Notes: generated by a model not told the origin, from the sequence alone. 64,000 nucleotides of DNA from Adineta vaga (GCA_021613535.1 CP075495.1:4216001-4280000); one strand, 5' to 3'; counted from the first letter of the stretch, positions 1 through 64,000 are shown. A program made the numbers and translations.

Positions 1-452
1 CGAAATTATCATCAACGGATCGACTTCAATTAGAGAAACGTGAATGTCAAGAAAGAGAACAAGAATTAAAGTAAATAATCTTTCTTAAAAGATTATAATT
101 CTAAATATGACTTCTATTTTAGAAAACAACGTCATTCATTAAATGGTGCAACATCATCTGTAAATGGTGATTCAGGCAATGCATCACAAGAAGAACATGA
201 AGATGAACAAGAACGTTATTTTGATAAAATTGAACGATTGAAACGAAAAGAAAATGAGGTAAAATCTGTCTTTTTTATTCTAATCATCGAATCCGTTTTT
301 TCTTCTTCTTGCATTTATAATAGAAAGCTCAAGCACCACTAGTTCGCCCAACAAAAAAATTGGATATGTCACAAAGATGGGAACAAATGTTAACGAATAA
401 AACTACTCAAAGTACAACTGGTGATGATCATAATGATGACGATGATGATTAA
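1..452 (+). CDS. 3' end of a spliced gene (5' truncated by window); charged C-terminus weakly resembling the AKAP2/MISP C-terminal domain
   Basis: Three exons (~1-70, 123-258, ~324-452) with GT..AG introns splice to ...LQLEKRECQEREQELKKQRHS...KKLDMSQRWEQML...DDDDD*. The family resemblance is only motif-level. Confidence 0.5.
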
Positions 453-1558
453 GCTAAATTATAACTTGGTTTTTTTCTCTTCATTTTTCTTTCTCTTCGA
501 TACATTTAAACATACGGGTGCTCTTGTTGAAGACAAACGCTCTTATAGTCATTCCATTGATTGCTTTGTTTGTTTGTTTGTTTTTTCTCTTCTTCTCTTA
601 GTTTGCAAGTTTGAAATCAGTTTTCTTTTGTTCTTCTTTTACTGTATATTTCTATTCGCTATTAAACTTGTAATCAACATCATAACATGCATATATATAT
701 ATATATATATTTACAGCAGAAAAAAAAATATTATTATGTTCGGAATTATGTGTTGTTCTTGTTGTATGGTATCGAATGTTTTTCTTTAGTACTCGATAAT
801 ATATTTTTTCGCTTTCATATGGCTTTGTTTTGCGAAATATTTTGTAGAAATTTAAAACATCAGACATATATATATAATGCCTACTTGTCAAATGAAGAGT
901 GAATAAATACATTATAATTAAACAGAGTTGAATGATTAGGGCTTCGTATACGACAATATTTATTTTTTTTGATCTTGTATCCTACGAATTTCCATCAAAA
1001 TGCCTTTTTTTAATATAAGTTGGTGCTAATTTTCAATCGAGTAACTACGACTATAATAATTTCTCTATTGAATATGATAATGCAGAAAAACTAATGGATA
1101 TATAAATATAACTCACATGAGAATCGTTGCTAGCCAAGTCTTGATTAAATACGTCAGATCATGATATTCATTTTTGAAGAAAAAACATTTCCTTTATACT
1201 ATTACTCAAGAAACTAAGGGCAAAGAACGAAGACAAACGATTTAAATCAATGTAGACTTACATAATTATTTCATCGTGATATTTCATGACTTTGAATGAA
1301 GTTCTTATGCTTAAAAAATAGACCGTTTTTTCATTATCTCGAATAGAACAATTAATAATCAAACGTAAGTTGAACAGCAGAGCAACATCTAACTATGACA
1401 TCATTCGCAGTGTTTGTCGAATATCTACAAATGTTATTTGTTCATGTCTCCGATAACAAATTGAACATCATCTTTGTTGTCTCTATTGTTCTACTTATAA
1501 TCAAACACATAAAAAACATCGCTGATACTCATTTCATTCATACTTCAATTCATATAAG

Positions 1559-2368
1559 ATGATGTTCATTGTAACTAATCTTCTAATATTATTTCTTGCC
1601 TTTCAAATCATCACTACTGATCGAGCTATTCGTCGTTTAACTTATAAACTCGATAGTGATATAACTGGATTTGTAGGTGATAATATAATTAATTATGATT
1701 TAACACGAATTGATTCCAGTAGTCCAATGTCAATACTTGAAATTGAAACTGAACAATGGGTACATGATTGCTGTTTTATGATTACTTCTCAACCTGTTCT
1801 TCGTATTCGTTTAAAACAAGATAATAATTATCCAAAAATTACTGCTTATTTACGTCTTCGTACACCACTTTCATCAATCATAATGACAGGTACAGGAACT
1901 ATTTCTACTACGAATGCCATACAATCGGATTCATTAATGATCGAAATATCAGGTACTTGTAAAGCACAATTGCAAGTAGAAATCACTTCGAAACTTGATG
2001 TTATTATTTCTGGTACGGGTCAAATAACTATGACTGGTAATGTCAAAGGTAATGGATACATTCGTTTGACTGGTATTGGTGAATTTGATGGTCGTGCATG
2101 TCCTATGGATACGGCCATTTTAGATGTTACTAGTGTTGGTACAGCATATATTGTTGGTAATCAAGCTGTTGATGTTGCTGTTGGAGGAGTAGGTCTTGTA
2201 TATTATCATGGACCATTAAGAAATCAACGTGTGAGTGGTCATGGATCAATTAATACATTGACGAATATTGATGGCAAATTATTACGATCATCAACTATAA
2301 CGATTAAAAAGTCGATGAGCTATTCTCTAATGATTTTTTTCTTGTATTTAGTGAATTTTCTATTGTAA
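1559..2368 (+). CDS. GIN-domain (DUF2807, autotransporter adhesin head-like beta-solenoid) protein with signal peptide and C-terminal hydrophobic tail
   Basis: Intronless 269-aa ORF with repeats of ISGTG-like motifs (MTGTGTI, ISGTCKA, ISGTGQI, LTGIGEF) ending in GVGLVYYHGP...VSGHGSI, typical of DUF2807. Both termini are hydrophobic. Confidence 0.75.
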   Translation: MMFIVTNLLILFLAFQIITTDRAIRRLTYKLDSDITGFVGDNIINYDLTRIDSSSPMSILEIETEQWVHDCCFMITSQPVLRIRLKQDNNYPKITAYLRLRTPLSSIIMTGTGTISTTNAIQSDSLMIEISGTCKAQLQVEITSKLDVIISGTGQITMTGNVKGNGYIRLTGIGEFDGRACPMDTAILDVTSVGTAYIVGNQAVDVAVGGVGLVYYHGPLRNQRVSGHGSINTLTNIDGKLLRSSTITIKKSMSYSLMIFFLYLVNFLL

Positions 2369-2583
2369 ATAATTCTAATAAAACTATGTAGATATTATGA
2401 TACATCTCTTAAATCTCTTTGTTTGTTCTCGCTTTTCTCTATTAGGTTGTGTATTTCATTTGAAAAATACGATCTTGCAACAAATGATAATCCATTTGTT
2501 CTATAATTATATTTCTTTCACGCACAACACACAAAACTCGAATATGTTTTAATCGACAAATTATTTATGAAACAAAACGTTTT

Positions 2584-4175
2584 TCAAGATTTTCTCCATC
2601 GACGAGTACGAGTTTTCGATCGATTGTTATCATAATTCTCATTTTTGGTATCAATAATCGATGATGAAAGATTTTCTAATCGACAAAAACCTAAATTATA
2701 CGATCGAAAAACGAATGTGAAGAATCTGATTAAAACATACGTGTAGAAAAACGTGTACTGTAATGCTTGGATTCATCAACGGTAGGAGACGGTGTTTGTT
2801 CTCGAATTGATATTTCATTTTCTAAATAGATCAAATGATTTCATTCTACTCATTATTTAAACAAAAAACTTGAATTTACTTTTTATTCTCTTATTTCTTT
2901 GTTTTTTGTTATTAGTTTCAATGATGTAGACGGATTTTCGTTTACGTAAATTGATCATTGCTGGTTTTATTTGACTATTCGTTGATGTGGATCGATTTCG
3001 TTTTCGACCTTTCGTTCGATTAATTGACTGAGATTCATTTGTCATGGCAGAACGTGTTCGTGGTCGACATATCGATTCCGAAGTAACGAATGGCTTTCTA
3101 TAGATAAAGCAGAAAAAAAAATAAGCAATCTAATTTTCAAAGAAGAATACAAAATAAAATTCCTACTGTGAATAATTCTTTGACTGAATATCAAAATGTT
3201 CAATATCATCTTCATTGAGATATTGAAGAAGAAATGTATGACTAATTCGTTGAAGTGTTATCATTGGTTCGATCGATTCTAATGTTTCGTCCAGTTGATC
3301 GAATGGTGAAGAATTTTTTCTAATTGATTGAGATTGTTCATCTTGAAGAATTGTTGGAGAAAAATTAAGTTGTGCTGGAAATTTTGGTTGAGAATATATC
3401 GGTGATACTGCTCGTTCATTCGAAGATAATTCTAAAGTCGATAGATCAATTGATTCTTCTGCTTTGATTTCATAAGTATCAAGAGAAGGAATTGTATGAT
3501 CAGATTTTTCTGGAGAGCAATGAATTTGTGGCCATTCTTGTTTTACTGATGGAAATAGATCATCATTCTAAAATAATAACAATGTCATTTTTAAAATCCA
3601 TAGAAAAAATATGACTTACAGATAATTCTAAATGATTCTCATCTCGATAAAAGTCTGGAAAATCATTAGAAGTGATTACAGAATAGATACCTTCCCAGTA
3701 TTCATTTTCTTCGTACAACACTTTTTCAATGATACTACATTGCTCTTTGATAACAGTACGTATTTTTTCCATACGCTAAAAATAAATTTCATTATTTTTT
3801 TCAAAAAATTATAAAAATAAAAAGGCATTTTTTACTTTATTGAAATGATTTGATAATGATTCTGAACCGATCTCAATAAAATGATCCAAACTTCGAAATT
3901 TTCTCTCACGTTTTGTTATATTCGCATGTATTTCAGCTATTGCTTTTTCTATATGTATATTCCGAAGAGAAATAGCTTTTAATTGTTTATTCAATTGTAC
4001 TAAATATGAAATATTTAGAAAAAAAACTGGTATATAATTTGTTTAATACAGTACCATTGATGCTAATATCAATCAGTCTTCGAGCTTGACGATATTTAAT
4101 ACGGTTAATATTGAAGCGAGTTTGATTCCATGTTATTGGTATATGAAATACTTTTTGACTAGTACGAGGAAACAT
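2584..4175 (-). CDS. Uncharacterised 7-exon protein: N-terminal coiled coil, S/P-rich middle, basic C-terminus
   Basis: Small minus-strand ORFs join in frame through canonical GT..AG introns, from MFPRTSQK to ...SKTRTRRWRKS*. Confidence 0.65.
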
Positions 4176-4668
4176 TTAAAAACAAAAGAAAATTTCTTCT
4201 TTTGTAGTGACAAAAACGCTTTCAATGGAACAAAGACTTCACTTTCTTCTCTAGATAAATTCCCATTCCATTTCACTCCCGTCAATCATTAGTTCGATAA
4301 CCAATAATTCGTTTTTGATAGATAGATGTCAGGCATTGTTTTCGATTTCGAGATACAGTACAATAGAGCAAGTCTATTTGATCGATTTATGATTGTCTTA
4401 GTCGTTGTTGTATTTTTAATCAGATTTCTTATGAAAAAAAGGCATTGAGTACAAAATCAATAAGAGTTCATGTTTATTATTTTTAAATATATGTCTATTG
4501 ATGACATAGTAGAAAGCGATAAAACGAATATTTTCGATGTTAGTTCTTTTCAAATAAGAGTATGAGGCACAGCTTGTACGGTGATAATGACATTAATTAT
4601 TTTGCATGAATATAATATCTGCGTCGCTTGGTAGAGATAACAAAGAATACACACAATAAATTTTATCA

Positions 4669-6453
4669 ATGACTGATATTAGTAAAAACGATGATCTTGA
4701 ACTTGAAGAACGAGTACTGATCCGTAAACTAGACTGGCATTTGCTTCCTATTTTTTCGTACGTGTTCTTTCGAGTTGTGAAAAAATTAACAGCAATTTAT
4801 GGTTTTTTTATGTAGTATTCTTTATTTACTGTCATATTTGAATGGAACAAATATTGGGAATGCAAAGTTAACTGGTCTTGAACAAGATGTTCATCTTACT
4901 TCGGAACAATACCAATGGTAAAACGATTATCTTACTTTTCTCGAATTCTTTCATGTTTCTAAATCATCTTTACTAGGTGTTTATCAATCTTTTTCCTTGG
5001 TTATTTCTTTTTTCAAATACCATCTAATATCATTCTTCGACGATGGCGACCATCGAATTGGATTTCTCTAATTGTGCTACTCTGGGGTAAATGAATATAA
5101 TTCAGTTCAAGTTTTTTTTTTGCAACATACAATCATCATTGTTGAACATAGTAACGAACTTGTCTTTTAATAGGAACAACTGCGGTGTGTATGGCAGCAG
5201 TATATAGTTTTGCTACTCTTTTACTGGCACGATTCTTACTTGGAACATTTCAATGTGGGTATTTTCCTGGTTTTATATATTATATATCATTATGGTATCG
5301 ACGAAAAGAACAAGCTATTCGACTCGGTTGTTTTTGGTCGTGTTCAGCACTTGCAGGAGCATTCAGTGGTCTGCTTGCTTATGCTATTACTCTAATAAAA
5401 TCATCTAACTTGTCACAATGGCAACTCATTTTCATCGTAATTTGTTTTCTTCAATCATCTTTCATTTGATTTCTGCTTATTTGTTCTAGATCGAAGGTAT
5501 TCCAACAGTGATTTTTGCATTTATTTGTTGGTTTTATCTACCTGATTCACCAGAACAAGCACGATTCTTAACGAATAAACAACGACAACTTCAACTTGAT
5601 CGTCTTATTCAAGATACGGGCATATCACAAGATCATTCATTTTCATGGTCACAAGTATTATCTGTCTTCACTGATTGGAAAACATATGCATACGCAACAA
5701 TCTATATCTGTGGTACAATTGTTTTGCAAGGTATCACATTATTATTACCTACATTAATACATGATATGGGTGAATGGGCACATATGGAAACACAATTGAT
5801 GACGATTCCACCGTATATGACTGCATTTATAACAATTCTTGTTGTATCACGTAGTTCTGATTAGTGAGTAATAATGAATTGTTTGATAAAATAGAGTTTT
5901 TCATAGAGAATCATGTTTAGTTTTGTGGAACGATCATTCCATCTAGTTTTTACCAATCTATTAGCAATAATCGGATTAACAATACTAATCTTTGTTGATC
6001 GTCAACATGCGTATTTACATTATATTGGCGTCATATTAGTTACATCTGGTGTTTACTCGCATGTTAGTGTAAAAGTAGCTTGGATTAATAACAATTTGTA
6101 AGTAGCATTGTGCATTTTATAGTGTTCCTTTTAAAATATGTCTTTTTAGTTCTTCGCTAACTCGACGTGCTGTTGCATTAGCATTCATCGTTTCAGTGGG
6201 TTCTATTGGTGGATTAATATCAGGACAAATTTATGATGAAAAACAAAAACCTCAATATTTAACTGGTCATACAATTGCACTAGCGTGTACTATTATTCAA
6301 GCCATATTAACAATTAGTCTTCGTATTATATTTATGTTTATTAATTATCGACGAGCAAGATTAAATGATGCGGAAATTGAAGACCAAATAGAATATTATG
6401 GTGGCAATGAATTAGTTGGTGATCATCACCCAGAATTCCGTTATACTTTATAA
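4669..6453 (+). CDS. MFS transporter, anion:cation symporter family (fungal Tna1/Dal5 allantoate-nicotinate permease-like), 7 exons
   Basis: Spliced product has LIRKLDWHLLP, NIGNAK, IPSN, RFLLG..GYFPG, WY..KEQAIR, IFIIEGIP, LPDSP..ARFL, and the C-terminal GDHHPEFRYTL characteristic of fungal ACS permeases. Confidence 0.9.
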
Positions 6454-9400
6454 AATATATATATATATATATATTCGAATGATTTATACTTCTATAGTAT
6501 ACTTATCGCTATAGAATACGAAATAATCGAGTGACAACTCAAATTATAATTAGTTTCGGATAAATCTTCAAGAAATGATAACAGACTTTTGACAATCAAG
6601 TTGTAATATTTACTCTTTCAAAGATATCGTATTTGATAACAGGGTGTTCGTCTGAACTAATTTTATTCTTTTTCTTTCTATTACAATCATACATGGTCCA
6701 GATAAATTTTCTATAACACGATGGATTCTGAAAACTTAAGCATAACACATTTCAAAACATAAGTAACTAACAAGGTGTTTTGAGAGCATGAAGAAGCAAA
6801 TAATACAAAAAACAAATAAGAAATTATTTTTATTATGATGTACAACAACAAAGAAATATGTGTGAAAATGGCATCAAACATACTTCTCAATTATCTTGAA
6901 TAAATCAGATTATCGAATCATTTAACTTTATATTCTTCGTTCGGCATTCCTCTTCCTAAAAAGCAATGTAAAAAGACATTAGAAATTATGTTTAATATAT
7001 GAATACTTCGAAAACATTTTTCTTGCCGTATGATTGGTAGAAATATTATTTTTTGTATATACAATATCAGCATCTATAGCATCTGATTCCGACCAAAAAG
7101 GATGGTGCCTTTCGTGAATAATAGTGTCATCATACTCAGTCACTTCAGTAGTGAAACAGAGATGAAAGAGTGATTAGTTTACGTAAGCTTGTCAGAAAAA
7201 ATAAGTATCTTGATTTTCGAACAACATAATACCAATCAAGAAGCGATATCATTTCAAAGAGAAAAACTATTAAACCTACTGTTAGGCTATAATAGAATAA
7301 AGAACTTAGCTGAAGAAAACTTTTCATGAATAGATAAGTATGTCGCCAGAAGATTAAAATCAACAGTTTCATATGCTATAGACTGTAACGCAAATTTATC
7401 GGACATCGATTTTGATGAATTACAATTACAAGAAATAAAACACATGATTGGTTCAAATTAAGTACACGTTTACAGATACACTTGTAGTTTAACTGAAATA
7501 AAGAATAATCATTTGTCATCGAATTCAGATACATGTCCGTTTTTACGCGACTTGAAAAGAAATATATTGTAGATCCAATCAATGATAATATTTGTTTTTA
7601 TAAGATCGACATAGCATACTACATCTGAACTTTAAAAAAGCACACATCAGACGAACCATAAATTTGTCATACACCCTCACAGTCAGAAATTGACGCAAAA
7701 TGATTCCATTACGCTTGTAATCCTGCTATGCGATTGAATTCTGATTATTATTCAAGTTTCAACAATAACAGCGACAAAAAATCGTTGCTTTTGTCATCCA
7801 TTCGATCTTTTCTGTAGATTACGGCATTATTGATGACATTTGATTAGATAATCCTTACGAGTAGACGATAGGTAATGTCTGTAAAGAAATTTTTGATTTA
7901 TTGAACAGTTTGGAAGAAGTTTTGTATAATAGTCAAAAACCAACTAATCGTACAGTGAAAACAATAATAGATAAATCAGATAAAAACCGTTAGTATTTAT
8001 ATAAAATGACTCGTTGTATACCAGCATGTTCGATGACGATTTCATTGGAGAGAAATAGACTAAGCATTCATATGTATGTCTATATATAGATTATAAATAT
8101 AAAGATTAACCAAAATGACGTCAGGAAAGACTGACACAATCTAGTCGGTTAGAAAAATTACTGATCAAAGCATAGATAGCTAAAATATATATTAAACATA
8201 ATTTCAGTCAATAACAAAGTCGAATGATACGATCCGTATATGGCCATTTATTGCGACATCAAAACGGACTGTATTCCTATTTATAACTCTATAGATTGTA
8301 CAATCTTGATGGAGTCACGTAATGTAGATGTTCATATAAAACTTTTGTTTAGTTTTGTTGAACATTTATTTTATCTAATCTTTACAAATATGATAGTCAT
8401 ACGTCGCGTCTTTCTCATAATGATATTTACTAATCAGTAGCATGTCAGTATTCCATACATATGTGTTATACTTATTACCTATGCGGTACATATGCAAATG
8501 TTGGTATCAAAATTATTTAGTATAACAATAATTATAAAAAAAACACTTCTTATCTCTGATACATATTTATAATCTTTTTGTTCATAAGTACTTCACTTAC
8601 TCGCCATGCAGTTGCATCCGCAATGATTGTTTCTGATGGAGTACTTTTTTGGAGTGAGACCTATGGTGAGATCTATCCAAAAATCATAAACCACGATATT
8701 TTCTTGGTAATTTGAATTGCATTTGGTTTTACGACCTTACAAAAAATATTAATGACGTCTCTTATTCATCTGATTGTTGGAGCAATCAGCATATCCGCGA
8801 ATAACTAAAACAATATGATGGCAATGAATCCGTTTAGAATTACAAAAAGTGATCGACTTTCGACAATTAAAATTTTTACTAGGGACATCTAGACGAACGA
8901 GTGTGAATTAGTCATTGACATTAACCAATTATTCGTGCGAATCATAAAAACTACCTATCGACAACGCCAACGCCAAGCAAAGCCAAAGATATTTCGACAG
9001 CTTCAGTTTTTATTTGGAATTTTCAAGTATCAGTTTCAATAATATGATTTTCTTTCAAAAGCTTTCTTTGTATGTGTATAAGATACGTTTGCTTTACACT
9101 TGTATAGGATTGCTACGAATATTTTATGCAAAATGCATAATATTATACAAAACTTCTGGTTCATATTTCGAAAGGAAGAATAGACATGTATTCTCCTAAT
9201 GAATAATTTGGATTGATTCTATATCTGATATTGATAGAAATCATATATTTTTTTCTTGTTTAAATTTGTTCTTTTTATATTTGAGTTGATACAGTTTTCC
9301 TTGACAAAGGTAATTATTCATGCATAACACTATTGAATTAGATGTAAAGCAATGTCAAATATCATCGATAAAGTATAAGATTTGATGCGTAGCATACGCA

Positions 9401-9482
9401 AATAACGCTCGGCTTTTGTTCAAACAGATTTCTTTTATATAAACTAAAATAATAATAAAATATATAGTTTGATCTTGTTTAG

Positions 9483-12400
9483 ATGAAAAATAATATCGAA
9501 CGACAGATTGCATCGAATTCAGATATGAATAATAATAGATTGCCGAATTCTAAGAAAACGAAATTGATGAAGACAAAGGATACGGTTCAATCATATATTG
9601 CTGGTCAGATAAAAGAACTTCATTTGCTCAATTTTATGTGCCATAAAAACTTTTCTATTCAATTTTATCCTACACACATGCAACTCGTTACTGGTTCCAA
9701 TGGATCAGGTAAAAAATTGAACAATATCGAATGACAAACTCTTCTCTGTGATTGACTATAATTTGTATCAGGAAAATCGACCATAGCAAATGCAATTTGT
9801 CTGTGTTTGGGGGCACAAGCAAGAACTACTGGACGAACTTCAAATGTTCAATCATTTATTAGAAAAGGAGAAACGTAAATAGAATACTATTATTTTTCAA
9901 TGAGAAAGGAAAAAGTATTCAAGTAAAATAGAGCATTTTGTTCTATATTCTTCGACCAAATATATTCTGAAGGATTGATTTAAAACATGAAGTTTTCGAA
10001 GAAATGATTACTTCTGAAACGGCTGTATTTTTCTTTGTAATTTAGATTAGCTCAAATAATGATTACTTTAGCAAATGAAGGACCAGAGGCATACAAACCA
10101 GAACTATATGGTAAAGAGATTCAAATCATTCGAAAAATTAGTTTACAACAATCTGGCTACACAATTCTTGGTAATTTTATTTCTATACTTTTTTCCTCTT
10201 CAACATCCCAGAAAATATTTAGATGCTAATCGCAGAATTATAAGTAGACGTAAAGACACTATAGATCAAATTATGCAAGCTCTATCCATATCTCCAGAGA
10301 ATCCGTTATGTGTATTACATCAAGATATAGCGAAAATATTTCTTATACATACTGATTCAAAGAAAAAATATCAAGTAGAATTTATTTGTGTTTGTCTTTC
10401 GTTCTATATCATATTCTTTATAGTTCTATATGAAAGTATCACAATTGGATCAGATCAAACAAGCATACGAACAAAGTATTTGTACTGTTCAACTATTAAC
10501 TCAACGTGTCAATGTAATGAAACAGGTTACAATGAAATGAATTCTTTTTATTTTATTGAAACCATTTCTTCTATAATAGAAACATTTTAATATGTTAAGG
10601 GATCTAGAACCATTAGAACAAGAAGTTAAAAAAATCGAACTTAGACGTGAGTATGAAGAAAAACGTTATGCATTAACCAATGAACTGAAATCAGCGCATG
10701 TTGTTCGAATACGACAGGTTTGTATTAATTAACTTATATCAGGTAGTGCTCAATTTTGATTTTAGGAGATAATCGAAATACAATATGCGTTAGATGAAAT
10801 AGAAACCAGTAAGAATGAGATTGATATAGAAATTATTCAACAAAAAGTAAATGAAGAAATGTGTTTCTAAAATAGACTTGCTTTCTACTGTTATTTTAGA
10901 AAGCAATTGATGGAATTAATCAAGTTATAAATGGTTATTTAACAGAAAAAAATGACTTAGAACAAGATATCGACGGTTTACGAGAACTAATGGCACATTT
11001 TTCCAAACAAAAATATAATTTTCAATGTTTAATTTATTCATTTGCACAAGAATGTGAGAAATATCGAAGCATATTAACAGAAGTTGAACTGAAACAAATA
11101 TATTTACGAAAACAAATTGTAAGTTCCTTGAAATTTTCATATTCTCTTTTCAAAATTATATATCTAACTAATATTTGTGAGAATCATATCAATTGATAAT
11201 AAGGATAAAGAGTTCTAGTACTGAACAATTTTCTAAGAAGATTATTGACTGAGGCCCAACATTTGTAAATCATCATATGTCAATTAAATTTTTTTCCAGC
11301 ATACAAATGAAGATCTAAATCATCCATCAGATGATATTGATGAACAGCGTTCACGAGTCGATCAAGAGTGCACAGATCAACAAGAGAAACAGATCGATTA
11401 CGAACAAACAATTATAGCATTAATCAATGATATAGATCAATATGATGACAAGATTCACGATCAACAATTAATAATATACTTTCTAGAAAATGAATTGCGA
11501 GAAAAACAACAAGATTTAAACGAATTAATTAAAATAACTCAAGATAAAATGAGTGTCTATGGTTCATGGATGTCCGATTGTTTGAAGAATATCGAACATG
11601 ATCAACGATTTCAGAAAAAACCTATTGGACCCATCGGTAAAACTATAGTTTCATTTTTGATTCTACGCAATTTTTCTTTCTTTTTTGTTCTGTTAGGTTG
11701 CTATATTCAATGCATCGATCCACATTGGGCATATGCTGTAGAAAAACATTTAGCACCGATTATGTCAGCATTTATTTGTGCTAATAGTAATGATGAACAA
11801 ATCTTGCTCGAAATCTTATCTTCATATACATCTGATTATCGTTCACCAATATATGTTCGAACATATTCAAATGAACTTCCTGATATATCTGGCACATTGG
11901 AACGTATTAGAGAAGCAAATCTGTTACCTATGTGTGATGTTTTGAAGATCGATCATCCAATTGTTGAATCTGTAGTAATTGATTTGAAACAGATTGAAGC
12001 AACAATACTATTAGAGAATTTAGAAGAAGTTATACGAGTTAAAGAAAGTGAAATATTAAATTGGGAAATCATTGACCGAAAAGTAAAACACGTAGTAGAA
12101 GCTTGGACATATGACGGAGCGAATATAAAACTCAATACAACATTTAGAATTTATACGAATGAAAAACAAACAATAAAATATTTGTCGATAAATAGTAATC
12201 AATCATTGTCAATTGAAGAATTCCGAAATGATATTCGTCATTTCCATGAACAAATTGAACAAGTGAATGAATGTATAAGTCAAATAAATATAGTTCGACA
12301 AAAAACTGTAGATAAACTGAATGAAGCAATGGTAGTCAGTGCAGATAATAGAAGAAAAATTAGTGAATTAAGAAAGGTAACTTAAATATAGAATTAGTTT

Positions 12401-13760
12401 TGCAAAGATATTGTACTGTCAAAAATATAAAGCAAGCACGTAGTTATTTTCTTTTTCTTAGCAACTTGATTGTCTCAATGCTAAAATGACGGCTATTCCT
12501 GATTATTCGCTCAACGCACTACGAGACAAAGCTCAACAATATGATGAAACTTATGCCGATACAATTCAGAAATACGATCAATCCAAAGAACAACATGATA
12601 AAAATCGCCAACATCTTGCTGACATTGTAGAAAACTGTGAAAATATAGCAAAAAAACTCGATGCAAAAATTCATCAACATAATGTAATCACGGAAAACCT
12701 TGAAATTGAACAGACTAGATGCAATGAATTGCAAAAACGTCTGAAAATACTAAAAAATAAATCTCGTCAGATGAATGGTAATATTCTTAAATATGAAAGT
12801 AAAATCAAACAATTAAATAAAAAACGATCCAAAGTAAATATTCATTCTCTTCGTTTCGATCTCATTCTATCATTATTTGTTAGAAATTGGAAGAATTTAA
12901 TGTTGTTATTCGATCAGTTCAAGAAATTCAGCAAGAATTCGATGCCATTACAAATTATCTTAAAGCAAACGAGGATACGTTCGTTTCATAAAGACACGAT
13001 TTCATATTGAGTTGTCAAGTTTTCTATGTTTTTAGTAATGAAGAACGTCGAGAAGTCATTAATCAATATCGAATAAAACGAGATGCGGCAAAACAGTACA
13101 AACAAACATACGAACGATGCTATCAACAAATTGAAGTGAGTATTAAAATATATCTTTTATGAAAATTTACTATTCCTTTCTCTTACAGTATTTAAAGCAA
13201 TTTATCCAAAAACGTCAAGATAGCTTTCTTACTATTGCTGATCGCCATGAATATTTTCTCAGAAATAAATTTCAAAAATTAATGGACAAGCATGATTTTG
13301 ATGATTGTGACATAAAAATCGATCATAAAAAAGAAGAATTAGAAATAACAGTATGAAAAGAGATATGAAGTTTTTCTTCGAATATAACGAGATATTCTGT
13401 TTCAGGTAAGAAAACATCAAAAACATCTAGCATCATTATCCGGTGGTGAGCGATCCATATCAACATTTTGTTTTCTATTAGCACTTTGGCAATCGATCTA
13501 TCAACCATTTCGATTACTGGATGAATTTGATATTTATATGGTAAATAGAGAAACAAAATTTCTTTTTTGTTGATCGAAATCAAGGTTTTTAGGACAGCGA
13601 AAAATTTCAGTCATCGCTCAATATCCTCTATGAAAATACTCTACAATATTCATCATCTCAACATATAGTATTTACACCTCAAGCAGTTGATTCACAGATG
13701 TGGAATAATTTGAGCGTGCCTGTTTTCAATATGCCAACACCAAAACATTCTTTAGAATAA
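9483..13760 (+). CDS. SMC6: Structural maintenance of chromosomes protein 6 (~16 exons, ~1060 aa)
   Basis: N-terminal [14 protein letters not shown]; Walker A GSNGSGKS split by an intron; [10 protein letters not shown]; Q-loop NPLCVLHQD; hinge KKPIGPIG; signature LSGGERS; Walker [13 protein letters not shown]. Confidence 0.92.
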
Positions 13761-15724
13761 TGAGATTTAAATAAGAAAAACATTATTTTTTTTAAATTTT
13801 TGCACAAATTCTATTTTAGTTTGTCTTGAAACGATATACAGATTTAATATTTATATATTATTTATAAACTAAATAAATTTTTCTAACTTTCATATAAATG
13901 AAAAACGAGCATAGAATCATGTAACTGACTTTAGTGATGTATCCAAAGAAGTGCGTTGTTTTGTATAAGAAAATCATTTTCGTTTTTTAAACGTTTCACA
14001 AATGTAATAATTGAAGTGGCACTCAAGTAAATTCTAATACTATATGCAGAACAACATTATTATAACCAATATACACGTTTCTAAACTAAAAAATAGACAT
14101 AAAGAAATATGTTTTGTAAGCAGAGCAATTTATTAAACTATCTATTTTTGTCAGGTTCTTTCAATAAAATTTCGAGGAAAATCATGATATTTAATATAGA
14201 ATGAATCACATTCTCTGATCTTTGTGTTTATCAAGCAGCTTATCGTCCCAGTTTGGTTTTTGTTAACTTTCGACGACTATGACAATTTGTTTCAACACTG
14301 AACTTTTCTACACGGATACACGCCGTATTAAATCTTTAGTTCGTATACAGTGATTAGTCATCGACATTCTTAAACACCCAACTCTCAGTGAAATCATCAA
14401 AACGTATTTTTATGAATTATTTTATTTATTTTCCTAAGCTTTCGTATTCATTTTCTCAAGCAGATTATTATATCAGGCTTCGTTCGCTCGCATTTGTAGA
14501 ACTAGTTATTTCAATATTTTCCATCAGATGTTAACGAATCATTATTCCAAGTTAAAATATGTTCAGATATGTTAAAAATCATCAATATAGCATATAAAAA
14601 GCTGCTTTCAAAAATTGTAACAAAATGCACACGCCGTCTTTGAACTAAATTATTATTAAGTGTTTGTCAAGATTATTTTATACGAATTTTATCAAAAAAG
14701 AGTTTTACAGTTCTGCATTTCAGATTTAAAGAAACTTGTTATCAAGAACAAAAACAAAAAAATCCAGAAGAAAATAAAGTTTATTAGGAAAAAATTTTTA
14801 TTCTGCACGAAAAGCTCACACGATACAACAATGTTGTGAATACGAGAAGATAGATTTAATTGTTAAACAATATCCAGCGATTATGATCGAAGAAACCTTA
14901 ATATAGTAACAATCGATCGGTTCCAGAGTATTCCTGCAATTTCATGATTATAGTATTCCAGACCGGGAAATTTTTGGTTTCATTTTGTATTCTTCAAAAT
15001 ATTCCTTTACTATCCTGTGACGAAATGATAGCTTGCCTAAGATTTTCTGTTGAATATTACCATTAATTGCCAATGATCGGCAAATTGTCACCCTACCAGA
15101 GGGTATGTCCAGAAAAGAAAATGATGAATCAACCATCCGATATTGATATTACGTTGGTATCGATTTATTACTTCATTTGTGTAGTAGGTTTTTAACTTAC
15201 ATATACTACTTGTCTTATTTTGTACAATAAATAAACTGATTTTTAAATAAATTCATAATATAGATGTAACTCTATGAAGACAGTGGATATATTACGTAAA
15301 AATTAGTTTAAATCAGATTCGAATTTCGAAAGTAAAAGTAATTCAATTGATGATAAATCTGATTGTTGGACTTATCGAGTGAATATCGAATAAATCTCTG
15401 GAGTCAGGTGTGCATTTTGTACAGCACTCTCAGCAGCTTTGAGAAGGTAAATACAAGTAAGCCACTTTATTTTGAATCGTGCGTCATCTTTTCATAGAGA
15501 CTTGAAAGTCAGTATATTATTGGAGTGTCTAGTGACATCTTTTCCTACTCGTTGAATCACCATTCATCACTGGTTATTATGCTTACGAATGTAATTTTTT
15601 CTCATATCTGTATGTATCTCTATTCTCTATCTTTATCTATCTCCAATTCAATTCGATTCCACATCTACAATCTTAATCTTTTTTTTTGGTCTTTCACAAA
15701 ATCAAAAACCTGCAAATCATTCCA

Positions 15725-16213
15725 ATGTCGTTTTTATCGATAAAATTACTTCGTCATGCGAATAAATTATACTCTGTTCGTCAGTTTCATATAACATCAC
15801 GCGTATTTCAAGATCGTTATTACACTAAAAAACACGAATGGGTACAAGTACTTGATAATAAAAAAGAAGTTCGAATTGGTATTAGTGAATTTGCTCAAAA
15901 TGCTTTAGGTGATGTTGTTTATTGTGAATTACCGGCTATTGGTGCAAAACTTAAACGTGATGAAACATTTGCAACATTAGAATCGGTTAAAGCTGTTGCT
16001 GATTGTTTTATGCCAATTGATGGTGAAATCTCGGGTGTCAATGAGCAATTAAAAACTCAGGCTGATTTAATCAATAAAAGTCCATATGAGAATGGTTGGC
16101 TTGTTCAAGCAAAGGTCAATGAGAAAGATCAACAGAATCTGGATAATAGTTTAATGAATGAAAAGAAATATAAAGAATATTTAGAGAAGAATAAAGAGGG
16201 TGCTGATCATTGA
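15725..16213 (+). CDS. GCSH: Glycine cleavage system H protein, mitochondrial (intronless)
   Basis: YYTKKHEWV, IGISEFAQNALGDVVY, lipoyl-lysine motif LESVKAVAD, INKSPYENGWL. Basic N-terminal transit peptide. Confidence 0.96.
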   Translation: MSFLSIKLLRHANKLYSVRQFHITSRVFQDRYYTKKHEWVQVLDNKKEVRIGISEFAQNALGDVVYCELPAIGAKLKRDETFATLESVKAVADCFMPIDGEISGVNEQLKTQADLINKSPYENGWLVQAKVNEKDQQNLDNSLMNEKKYKEYLEKNKEGADH

Positions 16214-16346
16214 AGAAATGAATGCGTTTTTTTTTCCAATAATATTTTTGATTCAGTGATTGCTTTTGATTATGGTGCTGTTTATCTCCCCTAAAATTTA
16301 GCTAGAATAAATACTTTTGATTGAATAATTTTAGATTAATAAGAAT

Positions 16347-19300
16347 ATGCTTGAAAATCTCTCGGACAAAGATGATGGTAGAGGAGAAGAATGTAAGTAG
16401 ATTTTTTTTGAGAAATAAAGAGCTTATGCATTGAAATATATTGTAACTTTATCTTTTCATCAAGTGACAACAATGAAATCTGCTGAAAAACCAGTAGCGC
16501 CAAGAAATGAAACTAATCTATGTGGATTACAAAATCAAGGAGCGACTTGGTAAGAGTCTCATTTTTAATATCTTTCAATCAGCTTTAATCATATATTTTG
16601 TCTTTAGTTATTTGAATGTCCTTATTCAAACGTTGCTTTATACGCCTGAATTTCGTGGTATGTTTTCTTTTCTCAAAATATGCTCGTTAAAATATACTCA
16701 ATAAAAATTCTGATGAGCAGAATTTCCAATAGAATACGAATCCTCTAATCTATTTACTTTTTTTCTTCTAGAACCACTCTTTCGTCTCACTTCTAAAGAT
16801 CTTAATCTTTCTGCTAACTATGACGATCAAAATTCCATAACAACTAATGGAAATAATCTTAAAGTAATTTTTTTTTCCTTGGCTTCATCATTCATTCTAA
16901 TTCTTACAAAAAATTAATTCAGGTTCGTAAAATCATTGTCGAATTGCAACGTCTTTTTGCTGAAATGTTATTATTGAATCAACAAGCATGCTCATCAATT
17001 CGATTAACTGATAGTTTTGGTTGGCAATCGAACGAAGTATGTAATTATCATATTATAGAGAATAATTTAATTATTTTAATTTTAATAGGCTATTGATCAT
17101 CAAGATGTTCATGAATTAAATCGTTTACTCTTCGATGCCATTCATAAATCTTTACAAGGTACAAAACAATCAAATTTAATTCGTTCTTGTTACGAAGGAT
17201 CGACTATTAATTATACACAATGTAAACAATGTCAGAACATATTTAAACGATCTGTAAAATAATAGTTACTTTTGTTTTGAATTTGTTTTCTAAAGATAAA
17301 TTTTCCTTCTAGGAAGACTATCAAGATTTACCATTAGTTGTTCAAGATAGTCCTAATTTACATACATCTTTAGCAAATATATTTACTATATCAGAAAAGT
17401 TAATTGGTGATAATCAGTATCGATGTTCTACGTGTGCAAATAATTTGTGTGACGCTGAAAAAGTAGAAGGAGAAAAATGTTTCTTACCGTATTTAAATAT
17501 TTTTATTTAGTGGGCAAAAATCAGTAAATTACCATCGATCTTAACATTACCGCTTCAGCGTTTCGTTTACGATATTAAAACTGGTAATCGACAGAAGAAA
17601 ACGACACGTTATGAATTTCCATTTGATATTGATTTACGACAATATTGCGAAGTAGAAAATATTTCTTACAAGAAAACAGTTAAATTTTTCAATTTCGGTT
17701 TTCTTTCTAAAGGAATCAGTTACAGAAACAAATTACGAATTATTTGCTGTTGTTATTCATAAAGGCACCTGTTATACAGGACATTATTATGGATATATTA
17801 AAGATATTGATCAAATTGGAACATGGACACGTCCACGACCAAAGTCACCGTCGGTAAGATTTACATTTATTGTTAGAGAAAGTACTTGATGTTCTTTGTC
17901 AAGATCTATTACTAAAGTGTTTTATTGATAATATGTAGTTTAATTTATGTTATCATTTTCTCTATCATTCAAATATATTGAAATACCATAAAGTGTAACC
18001 TGAGGAGCTATCAGATTAATATTGATCCTTCTATTTAATAAAAATCATTAGTGCTGAAAAAAAGAATAGTTTGTGTTTCTTAATTAAAATCAATGATATC
18101 ATTGGGAATTTCTACCAACAACACACTTGAGTGAATATAGAAAGATAGGTGTATTTACAAGAATTCTTTTTGATCCTATCGTCTCTTTTAAACTTTAGTG
18201 TGATGGCACTGAAGCGAAACACCTAGTATTATTTACAATGATTATTTTTGTTATTAGATGAAATCAACACAGAAAACAAAATCTTCTAATACATCCAACA
18301 CACCAACAAGTCCGAATACTCGAAATAGTTCGAATCCAAATGAATCTCTCGAAAGTCAAGAAGAAAAAATGAAAAAATTAGACTTAGTTAAAACATTATT
18401 ATTATCATGCGATGATTGGGTGACGATTGAAGATCTTCTGAAAGTATGTCTATAACTCCATTTTTTTAAAAAACAAACTATTTTTTTTAACATTTTTAGA
18501 CCTATCGTGAAAATACCTCAACGTCATGGAGCCGTACACGAGGTGCACATGGTTCATTTACCAAAGTAATTATTTTCTCTTTTACTAAATTTTTTGTTAT
18601 AATTCTTCTTTATTATAGTTTCTTCGAAGTCATCCAGAAGTATTTGAAGTTGATAACAAACGTGTGCGCTTAGCTGAACAGAACTGCTCTATGGATATCG
18701 ATGAAAATGATATTTATGAAATGGACTATGAATCGTCACAAAATGATACTTTAGATGAAAATAATGAACATTGGTTCTGTTTTGATGATTCCATTGTAAC
18801 TTGTGTAACTCGAGATTATATCAAAAAACATTATGAACAAAATGATTGTGCATATATGTTATTTTATCGACAAAACAATCGAAATAAATCAAAAATATAT
18901 TCATCTAATAATACTCTTCATTCAATACCACAATGGCTAGTGAACGAAATTACAGAAAAGAACAAAATTCTCGAAGAGAAACGGTATGCTCGATTTTTTT
19001 CCTTGCATCTCATAATATTTCTATTCTATTTAGTGAAAGTTATGACAAATTTAAAAATCAGTTACCCGTTACAATTTATCCTGGTGAATGGTTTGAAGCT
19101 ATCGATGATGGTCGATTGAATTTAAATAATAAAGATCAATTATTATTTCCGAATCGTTATGGTGAACATGTATTTGATAAGCGAACAAAAATTAACGAAT
19201 TCCTTTCCAAATTTGAGGTAAAATGATGTGTGATGCTCATTGAAATTCTATGATCTTTATTTTAGCAATTGTAATAACCATACTATACTCATACATTCTG

Positions 19301-21879
19301 TATATTTAGGATAAATATGGTGCGGGTAGTCATTTTTATATTGCAAAAAAACTTCGATCGGGTCAATTGCATGTAATAAGTGAATTAATATATTCAAGTA
19401 ATGATGCAATGCTAGATCGAAGTGATCTTTTAACATATCGAAATATCATTGTCTTCAAACATCCATCTTCCCTACCAGATACTGTTTTACAAGGTGAAGA
19501 ATTCGAACCAATTATGCTTAATATAATTTATGGTTTTCCTGATGCTCATGTTCGTGCACCAAATTTAGAATCGACAAAATACATATCTAAAAATACAACA
19601 TTATTAGAATTGAAAGAAAGACTTACGTATGATTATTATCAAAATAATAATCCTCAACGACTAAAACAAATTCGTATGGGAAAATTGAATTTAGAAGAAA
19701 AAAACAATCGTAAATCACGCCGAGAATATAAACCAGATGATGAAAAACAAACTTTGGGACAATTAAATTTACAAGATGGTGATACTTTAGGAATCGATGA
19801 TAAAAATTCATTGTAAGATAATTTTTCTTTCTTTTATCCATAAATAAAAATGTATTTCGTTCTAGTGTACCAAATTGGAAAGATGCATCGTCAAATAATA
19901 CTAATCTTGGAAAAAGTCAATTGTCATTAACAGTTAAAAACGGTCTCGAATCAGTTTATACAAAACCAATGACTTGCAGTTTATCAAATACTACAGTAAG
20001 CCTTTCAAATAACCTATGTATATTTTATATTCAGAATCTTTGTTTTATTTTTTCTATAGTTAATTGCAGAAGTTAAAATGATGGCAATTGAAGCATTCGG
20101 TTTATCACTAGACCCATATATGTGTCGATTATTTATTGATAACGATCCTGATGTTGCTCATATTCCTCGTATGTCTGTTTTCAATGAAAGTATACATTTG
20201 TCATCCTGTTTTTCTTTATAGTTCATGATCATGACACTGTTGGTAACATCAATTTTAAAGATAATAATACTCAATTATGTTTGAAATTTGGTTCTGCATT
20301 AAATGAGAATGACCTTCTTCTATATATTTTATCAGATCGTGAACCTAGCCCATTAGAACTTGTAGTTGATCAAAATACAACATTAACAAATTTATGGTTT
20401 TTAATTAAACAAGAATTGAAAATGGATTGTAAATAAAGTTTCCTACTAAAATTTATTGCTTTTGATATAAATCTTTTTATTTTATTAGTCACCGATAATG
20501 AGTATCATCTATGCGAAGTTACATCTTCGTCAGAAAATGATGAACAACCATTAAATGATTTTGATCAAACACTGATTAACAATGGACTTAGCAATGGAAC
20601 ACAGCTCATAATGAAATCAGGAAGTGTTGCATCGAAGAATCACGTTCGATTGAAAATCTTTCGAATTCTCGGCAAAATCTATGAACCATCTGACGCTAGT
20701 AAGAATAAAATTTTATATAAATTTAAATAAATCACATTCTTTCCTTCATGAGTAGTAAGCATTCATTAAATTACAAATTTAAACACATGAGTGAAATACT
20801 TGTACCTTAAATACTCGAATCAGACGCCATTCTCATTCCTTTCTTTTTGTTCAAAAATCTGAAAACTTTCTTATTAATATGGTCACAAATGAAAGAGCAT
20901 ACATCTATTGATTACTTTTGCTTTTTCAGTTCATACGGTACCCACATTTGAGACGGTTCTATTCGACGAAATTATTGAACTACCACTAATATCTCCATTC
21001 AATGTTCTACGTGAACGTATTGCTCAAATTATCGAATTTAAAGTTCCGCCTAATCATGCACGTGATATTAAACCATCAGAATTTGTTCGTCTTTATGAAA
21101 TGGAAGATGATCAACCAATCTCGATTATTCATGAGCCAATCTTAACAACTCTCAAGTAAATATTATTATCATCACGATTACTATTAAGACTAATTACAAA
21201 ATCATTGTTTTCTTTTTCTCTGTTTAGACAAGCAAAGGTTCAAGATCTCGATTGTTTTGCATTTGAATTATTATCTCATCCTGAATCATTAGGAAAAAAA
21301 GATTTACTTCTCAATATAGTCTACGATAAAAATGAGGATGGAAATGGTTTTCAACATCAATTTGAAGTTCATTGGCCATTAAAAGAGAATATCATTGCTA
21401 AATATGAATATTTAGAACAACATGTTCTAACAAATTTAACATCGTTTATGACAAATAATCTTCATTTTAAAAATGTTTCTAAAAAAGTATTAAAAATTAC
21501 CTTAGCACGTTATTTTCCTGATCGTGCTCAATGGCTTATAATTGATCCACGTACATCATCAAATACGAGTCAAACTAGCAATAAAAAGAATAAAACATCA
21601 AATACACCAACGAAATCAAATCTTAAACTCGAACCATACAAATTAAATGATCAAACTGTTATTGGTGTACTTGAAGGCGAACAACTAACAGTAGACGATT
21701 TCGATACCCGTTATGATCAGAGAAAAAGAGTTGAAATTGAACGTGAAAAAGAACACAAACGAATTAATCGTGAAAAAAATCGAACGGATAACGATCGAAG
21801 TAAAACTAATGGTTCCAGTGGACGTCGAAGATCACCACAAAATACAATGAGAATTGATGTGGATGATTTTGATACTTAG
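16347..21879 (+). CDS. USP40: Ubiquitin carboxyl-terminal hydrolase 40 (multi-exon)
   Basis: Cys box LCGLQNQGATCYLN, ELQRLFAEMLLL..LTDSFGWQSNE, HQDVHELNRLLF, His box VIHKGTCYTGHYYGYIKDID, HWFCFDDS, CAYMLFYR. All match USP40 subfamily motifs. Confidence 0.88.
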
Positions 21880-22074
21880 TCGAAAACAAACATTTCATTT
21901 CATTTCTTTTCTTTTGTATTATCGTTTATAAATATACTTATACATATTTTTTTATATACATAAACTAGATTCATTCCAGAATATGTATTGGATTTTTCGT
22001 GTGTGTGCTTTTTTTAAAATACAACATCGAATGTGATAAGATTTATTAGATTATTTGGGGTTCTTGTTTGTATT

Positions 22075-22650
22075 TTATTGAAATGCATCTACTTCACCTA
22101 ACATGGCACTACAATTCGAACAATAATGAGTCGTTTTTTTACATGATGGAAGACAAAATGGAATGAAAAATAGACAACAACAAAGTAAACATAGAACAAT
22201 AGCGAGAGCAAAAGTCAGATTAGTACTTGCTGTTTCAACGCGTGTATAACTTGTTGTACCACAGTGTGGACATACAGCATTCGTAGAAAATCGCGGCCAT
22301 CGATGGTCAGGTTGAAATGGTGTTGATTGGTGTTTTAAAGAAGCATCTTGAAAGAAATATCATAAGATACAACTTTATTTTTCATAAGACAATCACCTAC
22401 TTTCGATCATTTCGCTATCAATTGATTTTAACTGTTTTATACAACTGGTATTTGATGGTGATTGATGAAGAGCTGTACCGTAAGGTGCTGGTGATACTTC
22501 CACGATTTCTTCAAAGGCTCTTGAATCTTGTTGACTAAAAGGTGTAATATTAATATGATAAACTTGTCCCGAGGCACTTTCATTCATTGCTCGGCTATTT
22601 TGCTGTGTTATTGGTTCATTTCCCATTGTTCCTTCCAGTTCTCCATGCAT
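22075..22650 (-). CDS. LITAF-domain protein (2 coding exons)
   Basis: Last exon, not shown in the ORF track, reads ...AVCPHCGTTSYTRVE..(hydrophobic)..LCLLCCCLFFIPFCLPSCKKTTHYCSNCSAMLG. This is the CxxC-hydrophobic-HxCxxC LITAF signature. Confidence 0.85.
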
Positions 22651-22902
22651 ACTGTATTGATATTTGTGATGAATAATAATATTAAATAACGACCAATTAG
22701 AAAAATAAATAGTCACATTTACTTTTCCTTCTATTCATATTAATATATGAATTAATCAACCGAGACAGTCAACAGTAATCGTTACGTAAATGAGAGATGA
22801 CGCGCAGTATGATATTTAGTGAATATCAGGGCACACCTATTGTTTGCTAAAATAGAGACAAATGAATATCGTTTTGGTACAAACTTGGAAACAAAAAGAG
22901 AG

Positions 22903-22974
22903 TTCCGACGCCGGGAATCGAACCCGGGCCTCCTGCGTGAAAGGCAGAAATCCTAACCACTAGACCACGTCGGA
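22903..22974 (-). tRNA. tRNA-Glu (TTC), copy 1
   Basis: TCCGACGTGGTCTAGTGGTTAGGATTTCTGCCTTTCACGCAGGAGGCCCGGGTTCGATTCCCGGCGTCGGAA folds as a cloverleaf; anticodon loop CTTTCAC; T-run downstream. Confidence 0.97.
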
Positions 22975-23066
22975 CTGTGATAATTATGACAGTGCAAAGA
23001 ACTCTTTTTCATTGTTTACCTTGTCTGCATAAGAAAATAAAGGATTGTATGTATAAAAAAAGAGAA

Positions 23067-23138
23067 TTCCGACGCCGGGAATCGAACCCGGGCCTCCTGC
23101 GTGAAAGGCAGAAATCCTAACCACTAGACCACGTCGGA
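23067..23138 (-). tRNA. tRNA-Glu (TTC), copy 2
   Basis: Identical 72-nt sequence with a poly-T Pol III terminator. Confidence 0.97.
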
Positions 23139-23230
23139 CTGTGATAATTATGACAGTGCAAAGAACACCTTTCATTGTTTACCTTGTCTGCATAAGAAAA
23201 TAAAGGATTGTATGTATAAAAAAAAGAGAA

Positions 23231-23302
23231 TTCCGACGCCGGGAATCGAACCCGGGCCTCCTGCGTGAAAGGCAGAAATCCTAACCACTAGACCACGTCG
23301 GA
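23231..23302 (-). tRNA. tRNA-Glu (TTC), copy 3
   Basis: Identical 72-nt sequence with a poly-T terminator. Confidence 0.97.
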
Positions 23303-23399
23303 CTGTGATGATTATGACAGTGCAAAGAACTCTTTTTCATTGTTTATCGTGTCTACATAAGAAAAGAAAATAAAGGATTGTATGTATAAAAAAAGAGAA

Positions 23400-23471
23400 T
23401 TCCGACGCCGGGAATCGAACCCGGGCCTCCTGCGTGAAAGGCAGAAATCCTAACCACTAGACCACGTCGGA
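23400..23471 (-). tRNA. tRNA-Glu (TTC), copy 4
   Basis: Identical 72-nt sequence with a poly-T terminator. Confidence 0.97.
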
Positions 23472-23575
23472 CTGTTATGAATAGAAGGCATTAGTATGCT
23501 TTTATACATAGAATGATAAAATGTTTATGAAGAAAGAAAACAAATTTGTGGAAACGAAGGAGACAAAAAAGAAAA

Positions 23576-23647
23576 TTCCGACGCCGGGAATCGAACCCGG
23601 GCCTCCTGCGTGAAAGGCAGAAATCCTAACCACTAGACCACGTCGGA
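23576..23647 (-). tRNA. tRNA-Glu (TTC), copy 5
   Basis: Identical 72-nt sequence; flanks differ from copies 1-4. Confidence 0.97.
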
Positions 23648-23992
23648 TCGATCTATGAAACAAGTCCATTCCTTTACAATGATAAGATCTTGCTAGGTAT
23701 TTCTCAACATCGTCAGTCACTATGCATAAAATATTTTGATTTGAAAAGTATATCCGTGAATATGTTTACTTTTAAAAAAATTATTCAAATATATTGTAGA
23801 TGATACATGCATAGAAAAATACTAGTTGAATCACCACTTTTATACTTGATCACAAAATAAAATACTAGAGCACCATCGTGGGTTCACTATAGAAAATGCT
23901 GAAGTATTTACTTTATCGCAAAATTTAATATTTATATGTGAATATAATTTATTAATTAATAAAAGTTAAAAGAGAGTTTTTGTTTAAAGAGT

Positions 23993-25714
23993 TTACACTG
24001 TTTCATGTTCTAATGCATAATCCAAATGAACATAAGCCAATTCAACTTCGGATAGATTTTCCAATTTCAATTTTAGTGATGCTCCAATATCATGCGCTTC
24101 TTTCAATGACATGGTTTCGGGAAGAATAAGTTCTACTTCAACTAAAAACGATATTCCAAAATGAAATGCCCGTACTGTATCGATTTTTTGAATCAATGGT
24201 GAATGATTTATCGTAATCCATGTTATTTTTTGTAAAAATTCCGGTTCAGCAGCATAGCCACTTAAATTTCTAACCTGTTCACGAAGTTGTTTAAGCCAAC
24301 AGAATATAATATAGAGCGATATCAGTAAAGCACCAATAGGATCTATTACAGTAACTTCTCTTGTTTTTATCGAACCATCAAGTGCTTTAGATGCTAAAAG
24401 TATTTTTCAATTAGATTAACAAGAATTTTATTCATTTGTTCTTTTCTCTTATCTTACCAATTATACCGCAAGCGAGTGCGACAATATTTGAAAAAACATC
24501 ATTTAAATGATCTTGAGCAACTGCTCTCATTGTTGGATTCGATAATCGAAAGCACAAAAATGATAGAATGGCTTTGCAAACTAGAATAATAAATATGAAA
24601 TGAATTTGAAAAATATTATTAAAAAAATTACATACTAACGGTTACACACATGACAGTAATAGGTACTGGGCCCATCTCAATTTTACGTAATTCAGTTGAG
24701 TTGCCTTGAAATGCATTGACATCACTGATTAATGATTCGACCGATTCATAGATAACTTGAACAGATGCAGAAACCATAATAACTGATAGTATTACAATAA
24801 TTATTGGCTCCAATCTAGTACGACCTATATCAAGTACTGAAAGTATGTTTTCAAATGATATTTTTATTTCTGTTACCTCCAGGATAAGTATATGGATCGC
24901 GTTTTTTGATTGCACGAATTGCCCAAAATAGTAAACATGCTGAAGCTGAATCAACAGCCGAATCAACAACTGATGAAATGATCGAAAGAGATTTTGAAAA
25001 TACAGCAGCTACTATCTTAGCAAGTAATAGCATCTGAAAAATGAATCGAAATGTTATTTGTTTCCATGTCGCAAAAAATGAATCTATTTACACAATTTAT
25101 AACCAAGGTAGCCTTAATAAGTAAATCCATGTGTCGCTTTTGTTTCTTTATTCTTTCATCAACTGCAGATTGATTTGAATATTGTGTATGAACTTCTTCA
25201 AATGAGTCAATTATTTCATCTTGTTGTTTATAAAACTTTCGAACGCGTCCACTTAATTTATCATCTTCATCACGACTGCCTAAATTGAATAATTCTCTAT
25301 AGATCTCTACTCAATATTTATAAAAATGTACCACGTCGCTTGCTTAGTATTGATACTAAGGAATACGGTTCTGCTTCTAATAAAAAAAATAAAAAATAAA
25401 ACCGATCAATGATATTTCGATGATATACCTTCATTAAGATGTTCATATGCTTTATTTGATTTGTATATGACAGATGGAAGTGTTGAGTCACTGGCTCTTC
25501 GAGTGGATATCGGCGAATTGGTTTCTGCTTGTTCCTGGATCTTTGTAGCTCGTCGCGAAATTGGTTCGGTAGCCGATGAAGGTACTTGTCGTTGTTCATT
25601 GGACTCTGATTGAAGTCGTTGTGATCCACGACGTCGAGTACTACCGAAAAAACTTTCATTTTGTTGAAATGACTTGACGGTCAAATATTGATGACCAAGA
25701 GAAGCTGCTCGCAT
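23993..25714 (-). CDS. Cation diffusion facilitator, Mn-CDF / metal tolerance protein (MTP8-11-like)
   Basis: SLSIISSVVDSAVD (DxxxD, TM2), YPGGRTRLEP, AVAQDHLNDV (DxxxD, TM5), and C-terminal dimerisation domain DTVRAFHFG..EAHDIG..AYVHLDY. Confidence 0.9.
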
Positions 25715-26251
25715 TTATTATTAAAATTGATCAACCGTATACGACTATATTTATAGTCGTTTTCGTTTAAATATGTATATGTATTATATTGATTGATAAG
25801 TGTTTATGCTTTTAATTTATAGAGATAAAACGCATCACAGCGTGTATTTCATGCATGATTGAATTGAAAATAGGGCTTGATTGCATACAAAAATTATTTA
25901 TTAACGATCTATCATAGAATATATGTCATTACTTTTGTACGCAACGAACGATTTCAGCAGTTATTTTTGAATTTAACAAGTCTAGATATACTTATTCAAC
26001 TTAAGACGTAAAATGAGTTATATTATCAGATTAGAGATAAAATCATTTAATTTGATAGATGAAAATCAGTTAAATACTTTAGCTCAGAGATTAAATAAAT
26101 TTATTTGTAATATTCTATTGAAAAAAATTTTGTTACATATAAATCATCATCTGTCTGCACAGTCATACAAACATTTCATGTATAGAATTTACTCAGAGAA
26201 ACTCTTTAACATTAATGAAAGTAAAAAAAGTGTTCATTAAAATTACTTAGT

Positions 26252-28118
26252 TTAATTACGAAGAATTTTCATTGTTATTTCTCGAATAATTTCGGTTACT
26301 TTATGACGATATTCACATCGTGGTATTTTGATTTTTTCACCATTTGTATTTACTTTAACAAGCCATTTTGGATGTACGAGTACATTAAATTTTAAATAAT
26401 TATTTTCTTTATCATCTGTTCCACAATAACCAAAGCCACTAGAAAATATATACATACCATAATCATCCAATAAACATCGACAAATATTCGTGTAAAGACG
26501 AAATAATTCTAAATTCGTCCATTTTTTATTTAAATCAAAATCCACTAATGGTAAAATAACTTTTGTCTCATAGTTTGGCATGCCAAATATGACCAATGAT
26601 TCAGGTGATGATCTTCCACCACGACGAATATTCCAATCACGTTGTTTATAACAACCATCTTTCGTAACAAATAAATCACCAGCATATATACCATTCGTAT
26701 AAGCAAATTCCGATGATTCATAATTAATCATACGTGAATAGACATGAAACATACGTTGCCAATACAGAGGTGAATCTTGTAAATCAATAGAAGATGATGA
26801 AGTCCACTAGAAAGAAAAGAAAAAGTAACGATTCGATTATTTTTATATTTCGTTTCTATTGAATTTACCTGTTCAATATAACTTCCATTTATTGTTCCAC
26901 ATAGATTAATTGATGTTGGAAAAAATATTCCTCCAAGCACAAAACCACAAACAGTATAATCAGCATCAATATCTCCTGAACGTTTTTGTGGTTCGATAAA
27001 TTCTTCGACAACAGCTACTAATGGTAGATGTTCACCAACAACTCTTGTTTTCATATATTCACATAAATAATCGATACGTTCGTCTTGATCTTCTTTATGG
27101 TTATATATAAATGAATGTTTTACATGACTCATACATGACCAACCAGCTGCACCGCTAGCATCTAATTTAACGAATGCTGAAACATTATATTGATTGTATA
27201 ATAGATCAATAGCTTGAATAACGCCTCGAGAAAATTTTTTAATATTTTCGAAAGTATTTTCAGTAGCAATGGAATTAACACTGTTTTCAATTATTTGAAG
27301 ATAATCTTGATAGTTATCAATTAACTTTCCATCAGTAGAAACGGCAATAAGAATTGGTATCGAATTGAAACCTTTCGATTTTAAGAATAAACTATGTTTA
27401 GCTTTATCATTAATTGGTACATCAGGTAAACTTAAACGATCAGAAAAGATTTGTAATTGATGTCGATGATATTCTGTCATTTCATAAGGAAATACAAATG
27501 AATGATGGCAATTGTGAGTTATTTCATTGATATATCTTTTAAGCATATCTATGTGATATTCAGCATAGAATTCATTTGATGGTCGTTGTGCAAATAATTC
27601 ACAAAGATCATGATATTTCCTACTGTTTGTTTCGAAAAGATTGATTAACTCATGTAAATAACCGGTCGAATCTTCGTAAAGAATACGAATTTGGATTGTG
27701 CGTTGAAGACGTTCTTCGATTAGTTTTTTTAATTTTAAATATGTTTCGATTTCTATGGGATTTGGTGGTGAATAGACAAGAATACATCCACCTTGACGAA
27801 AACCTGTTGATAACCATAAAGCAGGTAATAATGAACGATCACAACCACGTAGATCATGAAAACCTGCACGTTCAGATTCGGGAACAACAAGTCCAACATC
27901 ATCCATTAGAATAATTTGATCAGCATTATTAAATGTTAATGCTATTCGACGTCTAATTCCACACGATAACTTAAATCAGCTGGATGATCAGTGCCCCATG
28001 CAGCTAAAGCTTCAGAACAAAGACCAGGTAAATTCAGTTCACGAGATGATGGTTGACTACCACGATGGCGAAGATTTGGAGTACATTTTAGAACTGTACT
28101 GAGAAGTTGTGTTGCCAT
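26252..28118 (-). CDS. Divergent ATP-grasp fold ligase; one intron (26807-26868); apparent 1-nt frameshift near 27961
   Basis: INDKAK, AFVKLDASGAAG, VVEEFIEP, YAGDLFVT and RDWNIRRGG match the ATP-grasp NDK / hhK..xGG / hhEEFI / GxD / ExNxR motif series. The 5' ORF (ATG 28118) is out of frame with the main ORF. Confidence 0.65.
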
Positions 28119-29513
28119 GGATAGATCTAAAAGATACAAATAAAAATATATAGGTAAGGTAAATAAATTATGAAGAAGAAAACAAGTGTTCTAGATAACA
28201 ATGAAAGATATATCTATCGACATATATCTATATATACGTCATTGTTCATTGTACGAAGAAAAGAACGATCAGACGAATCATTCTGAGATGAATGTTTATA
28301 ATTGCCGATAAGTACAAGTATAGTCGTATAAGAATATAATAGTAAAATATATGCTAAAGAAGCTTTTTAATTTGAATAAACCTTAAGGACATAACTGTGA
28401 TCACTATCGGATATTGAATGAAAAACATTTAAATTTTTTTCACTCATATATTTTTTCTTCTGAGCGAACACTACATCTATCTTCAGTGATCTTGATCTAT
28501 CTTTGATGTTATGATCGATGCTTTATTCATTTGTTGATAACCTATTAACGATAAACATCACTTACCTGTATATTTTTAGATCGGTCAGTTGTTGCTATTA
28601 TATGTATATTGTCCAGATGTTTATAATATGAACTGAGCAATGTCTTTCTATATCTCGACCAATTATATGAGATGATACAAAGAATAGTTTTTGTCCTTCA
28701 TAGACAAGAAGAATAAAGCATTATATCTATTGGCTTTGTTACTCGAACAGCTGGAGAAGAAAATAGAATGAACAGAAAGAAAGAAAGATTATATTATCCT
28801 GATATAGAAAGACATGACATTAACAAGGTTAAACTTGAGAATAGAATCTATGGTAGTACCCTTGAACAGTCAAAGACTGGATGTCATCTATGTTAATGAC
28901 TTCTTCTTGAAGCAAATGTTACAGTTATCATGAAAAAAGTAATCTTATGAAAATCGATACGCAAGAGGATCAATTTACAATTGCATAGAAATTACATGAC
29001 CATGTGAACTAACGGTAAACTTCATACTAATTAAAACGAATATTTCTTCGTTCTCATCTGTTCCTCAAATATACCAAATAAATAGAATTTAGTCAAATAT
29101 TATCGACACATTTTGTTTATCAATAATTAACTCTATTTATTCATATAATTCTACTAGTCTTTTTTCTTCCGTCAGATGTTTGACTTTAAATATTTGCTAT
29201 ATTTTCCAGAAAGGAAACATTTGTTTTTAAATAATATCATTTTAAATAACATTCTTAATAAGCATAACCGAAATAAACAGCAAGAAATTCTAGCATGAGA
29301 GAAATCATCCAGGCTGAACTTTTGAAAAACATTCTTATTTCAATATGTATATCAAAGAAAATTCAGATTTTTTCCATTAGAAGAAATCGAATCATGGATA
29401 TGTTTGTGTGATGATTAAATATTTTATTTAAAAGTAAAAGTGACAAGTATTCATATTATTGTTCATATTTATGTCCATCTGAAAGTATAAAATAGACAAA
29501 TAGTCGTGATTTT

Positions 29514-32500
29514 CTATTTCTCTTTTTCCTTATTTTCATCAATTGATTGTTTTGTAGTTGAAGTTAATGATGATTTAATTGGTGGTAAGGATAGATTGGT
29601 TTGTCTTATATCACCATTAGTCGAATTATCTGATGTTACATGATTAGTTACTATAATGAAACAAAAAACTATCATTGAAGAAAAACAATCATTTTATTAA
29701 TATCAAAACTACCTGATAAAGAAGATATATCTGTACTTAAAATTGGATTTTTAAGATCGACTGATTTTCTACTTCCACTAATATTTGGTCGTGATAATGG
29801 TACATAAGTACGTAGACTACCTGATGCATCATTTCCACTATTTGAATTAGTTGTTGCTAGTGATACACTATTATGAGATACGGGTAGTAAGGTACGTTGA
29901 ATGTCAAATTCTTGTAGACGAGGTAATTCACTTGTTTCTTTATTTATATTTTCATTTGTTGTTTCTATATGTTGACTTGATTGCGAACTTGTTGATGTTT
30001 GCTGTGTTGAGGTAAAACTTCGATCAATCTTCAAATTCAATGATACACACACATATATATATACAATAGGAAATACTAAACTATCTTACATGGAATAGTT
30101 GTTGATTTTTATCGTCCGCGTTGTTTGAATTCTGTTCATTTCTTGATATTGTCTCATGACTTTTCCTCTTCTGTTCGATTTCTTTTGATTGTCGTTTTTC
30201 ATTCTCCATATACGACGATTGAACCATACTTCTGTTTATTTTCAAATATCAAGAAAAATTAATACTATTGAGAAGAAAATATTTACCGTCCTTGATAGGA
30301 ATAAATTGGTCGAATAAGAAATATACTATTATCATGTTCAAGATGATCGAATGTGTCAGTTAATTTTCGTGCAAGTGTTGAACGATGTTGACGAATACTA
30401 GCTATATGTTCACTGATTTGTCCCGAACGTCGTTCATAATATGAACCCATTTTTTCCATAATATCTTTTGTTTCATTATCAAACGTTTCATTTTGAACAC
30501 GACTTTTTAAATTAATGGCTTTTTGATGTTGAATATATCGCTTGACAATATTGCTGAACTGTTGACATGATAAACTTACATAATCTTTCATTGTATCTTT
30601 AATATTCTAATAGAAAACAAAATTCAATTTATTCAAAAAAAAACATCTTTCTATCGTTCGACTATCTCTTGAATTATGTAGATATTTTAGTATAACATGA
30701 ACTTACATTAACTGTTAATTCAGGTATTTTGCCATTATCTATAGCTTGTTTCAGTGTTTCCTCATTCCTTTGTGCATCTAGATGAGTAAACATAATACTT
30801 GGTTGAATGATTCTATCATTTTCAATTTTTGATAAACGTTGTTGAACATGCATTAATTCTTCTTGATAATTTTGAATACGTTTCTGTTGATCATTGATAG
30901 TCTTCTCATTTTGTCTAAGAGAATAAGTAACAAGAAATTTTTCAAAGAAAAAAAAACACTATGTTTTTTTTACGTTAATTCTTCTTGAAATTTCTGATTA
31001 TTTACATTTAATAGTTCGTTAACCTGTTGATATTTATGATTTAATTCATCTATAATGGATTCTTTTTGTTGAATAATTGTTGGTTGAGATTGTTCACGTT
31101 GAAGTTGATTTTGTTTTTTCGTATTTTCATCGATCGTTGTTGTTAATGTTGTTAAACATGTTTGTAGAACTTTGACTGTATCGCGAAGTGCACGTTCAGA
31201 ATTATCGACAAAATCAGTAACCGGATTTTGATCAGTTGTCGAAGATAATTGATTAATAAGATCAATACGATCAGCAAGTGGAAGAAATTTATTTTGTTCA
31301 AGTAAATTTATAATCGAATGACGAAATCTATATATTGTTTCATATAAATGAAAAAATGGAACCTTATATTGATCAGTTTGAATAATTTGTGGTGAACGTG
31401 GTGATCTAATATATATATACAGAGAGAATAAAATCACTTGCAGTAGAATAGAATAAATGATTTTGTATGTTACTTTTTTCGTCCTGTAGTTGGTCGAGAA
31501 TTTCCAAGTGATGTTTGCAATTGTTGATCATGTTTTGAAACTATTAAATAAATTTTTAATTAGTAATGACAAATATCTAAACATGAGAAGAATTTAACCT
31601 GATGGAATTTCTTTATTATTTGTACCAATACCAGCACCACTATTATTCAATGGAGAAGATGATGAATGTTGTTTAGTTAGACCTTAATATAAATTTATAT
31701 AGAATTTATAATTGTCATTCAAAAAACAAGTATGAACTTTGCTCTGTATAGAAATACCTGTACTATTTTCTAACGATTCCAATGGTTTTCTTTCTCTTGT
31801 TGATGTTGTTGGTCGTGATAAAGTTACATCAGCTTGTTGTTTAAGATCATCAAGTTCATGTTTTTTCTCTTCTAATAGAGACAGATATTTTTCTCTCAAT
31901 GATGTACGACTTTTCACCGATGTTCGTCGATAGTTTTCTAATGCTTCGATTTCTTCACTGACAAGCTAAAAACAAAAGACTAGATAGATACGGAAAAGAA
32001 ATCTACAAAAAACAATGATTACTTTAGTGAGAACTCGTTCAAGTTCTTCAGCTCGTACAGGTGATCGACTTAAAACTATTGATACTCGACGTGATTGTGC
32101 AGCAGATGTATGATAAGATCGTTCACCACTGGATGATTTTTCATGATCTTTGTGACCAGGAGCAATAGAATTCGATCGTGTTAACGATCGTGATTGCATG
32201 GATGATGTACGTTCATAAAGTTGTGGTGTGGGTACTTTTGATATTGGATTTCCATCTTCATTAACACTCGTACTTATACGACGTGACGATGCATTAGATC
32301 GATCATTTGTTGGTTGATTAAGTTGTTCAAAAGAAGATTTTTTTCGTAATAATTCTCGTGTTCTTTTACGTAATAATGGCGATGTAGGCTTCGGTTGTTG
32401 TTCGACTGAATCTGATCGTTGAGTTTTTGCTGGTAAAGGTGGTGTTTTTCGTGTAGTTGATGATAAATGTTTCAAAGTTTGAGCAGTATCAAATATTGTT

Positions 32501-35500
32501 GGTTTTGATTCTTCAACTGAAGCTTGTTTGGATGGTGCATTGCTCATACTAGAGAGTTTTTTCCATGAACTTTGTGATGGTGTTGCACGCTAATTTCGTG
32601 GAATTTTTATATTAGATATAGAAAGAAAGTATTCTTAATAGTACCTTAGGATTTGGTGATAAACGATCATTTACTGGTTCTTCAACAGGATCCATATGTT
32701 CCGGTGGAGTTATATTAGCACCAGTCATATTATTAACTACGGTAGAATGACGATGAACAAGTTCAGTTTGACGAACAACATCTTGTTGATCCTATCAGAA
32801 GAGAATTCAAAATAAAAAAACGAATTTCATTGTAAATGCAGTTAGTTGAAGAATAATATTACTAATTTCTCTTGTTCGACCATAAACAATTCCAGATGAT
32901 TCAATGCTTCTTCGGCTGTTTTTTGTGCTTTGATTTGTAATTTATGAGCATGATCAGCTTTCTCAGCTAATGCATTTTGTTCCTATAGTGAATTATTATT
33001 ATGAAATGAAAAATAATACTAATGATCGTACCTCTTGCAAAGTATTTTCATCCGGATCAAGTGTAAGAAAGTATAGAAGTCGTTCCTACGTGAAGAAAAC
33101 AAAGTTTCAATTACTTTTCTAATCAATCTAACAACTAGTTGTTCTCTTTTACTTTTTCATATGTTGTTTTATGTTCAACGAATTCTTGTTTTAAAACTTG
33201 TACAGTTTCCTTATTTGCTGATTCTTTAGTTTCTAAATCTTTTAACAGTTCACGAACACGAGCAATGGCCTAGATTAACGGAACACAATTATATTTTTTT
33301 TATATCTCAGAAATCTATTTCAAACATACGAATTTTCGTAGATTTGTAAATGCTGTTGGTAGATTATCGATCGTGACTATATTCAAATCCACTCCACGTG
33401 TAGGTTTAAAAAGAAGATTAAGATCTGGAGCATTTTCACTTTTATCAGCTAATAATGATTCAAGTAATTGTTGACTACGACGATAGATTTCTCCAGGATC
33501 TTCTGCATTATTTTGATTTGCAGCTTCTTTTTTCGAACGAAATGATGATCTTCTTTTATCCTATATGAATGACAATAGTTCAAGATAAAATATCATCGTG
33601 AAGAAAGATGTAGTTCACATACCCGTGTTTTGGATCTTTTTGTCTGAAAAGAAAACAAATTGTCTTATCTGTCTTGAATACACAAAAAAATCTCTTACAC
33701 TCTTCGATGCGGCTGGTATTGGAGGAGCAGCAGCAGGTGCTGTTGCTGCTGGTTTTCCTGCATTCTAAAAATTGATTAACATAGAATATAGTTTTTCGAA
33801 AGACGATCGTTTACGTTCGTTGCTGGATCAATGGTAGCTGCTGCAGCATTTGTTAATTGACCGGTTTCTTTACCGGTACGACTTGAAATACTTTCTTTTT
33901 CATATCGACTTTCAGTTTCATCAATTGTTTCCACTAGAGAAAAAGACGATAACAATTGTATGGGCAAGAAGAAATTTCATTACAATTCATTCTTGATGCA
34001 TCGTCAGCGTCCTAAAAGAAAAATGAAAGATTAAGAAAGATATCCATTCCTATAGTTTCTCACTCTATTTCTAATACACAAAATAAAGTGGAAAATCGTG
34101 AACATTCTAGCATTAGTACTTCTACTGCATACAAAAAGTATCTAAGAAATGAATTCTCTCTGTAAAAAGTTAACCATGCTTCTACATGCGTTTTTCTCCC
34201 TGCTCAAACTATATTCTATGATGAATATATTACATCTGTTTCTGATTGACTTGTTCCTGACGTATAGCCAGGTAATTCTCCGATTTGATTTCTGTATCGA
34301 TTAACAATATCTTCTAATTCATTTGTTCGTCGTTTATAAAATTTGATTTCCGTTTCACGTCTTTTAAGTTCATCTTGTACTTTTTTCTAAATGAAATATT
34401 CATAGATAAGAAAAATAAATCTTTTATTTCTATTTTTTTCCTACTTGACTTTCTTGAGTTGTTTTAATTTCAGTACGAGCTGTTTCAATATCTTTTCCAA
34501 GTGCTTGAATAGCTGCATCTTTTGCCATCATTTCTTTACATCAATTTTATTTTAATAAAGGAAATAATTTGATTTGAACAAAAAAGAAACCTTCTTTTAC
34601 CTGCATTAGCTATTTCTAATTTAGATTGTAGATCTGCTAATTGTTCCTTTGCTTCTTTTGTCACTTGAGCTAATTTCCGTTTTCCTCTACAATTAAACGG
34701 TAAAATTCAATGATAAGCAGTAAAACATTTCAAATACCTTTCGACCATGACTCTAAAAAATATAATTAGAAAAAAACAAAATAATAAAGAAAATTTACAT
34801 AGAAATTTGTTACTTTGTCTGTTTAGTACCGGTATTTTGTATTAGAAATTGAATAATTTCTTCATTTAATTCATTAATTCGACTACCCAATGTTTTAACA
34901 TGACGATAACAATCTTTGACATCAAATGATTGTAGAGTTGTTTCAACTTCATCATTCGTTTCACCGGTATCATCATAATCATTGAATTCTGCTGCACTAA
35001 AATTTTGTTTTTGATCCACAAAAAACTAAGAGTACATAAAAGTAATTGAATTTCTATGAAAATATTTTCTTTGGAAATAAAACCTGTCCAACTTGTTGAA
35101 GTAATTTAGTTTTTTCACTTGCATGTTCTGCTTGTCCAACAATAAAAACCATTAAACGTTGTTTATACTAAAATCAACACAAAACAATCACAGTTTTATA
35201 AGAAAAAAAAAGAAAAAGAAAGAACTCTCAAGATTACACGTTGTTTTGCTAATTTATCATTCAATAGATCTTCTAATTCTCGAATATCTGCAACATGTTC
35301 AACACTATTAAGTTCTTCACGTGTCATTCCTTGTTGAATTAAAGTTGATTGAAGTGCATAGTCATAATTGTACAATGTCTAAAACAATAAAACAATTCTT
35401 TCGATAAAATTGGAAATGTTCATCGTTTGTTCATACATTATCAACACGTTTAAGTACTCGATCAAGTTCTTCTTTTGTATTATCTGCAAGTCGTTTCGCA

Positions 35501-35795
35501 CGTTCTCGTTCATACCGTTCGATAGCTTCACGACCAGGATCACGATCAATATCATCCTTATCATCATTATTACTATCATAGTTTGTTAAATTTTTATCCG
35601 TATGATTTGAATTATATTGAACAACGCCAATCTAAATGAAAAAGATAATACATTTATTTTAATTTAATTAAGATAATTATCTACTCCATAAGGTTGTTGG
35701 GTCACATCTTGTAAAAGTTTTAATCGACGTGGTTTGGCGATCGGTGGAAATCTTTGATGTTGGTGGTGTTGTTGTTGTTGTCGGGGCTGGAGCAT
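29514..35795 (-). CDS. Large multi-exon uncharacterised coiled-coil / low-complexity protein
   Basis: >20 minus-strand exons bounded by GT..AG; heptad-rich and S/R/P-rich segments; ends ...IDENKEKEK*. The start is approximate and not every junction was verified. Confidence 0.7.
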
Positions 35796-38700
35796 GTTGC
35801 TGGGCAATATTGATTATGTTAGCTATCTAACAATTGTTATTGTCAACTAACGTCGCACTCCTTTTCCTATTTTCTCTCTTCTCTTATTTGACGGTCTTTT
35901 CAATAGTAGCGACCGACTCTTCCGTTCATATTTTAATACTTTATGAAGAAGAGAGAGAGAGAGAGAGAGAAAGGGAATGAGAGCCGTATGCGTGTGTGTG
36001 TGTTTTCTCTTGAATTTCTTTAAAGATTTGAGGCGCTCACTCAATTACATGTGCACGAGCTATCGTCAAATAATAATTCATTCTTAAAAAGAAAAAAAAA
36101 CGATGAATAATCATAGTGATTTAACATACTGTTGTTCAATACTATATTATTCAGAAGGAAAGTTAGGAAAATATTTTAATAATTCCTTTCTGACTAATAA
36201 ATATTAATCGAATTTGAAGTCGTTTATTTTATTTTTTCAATTCTTCTCTATTTATTGTCGGTATATGAGATTTGAACTTCAATCTTGTGTATCGCGTAGA
36301 AACAAATGAAAGAGGTGTGAAAAAAATTTATTAGTAAATGAATAATTGTTTATTGAATATGGATTTTATTTTGACTTTTCTATTGAAAATCTTTACAAGA
36401 GTCATTGCTCATATACTTCAACATTAATTGAAAACAACATATACTGAATGGGAAGAAATATCGTATATACATATATATATCAGATTTCGAGAAAAATAAA
36501 TCGATGCCATGTTGTCTCGCATATGCATTTTATAGAAGCACTTGTATGGATATAATCATTCTCAATAAAAATCGTGTGATCGAATGATGATTTTTTAAAA
36601 AGCAATCCTGCAGCATATTCTTGATTGTTTTATGACAATGAGAGCTAAAATTTTATTTTTCTATGCCATTTGTATTGATAATTTTTTTGATCGTATTGCA
36701 CTTAGTACAACAAAAATCTTTCTGTACGTCTGTGTTCTTACAGGAAAATGTTTTAATAGAAAGATTTAGAACTGTGTTAAATAAGCCTTTCTCATGTATG
36801 CATAGTCTTAGGATGATTGTCAAATGTGATGATATTGTAGTATTGATCTTAGCTGGATACGACTAAGAGAAAAAATTCAAAAATACTTTCTCTATTGATT
36901 AAATATTGATATTATATTTGATACATAGAATAGGAAGCAAATAAATCTGTTAATTTTATTTGAACAGTCATTGCAGTATTGCATGGATTACGTATAGCAC
37001 CTGTAAATGTGAACAGTTTATAATTTTTCAATATGTGACATACTTTATGAGCATTGTGTTTGACATTACACATTGATGTATCATAGATGTGAATCAACGA
37101 AAACTCCTACGCCTCAATAGTGACAGTATAGGTCGCATTTACGATTAAAGATGACCTTCCCATTAGTTTGTCATTGACAACAACCATTCGGACAAGGGAT
37201 TTATTAATCTTCATCGTTAGTACAAATGAAGCGGTTACCAATAGATGAAGCATTACATAATTGATTTCGAAGAGCCGTATGATTTAGAATGTTAGCTATA
37301 ATAAAGATGCATCAAGTTAATAATAATTTTCATTTTGCTTATCTTCATTTTTTTCTATTCATTCATCAAGAAACTATACTGCAAGATGTTGTCTAAAAAG
37401 GAAGTTATTCACTTATAAACTTACTTGTTTCATGTATCGTTCTCATGTGTTCTAAACAGGAATCATTTTTATTACAACGCAATGTAATTGAACGGCTGGT
37501 ATTATTATTTCTTGGTGATAATACCATATTATGTTCAATGATGATGTTATATTTTAATATATCCGTTTAATTATGAAACTCTTCATAAAATGCAACATCT
37601 ACTTTATCCGAGGCATAGCCGAGAGTCAATACAGCAGCACGTGCACCATTGGTAGTTGGGTATGACAGACTAATTCGTTATAATAATAATGTTCGAAAGT
37701 GGTTTCAATATTTCAGAATATGCTGTACATTTAGAGACGAACTTCCCATGAACAATTGGCATATTATTTCGAAAACAGCCAATAACCCAAAACATCTTCA
37801 TAATGAAAACTTCAGTTCTATCAGTAATGTTTCATTTTGAACCTGTTTTTTATTCGTGTATTTTCTTGATTTGAACAAAATTATGTTTTTAAACAATATC
37901 AAATTTAAAGCTTCAGGTACAGATATCACGAACCAAGGATTGGTGAGACGTTAACCGAATTCTTTGTATTATTAGTTTGTTAATATCTCCAAGACTATTG
38001 TCAAACTAATGTATAATCGATTTTCATCTCAAGAATATGAATGAAAACAAAGTAAGAGAATGGGAACATAAAATATTCTAGAAACTCAAGTAATTTTGAA
38101 ACGCATTAATCTTTCATGTAGTTATCAGAGCGTCACGTGTATTGTCTATGAAGTTAAACCAATATATCTATGCATTTATTTGTTTTTCTATAAATTTTAC
38201 AATGTAGTTTTATAAATTATCATTAGTCATAAAATGATGTTTAATAAATCAAATGGATCATGTTAATCTTATCCATCTCGTAAATTAATTTCAAAAGAAG
38301 TGTACTAGAATTGTTTATGTGTCACACATTGTTTTGTTGAATACTAGTTCGATGATTGGATCTTTATATTATAGAAATAAATATTGTGCGAACGCTGACG
38401 TTTCGGAATATTGTAATAGAAAATAAAGAAAAGTGTAAATGCAAAATAAGATTTTTCTAGGTGAAAAATGGAATTCTTTCGTGAGTAATTATGTTAGTCG
38501 TCTTAGAATATTTTTCTCCTATTCTTTTCGGTTGAATAAGAAGGAAGATGATGACTGTTACTATGGATATAAAGAATAAAGAAAAAAGCTTCGTCGGGAA
38601 GAACTAATGAAGGAAGAAAACATATGAAAAATATTTATTATTTATTGAACTAGAGCAATATCACGATGCACTCGAATAATATTATTTATCATTAGAAGAA

Positions 38701-39097
38701 GAGGTAAATTTGTATTTCGAAGTGTAGTATGTCAATATGAAAGACGTTGTCTAATGATTTTTTCGCAATATCGATACTGTTCATAATTTGGTAACAATGA
38801 CGTATTGAGTATTCTCTGATTCGAACTTTACATATTTTTCTTTAGTTTTTAGAAATACTCTTGTCTCTCGTCATACGTAAATGTTTTTACTTAGTGAAAT
38901 GGACTGTGAGTTACCATTACCAACAATATACATTATATAAATATATTCTACGAATACTTATATTCTTCATCTTAGTTATGTTTTATCATGCACTGCTAGA
39001 GTAAAGCATTTAAAAGATAAAATTTACGAAATTATACACATGCTTATGTTCTATTTAGGTTTATCATACTAAACATAATTCTATATTTTAGATCAAA

Positions 39098-39619
39098 ATG
39101 CCACGCTGTTGTGGTGGTTGTTTTAATCTTTGCAAAGAATTTAAAGCGTAGGTTTATACACTTTTCATATGAATCATTTCAATAATGTATTGATTTTGTA
39201 TTAGATTTGCCTTACGAGGCAATATGTTTGATTTAGCAGTTGGAATTATCATTGGTACTGCTTTCTCCAGTGTTGTTCAATCACTTGTTGATGATATTAT
39301 TACTCCACCACTTGGTCTACTCATCGGTGGTGTTGATTTGGTTAATTTAACTGCTTCGATTCCAAATTTTGTCTATCAAAATCAACCAGCAGTTGTAATT
39401 CGTTATGGAAGATTTATTCAACGAATTATCTATTTATTGCTCGTTGCTTTGGCATTATTTTTCATTATCAAATTAATTAACAAATTACATAAAGTCGCAT
39501 CAAAAAAGAAAGTCGCCGTTGAACAAATGGTTGTCAAAGAATTCAGTGATGAAGTTAAAGTTTTACACCAAATTCGTGATTTATTAGCACAGAAAACAAT
39601 TCATAGTCATCAACAATAA
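39098..39619 (+). CDS. mscL: Large-conductance mechanosensitive channel MscL, copy 1 (intron 39148-39204)
   Basis: Spliced: MPRCCGGCFNLCKEFKA|FALRGNMFDLAVGIIIGTAFSSVVQSLVDDIITPPLGLLIGGVD...IRYGRFIQ...FFIIKLINKL...EVKVLHQIRDLL. Collinear with E. coli MscL. Confidence 0.95.
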
Positions 39620-40194
39620 GAAGAAGAAGAAGAAAAAGAACATTAGACATTATATTTTGTTAAGAACGAAGTTTGCATAAGAATATTAGTAGACTGTTTG
39701 ATAACAATGATCAAGGGTGATAATTATGTTCTTCTTACATTTCTTCAAATATACTTGTCAAATAACACAAGACTCTTTTGTTTCAATAAAATCGTACACT
39801 ACATGTTCGAAAACAACTAGAATAAGATTTAAATTCGATTTTTCGTATCATGATGGAAATCATTTGTAAAGATGTGATATGATAATTTCGTTGAACAATG
39901 AGCGAAAAGTTGAAACGAATGAATCATATATTAAACGATAATCTTTGATGTAAAATGAGTCTTTAAATACAAATATTGCTTTTTTTACATTTCTGTAGAC
40001 ATATTTATGTGTCGATCTCATTCATTTTGCAATTCTTCGAGGCAAATATTTTATCGCAATAAAAGGGATAGATTGACAGTTTGCAAGCATCTTCTAAAGG
40101 ATAGGAATTATTTATAAAAAGTTCACTTTATTCTTGAATCTTTTCATCGACATTTACTATCAATGAGTTTCGGTCATTAATGTTATATCTTTAG

Positions 40195-40731
40195 ATGAAA
40201 ATCCAAAAAGTATGTCTTTTTGGTAAAGCATTTTGCCGAGAATTTAAAGCGTAGGTGTTATTTAAGATTTTCTTTGTTTATTAATATATTTGTTTTATGG
40301 TTCATACTAGATTTGCTTTACAAGGCAATGTATTTGATTTAGCTGTTGGTATTATCATTGGTACTGCTTTTTCCAATGTTGTTAAATCTCTTGTTGAAGA
40401 TATAGTCACTCCACCATTTGGTTTTCTTTTGGGTGGAGTTGATTTTGCTAATTTAACGATTAAAATGCGCAATTTTATATATACAGATCAACCTCCTGTT
40501 GTTATACGTTATGGAAAATTCATTCAAGAAATTCTCTATTTACTGATTATGGCATTAGTATTATTCTTTCTTATTAAAGGAATTAATAAAATACATGAAA
40601 TAGCATCTAAACGTTTGTTGGAAGAAGGCAAGAAAAAAGTTAAAGAATTAAGTGACGAAGCGAAAATTTTAACAGAAATACGAGATATATTGGCAAAACA
40701 AAATCCAATGATTGAAGAAGTTATGTTGTAA
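40195..40731 (+). CDS. mscL: Large-conductance mechanosensitive channel MscL, copy 2 (intron 40251-40310)
   Basis: Spliced: MKIQKVCLFGKAFCREFKA|FALQGNVFDLAVGIIIGTAFSNVVKSLVEDIVTPPFG...YGKFIQ...EAKILTEIRDIL. Confidence 0.95.
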
Positions 40732-40935
40732 ACAAAGATTTAGAATTTTTGTATTTATTAAATAAAGAACATATTTTCTAGAGAGAGTACATAAAACATT
40801 ATTAGAATAACTTTTCGCCTATCAATTTAATTTAGTATATGACAAATAAAAAACGAAAGTATCAGTATGGCGCTTTGTTACCAAGCTCATTCATTTCATT
40901 TGCATTTTTGTTTTATTTTGTTCTATAATAAAAAC

Positions 40936-41718
40936 ATGTCGAACGAATCAAATCGATTAATTGACGAAGAAATCGAACGAATTTTTAATGGAAAAACAGT
41001 AATTACAACAGAACGATTTAAAGAAGTTTTTGAAGAATTTCAAAACGATCGTACTCCTAGTGCCAATCGCGGTCGTGGTGCAATGTCTCGTCCAACTCCT
41101 ATACATGATGATGTAAAACAAAAAATTAATCTAATCTTAGGGCCTGAATTAGATAAAATCAAATCAAATACAATTACAAAAGAACAAGCGAAAACAATTC
41201 TATTAGCATGGAGAAATCGATCGAAAGAAGAATGGCATTCTCACATGTCTAATCACATTCAATCATCTATTAAAGATGAAATGAAGAAACGAAATATTCA
41301 TGAAGTGAATGCTGAGCAAGCACATGATATAGTTCGAATGATTTGTCATCAAATGTCTGAATCACATGTTGGTACACCATCCGTCTTAGATGATAGTAAT
41401 AAACATGAATTTTTAAATGAATTTAAAACTAAACATGGCACAAGTAAAATCGATGCTGATGAAGTTTGGGAAATGATAAAAGTTTTTGATAAAAAACAAC
41501 ATGATAAAATGGGTTGTTGTGAGAAAAATTCTGAATTGAATAAAGAGTCAGAGAAGAAATGGAATGAATTATTCAATGAACAATATAAAGAATTATTTGG
41601 TGATCAGAATAATACAAAAATAAATGAACAACAATTAGGAGAATTAGCAAATCGAATGAAAGAAAAAAATCGACAAGATTGTATACAACATCCAGGAAAA
41701 CGTTTCTGTCAACATTAA
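40936..41718 (+). CDS. Intronless hydrophilic helical protein (~260 aa) with five degenerate EF-hand-like repeats
   Basis: Long ORF with coding-like composition; recurring x-I/V-[T/N/D]-x-E/D/Q motif between predicted helices. Confidence 0.7.
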   Translation: MSNESNRLIDEEIERIFNGKTVITTERFKEVFEEFQNDRTPSANRGRGAMSRPTPIHDDVKQKINLILGPELDKIKSNTITKEQAKTILLAWRNRSKEEWHSHMSNHIQSSIKDEMKKRNIHEVNAEQAHDIVRMICHQMSESHVGTPSVLDDSNKHEFLNEFKTKHGTSKIDADEVWEMIKVFDKKQHDKMGCCEKNSELNKESEKKWNELFNEQYKELFGDQNNTKINEQQLGELANRMKEKNRQDCIQHPGKRFCQH

Positions 41719-42183
41719 TCAAACTTTCGACTATAATGTCTATTTCTTAAAACAATGAATAGAAATTATTATATGAAAAGAAACAATCTTTTGATTTAAA
41801 GCTGATTTATCGAATATCATTTCATTGAAACTTCAAGCTTTCTCTTTTTTTTGCAACAATAATAATTTGTGACTGATCACAATCAGTATCGTGTTTATAT
41901 ATATATATATTTTTTTTTTGTAATATAGAATAAAAGAACAAATAAAGAAGAAACAGGACAACGTGTCTACAAGATATGTTACTTTTTCGAATCAAAAAAA
42001 ATGTACAATGAACAAATCTTTCTTTCAAGATGTTGACTCATTAACAATAGTGTCTGTCTTTTTTTTGCAATGTTTTGCATTAAATATATAGGTAAAGAAT
42101 TACATGACTAGGTTTTTTTTCCGAGAGAAATAATGAGAATGAGAAACGAAAATATAAATATAAAATATCAGTAAAGATTATAT

Positions 42184-43450
42184 TTATCCCATTCCAAGTG
42201 GTGATGCCGGTTGAGTTTGTTGAGAAACAATATTATTACCAGATGATCCTTGTTGAGAACTATTTGTATTTGTTGTAACTGGTGTTTCAAGATTCAGTAA
42301 TAATTGTGATAACCATTTTTTTGTTGATTGATCTTCTTTAAGAACAGCATCCTAAAATAATCCAAGTAGTAAAAGTTAAAAAAAAAAGTCTTTTTTTCTT
42401 CGTAATATTTACAAATGTATGATCTTTGAGACAATCCGGAAGACATGAACGAAGTGCTTCACGAGCACGTGCATTATCGGATAAACGTAAATAGCAACGA
42501 ATGATATGTTTCAATAATCTTCCACTTGCTTCTTTTTGCTAATTAAAAAAGAAAAATGAGAAATTATAGAAAATCTTTGTTTTAGTTCTCCTACTTGTTG
42601 TAAAACCATTCGTCCTAAGACCATAGCAACATGTGAAAATCGATCAAATGTTTGACAAATATAATTTAAACCACAATCATCAGCAAGAATTTTTTGTAAA
42701 ATAAATGTTGCAACTGTTTTTGATAATTCACTACCTGATTGCATTATACGTAATGATAATGGAATAATTTCCGTTGTTAATAAGAAATTAATCACTTCGG
42801 TTTCCAGTTTTAACAAGAGCACCAATGACACCTAAGGATGTTAAACGGAGATATTCAAATGGTCGTGTTGATGATTTTGTATTTAAAAATGGATAGAGAA
42901 AGAGAGGAATATTTGCTTGAATAAAAAGCGAACGAGTTTCAGGATGAGATGCTATACATTGAAGTAATGCTAATGCATTACATACACGATTCGATTGTTG
43001 AGCTGTTAATGTTGGAGGTGTTATATAGGGATAGACCGAACTAAAATAAAAATATTATTCTTATTATAAGAGATATTTTTGAAAGTATATGAAATGAACA
43101 TACATAACTTCATGTAAAAGAACAGCAACTGATCCAAACGAATGCCAAAGTAAAACAGCTAAATCAACGACTTTTTCACGTTTACGACTCAATTCCATAA
43201 GTGCATTTTCACGCGTTGTTGATGATAATAATTCGGTTATCCAACAAGCAATACGTTCAGAAGAAACGGGTGTATCATTTGCTGGATTATTCGCACCTGC
43301 TGTTTGTTGTTGACCTGCATTTGCACTGGAATTATTTGATGTTTGGCCAGTAGCACCAGCCGATGGAGGACCACTACCACCACCACTACCATTCGATGTA
43401 ACAATAGGATTTGGAGAAGGTGTTGACGATGTTGATGATGCCATGTTCAT
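42184..43450 (-). CDS. CNOT9: CCR4-NOT subunit 9 (RCD1/RQCD1), 4 exons, with an apparent frameshift near 42805
   Basis: [98 protein letters not shown]. Confidence 0.95.
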
Positions 43451-43992
43451 GATTACAAATGTACAAAATCTTCAAAATAACTATTGTTTATTTGTTACTT
43501 TACTTTCTTCGTCTATATCTTGATTTGTTAACTTGACTGATTGTTTTTTTTAATAATAATAACTACTGACCGGTTTCAATGAACCAATCAAATCGAACGA
43601 TAATAATGACATCTATCGAAAATGATTTGATGCATTGATGAGTTCAATACCATATAGAAAGATTTTTTACCGCTCAAAATGAAATTTTCAGACATGATTG
43701 AAATCAATAAAAAAAATTGTTGACTGAAGTTTACAAATAGAAAGATTCATATTTGAGATCACATAACTATTCAGTGTGAATTACTTGAGAAAATAACAGT
43801 TTGAAATGATGTTCTGATAATTAAATGCAATGCATCGATATTTTTTTTAGTAATATACTCTTTTCAACATTAATGACATTTTCAAAATTAGTTTTCATTT
43901 ATTAAATCTCAACGTTTAATTCTCTACTGTGTTATGATCTGACATACATATAAAACACAAAAGCAATAAGACATGATTAAATAAATCGATAA

Positions 43993-43994
<2 letters not shown>

Positions 43995-44023
<29 letters not shown>
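43995..44023. repeat. (AC)n microsatellite
   Basis: About 14 perfect AC units just downstream of the EF-hand gene stop codon. Confidence 0.9.
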
Positions 44024-44025
<2 letters not shown>

Positions 44026-44054
44026 GTTATTCATTGAAATTAAATAAATTCCAC

Positions 44055-44669
44055 TCAAGTTGAGATTCCAATTTGATCTAAAACGCCTACATCTTTAAAC
44101 CAAGCAATCAGTTCATTGAAATTGATACTTCCATCATGTCCACGATCAATTTCTTCGAATTGACAAGCTTGATGTTCATGTTCATCAATAATATGATGAC
44201 GAATTAAATCTTTTTTCATTTTATCGAATTCTTTCTTATTCAATACACCGTGATTATGTTTATCATAAGAACGAAATATTTCAGCTATATGACATACCAA
44301 TTGAGTTTGATGTGTATTCATACGAAGATGTTCAAAACGAGATGTTGTTCGCCACCATTCAGTAAATTCTTTATAATCAATTTTTCCATTTCCATCTTTA
44401 TCTATCAATGTTAATGCCCATTGAAGTTCTTCATCAGATAAATAATAACCCATATCATAGCAAAGTGAACGAAGTTCATCACGTGAAATTGAACCTGAGC
44501 AAAAAAAGAACATACAATGATCTTCATAGATCGAAAGTGAATTGTACATACCATTTTTATCCGAATCATATTTATTAAACATTAATTCAGATATTGGTTT
44601 TGTACTTCCACCAAATGCAAAGCAACTTGGTGCAAATGATGTACGTTGATTCTTATTAATCACATCCAT
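44055..44669 (-). CDS. Calmodulin-like protein with four EF-hands (in-frame intron 44495-44551)
   Basis: Loops DSDKNGSISRDE (after splicing), DKDGNGKIDYKE, DKHNHGVLNKKE, DRGHDGSINFNE. Confidence 0.9.
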   Translation of the reverse strand: MDVINKNQRTSFAPSCFAFGGSTKPISELMFNKYDSDKNGMYNSLSIYEDHCMFFFCSGSISRDELRSLCYDMGYYLSDEELQWALTLIDKDGNGKIDYKEFTEWWRTTSRFEHLRMNTHQTQLVCHIAEIFRSYDKHNHGVLNKKEFDKMKKDLIRHHIIDEHEHQACQFEEIDRGHDGSINFNELIAWFKDVGVLDQIGIST

Positions 44670-45806
44670 GTGTGTTCAGTGAAAGTAAAACAGAGAACAG
44701 TGAATGTTGTGTATGTAGAATATAATGTGCGATGCGATTCTTTCTTTTCTTACCGATCGATCCGATCTAGACCATGCACTTTTCAATGATTGGTCAACAT
44801 GGGATAACAACAAAATCTAGACAAATAAAAGAACGAACGAATATATATGTACATTGCTCATTCGTTTCGACGTGCTTATGCATCTTGAGATGAATAAGAG
44901 ACAAGTTCAGAAGATTTATGATAACAACAATAGAGAAAGGTGAATAGAATGAATGTGAACTGTTGATTATTAATAACAGTAAGTTTCAAATTAACAGAAA
45001 AGATGAAAGAGTCTACTCGCTTATCGTAGATTCAAATAAAACGAACGCTCTCAATAAATAACGCAGTCACTATTTGGCAGTTTGAGTTCGGACTACGGTG
45101 AACTTATATAGAATGTCAGTAATTGACAAAGAGATAATATTGAATAAAAGTTTTTAATATTGACAAAGAATATGCAATAAAAATCACAAAGTGTAACTAT
45201 TATTATGAGAAAAGATATCCTCCAGTCTATTAATGTTAAAAGAGCCATGGTGTTCTCTACGTTAGCAATAACATAAACTCGTATTTGACATTGAATAGGT
45301 TTAGTGTAGAAAAACTTCTGCTATCGAATTTCTGATATTGAATTGATTAATACAACACAAATGTTTTCTGAATGACCTTTAAGGAGAAAAGAGTTCGACA
45401 GATTTATATAAAATTTATGGCATATTACAAAATTTAAGATTATAGATAAAGATGTGGGTGCGTTGGAGCTCATGAAATTATGAATTCTATCGAATTGAAT
45501 TATAATCTAGCCGTTTAACATGATGAAATGTAGTATCTATAGTGTGTAGTTTATTTAATTATAGTATAATACGTTATGGAAGAAATATTTGACTAGTCAC
45601 ACTATATAAACCATTACTCATTTCGGACGACACATCTTCATTTTCATTATCATCATGGTAGAAACCTTTGTTATCATATAGTAACAATTCACCTTTTTCA
45701 ATAGCAGAATTACATAATTGAAAAGAAGATACAATGGAATCATTTGTTGTCTAAAAGAACAGATATATTTTTTTGTATATCAGTATAGGATGAAAACTTT
45801 TTTCCG

Positions 45807-47860
45807 TCAAACTTTTGTTTGTTGTTTATTATTAGAACGAGCATTGTTCATCTTGTTATCTCCAGCTATAAAATCAATTCTACCATCTCGTTGTTGTTGA
45901 AAATCATCAAACGAAACAATAATTCGACTTTTTCGAACACGAAAAGTTCGTTGTTTGACTGTTTTCGATATTTGTAAGGATTTTAAATTTGTATTAAACG
46001 ATTCAATACAATCACTTGCATTGATATTATTTTGTAAATATAATTCATCAGAATCAGATGAGAGATTATTCGAAGCATTGATTGAAGACGTCAGTAAAGT
46101 TGATTGTTGACGATGATGAAGAAATATTTGTTTCGAAGATGAATGTTGATGTTCAGATTGAAGTCTTGGAAGATCAGATCGAAGAAGATTAGTAAAATGG
46201 TTGGATTTTGATGAATACAATGGCCAATTTGATTGATCAGTATTGTATACAATTGAATCGTGCTAATAAAAAACAAAGATTTTGTTCTTCGAAGCTGTAT
46301 TACGATACAACTTATTAAATAAATTTTACATTTAAAAGTAACATATTGTCTAGTTTTTGTTGATGTCTTGCAGGAATATTTTCGAATTGTTCATTAGTAG
46401 TGATCATTTGTTGTGGTATTGTGATACGATTATCATAGGAATTTTCATCATCATCATCATCATTATCATTAATAGCGATTAAGGAAGTTTTTGTTGGTAT
46501 TCGTGGTATACTGGCTTTTAAGGTTAGGACGTTAACACATGCAGGATGATGAATATGTGCTGCTGTTGAGTCATCGAGCTTGTTTAGAATAGTTTCTGAA
46601 TGTTTTAATGTCCTATCTATATATGAATTTGGAGTAACAAATGATAATAGAGAAACGTTGACTTTTTCATCACGTTTCGTAGTTTGAATGTTATTTGAAT
46701 ATGAACATTTCTGTATACCTAATCTATTCAATCGATCATCATTACGAGCTATTCGAATGACTTCGATCAGATTTTCTGTAGCTGTTTTAATAATGCTCTG
46801 TTCTTCTATTGATAGATCTTCGATTTTTGGCGTGGAAGTCATTTTTAATTGTGAAATATCCTCATGTAATTCTGCAAGTATTCGACGAATATCATTTGTT
46901 TGGTCAATAATATCTATAAGAATTATAAATTTCCACGAACGGAAACGAAAAGATTCAATTCTACCATTTATCGAATATTTCCTAGGTGCAATTGCTGTGT
47001 CAGAAAGATCAATGAAGATGCGAGATTCGCCAGCATCTAGTATTCCAGATAAATGTGATATGCTTTCTTTGTATTTGATCAGATAATTCGGGATTGCATG
47101 AATTACTCCGTAATAACCTTGAAAATTTCAGTGATATTTCGATTATCTTTGATGTAGTAATCTTAGTTACCTGGTTGAGAAACAGGATAAGTCCGTGAAA
47201 ATTCCGTTTGATCATTATTCACTGTAATAATACAGAAATGTTTGCTTTTACGAAAGAACATCGCATTTTAAGAACTCGTACCGGAAACATTCTTTGTAGC
47301 TGTCGACTGTTGCAAAGTCTTTTCGTCATAAAGATTCAATTGCGATTTCTCCAATTTTTCTATGATCAGATCATTACAATCTATTGTCATCAAAATAACA
47401 AAAAATCGAAACAATATAGAAAGACAAAAGTTACTATCAATTTCGAAGAACTCATCATTCAATGATGAACTTAATTCAAGATCTATAGAAGATTAATTAT
47501 TTGTTCTTTAACAAGTTTGATTATTATATTACTTGGAATAAATAAATCTTCCCGATCATTATCGTATTCAAAATGATCAGTTATTTTTTGTTTATTAATT
47601 AGAAATTTTTGACTGAATTCTTCGAACAAATGAGATATATTGCTATTATTGTATATCCAATAGATAATCCAAAGAAAACACATAGTCATAATACATAATT
47701 TAATCGTATTATATAAAAGAAATGTTCCGAAACAAATGATAATCCAAGTTAAAATTTCTTCAATGGAAAATGAATAAGAGCAATAATAATGACAACACTG
47801 ACAATGATTTAACGAGAAAAGGATATCGTGCGTGCAACATATTGAATTATGATTATTCAT
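45807..47860 (-). CDS. Uncharacterised multi-exon protein with Cys-rich N-terminus, two TM segments and a long hydrophilic tail
   Basis: Minus-strand ORFs join in frame through GT..AG introns (...DLFIP|NLELSSSLNDEFFEID|NCNDLIIEK...). The 3' end is less certain. Confidence 0.6.
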
Positions 47861-48443
47861 ATTTATGAGCCATTTTTCATTTCGATGGGTGTATGAAAAA
47901 AAAATTACGAATTCTTTGAAAACATCGATCGTAGTAGAGTGCTTAAAATTTGATATATTCAACGCGCGTAAAATTCACTTAAGAATTCTAGTTTCGAAAT
48001 GGTTTATATCTCTCGCTATTTAGATTAGGAAAACTTTCGTTGATATGTACTCCCAGACATATCGAATTCGAAATTGCTCGATGAATCTCGTTATCGATCT
48101 AGATTTTTCTCCTATTAAAGCATGTCGATGTTGGTTCTACTACATTTACAAGATCTTTATTTGTCTCAAATTTTTGTTATGAATTTATTTCAAGGAGGAC
48201 AAAGCAACGTTTAGCATAAAAAAAACGAGAGGGAAAGTAATAGAGAAGTTAAAGAATTCAGTTGTTGTTTATGTTATTATATATTTTTTCTTTGGTGAAA
48301 AACAAACATGTCTAGGACTAACAAGACCAATAGACTACTGGTGAAATATAACGGAATCAGGATGGGTAGAAAAGAAAAAGAGATGATCACCTAAATGTTC
48401 TTGTACGTATGGGAAATAGATAGAAGAGAAACTTATTAATGTT

Positions 48444-48892
48444 CTAGAAGGCAAATAATAACATGAAAGCCATCATCAGACAAAAGAGACCCATGGCCTC
48501 AGACAGGGCAAAACCCAAGATGGCATAAGAGAAGAGTTGTTGTTTTAAACTTGGATTTCTTGCATAGGCTACGACGAGTGAGCCGAATACTGTTCCAATA
48601 CCTAGAAGAAACAATCGTATATACATATATATTAATCATTGTTAAATATGAAAATAAATGACGAACCTGCACCGGCACCAGCTACACCAACAGTGGCAGC
48701 TCCAGCTCCAATATATTTAGCTGCTGAATCAATATCTCGACGAATAGGTGTGGTGACAATTGATCGTTGTTGGGCAGCGGACGGAATAATCATTGAAGGT
48801 AAATGTTGTTGAATAAGACCTGCATTACGATTCACTAATAAACGGCATAATGCTGATGTTGATGCTAATGATAAACGAGTTATTGATGCCAT
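48444..48892 (-). CDS. ATP5MC: Mitochondrial ATP synthase subunit c (intron 48602-48666)
   Basis: Transit peptide followed by [60 protein letters not shown]. Confidence 0.98.
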
Positions 48893-49403
48893 TGGATAGT
48901 ATTCGAAAGAACTGGCTTGATTGCCTATGCAAATCTAAAAGTGAAATATATTGAATTAAATGCCAAGAAAAGAAAATCTCTCGTTTTTTGTTTTTTGTTG
49001 TTGTTGGTTTTTTTCCTATCGTCTTATTATTCTGTAAATGATATCCATCTTGAAAGATTGAATTGCTTACCACTACAATGAAGTTCTTCATAACAACAAA
49101 TAAAACATGTAATGAATTATGAATCTTATTTGAATAAAGTATCTACATTCATTAGTTTAGTATAAAAATTTTCTTTAAAATTTCGAGATGATACTATGAG
49201 TAAAGGTGTGCTAGATGGCGCTAGTTACTTATGAGAAAATTATTAGTTCGACATATTACTGATTTGTGTACATCGACTTGAACTGACTATATCTATTTAT
49301 GATTCGCTTTTAAAATAACAAGAGAACGAACATTTTGAAAACTTTGAACGTACAAAATAAACTAATATAGAAGATTTACTATTCTGTTTTTTTAAGATAA
49401 AAC

Positions 49404-50846
49404 ATGTTTATTTTTTGGATTTTATTCGTTCTCATACTGTATACATCCAATGCAAAAGACTTACAAATCATTCCTAGTAAACTCTTTGTACCCAAACCTA
49501 TTCGTATCACTGTCGATGATCTTCCATTACCTTATCATACAAATTCAGTACAAAAGCCACCGATTGTCATATCTATTCCTGACAATGCTACATTTTACCT
49601 TCCTGATTCAAAGTTTCGTATTTCTGTCTATCGCGATGATATGAAAACTCCACGACAAATGATCTATACACCAAAAGGTGATATACTTGTAACAGAAACG
49701 CTTGGTAATCAAATATCAATTCTTACCAATAATGGTACTAAAAAATCGATCTTTGCTGATCAATCAAATGCAATATCACAAGCATTTGGAATGGCTTTTA
49801 TAAAAGTAGACTCGCCAGATAGATCAATTATTATTCTTTTTTTAATATTCAGGAATGGTTTTATGTTGCTAATGCTGGTGATCTTCGTCGATATCCATAT
49901 AGAATTAATGATAAAAAACTTTATGGTAACGGAGATATTTTAATGACATATGAAAGTTCATATCATTGGACTCGTAGTTTGATCGTTTCACCAAATAAAG
50001 ATCGTTTGTATATAACCGTTGGTTCGGGTAGTAATGTTGATATAGAATATCCACCTCGAGCGTCTGTACAAATTGCCAAATTAGATGGATCAAATAATGA
50101 AACATTTGCTTGGGGTTTACGTAATCCTGTTGGTATTGATTTTCATCCGAAAACAGGTGATTTATATGTAACTGTACAAGAACGTGATCATATTGGTGAT
50201 GATCTCGTACCAGATTTCTTTACTCGAATACAAAAAGATGAATTTTATGGATGGCCATTTGGTATGCTTGTATTCAGAAATTTTCGTCTAATTTATTTTC
50301 TATGCGAACTTTGCTTTAGCTTATCTATCTCCAAAAAATATTGATCCACGACGTCGATTGTTAAATGGTTCAAGTGAACGATCAGATTTAGTCGAACGTA
50401 CACGTACACCCGATGTACTTTTTCAAGCTCATTCAGCTGTACTTGGTATGATATTTTATCGAGGAACACAATTTCCAAAGTATTATCGAAATGGTGCATT
50501 TGCTGCTTTTCATGGTTCATGGAATCGTGATATCGGTGTTGGATTTAATCTTGTTTTTATTCCATTTGGAGAAGATAATCGTCCTAAAGGATATTATGAA
50601 GAATTTCTCAAAGGTTTCATGATTGATTCAAAAGGTCCAAAAGTATTTGGCAGACCTGTTGGTCTATTAGAAATGCAAGATGGAAGTCTGTTATTTAGTG
50701 AAGATAGTCATGATTGTTTATATCGAATTGAATATTTAAAAGAAGATTCAAGATTTTTACCGATTATTTCAAATACAACAACAACATTGTCTATTGATAA
50801 GATTTTATTGATGATTTTATTTGTATGGAAATTGTTTTTTTTATAG
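49404..50846 (+). CDS. L-sorbosone dehydrogenase / PQQ-dependent sugar dehydrogenase beta-propeller (bacterial type); 2 introns (49806-49852, 50262-50319)
   Basis: HWTR, LYITVGSGSNV, FAWGLRNPVG, ERDHIGDDLVPDF, FYGWP, FQAHSA.LG, AFHGSWNR, GRPVG..DGSLL. Signal peptide and hydrophobic C-terminal tail. Confidence 0.9.
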
Positions 50847-52937
50847 ATTTTTGAAAATAAAGATGAAGACTATATCGTATAACCTTGATGAATAAATAAT
50901 GATTTGTTCATTTACAAGTCAATGTTTATTCTAAGACAAAAAAATAGAGCCAATTTTAACCTTGAATTGTCATAACATATATGAATAAAAACGATCTCAG
51001 TAGTGTCAGTTCGTGACATCAATTAGTTATATATATATATGTGAGCGTTTCCATTGTGTATTCATCTTAATATTTGAATAGTACAAAATAATGATTAAAT
51101 TATTAGATAAACATATACAAATAACTGTATTGAGTAAGTACTCATAATTCCATTGACTAGATTTACTTGATTGTATTTCTATCAGTATCAATTTTTCTTG
51201 TTCATCTATCAACTGTTCATTGATCATCAACATTTGATCTTTCATCACTTAAATGACGAAAGCAAAATATCAACGACAATAATAGTAATGATGATGATAC
51301 CACGCACATGGGATATTTGATCCTTGGAAGATGATAAAATTTTGTAACTATCTAGTTAAGTTGTGTAATACATTCCCTTGTTTAAGGCGTTTTACTAATA
51401 CACTCTCTTTATGTCACAAGAGACACAATCGTATCAATATCATTCGTATTTCTTTTTTTTAATCAGGGTAAAGAAGAATTATACGTAATAGATCACGAAT
51501 GAAATGCTAAAAATGTTTAATGTGTGATCATGTATGTGCTTGTGTGTGTGTGCGTATATAAAGTAACGTTGTTAAGCGAAAGAAGAAAAGAAAAGACACA
51601 TTTTTGATAGTAGTAATCGAACAAGAACTATCATAATATAATATTGACAGATTCATACGATAAGATGAAAATAAAATGATCTTCCCATTGTTCTATCTCT
51701 GTTATGTAGTCCAAATAAACGAATAACAAGTAGGTATAATAATTAGAAAAGAGGGAAATATTAAGTACAAATGTAGACGATATCATCTCGAAGAGAGAGA
51801 GAGAAAGAGAGAAAGAGAGTAAGAAAAGAAATGTATTAAATCAGTAAATGTGTATGTAATCAAGAAGTAGCATAAGCATAGTTGAACACGTCCAGACAAG
51901 CACAGCGGGTGGTGAAGCGAAGGGAACTAATGAAGAGCCCAATATTATTCTCTGAATTAAGCATTAAAAAGCGAAGGAACTGCCTCGAGTAAAATATATG
52001 AATGTTAATGAATTGTTTAGTAGCCTGACAGAAAAGGCGAGAGACGATGCCGGTGAAATAATCTGATGAGATTATGGCATTATTGTTACGTTACATATAA
52101 TATAATTAGAAATGTGATTACCAAACTTGATAGAATTGAGAAGGTTAACTGCAGAAATAACTATAAACAAATCAAATTGATCAACAAGCGTTTTTACCCT
52201 CTTCTATGTATCTATTGTTTGTAATCAATCAAATATAATTCATGTGTAAATCGCTTAATGAAGTTCGTTCTCTTGATATTATCTCAAGTAGAATTCCGGA
52301 TATTGATCGATTGGTCGACATTAACTATCAGATTCTTTTTTTTCCATCCAGTAGACTATATTTAAGAATTTTAGTAAGATTGATATAAGAAAAACGTTGA
52401 TTGTTACTTTCTGTCTATTTGAATAGACAGACAAATATCCTGCGACGCATACTTGATGTTCATTTTTTTTACTTACTTTCTTTCTTTCCTCTTTTTTCTT
52501 CTTCTGTCACTACAACCGGACACTCAACAATTGTGTGGTATGTTGACTCACATACGCCCCTATGATATGAATCGTAGTCGTGATGGTCATCTTCTCCTTT
52601 TTTTTTGTACAACAATTAAGAGAAACGAAGAAAAAAGAAGATGAAGTGTAATAACAAACCTACTCACACATTATCCCTCACTCGACGACTGTATTGATGG
52701 GTTATACAAGAGTCTTTCATTCACACACGCATACACACACGATAGATTTTTATTTTGAAAACTTATATTAAAGCACGCAACCTATTCAATCGTTTCATTC
52801 GTTCTAATTTTTATTCTAGACTATGTCATCTTGTCAACTAAACTTCTAACTAAACGTACATCAACATATTGCATTGATTACCATTTTTGATCGGAATTGA
52901 TTATCATTCTTTTTTTCCTCCTCTTTTCCATTAGAGA

Positions 52938-54327
52938 ATGCCAACAACATTATCATCCGATCGCTATTCAGCAGTTTCATCATCATCTGCTTCCTCTACC
53001 TCATCAAACAGTTGCTACAATAATAACAACAATAAGAATAATAACAATCGCAATTCTTTATCACAATCATCACGATCATCGACAACGTTTTTGCCACTTC
53101 GTTCTGCAACTTCTTCACTACACCTGTCGAAATTAAACAATACAAATTATCATTCTATGCAATCTCTGAAAATTCAACAAAAACAACAACAACAGCAACA
53201 GCAGCAGCAACATAAAACTAATCAAACACCTGTTGCGCGTATCACACCACGTATTATTACAACAAAATTATCTACCAATGATCTATCAAAAGATCAAGAT
53301 GAAGGTTGGCTTAGTTGTGAAGAATTAGAAACAATTGAAAAACGTTTTAATGATTTATTACAAGAGCCTAAACAGAAAAAATCGATACTTGTCAATAAAA
53401 ATTCACAGCACGATCAACGAGCAAAGAGTTGTGATCGATTAGCTATGGCCGATGATAATTCCAAATTATCATTAATGAGTAGTAAGTTAAATGCTATCTA
53501 TCTATTTCTTTCTAAAAAACAAGCAAATATTTTGTTTTCATACAGTTCCTCGACAGTCATTGATTAATAAAAAAGAAGATGAGACTTTACAGAAATGTTC
53601 ACTACTACCAACGTCATTAATTTATGATAATAATACTCGTCCTCGTGCACAAACTCCACATCAAATTCATCCATCATCAACACGAACAGTTCTCACTGCA
53701 AATGATATATTAAAAGTTGAATCATCATATCGTAGCATTGGTACTCAAGTATTTGCTTGTCATTGTTTATGTGATCTGTATATAACAACAGCCGATCGTT
53801 TAGCTAAACTTGAAGATTGGATCTTATTTCAACATGGTCTACCTGTATGGCTGCTAAATTCGGGCAATGATCCGAAAAGACAATCACGTTTTTCCTTAAT
53901 TATTGCTGAACATGGTTCTGGTTTTCCTATATGGGAAGATACAATAAATGGATTTAGTGATGTTAAACAAGCTCGTGCACAACATATCACATTTCGTTTA
54001 TCTGATCAAAAAACACTTGCTGTACTTCGTTTTAATGATTTAACAGCATCGAAAGAATTCTATTCCTATTATAAATCAATTCGATGTGATACTCGTTATG
54101 AACATTTATTTACAACAGAAATATCGTCTAAACATCATCGAAGTTCATCATGTGGTTCTCTACTACGAAAACGTCAAAAAAATCAAAAATCAATTAATAA
54201 ATCTTCGATATCAAATCCATGTCAATTTCAACATATAACTTGTTTACAAGTCAAAGATCGTGTTCGTTTAATAACACTTGATCAATGTTTGATACCGTGT
54301 CACAATTATTCGAATGAACAAATATAA
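52938..54327 (+). CDS. WH1/EVH1-like plus CRIB-like protein (MESR3-like); intron 53482-53545
   Basis: S/N/Q-rich N-terminus; GLPVWLLNSG..LIIAEHGSGFPIWED..LRFND...EFY; C-terminal ISNPCQFQHIT resembling CRIB ISxPxxFxH. Confidence 0.7.
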
Positions 54328-56002
54328 AGCGAAAGCGAACAATAAAAAGTAATCAAGTGATAAGAAACTTTTCTATATTGGTTGATTTTACGCTGTTGTT
54401 TTCTTTCTTTGATCATATAAATATGGACAGTATGAAGTGGAAAGATAAGTCATCGATTGAATGTCAAATGATAAAAGAAATAAAAAGTAAAGATTAATTA
54501 TGTACGTCAGTTGTTTTCACATAGAAACCTTACAGTATAGTTTTGATCGATCAAAGATATGGATTCGATGAAGAAGAAGACTAAACGTATTGTTAGAACA
54601 AAGTATTACGGTTAGATTTTACATGAACGAAACAAAAATGAAGAAATCGTGGGATTAAGTTCTTTTTTTAGATCATGGTCATGATTATTATATAATCATA
54701 TTTCCTTCAAAATGTTGATTATTATCAAGCATATCCTATTGTGTGTATATATCTGCTGACAAAAAGATAGACAGCAGTTATCAAGGCATTGTCTTTCTGT
54801 GGAATAATTACCATGTGAGATGTAAAGATAGATATAAATGGTAGTATTTGTCGGTCGTTGTAATCGTTTTGATACTAATGTTCACAGAGCTGATACGATC
54901 CTTATTTATTTTCATTTAACATGTTTATTCTTTAAATTATCTAAGAATATAATATAAAAAGTCGTATTGATGTTTATCATCGGATTTTTCAATATCTTTA
55001 CAACTTCACAAAGATAGATATTTTCGTCTTTCTTTTTGAAATTTGTCATCTCAGTTATTGATTAGATAAATGATAAATTTTCATATATAATATAAACAAT
55101 CGAGGATTTTATTTTATGAATAAAAATAGTGCAAAGCTTTGATCGATATCATGGATTTAATTTAATACAAGTATTACAAGTCGATCGATGGGATTAGATT
55201 GACAACGATGAGCTTTCTTTTTCAATGAAAAATAACACAATAATATTGTTTCATATAAAGGATAGAATCAACGAAGCATACTATATGTAAAATAAGATGC
55301 ACTATCTTAATCTTTATATACACTGGTATCATTTTATAAATTTGTGATCAAAGCGAATGACATATTTTTCTCATCCATAATATAGACGTAGACATGCGAA
55401 TGCACAGAGATATGAACTTAACACATGTTTAGATGTATTGTATTGATCAAATGTATCAAGTGTTTGATTCATTTCTTATAATTTTCTTTGTGTAATTTTT
55501 GTTTCGTACATGTGAAAAATTTCACATTTCAACAAAAATACCCAATACTTTTCTTTTTTTCTTCCCTCGACGGGTGATATAGCTTTATTTGATAACTCGT
55601 TTCTGTTTCTTCTTTCACTCTCGCCGCTCCTAATGATCATTCATTCTTTTTTCACAATATACATCCATGTGATCTTATTGACTTGACGAATAACATTCTG
55701 CTGAATATATAAATATATATATCTCTCTCTATACATACATTGATGTCTTTCTTTTTCCATCTGGGTATTTCTATTTATCTGATCGAAAATTTATACCCAC
55801 AATTTACGCATAAAATGTTTTTCATTCGTTGATTTAAGACTTGACTCTACACTTTGTTCTTCTTTTTTCCTCCAGATAAAGAATTTCATTCTCATATATT
55901 ATTCAGTGACACATTATTCGTATATATATATATATATATATACTACAACATTAGTTTCTCGTCTTACAGAAGTATATAAATTTGGTATAGTTATCAAAAA
56001 GA

Positions 56003-59000
56003 ATGTCTGCATGGGGAAAACGACAAGGTAAATAAGTGATATACATATTGCTTTTAAATCACTAGGTTCTTTCTTATTCGAATGAATAGCTCGAGCTGAT
56101 ACAAAACCAAATGTAGGATCTGCAACTACCACAAATGGTACAGCAGCACCAAAGAAATCTGCTTGGGGTGCTCCGCCAGGAGTATCACCAGTTGCTCCTG
56201 CTCCTGTGACTTCAACAGAACGGTCTTCAAGTGCATTTCCAACACCACGTGAAGCGATGGAAAATCTTTCTTTAGACTCTCCCTCTTCACATACGACTGT
56301 ACGTTCTCAAAGTGCTCGTCCATCAAATCGCCGTCCGCAATTACATTCAGCTGTTCCTGAATCAGCTGTCTTAACTCCTGTGCGTCGTCCTGATGAAGGT
56401 GGAAAAGTTGGTAAAACAGTGGATGTGTACACAAATCATTTTCGTGTTCATATCGATGCTGGTGTTGTTAACCAATATGATATTGAAATTTACATGATTG
56501 GTCGTGATAAAAAACCGAGATTAGCACGAAAAGATGAACGATGGGAAACAGTTCAACGCATTGCTAAACGTGAAAAAAATTTCCCGATTATTTGGTATGA
56601 TGAAGGCAAGACAATTTATACGAAAGAATTATTAACTGATTTTACTAAACCATTACAAGTAACATTTAAAATGAATAATGAAGATAAAACATTTCAATTT
56701 CAAGTGTTAAATCTTGTTCGACAAGAAAAAATTCGAGATATTTTTGATTTTATTGAAAAGAAAACATCGATACGACCAAGAGATTCAATTCGAATTATAG
56801 AAACGCTTTTCAAACAACGGGCAAGAAATGATTTAATTTCTTTTCGAAATCAATTCTATGATCGAAAACAAAAACTAGATGATCTTGGTAAGTATACCAT
56901 TGAATTTTTCATGAGATTTAATGTATACTTTTATTTTTAGGTGATGGTCGTGGTATGGCAAATGGATTCTATCAAGCACTTTTTCTTACTCAATTAGGGC
57001 CAACTTTAAATATTAATCTTGCATTTACATGTTTTTATATGCCATTAAATTTTGTTGAATTTGCGACGAAATATCTTCGTAAAGATATTACTAAAGGTTT
57101 AAGTGAAATTGAATTACAAGGTTTTCGTCGTATTGTTCGTAATATGTTGAGTATGTTGATTTAAAAACTCTTGTTCATTTATTTTCTATATTTATCGATA
57201 ATATTTAGTTGAAACTATTCATACTGGTCGAGATATTCGTTATCGTATTCGTGGTTTTGGTTTACCAGCAAATCAAATTACTTTTGTACGTGGTGCTAGC
57301 GATGACGCTGGTGATGCATCATTAGGTGAAAAAATTAGTGTTGCAGATTTTTTTGCTGAAAAATATCAAAAATTAAAATATCCAAATTTGCCATGTATCG
57401 ATGGAATGAGTGGTACTCAAAAACGTGCAAATTGGTTACCAATGGAAGTTGTCAGAGTAATTGATGATGTATTTTAAAGAAAAGATTCTTCTTGAGATTA
57501 TCTTCTTTAGCTTGTACCATGGGAACGTTCATTGAAACCATTAGATAGTGTTCAACGAGCATTAGTCACAAAGAAATCAGTTATTAAACCTGAACAACGT
57601 TATGATCAAATTATGAAAGTTGTACAAAATCGTCAATTCGATACTGATCCATATTTACAAGAATTGAATATTAAAGTCGATAGCAAAGAAATGCTTCAAG
57701 TCAAAGCACGAATTTTACCACCACCAGAAGTAAAATATCGTGGTCAAGGTTCTTCAGAAATAGCTGAACGTGTCAATTTCGGTAAATGGACAATACGTAA
57801 TCGTTTTTATACAACACGTGATATTAATAAATGGGGTATGATTTATTTCGGTTCCAAACCAACACAAGATGTTATTCAAACACTCAAAGATTTTGAAATT
57901 CGTTTACCATCTGTAAATATATTTTTTTCTTGTTTAATCTATTGACGAAAAAGAAAGAAGTATTTTTCTTTAGTTATTACAACGTTATGGTATTAACATG
58001 AAATCTAAGCCAATAACTGTTGCTAAACCTGCAACGAAAGAAGAAATTGAAAATACATTAAATAATGGCAGTAAAGATGGTTGGCAATTGACTATTGTAA
58101 TATTAAATAATACAACTGATAATGTTTATGATTATGTTAAACAATGTGGCAACCAACGATATGGTTTAGTAACACAATGTGTTAGTTATCAAGCATTGGA
58201 AAGAAATATTGGCAAACTTGATATGTGTAAGGAGGAAAATCTTTATCAAGAGATTTTGATTTGATGACATAATACTATTTTTTTTCTAGATGTACAAAAT
58301 TTAAGTCAAAAGATTAATGCTAAAATGGGATGCATCAATGGAGTTGTTAATCTCAAAGCAGCATTAAGTCGACCATCAAATGAAGACCTTTTTATGTTTT
58401 TCGGAGCTGACGTAAGTCAAAATTCTAGATTACCGAATGAAGATGTCATCGATAGTTTTGATAATAATTATTGTATAGATATCTTTCAGTTCTGATTGTT
58501 GTTTCACAGATTGAAACTAAAGAAAGTTTTGAAAATTATTTAGTATTGCAGTTATCTCTGAGAAAATCTTCTATATGTTTGATTGTTTTTTTAGGTCACA
58601 CATACAACTTGTTCAGCTGAACGTCCATCCATTGCAGCTGTTGTTGGTTCACGTGATCCAACCAATTCACTCTACGCAGCTCGTCTTTGCGAACGTATGT
58701 TATTTAAAATAATAATATATGGTCGAACTTTATCTTTTTTTCTATTCAGAATATCCAAAATTAGGTCGTTGTTCGATGGAAATTATAAAAGATTTAGATA
58801 AAATGGTTGTCGATCTTCTTCAATTATTTGCACAATCATGTGGTAATCGTTTACCAAATAAGATTGTCTTCTATCGTGATGGTGTTGATGATGGTCAATA
58901 TCAAAAAGTACTTGATAATGAAGTTGCAAAGATTAAACAAGCATTTCGAAGTAAAGTCTATCTCTCGAAATAAAATAAAGAAATTCTCCTCTGACTTTTT

Positions 59001-59620
59001 TCAGCTGTGTATACCAATCGACAACTACCAAAATTAACATTTATTATTGTAAAAAAACGACATAATACACGATTTTTTGTCTATGATGGACAAATGACGA
59101 AGAATGTAGAAGCCGGAACAATTATCGATCAACAAATTACTCATCCATCACAATTCGATTTTTATTTATGTTCACAAGCAGCACTGTAATATTTCTATTG
59201 TGACGCAGTTTTTCATCGTTGAAACATACTTGATTTTCTATTCTAGTATGGGAACATCACGTCCAGCACTGTATCATGTTCTTCATGATGAAATTGGCTT
59301 TACTAGTGATGATGTTGAACAATTAACATATTGGGTAGAAATTTTTCATGGTTATTAAACGAAAACTATTCTATTGTGATATTTTTTAGCTTTGTCATAC
59401 TGATGCTCGTTGTTCAAAAGCAGTTTCAATTCCAGCACCCATTCATTACGCTCATTTAGCTGCCTATGCATCTCGTACCTTTGATTTTGATGACAATCTC
59501 GATCAGGGTGATGATGCCGATGGATTCGTTGAGAATGCAGAAAATGTGTCGATGGATGATATTAAAACAAAACTTATGGTACTCGATTCTAAAATTGCTA
59601 ATAATATGTGGTTTGTATGA
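56003..59620 (+). CDS. AGO: Argonaute protein (N-PAZ-MID-PIWI) with intact DEDH catalytic tetrad
   Basis: RRPDEGG..VDVYTNHF; PAZ LKYPNLPCI..WLPMEV; MID YDYVK..TQCV..KINAKMG; PIWI FGADVTH, MEII, YRDGV, VKKRHNTRFF, GTSRP, PAPIHYAHLAA; ends MWFV*. Confidence 0.97.
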
Positions 59621-60462
59621 ATATATAGGTTCCTATGTTTGTTTTTCTTGCATGTGTGTGTTGATTAAGCTTGTTGATACTAGCAGAATCTCACTTTGAA
59701 ATATTCTATCTTTTTCTATTTTCTCATACACATAGCATGATCATAGTTTACTTTTTTCTTCATCTCATTTATTCATTCATTCATTCATGCATATCCAGTA
59801 GTATAGAAGAGAACATCAGTTGTCAAACATACTGAACCTTTTTTTCTTGTTGTTGTGAATTTTTTTTGTCACTTAAACAAGAATAAAGTATAGTGTTATT
59901 TACAAAAGCATTCGACTTGAAACTTATTCAAAATGATGACCATAATGTATTGCCAATGAACTGAAAACTATTCAATAATAAGAATATACGATTGTCTCAA
60001 AGAATTTATAGAAAATGGTTTATAAGATGCGTATGAAAAGCATGAAAATAGTCTCTCATGCATAGATTATCAAATACTCTCCCTTCTAACGATCACATTT
60101 ATATAAATGTTTATGTATTACACAATCGTCGTATTTTTTATATAATATTTATCAAAAGACAAAACGAGATTTTCTTTGTCTGACTGTAATTAATTAAATC
60201 AAATTATTCAAGTGAGTAATGCTTTTGAAGTTTCTTTTAATACACTTCAGCAGATAAATTTGTATACACAGATTATTAATACTTTTCGAAATTGAGTTTT
60301 CATACTTATCTTGTTTCTCTGAACAAAAACACTCAAAAGATCGTCTACGCATTCATAAAATGTTGTCAGTCAGTTTTCGATTTATAAAAAAATTGTCAGG
60401 ACACAAACTATTTGTTCTTTTCCATATAACTCCCTAATAAAAGAGAGAGAGATTTATTAGTA

Positions 60463-61431
60463 CTATGCGTTCATTCCTGCATTATTCAGATTGGAATGTC
60501 CTGGTATTACTTTTGCAGTTACTATAAACGTTTTTACACGTGTTATTTCCGTCTGTCGGATACCAATTTTCGCACAGAAGATTGCTTTTACTTCGGTATT
60601 AGTAAAGAATATAATTACTGATTCAACAGCAGCTGCCAATGCAATAAATAATATTGATATCGAATACAATGGCCATGGCACTGCACTGAATTTGTTGATA
60701 AGAATACTAGATAAATACGGTGTTCCACCAACGATAACGACTCCTAAAATCATAAGAATATTTTGAAATACTTTGATATTTCGTTTATTATTTCCTCTGT
60801 TGGCCGCATTCAGTTGAATACGATTTGCATGAGTTGAATGTCGTAGAATAAGACCATATAAAATCACAATTGTATTTATAGGAATAACAAATGCTGCTAC
60901 CATTAAAGCAAATGATGTATGAAATGTTTTACTTGACAAAACACACATGCGAGATTCATGTTCATATTGAAAGGCCACTGGTGAGATTAACATTGAACAT
61001 CCTATAAACACGCCCACTATCCAATTGAAACAAACCATGGTTGCATTTATACGATATGTCAACAGTTGTCGATGTTTGTAAAGAACAGTAATAAAATATC
61101 GTGAAATACCTTGAACAAAATATGATAATGTCTTGACCACACATCCGACTAGAAAAAAACATCCACGAAATCGACACCATGTTGAAAATGAATCATTCTC
61201 AGCTTGTTCATTATTTTGAAATAGAAATGGAATATGAAAAGCTGAAGAAACAACAAACAGCAAGTAGCCTATACAAGAATTGACTGTGAGGAAGTTTGAT
61301 ATCGATTTACAGCGAAGTCGCCAATGGATGACAATGATGATTGAGATTGTTGATGAAAAGAAGGCTGTTATTAGAAGTAGAAATATAAAGATAATACCAA
61401 TGATAATATAGAAAATATCTTCTGCATTCAT
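60463..61431 (-). CDS. Rhodopsin-like (class A) GPCR, intronless
   Basis: Seven hydrophobic segments; TM3 Cys (WCRFRG); QGISRY at the DRY position; ECL2 Cys; IP in TM5; TP in TM6; helix 8 NTEVK. Confidence 0.85.
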   Translation of the reverse strand: MNAEDIFYIIIGIIFIFLLLITAFFSSTISIIIVIHWRLRCKSISNFLTVNSCIGYLLFVVSSAFHIPFLFQNNEQAENDSFSTWCRFRGCFFLVGCVVKTLSYFVQGISRYFITVLYKHRQLLTYRINATMVCFNWIVGVFIGCSMLISPVAFQYEHESRMCVLSSKTFHTSFALMVAAFVIPINTIVILYGLILRHSTHANRIQLNAANRGNNKRNIKVFQNILMILGVVIVGGTPYLSSILINKFSAVPWPLYSISILFIALAAAVESVIIFFTNTEVKAIFCAKIGIRQTEITRVKTFIVTAKVIPGHSNLNNAGMNA

Positions 61432-62012
61432 TTTGTTCTTAGAAGACTCAGTTAGACACGTTATTGTTGAAGTGGGACGAAGTGTACTGAAGAAGAGAGT
61501 TAAGGCATATATATATATATATATGGAAGTGAAAATATATGAATAGAATAAAAGATGACAGATATTCTTTAGAGAAAAATGCTATATTTTGACGTTGTCG
61601 AGTTTTATTTTGAATGAATGCTTCCATTCATTACAAAATCCAGTTAAACAGTACGTACATACTTGAAATAAATAATTAACAATGATAAGTAACGGAATGA
61701 CGTTTTTCATTCATTAATCTAATATTTATTATTTTATATAATGAGCTTTTAAGACAAGATAAAATTAAGATAAGTTAGACGAATCATTTTAGTTGATGTA
61801 ACATGATATAGTTCTGAAATTCGATTTCAGCAGCTACGAAATTTTGAACAAAGAGTAGATATAGTAATATATGCTATATATTATTATCTAAATTCTAAAA
61901 ATCTCTCATAGAATCTCAGGAAAATTAAGTAATCACCGATAAATCTTTATATTTATACAAAAATTTGCTGATATTTCAAGCTCCTCTTTAGTAACAATAA
62001 ATATATAGATAA

Positions 62013-62775
62013 TTAAAAATATCCATCGGCGATTTTATAGGATCCTATTTGTACTGAATATGTATCGTTACTTAGATCTCTCATTTGATTATTTATATAG
62101 TACTGAGCAACAACTGTCCAATTTCCTGCTTGTATTATACTTCCATTAATGAGTTCGAAAGTGTAAACGACTTGTGTACTTGTAGTATTGATAGTATTTA
62201 ACATAAATGCACCTCCAATATTAACATAAGAATGTGGACCAGTCAGAGTTGGTGTTTTTTGTACAGTTATAATAATTTTCAACTCAGTCAATGTAACTAT
62301 ATTTTCGAATTGTACGGCTTCTTCTTGATAAAATCGACTACCTGATGATGTCGTAGAGATATAATTAAAGAATGAAATTATCTGTGAAGAAGATGGTATC
62401 ACTGATGTACTCGTATACGACTACAAAAGAAAGACTTCATATCAAAACTGTTCACTTTATATGAAAATATCTTACTAATGATGATGATTGATTGATAAAG
62501 CAAACTCGAGAATTAATTTTCACATGAAGATCAGATATTGAGACGTTACTATCAAATATGTAACAGGAATTCGTAGATTTATCATATTGAAAACCATACA
62601 CAAGACTTTGCTGAATGCTTAAACATTGACATGATTTGATTGTTATATTATCATAGAGAACCGCGTCCGATGGCAGAGTAAGATTCGCATTTGCATAACA
62701 ACTTAGACGAATACTAACAATACAGTGTGCAAGAGAAGCTAGAAAAATGAGAAAGTTGACGATCAAGTAACACAT
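62013..62775 (-). CDS. Secreted protein with Apple/PAN-like Cys module and C-terminal beta-rich domain (1 intron)
   Basis: Signal peptide; C..CQC...FQY.....C.......C pattern; in-frame GT..AG junction SSSL|SYTSTSVIP. Confidence 0.6.
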
Positions 62776-63306
62776 CGTTTGACTGTTTAGTTCAATACAT
62801 GACTTTCATTTATACAAAGTTCGTTAATTATACTAAGAAATTCTTTTTGATTAGCTCACATGCAATCATTTTTCATTAAAATAATTTGAGATTCTTTTGA
62901 TGAATATTAACTAATGTCAACAATCGTTAAAAATACTTTTAAATACACAGTAATCGAAGAAAAAGAAGTTTTTCGCTATAATTATAATTCAGTCTTTCTA
63001 CTGCTTAACATCGGTATTGATTTTGAAAATCTATTTATTCTATTGCATATAGATTTTTTGATCGTTGACGTAGTCACCTTTTCGGACAAACTAAAAGAAG
63101 CTGCGCATAAACATTTGATTATAGAATAGACGATGCTATTCTTAAAAATCATATATTCTTCGACTGATTAATTTTCACTTCAAAATACAATAAATTTTCT
63201 TCTTTCTTAATTAAACGTATGCAAATACGGAATTGACTTAATAGATCGATAATAACTGAATATATATATATAAAGGATTTCGAGTACCTTCTATTTTCAT
63301 TTGAAA

Positions 63307-64000
63307 ATGTTGTTTTTGAACAGGAACTATTCGGAAATTGCTAATCAATGTTTATTAGGTCTATGTATTTATCCCAGAGAATATTTTCTTAATAAATATT
63401 CTATAATTCATTCGAATACCTTAATGATTCCAATCGTTGGGGCAATTCATTATGATTTACCGTCATTACGTTATATTTATATGTGTGTTCTCATTGTTTT
63501 GGTGATAATTGGTTTGATTAATAATATCTTTTCTTTAATGACACTTCTTCGTGATCGAATTCGATCGACTATTTGTGGAATCTATTTAATTATGTATTCA
63601 ACTTGTAGTTTTATCTTAATGATTTTACTTCTGACAAATATTGGCATTGTTATGTACTATAATGAGTATTTAATACGATTATGGGCATGTCATGGTTATC
63701 CATATCTATCGTTGACAATGGTTTATACAAGTATTTTAATCAGTGTAGCCTTTGCAATCGAAGGTGTTTTAACAAAATGTTTTAAATTTGATAAATTTCG
63801 TTCTAAAAAAAGTGCGATTTTGAATTCTCTATCGTTTATATTTATCGTTTCAATATCAAATCTTGATAAAATATTTGCACGTAATTTAATTCTTGATCAA
63901 TCGGGTAATTTCCATTGTTTATATGAACAATATGCATATAAATCTTGGTCAATGATTTTATTTTTCATTTATATAATTTTACCATGTATCATTCATTTTA
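63307..64000 (+). CDS. Class A GPCR-like 7TM protein, 3' truncated by the window
   Basis: Open frame to the window end: TM1 IGLINNIFSLMTL, ICGIYL, WACHG, AIEGV at the DRY position, ECL2 FHCLY, TM5 ILPCIIHF. Confidence 0.75.
   Translation, partial: MLFLNRNYSEIANQCLLGLCIYPREYFLNKYSIIHSNTLMIPIVGAIHYDLPSLRYIYMCVLIVLVIIGLINNIFSLMTLLRDRIRSTICGIYLIMYSTCSFILMILLLTNIGIVMYYNEYLIRLWACHGYPYLSLTMVYTSILISVAFAIEGVLTKCFKFDKFRSKKSAILNSLSFIFIVSISNLDKIFARNLILDQSGNFHCLYEQYAYKSWSMILFFIYIILPCIIHF

Follow-up and report, generated by a model that had tools for sequence, protein, structure and literature searches.

The large-conductance mechanosensitive channel MscL is usually seen as a channel of walled microbes that is lacking in animals. 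The assumption that animals have no MscL is behind its choice as an antibiotic target and behind its use in mammalian cells as a mechanical switch that is orthogonal to the host. Homologs are also found in fungi and oomycetes, where they are eukaryotic nuclear genes, presumably of bacterial ancestry. Escherichia coli MscL (PF01741; 28oa, 9tiu) belongs to the same length class as the bdelloid rotifer proteins described here and has the same order of parts, the same gate residues and the IRDLL motif (IRDIL in copy 2). Identity to the E. coli protein is approximately 50%. In contrast to the E. coli gene, the genes described here are nuclear, split by a spliceosomal intron and members of a multigene family, and their products have approximately 10 extra N-terminal residues with 2–5 cysteines, as well as an N-L-T sequon in the loop. 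The nearest named bacterial proteins are MscLs of Patescibacteria (Saccharibacteria and Paceibacterota) and Chlorobiales, which are 45–56% identical to the bdelloid proteins. Two sequence features, the loop pattern NL.I.IPNF and the AVIRYG motif, are common to bdelloid MscLs and those of the Saccharibacteria type. The cysteine cluster is absent from the Patescibacteria and Chlorobiales proteins, which fall in the same poorly supported region of the tree (61/18 or lower).

Adineta vaga is a desiccation-tolerant bdelloid rotifer, and bdelloids carry thousands of foreign genes. Foreign genes account for approximately 8% of all A. vaga genes (PMC10809525). The MscL genes have much in common with other acquired bdelloid genes, namely a non-metazoan origin, integration in the host genome, gained introns, expression, enrichment among the genes that respond to rehydration and conservation across genera (PMC10809525; PMC4632278; PMC3499245), but MscL forms a membrane channel and is not an enzyme, and its flag for horizontal gene transfer (HGT) is blank in the published table. 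The existence of MscL genes in bdelloids is already known, from database annotation and from one supplement entry. No main-text treatment of bdelloid MscL was found in the searchable literature, and MscL was not found in the supplements of the further papers searched. A single-origin, expanded bdelloid family, a conserved tandem pair, the order in which intron and N terminus arose and two eukaryote-type additions to the protein all appear to be undescribed.

We analyzed a 64,000-nucleotide stretch of the chromosome-scale A. vaga contig C2 (C2:4216001-4280000; hereafter, the window), one of six contigs that make up a 100.8 Mb genome, and all positions are counted from its first nucleotide. Two paralogous nuclear genes on the plus strand, at 39098-39619 (copy 1) and 40195-40731 (copy 2), encode full-length MscL subunits; both are transcribed, spliced and under purifying selection. 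Their features and those of the neighboring genes are listed in Table 1.

Table 1. Features of the tandem MscL locus and its surroundings (window positions)
Feature	Positions	Strand	Content and evidence
Short 5' UTR, MscL copy 1	39090..39097	+	Contig matches of runs X1, X11 and X13 all start at 39090
MscL copy 1 exon 1	39098..39147	+	MPRCCGGCFNLCKEFK plus 2 nt of an Ala codon; 16 codons + 2 nt
Copy 1 intron	39148..39204	+	57 nt, GT..AG, phase 2; skipped in X1, X11 and X13 contigs
MscL copy 1 exon 2	39205..39619	+	TM1 gate, N-L-T loop, TM2, C-terminal helix with IRDLL, stop codon
Copy 1 3' UTR	39620..39797	+	AATAAA at 39785-39790; contig ends at 39794-39798 in four runs
MscL copy 2 exon 1	40195..40250	+	MKIQKVCLFGKAFCREFK plus 2 nt; 18 codons + 2 nt
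Copy 2 intron	40251..40310	+	60 nt, GT..AG, phase 2; skipped in X1, X5, X11 and X13 contigs
MscL copy 2 exon 2	40311..40731	+	Stop codon included; PF01741 match
Copy 2 3' UTR	40732..40864	+	AATAAA at 40761-40766; contig ends at 40785 (X1, X5) or 40864 (X11)
Conserved ORF, no assigned function	40936..41718	+	Part of the kept gene order, not of the channel
CNOT9 (Rcd1) exons	42511..43450	-	PF04078, E 9e-32 and 2.3e-11; L008 and L009 have it in the same place, on the same strand
EF-hand protein gene	44055..44669	-	PF00036 and PF13499; same position in L008 and L009
Argonaute N domain	56206..56940	+	Flanking gene, further out

The first exons of the two genes are 50 nt (copy 1) and 56 nt (copy 2) long, and each ends 2 bases into an Ala codon. 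In copy 1, exon 1 starts with an ATG at 39098 and encodes the cysteine cluster and the first part of S1; it forms the N terminus of database record P0001 (I4U23_007114), to which the spliced product is 100% identical. Searches with the full-length product used this record; otherwise exon 2 served as the query. Both introns have GTAGGT at the 5' end and TAG at the 3' end and lie at the same codon position, between EFKA and FAL. Exon 1 closes with KEFKA, the counterpart of the initial KEFREFA in E. coli MscL; the intron therefore lies within a segment that has its homolog in the bacterial gene. The initial annotation of this DNA, made from the sequence alone, had described two complete MscL ORFs, each interrupted by a phase-2 intron at this site, and the sequence together with RNA-type contigs confirmed its coordinates, phase and position exactly.

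Evidence for transcription came from contigs of four runs (X1, X5, X11 and X13) from four independent studies, which were aligned to positions 38300-42300. The RNA nature of the runs is an index guess, and contigs are evidence of presence and joints only; transcript level and strand cannot be read from them. The joint 39147^39205 was exact in 3 runs and the joint 40250^40311 in all 4, both with GT..AG boundaries, and thus the spliced transcripts expected from the initial annotation were present for both genes. In none of the four runs did contigs cover the introns, the spacer at 39798-40195 or the ORF at 40867-41718. Because the introns are absent and nothing covers the sequence between the genes, we read the contigs as spliced RNA. 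A DNA copy could not mimic splicing here because every A. vaga MscL locus carries the intron (seven of seven); no intronless MscL copy was found in the A. vaga genome. The copy 1 transcript spans 39090 to approximately 39797, and that of copy 2 runs from 40196 or further upstream to 40785 or 40864. Each transcript ends shortly 3' of an AATAAA signal.

The exon-2 translations match the MscL family profile (Pfam PF01741) with E values of 1.5e-33 (copy 1) and 4.6e-34 (copy 2). The respective scores are 116.2 and 117.9 bits, compared with a cut-off of 27.4, and positions 8–122 of the 123 in the profile are covered. All seven A. vaga MscL loci exceed this cut-off, and the exon-2 translations of copies 1 and 2 are 63% identical to each other. 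Copy 1 aligns to E. coli MscL chain 28oa with an E value of 7.9e-30 over residues 10–138 and with short gaps only; this alignment supplied the E. coli numbering used here, in which F10 is the first residue of exon 2. The S1 helix, TM1, outer loop, TM2 and C-terminal helix of MscL can all be placed by alignment to the E. coli protein, with the KEFKA of S1 contributed by exon 1. The TM1 gate motif that defines the family (R13 G14 N15 .. D18 L19 A20. G22 ... G26. A28 F29) is recognizable in both proteins, although copy 2 has Q13 in place of the R13 of the family motif. Residues G14, D18, L19, A20, G22, G26 and F29 are kept in both copies. Among 85 bdelloid sequences, G14, L19, A20, G26 and F29 are 100% conserved and G22 is 97% conserved. 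Judged by sequence, architecture and gate motif, both proteins are members of the MscL family.

The gate residues named in the initial annotation (G14, L19, G22 and G26) are kept as it had stated, but its claim that IRDLL is retained holds for copy 1 and not for copy 2. The substitutions that it listed in both copies (V17F, V23I, A27T, G30S and loss of K31) are all present in the alignment to 28oa; K31 is replaced by serine in copy 1 and by asparagine in copy 2. In 250 neighboring bacterial sequences, I23 occurs in 30%, T27 in 18%, T or S at position 30 in 37% and N31 in 7%. Since the same residues are common in neighboring bacterial MscLs, these gate changes are ordinary family variation, and we rejected the idea that they are adaptive innovations or mark a re-tuned gate. 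The 85 bdelloid sequences have L, I, F or V at position 17, and F17 is found only in these two copies and their orthologs. A co-fold of three copy 1 and two copy 2 chains, using the exon-2 parts only, scored 0.07 against the tool's mark of 0.34, a result to which the tool attaches no verdict for or against assembly.

Two features distinguish the bdelloid proteins, an N-terminal cysteine cluster and the N-L-T sequon in the loop. Neither was mentioned in the initial annotation. All 16 spliced bdelloid models have 2–5 cysteines in the ten residues before KEFKA, and the cluster is also present in an intronless ORF of Didymodactylos carnosus. The cluster is absent from the bacterial relatives inspected. 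It is likely to be an S-acylation site that would tie the adjoining membrane-lying S1 helix to the inner leaflet. The N-L-T sequon at the start of the outer loop is present in 93% of bdelloid versus 14% of bacterial sequences and is a likely N-glycosylation site, which would imply a secretory route; it may be inherited rather than adaptive because 14% of the bacterial relatives have it too.

The C2 pair is not a singular event: MscL genes occur at four sites of the genome, and the family is bdelloid-wide. The seven A. vaga loci lie on four chromosomes, with one tandem pair here on C2, another on C3, one gene on C5 and a pair on C6. The second C6 copy, in which TGA replaces the R13 codon and the gate sequence DLAIG has degraded to NSAIS, is by its sequence a pseudogene. 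The intron site is common to all seven loci and to both MscL copies of a second bdelloid, and the earlier proposal that the intron is older than the duplication is upheld. Named MscL proteins were found in Adineta steineri, A. ricciae, Rotaria sordida, R. magnacalcarata, two Silwood Rotaria species and D. carnosus, and the UniRef label on the bdelloid proteins is already "Large-conductance mechanosensitive channel." Many metagenome matches of 131–135 residues begin at an internal Met of exon 2, and for this reason we read them as exon-2 ORFs of bdelloids that were predicted with gene finders made for prokaryotes.

The second bdelloid is represented by L008, a 177 kb metagenome contig with a GC content of 31%. 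Its gene order is MscL, MscL, ORF, CNOT9 and EF-hand, and both of its MscL genes are intact, with the intron at the same site in each. This order is kept in L009 as well. The ORF downstream of the A. vaga pair (40936-41718) has no Pfam match and shows 53% identity to its positional counterpart in L008. CNOT9 is an animal housekeeping gene that anchors the MscL locus in the host genome. Each A. vaga copy has its own A. steineri ortholog; Rotaria orthologs were found for copy 1, and a copy 2 ortholog is also present in L008, a bdelloid not assigned to a genus. Because each copy has its own orthologs, the tandem duplication predates the split from the L008 bdelloid, and from these sequences it is most likely older than the Adineta–Rotaria split. 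A counterpart of CNOT9 lies at 13.18 Mb on C5, with no MscL beside it. The C5 MscL sits at 0.26 Mb; therefore, the C2 pair is without an MscL partner at the matching C5 site.

Ratios of non-synonymous to synonymous substitution (dN/dS) calculated with NG86 were 0.23 for copy 1 versus its L008 ortholog (bootstrap 95% 0.14–0.35), 0.34 for copy 2 versus its L008 ortholog (0.21–0.51) and 0.33 for copy 1 versus copy 2 (0.19–0.51). These values are rough because, in most pairs, dS has come close to saturation or passed it. All bootstrap upper bounds were at or below 0.61, and maximum-likelihood estimates were lower (0.07–0.12, with saturated dS). A ratio near 1 would have spoken against a maintained function, as the initial annotation pointed out; with values of about 0.2–0.35 and none near 1, the genes are under purifying selection. 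The ratio for the pair that contains the pseudogene is among the highest of the A. vaga copies.

An exhaustive, profile-free search of 1.84 billion representatives returned five clusters at E ≤1e-30, all within the bdelloid clade. Four consist of bdelloid proteins with names or evident look-alikes of these; the remaining one is a metagenome protein (P0121) that also falls inside the clade. Below the bdelloid clusters (E below 1e-32) there was a gap, followed by a continuum at approximately 45–52% identity in which the sequences examined or later named were of bacterial type, some of them E. coli-like. We built a maximum-likelihood tree of 74 rows, 20 of them bdelloid (including Didymodactylos); fungal and oomycete MscLs were not among the rows. 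The 20 bdelloid rows formed one clade with support of 100/99 and a stem of 0.59 (97 in a quick tree), with the bootstrap not fully settled, and support for any sister group was 61/18 or lower. The nearest named neighbors were metagenome-assembled genomes (MAGs) of Chlorobiales/Chloroherpetonaceae and of Paceibacterota; Saccharibacteria and Chloroflexota were also among the named neighbors. A scan of named bacterial genomes with a single protein gave six loci by chance word matches, at ≤44% identity, and these served as labeled rows of the tree but not to identify a donor. In the searches and the tree, which did not directly cover monogonont, seisonid and acanthocephalan genomes, no non-bdelloid animal sequence lay in or beside the bdelloid clade. 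Published best matches of one A. vaga MscL in the nr database are E. coli and Enterobacter, with no fungus and no Brachionus ahead of them (PMC10809525). The simplest reading of these sequences is one bacterial transfer into the bdelloid stem. A fungal or oomycete route into rotifers is unlikely, which is argued only indirectly by the Enterobacteriaceae among the best nr matches and by the bacterial identity of the named neighbors. The pair has two hallmarks of horizontally acquired genes: its nearest outside relatives are non-metazoan, and host integration, composition, introns and transcripts all agree.

The D. carnosus gene helps to order the subsequent events. The ORF at L023:4045-4578 reads through the intron site (CKIGCCSNFCGEFKSFIARGNVIDLAVG); the database model of this gene places a different, doubtful intron there. 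Because the D. carnosus copy is intronless, the intron is either younger than the transfer, having been gained in the line leading to Adineta and Rotaria, or it was lost in Didymodactylos. The same ORF has the cysteine-rich N terminus, which makes this extension older than the Didymodactylos split. We propose that one bacterial mscL was taken up by the ancestor of Didymodactylos, Adineta and Rotaria and subsequently acquired the cysteine-rich N-terminal extension. A phase-2 intron was later gained in the region coding for the S1 helix (or lost in Didymodactylos), and the gene duplicated repeatedly. One tandem pair, most likely older than the Adineta–Rotaria split, has stayed beside CNOT9.

The products of this pair may assemble, like bacterial MscL, into pentameric pores that are gated by membrane tension, and we hold it likely that they form a working tension-gated channel. 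Such pores would open on abrupt swelling, whether during rehydration after anhydrobiosis or under hypo-osmotic shock in ephemeral water films, and would release small solutes before the membrane ruptures. S-acylation of the cysteine cluster would anchor S1, the helix that senses tension, in the inner leaflet, and glycosylation of the outer loop would mean that the protein reaches the cell surface by the secretory pathway. We consider this explanation as a whole, a nuclear MscL pair of bacterial origin whose products act as tension-gated surface valves with lipidated and glycosylated additions, to be probable. A protective role in rehydration or hypo-osmotic shock is an evenly balanced question. 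Bacterial MscL opens close to the tension that would lyse a walled cell under turgor, and such a valve may or may not help the wall-less cells of an animal. One A. vaga MscL gene (FUN_024790) belongs to the published core rehydration response, with a log2 fold change of 1.36 (FDR 5e-8) at 2.5 h; at 0 h and 8 h, its expression was not significantly changed (Moris et al., PMC10809525 Table S4). The authors' function note on this gene reads "regulation of osmotic pressure changes" (PMC10809525). Its HGT column is blank (PMC10809525 Table S4), so that a gene of clearly bacterial type goes unflagged in the published table; the gene is absent from the main text. The induction is modest, approximately 2.6-fold, and FUN_024790, a name from an older gene numbering, would be one of the seven loci but not necessarily copy 1 or copy 2; its support for a role in rehydration is thus indirect.

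A stronger version of the surface valve, in which the channel has been refitted for wall-less membranes by acylated cysteines on S1 and a glycosylated loop, with paralogs tuned to different thresholds or tissues as part of the machinery for surviving the explosive swelling of rehydration, is a tentative suggestion. If true, this would make it the first MscL system native to an animal, and it would offer a natural test of force gating through lipids in an animal membrane that contains cholesterol. The channels might instead act in an internal membrane (mitochondria, endoplasmic reticulum [ER] or osmoregulatory vesicles), to relieve organelle swelling or release stored solutes. Seven loci suggest specialization by tissue or compartment, and S-acylation of cysteine clusters is also a sorting signal for Golgi and endosomal membranes. 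We regard an internal location as unlikely, because there is no N-terminal presequence, exon 1 adding only approximately 10 residues before S1, and because the N-x-T sequon in the loop fits a secretory route better than mitochondria; the sequon does not separate the ER or Golgi from the cell surface.

The initial annotation had raised the possibility of a heteropentamer, and in its strictest form the two tandem paralogs would be obligate partners, neither of which works alone. The pair most likely predates the Adineta–Rotaria split and is still adjacent, both copies occur in the same whole-animal RNA runs, and tandem pairs are also found on C3 and C6. On the other hand, adjacency is the default result of tandem duplication, bacterial MscL is a homopentamer, and the single intact copy on C5 and the pseudogene partner on C6 indicate that a single copy can persist. 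We therefore think obligate partnership improbable. Even less probable is a new function in which tension is not the main stimulus, such as a redox- or metal-controlled pore or the regulated release of solutes or proteins around anhydrobiosis. The CCxNFC-type cluster before S1, absent from bacterial relatives, would be suited to such control, as known MscL architecture suggests that five clusters would ring the cytoplasmic mouth of the pentamer, but the gate and TM1 residues are those of tension-gated bacterial channels, and their substitutions lie within bacterial variation. Bacterial contamination or mis-assembly, according to which the ORFs would be bacterial rather than rotifer, could be entertained because MscL is typically bacterial and the nearest non-rotifer relatives are bacteria, but it is refuted by spliceosomal introns removed in RNA-type contigs of four studies and by gene order kept in another bdelloid, as well as by seven intron-bearing loci across four chromosomes, a GC content like that of the rest of the window and a position 4.2 Mb into a 16.3 Mb chromosome amid CNOT9 and other eukaryotic genes. 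The metazoan flanks had already been cited against contamination in the initial annotation, and with CNOT9, EF-hand and Argonaute genes around the pair and their order kept in L008 and L009 as far as EF-hand, this argument holds and contamination is excluded.

An expanded, transcribed and selectively maintained MscL family in an animal that survives complete drying is a candidate molecular part of rehydration tolerance. The family is also a natural experiment on the adaptation of a bacterial membrane protein to eukaryotic biogenesis, through intron gain and likely lipidation and glycosylation sites, and it offers ready-made variants for studying MscL gating in animal lipids. Its weight is limited by the thousands of foreign genes in bdelloids and by database names that already read MscL.

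GC content is uniform across the window (28–33%), and the MscL locus, at 28%, is like the rest. A scan of the window for bacterial promoters and terminators gave no enrichment, a type of scan that is not applicable to a eukaryotic gene. A gene for a glycine-cleavage H protein is a further neighbor in the window. At the 5' end of copy 1, positions 39090-39091 are the AG of an acceptor-like TTTTAG, and in copy 2, an AG lies immediately 5' of the ATG at 40195. Two of the three copy 1 contigs carry 4 and 7 extra unaligned letters 5' of 39090, which may fit a trans-spliced leader.

The intact A. vaga MscL genes share a feature at their 5' ends. An acceptor-like (T)nAG lies 0-14 nt 5' of the ATG in every one of them, and for copy 1, the first gene of the tandem pair, the match begins at exactly position 39090 in three independent RNA-type contigs, two of which carry extra unaligned letters (4 or 7). 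Together, the (T)nAG sites and the shared contig start with its unaligned letters may point to spliced-leader trans-splicing of the MscL transcripts. The same pair differs from the assembly at five single bases in RNA contigs. Placed in their codons, three of them fall at third positions and are synonymous, whereas the other two exchange similar residues: V replaces A in the tail of copy 1, and V replaces I within VVIRYG of copy 2. All five are probably strain or allele differences.

Coordinates of the features discussed (G000, A. vaga genome; L-numbers, individual loci)
Feature	Location	Strand	Remark
Acceptor-like sites upstream of MscL ATGs	window 39090-39097; window 40190-40195; loci L002, L005, L006		
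Single-base mismatches, RNA contigs and assembly	window 39544, 39568, 39588, 40504, 40605		
Seventh MscL locus, pseudogene	G000:C6:5022831-5023217 (L022 about 1500-1920)		TGA at R13 codon
D. carnosus MscL locus	L023:4023-4578		uninterrupted ORF, ATG at 4045
ORF without Pfam match	window 40936-41718	+	counterpart L008:11427-12215
DUF2807 ORF, 269 aa	window 1559-2368	+	Pfam PF10988 match, E 3.8e-18
Second CNOT9 copy	G000:C5:13180456-13180677	+	homoeologue of window CNOT9 gene

The seventh A. vaga MscL locus, on C6, is a pseudogene. Its R13 codon is TGA and the gate motif DLAIG has become NSAIS, yet one can still read the intron site and the bulk of the remaining frame. For Didymodactylos carnosus, the database protein model P0197 has the N terminus MYENRSYDGVSS followed by RGN, and the genomic locus encodes the Cys cluster and full S1 helix in an unbroken ORF from the ATG; from this comparison, the model looks mis-spliced. 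In the published table for A. vaga (PMC10809525, Table S4), the HGT column is empty for the rehydration-induced MscL, FUN_024790-T1 (older gene numbering), despite enterobacterial nr matches in the same row.

The ORF downstream of the MscL pair is present in one copy only in the A. vaga genome and shares 53% identity with its positional counterpart on a metagenomic contig from another bdelloid. A Pfam search gave no match, and RNA-type contigs covered it in none of the four runs examined. Near the window start, the 269-aa ORF matches a domain that Pfam describes as "putative auto-transporter adhesin, head GIN domain." Because DUF2807 is found mostly in bacteria, this ORF may be a further foreign gene within the window. 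The C5 homoeologue of CNOT9 has a TGA within the matched exon stretch; either an intron may begin or end there, or the copy may be broken.
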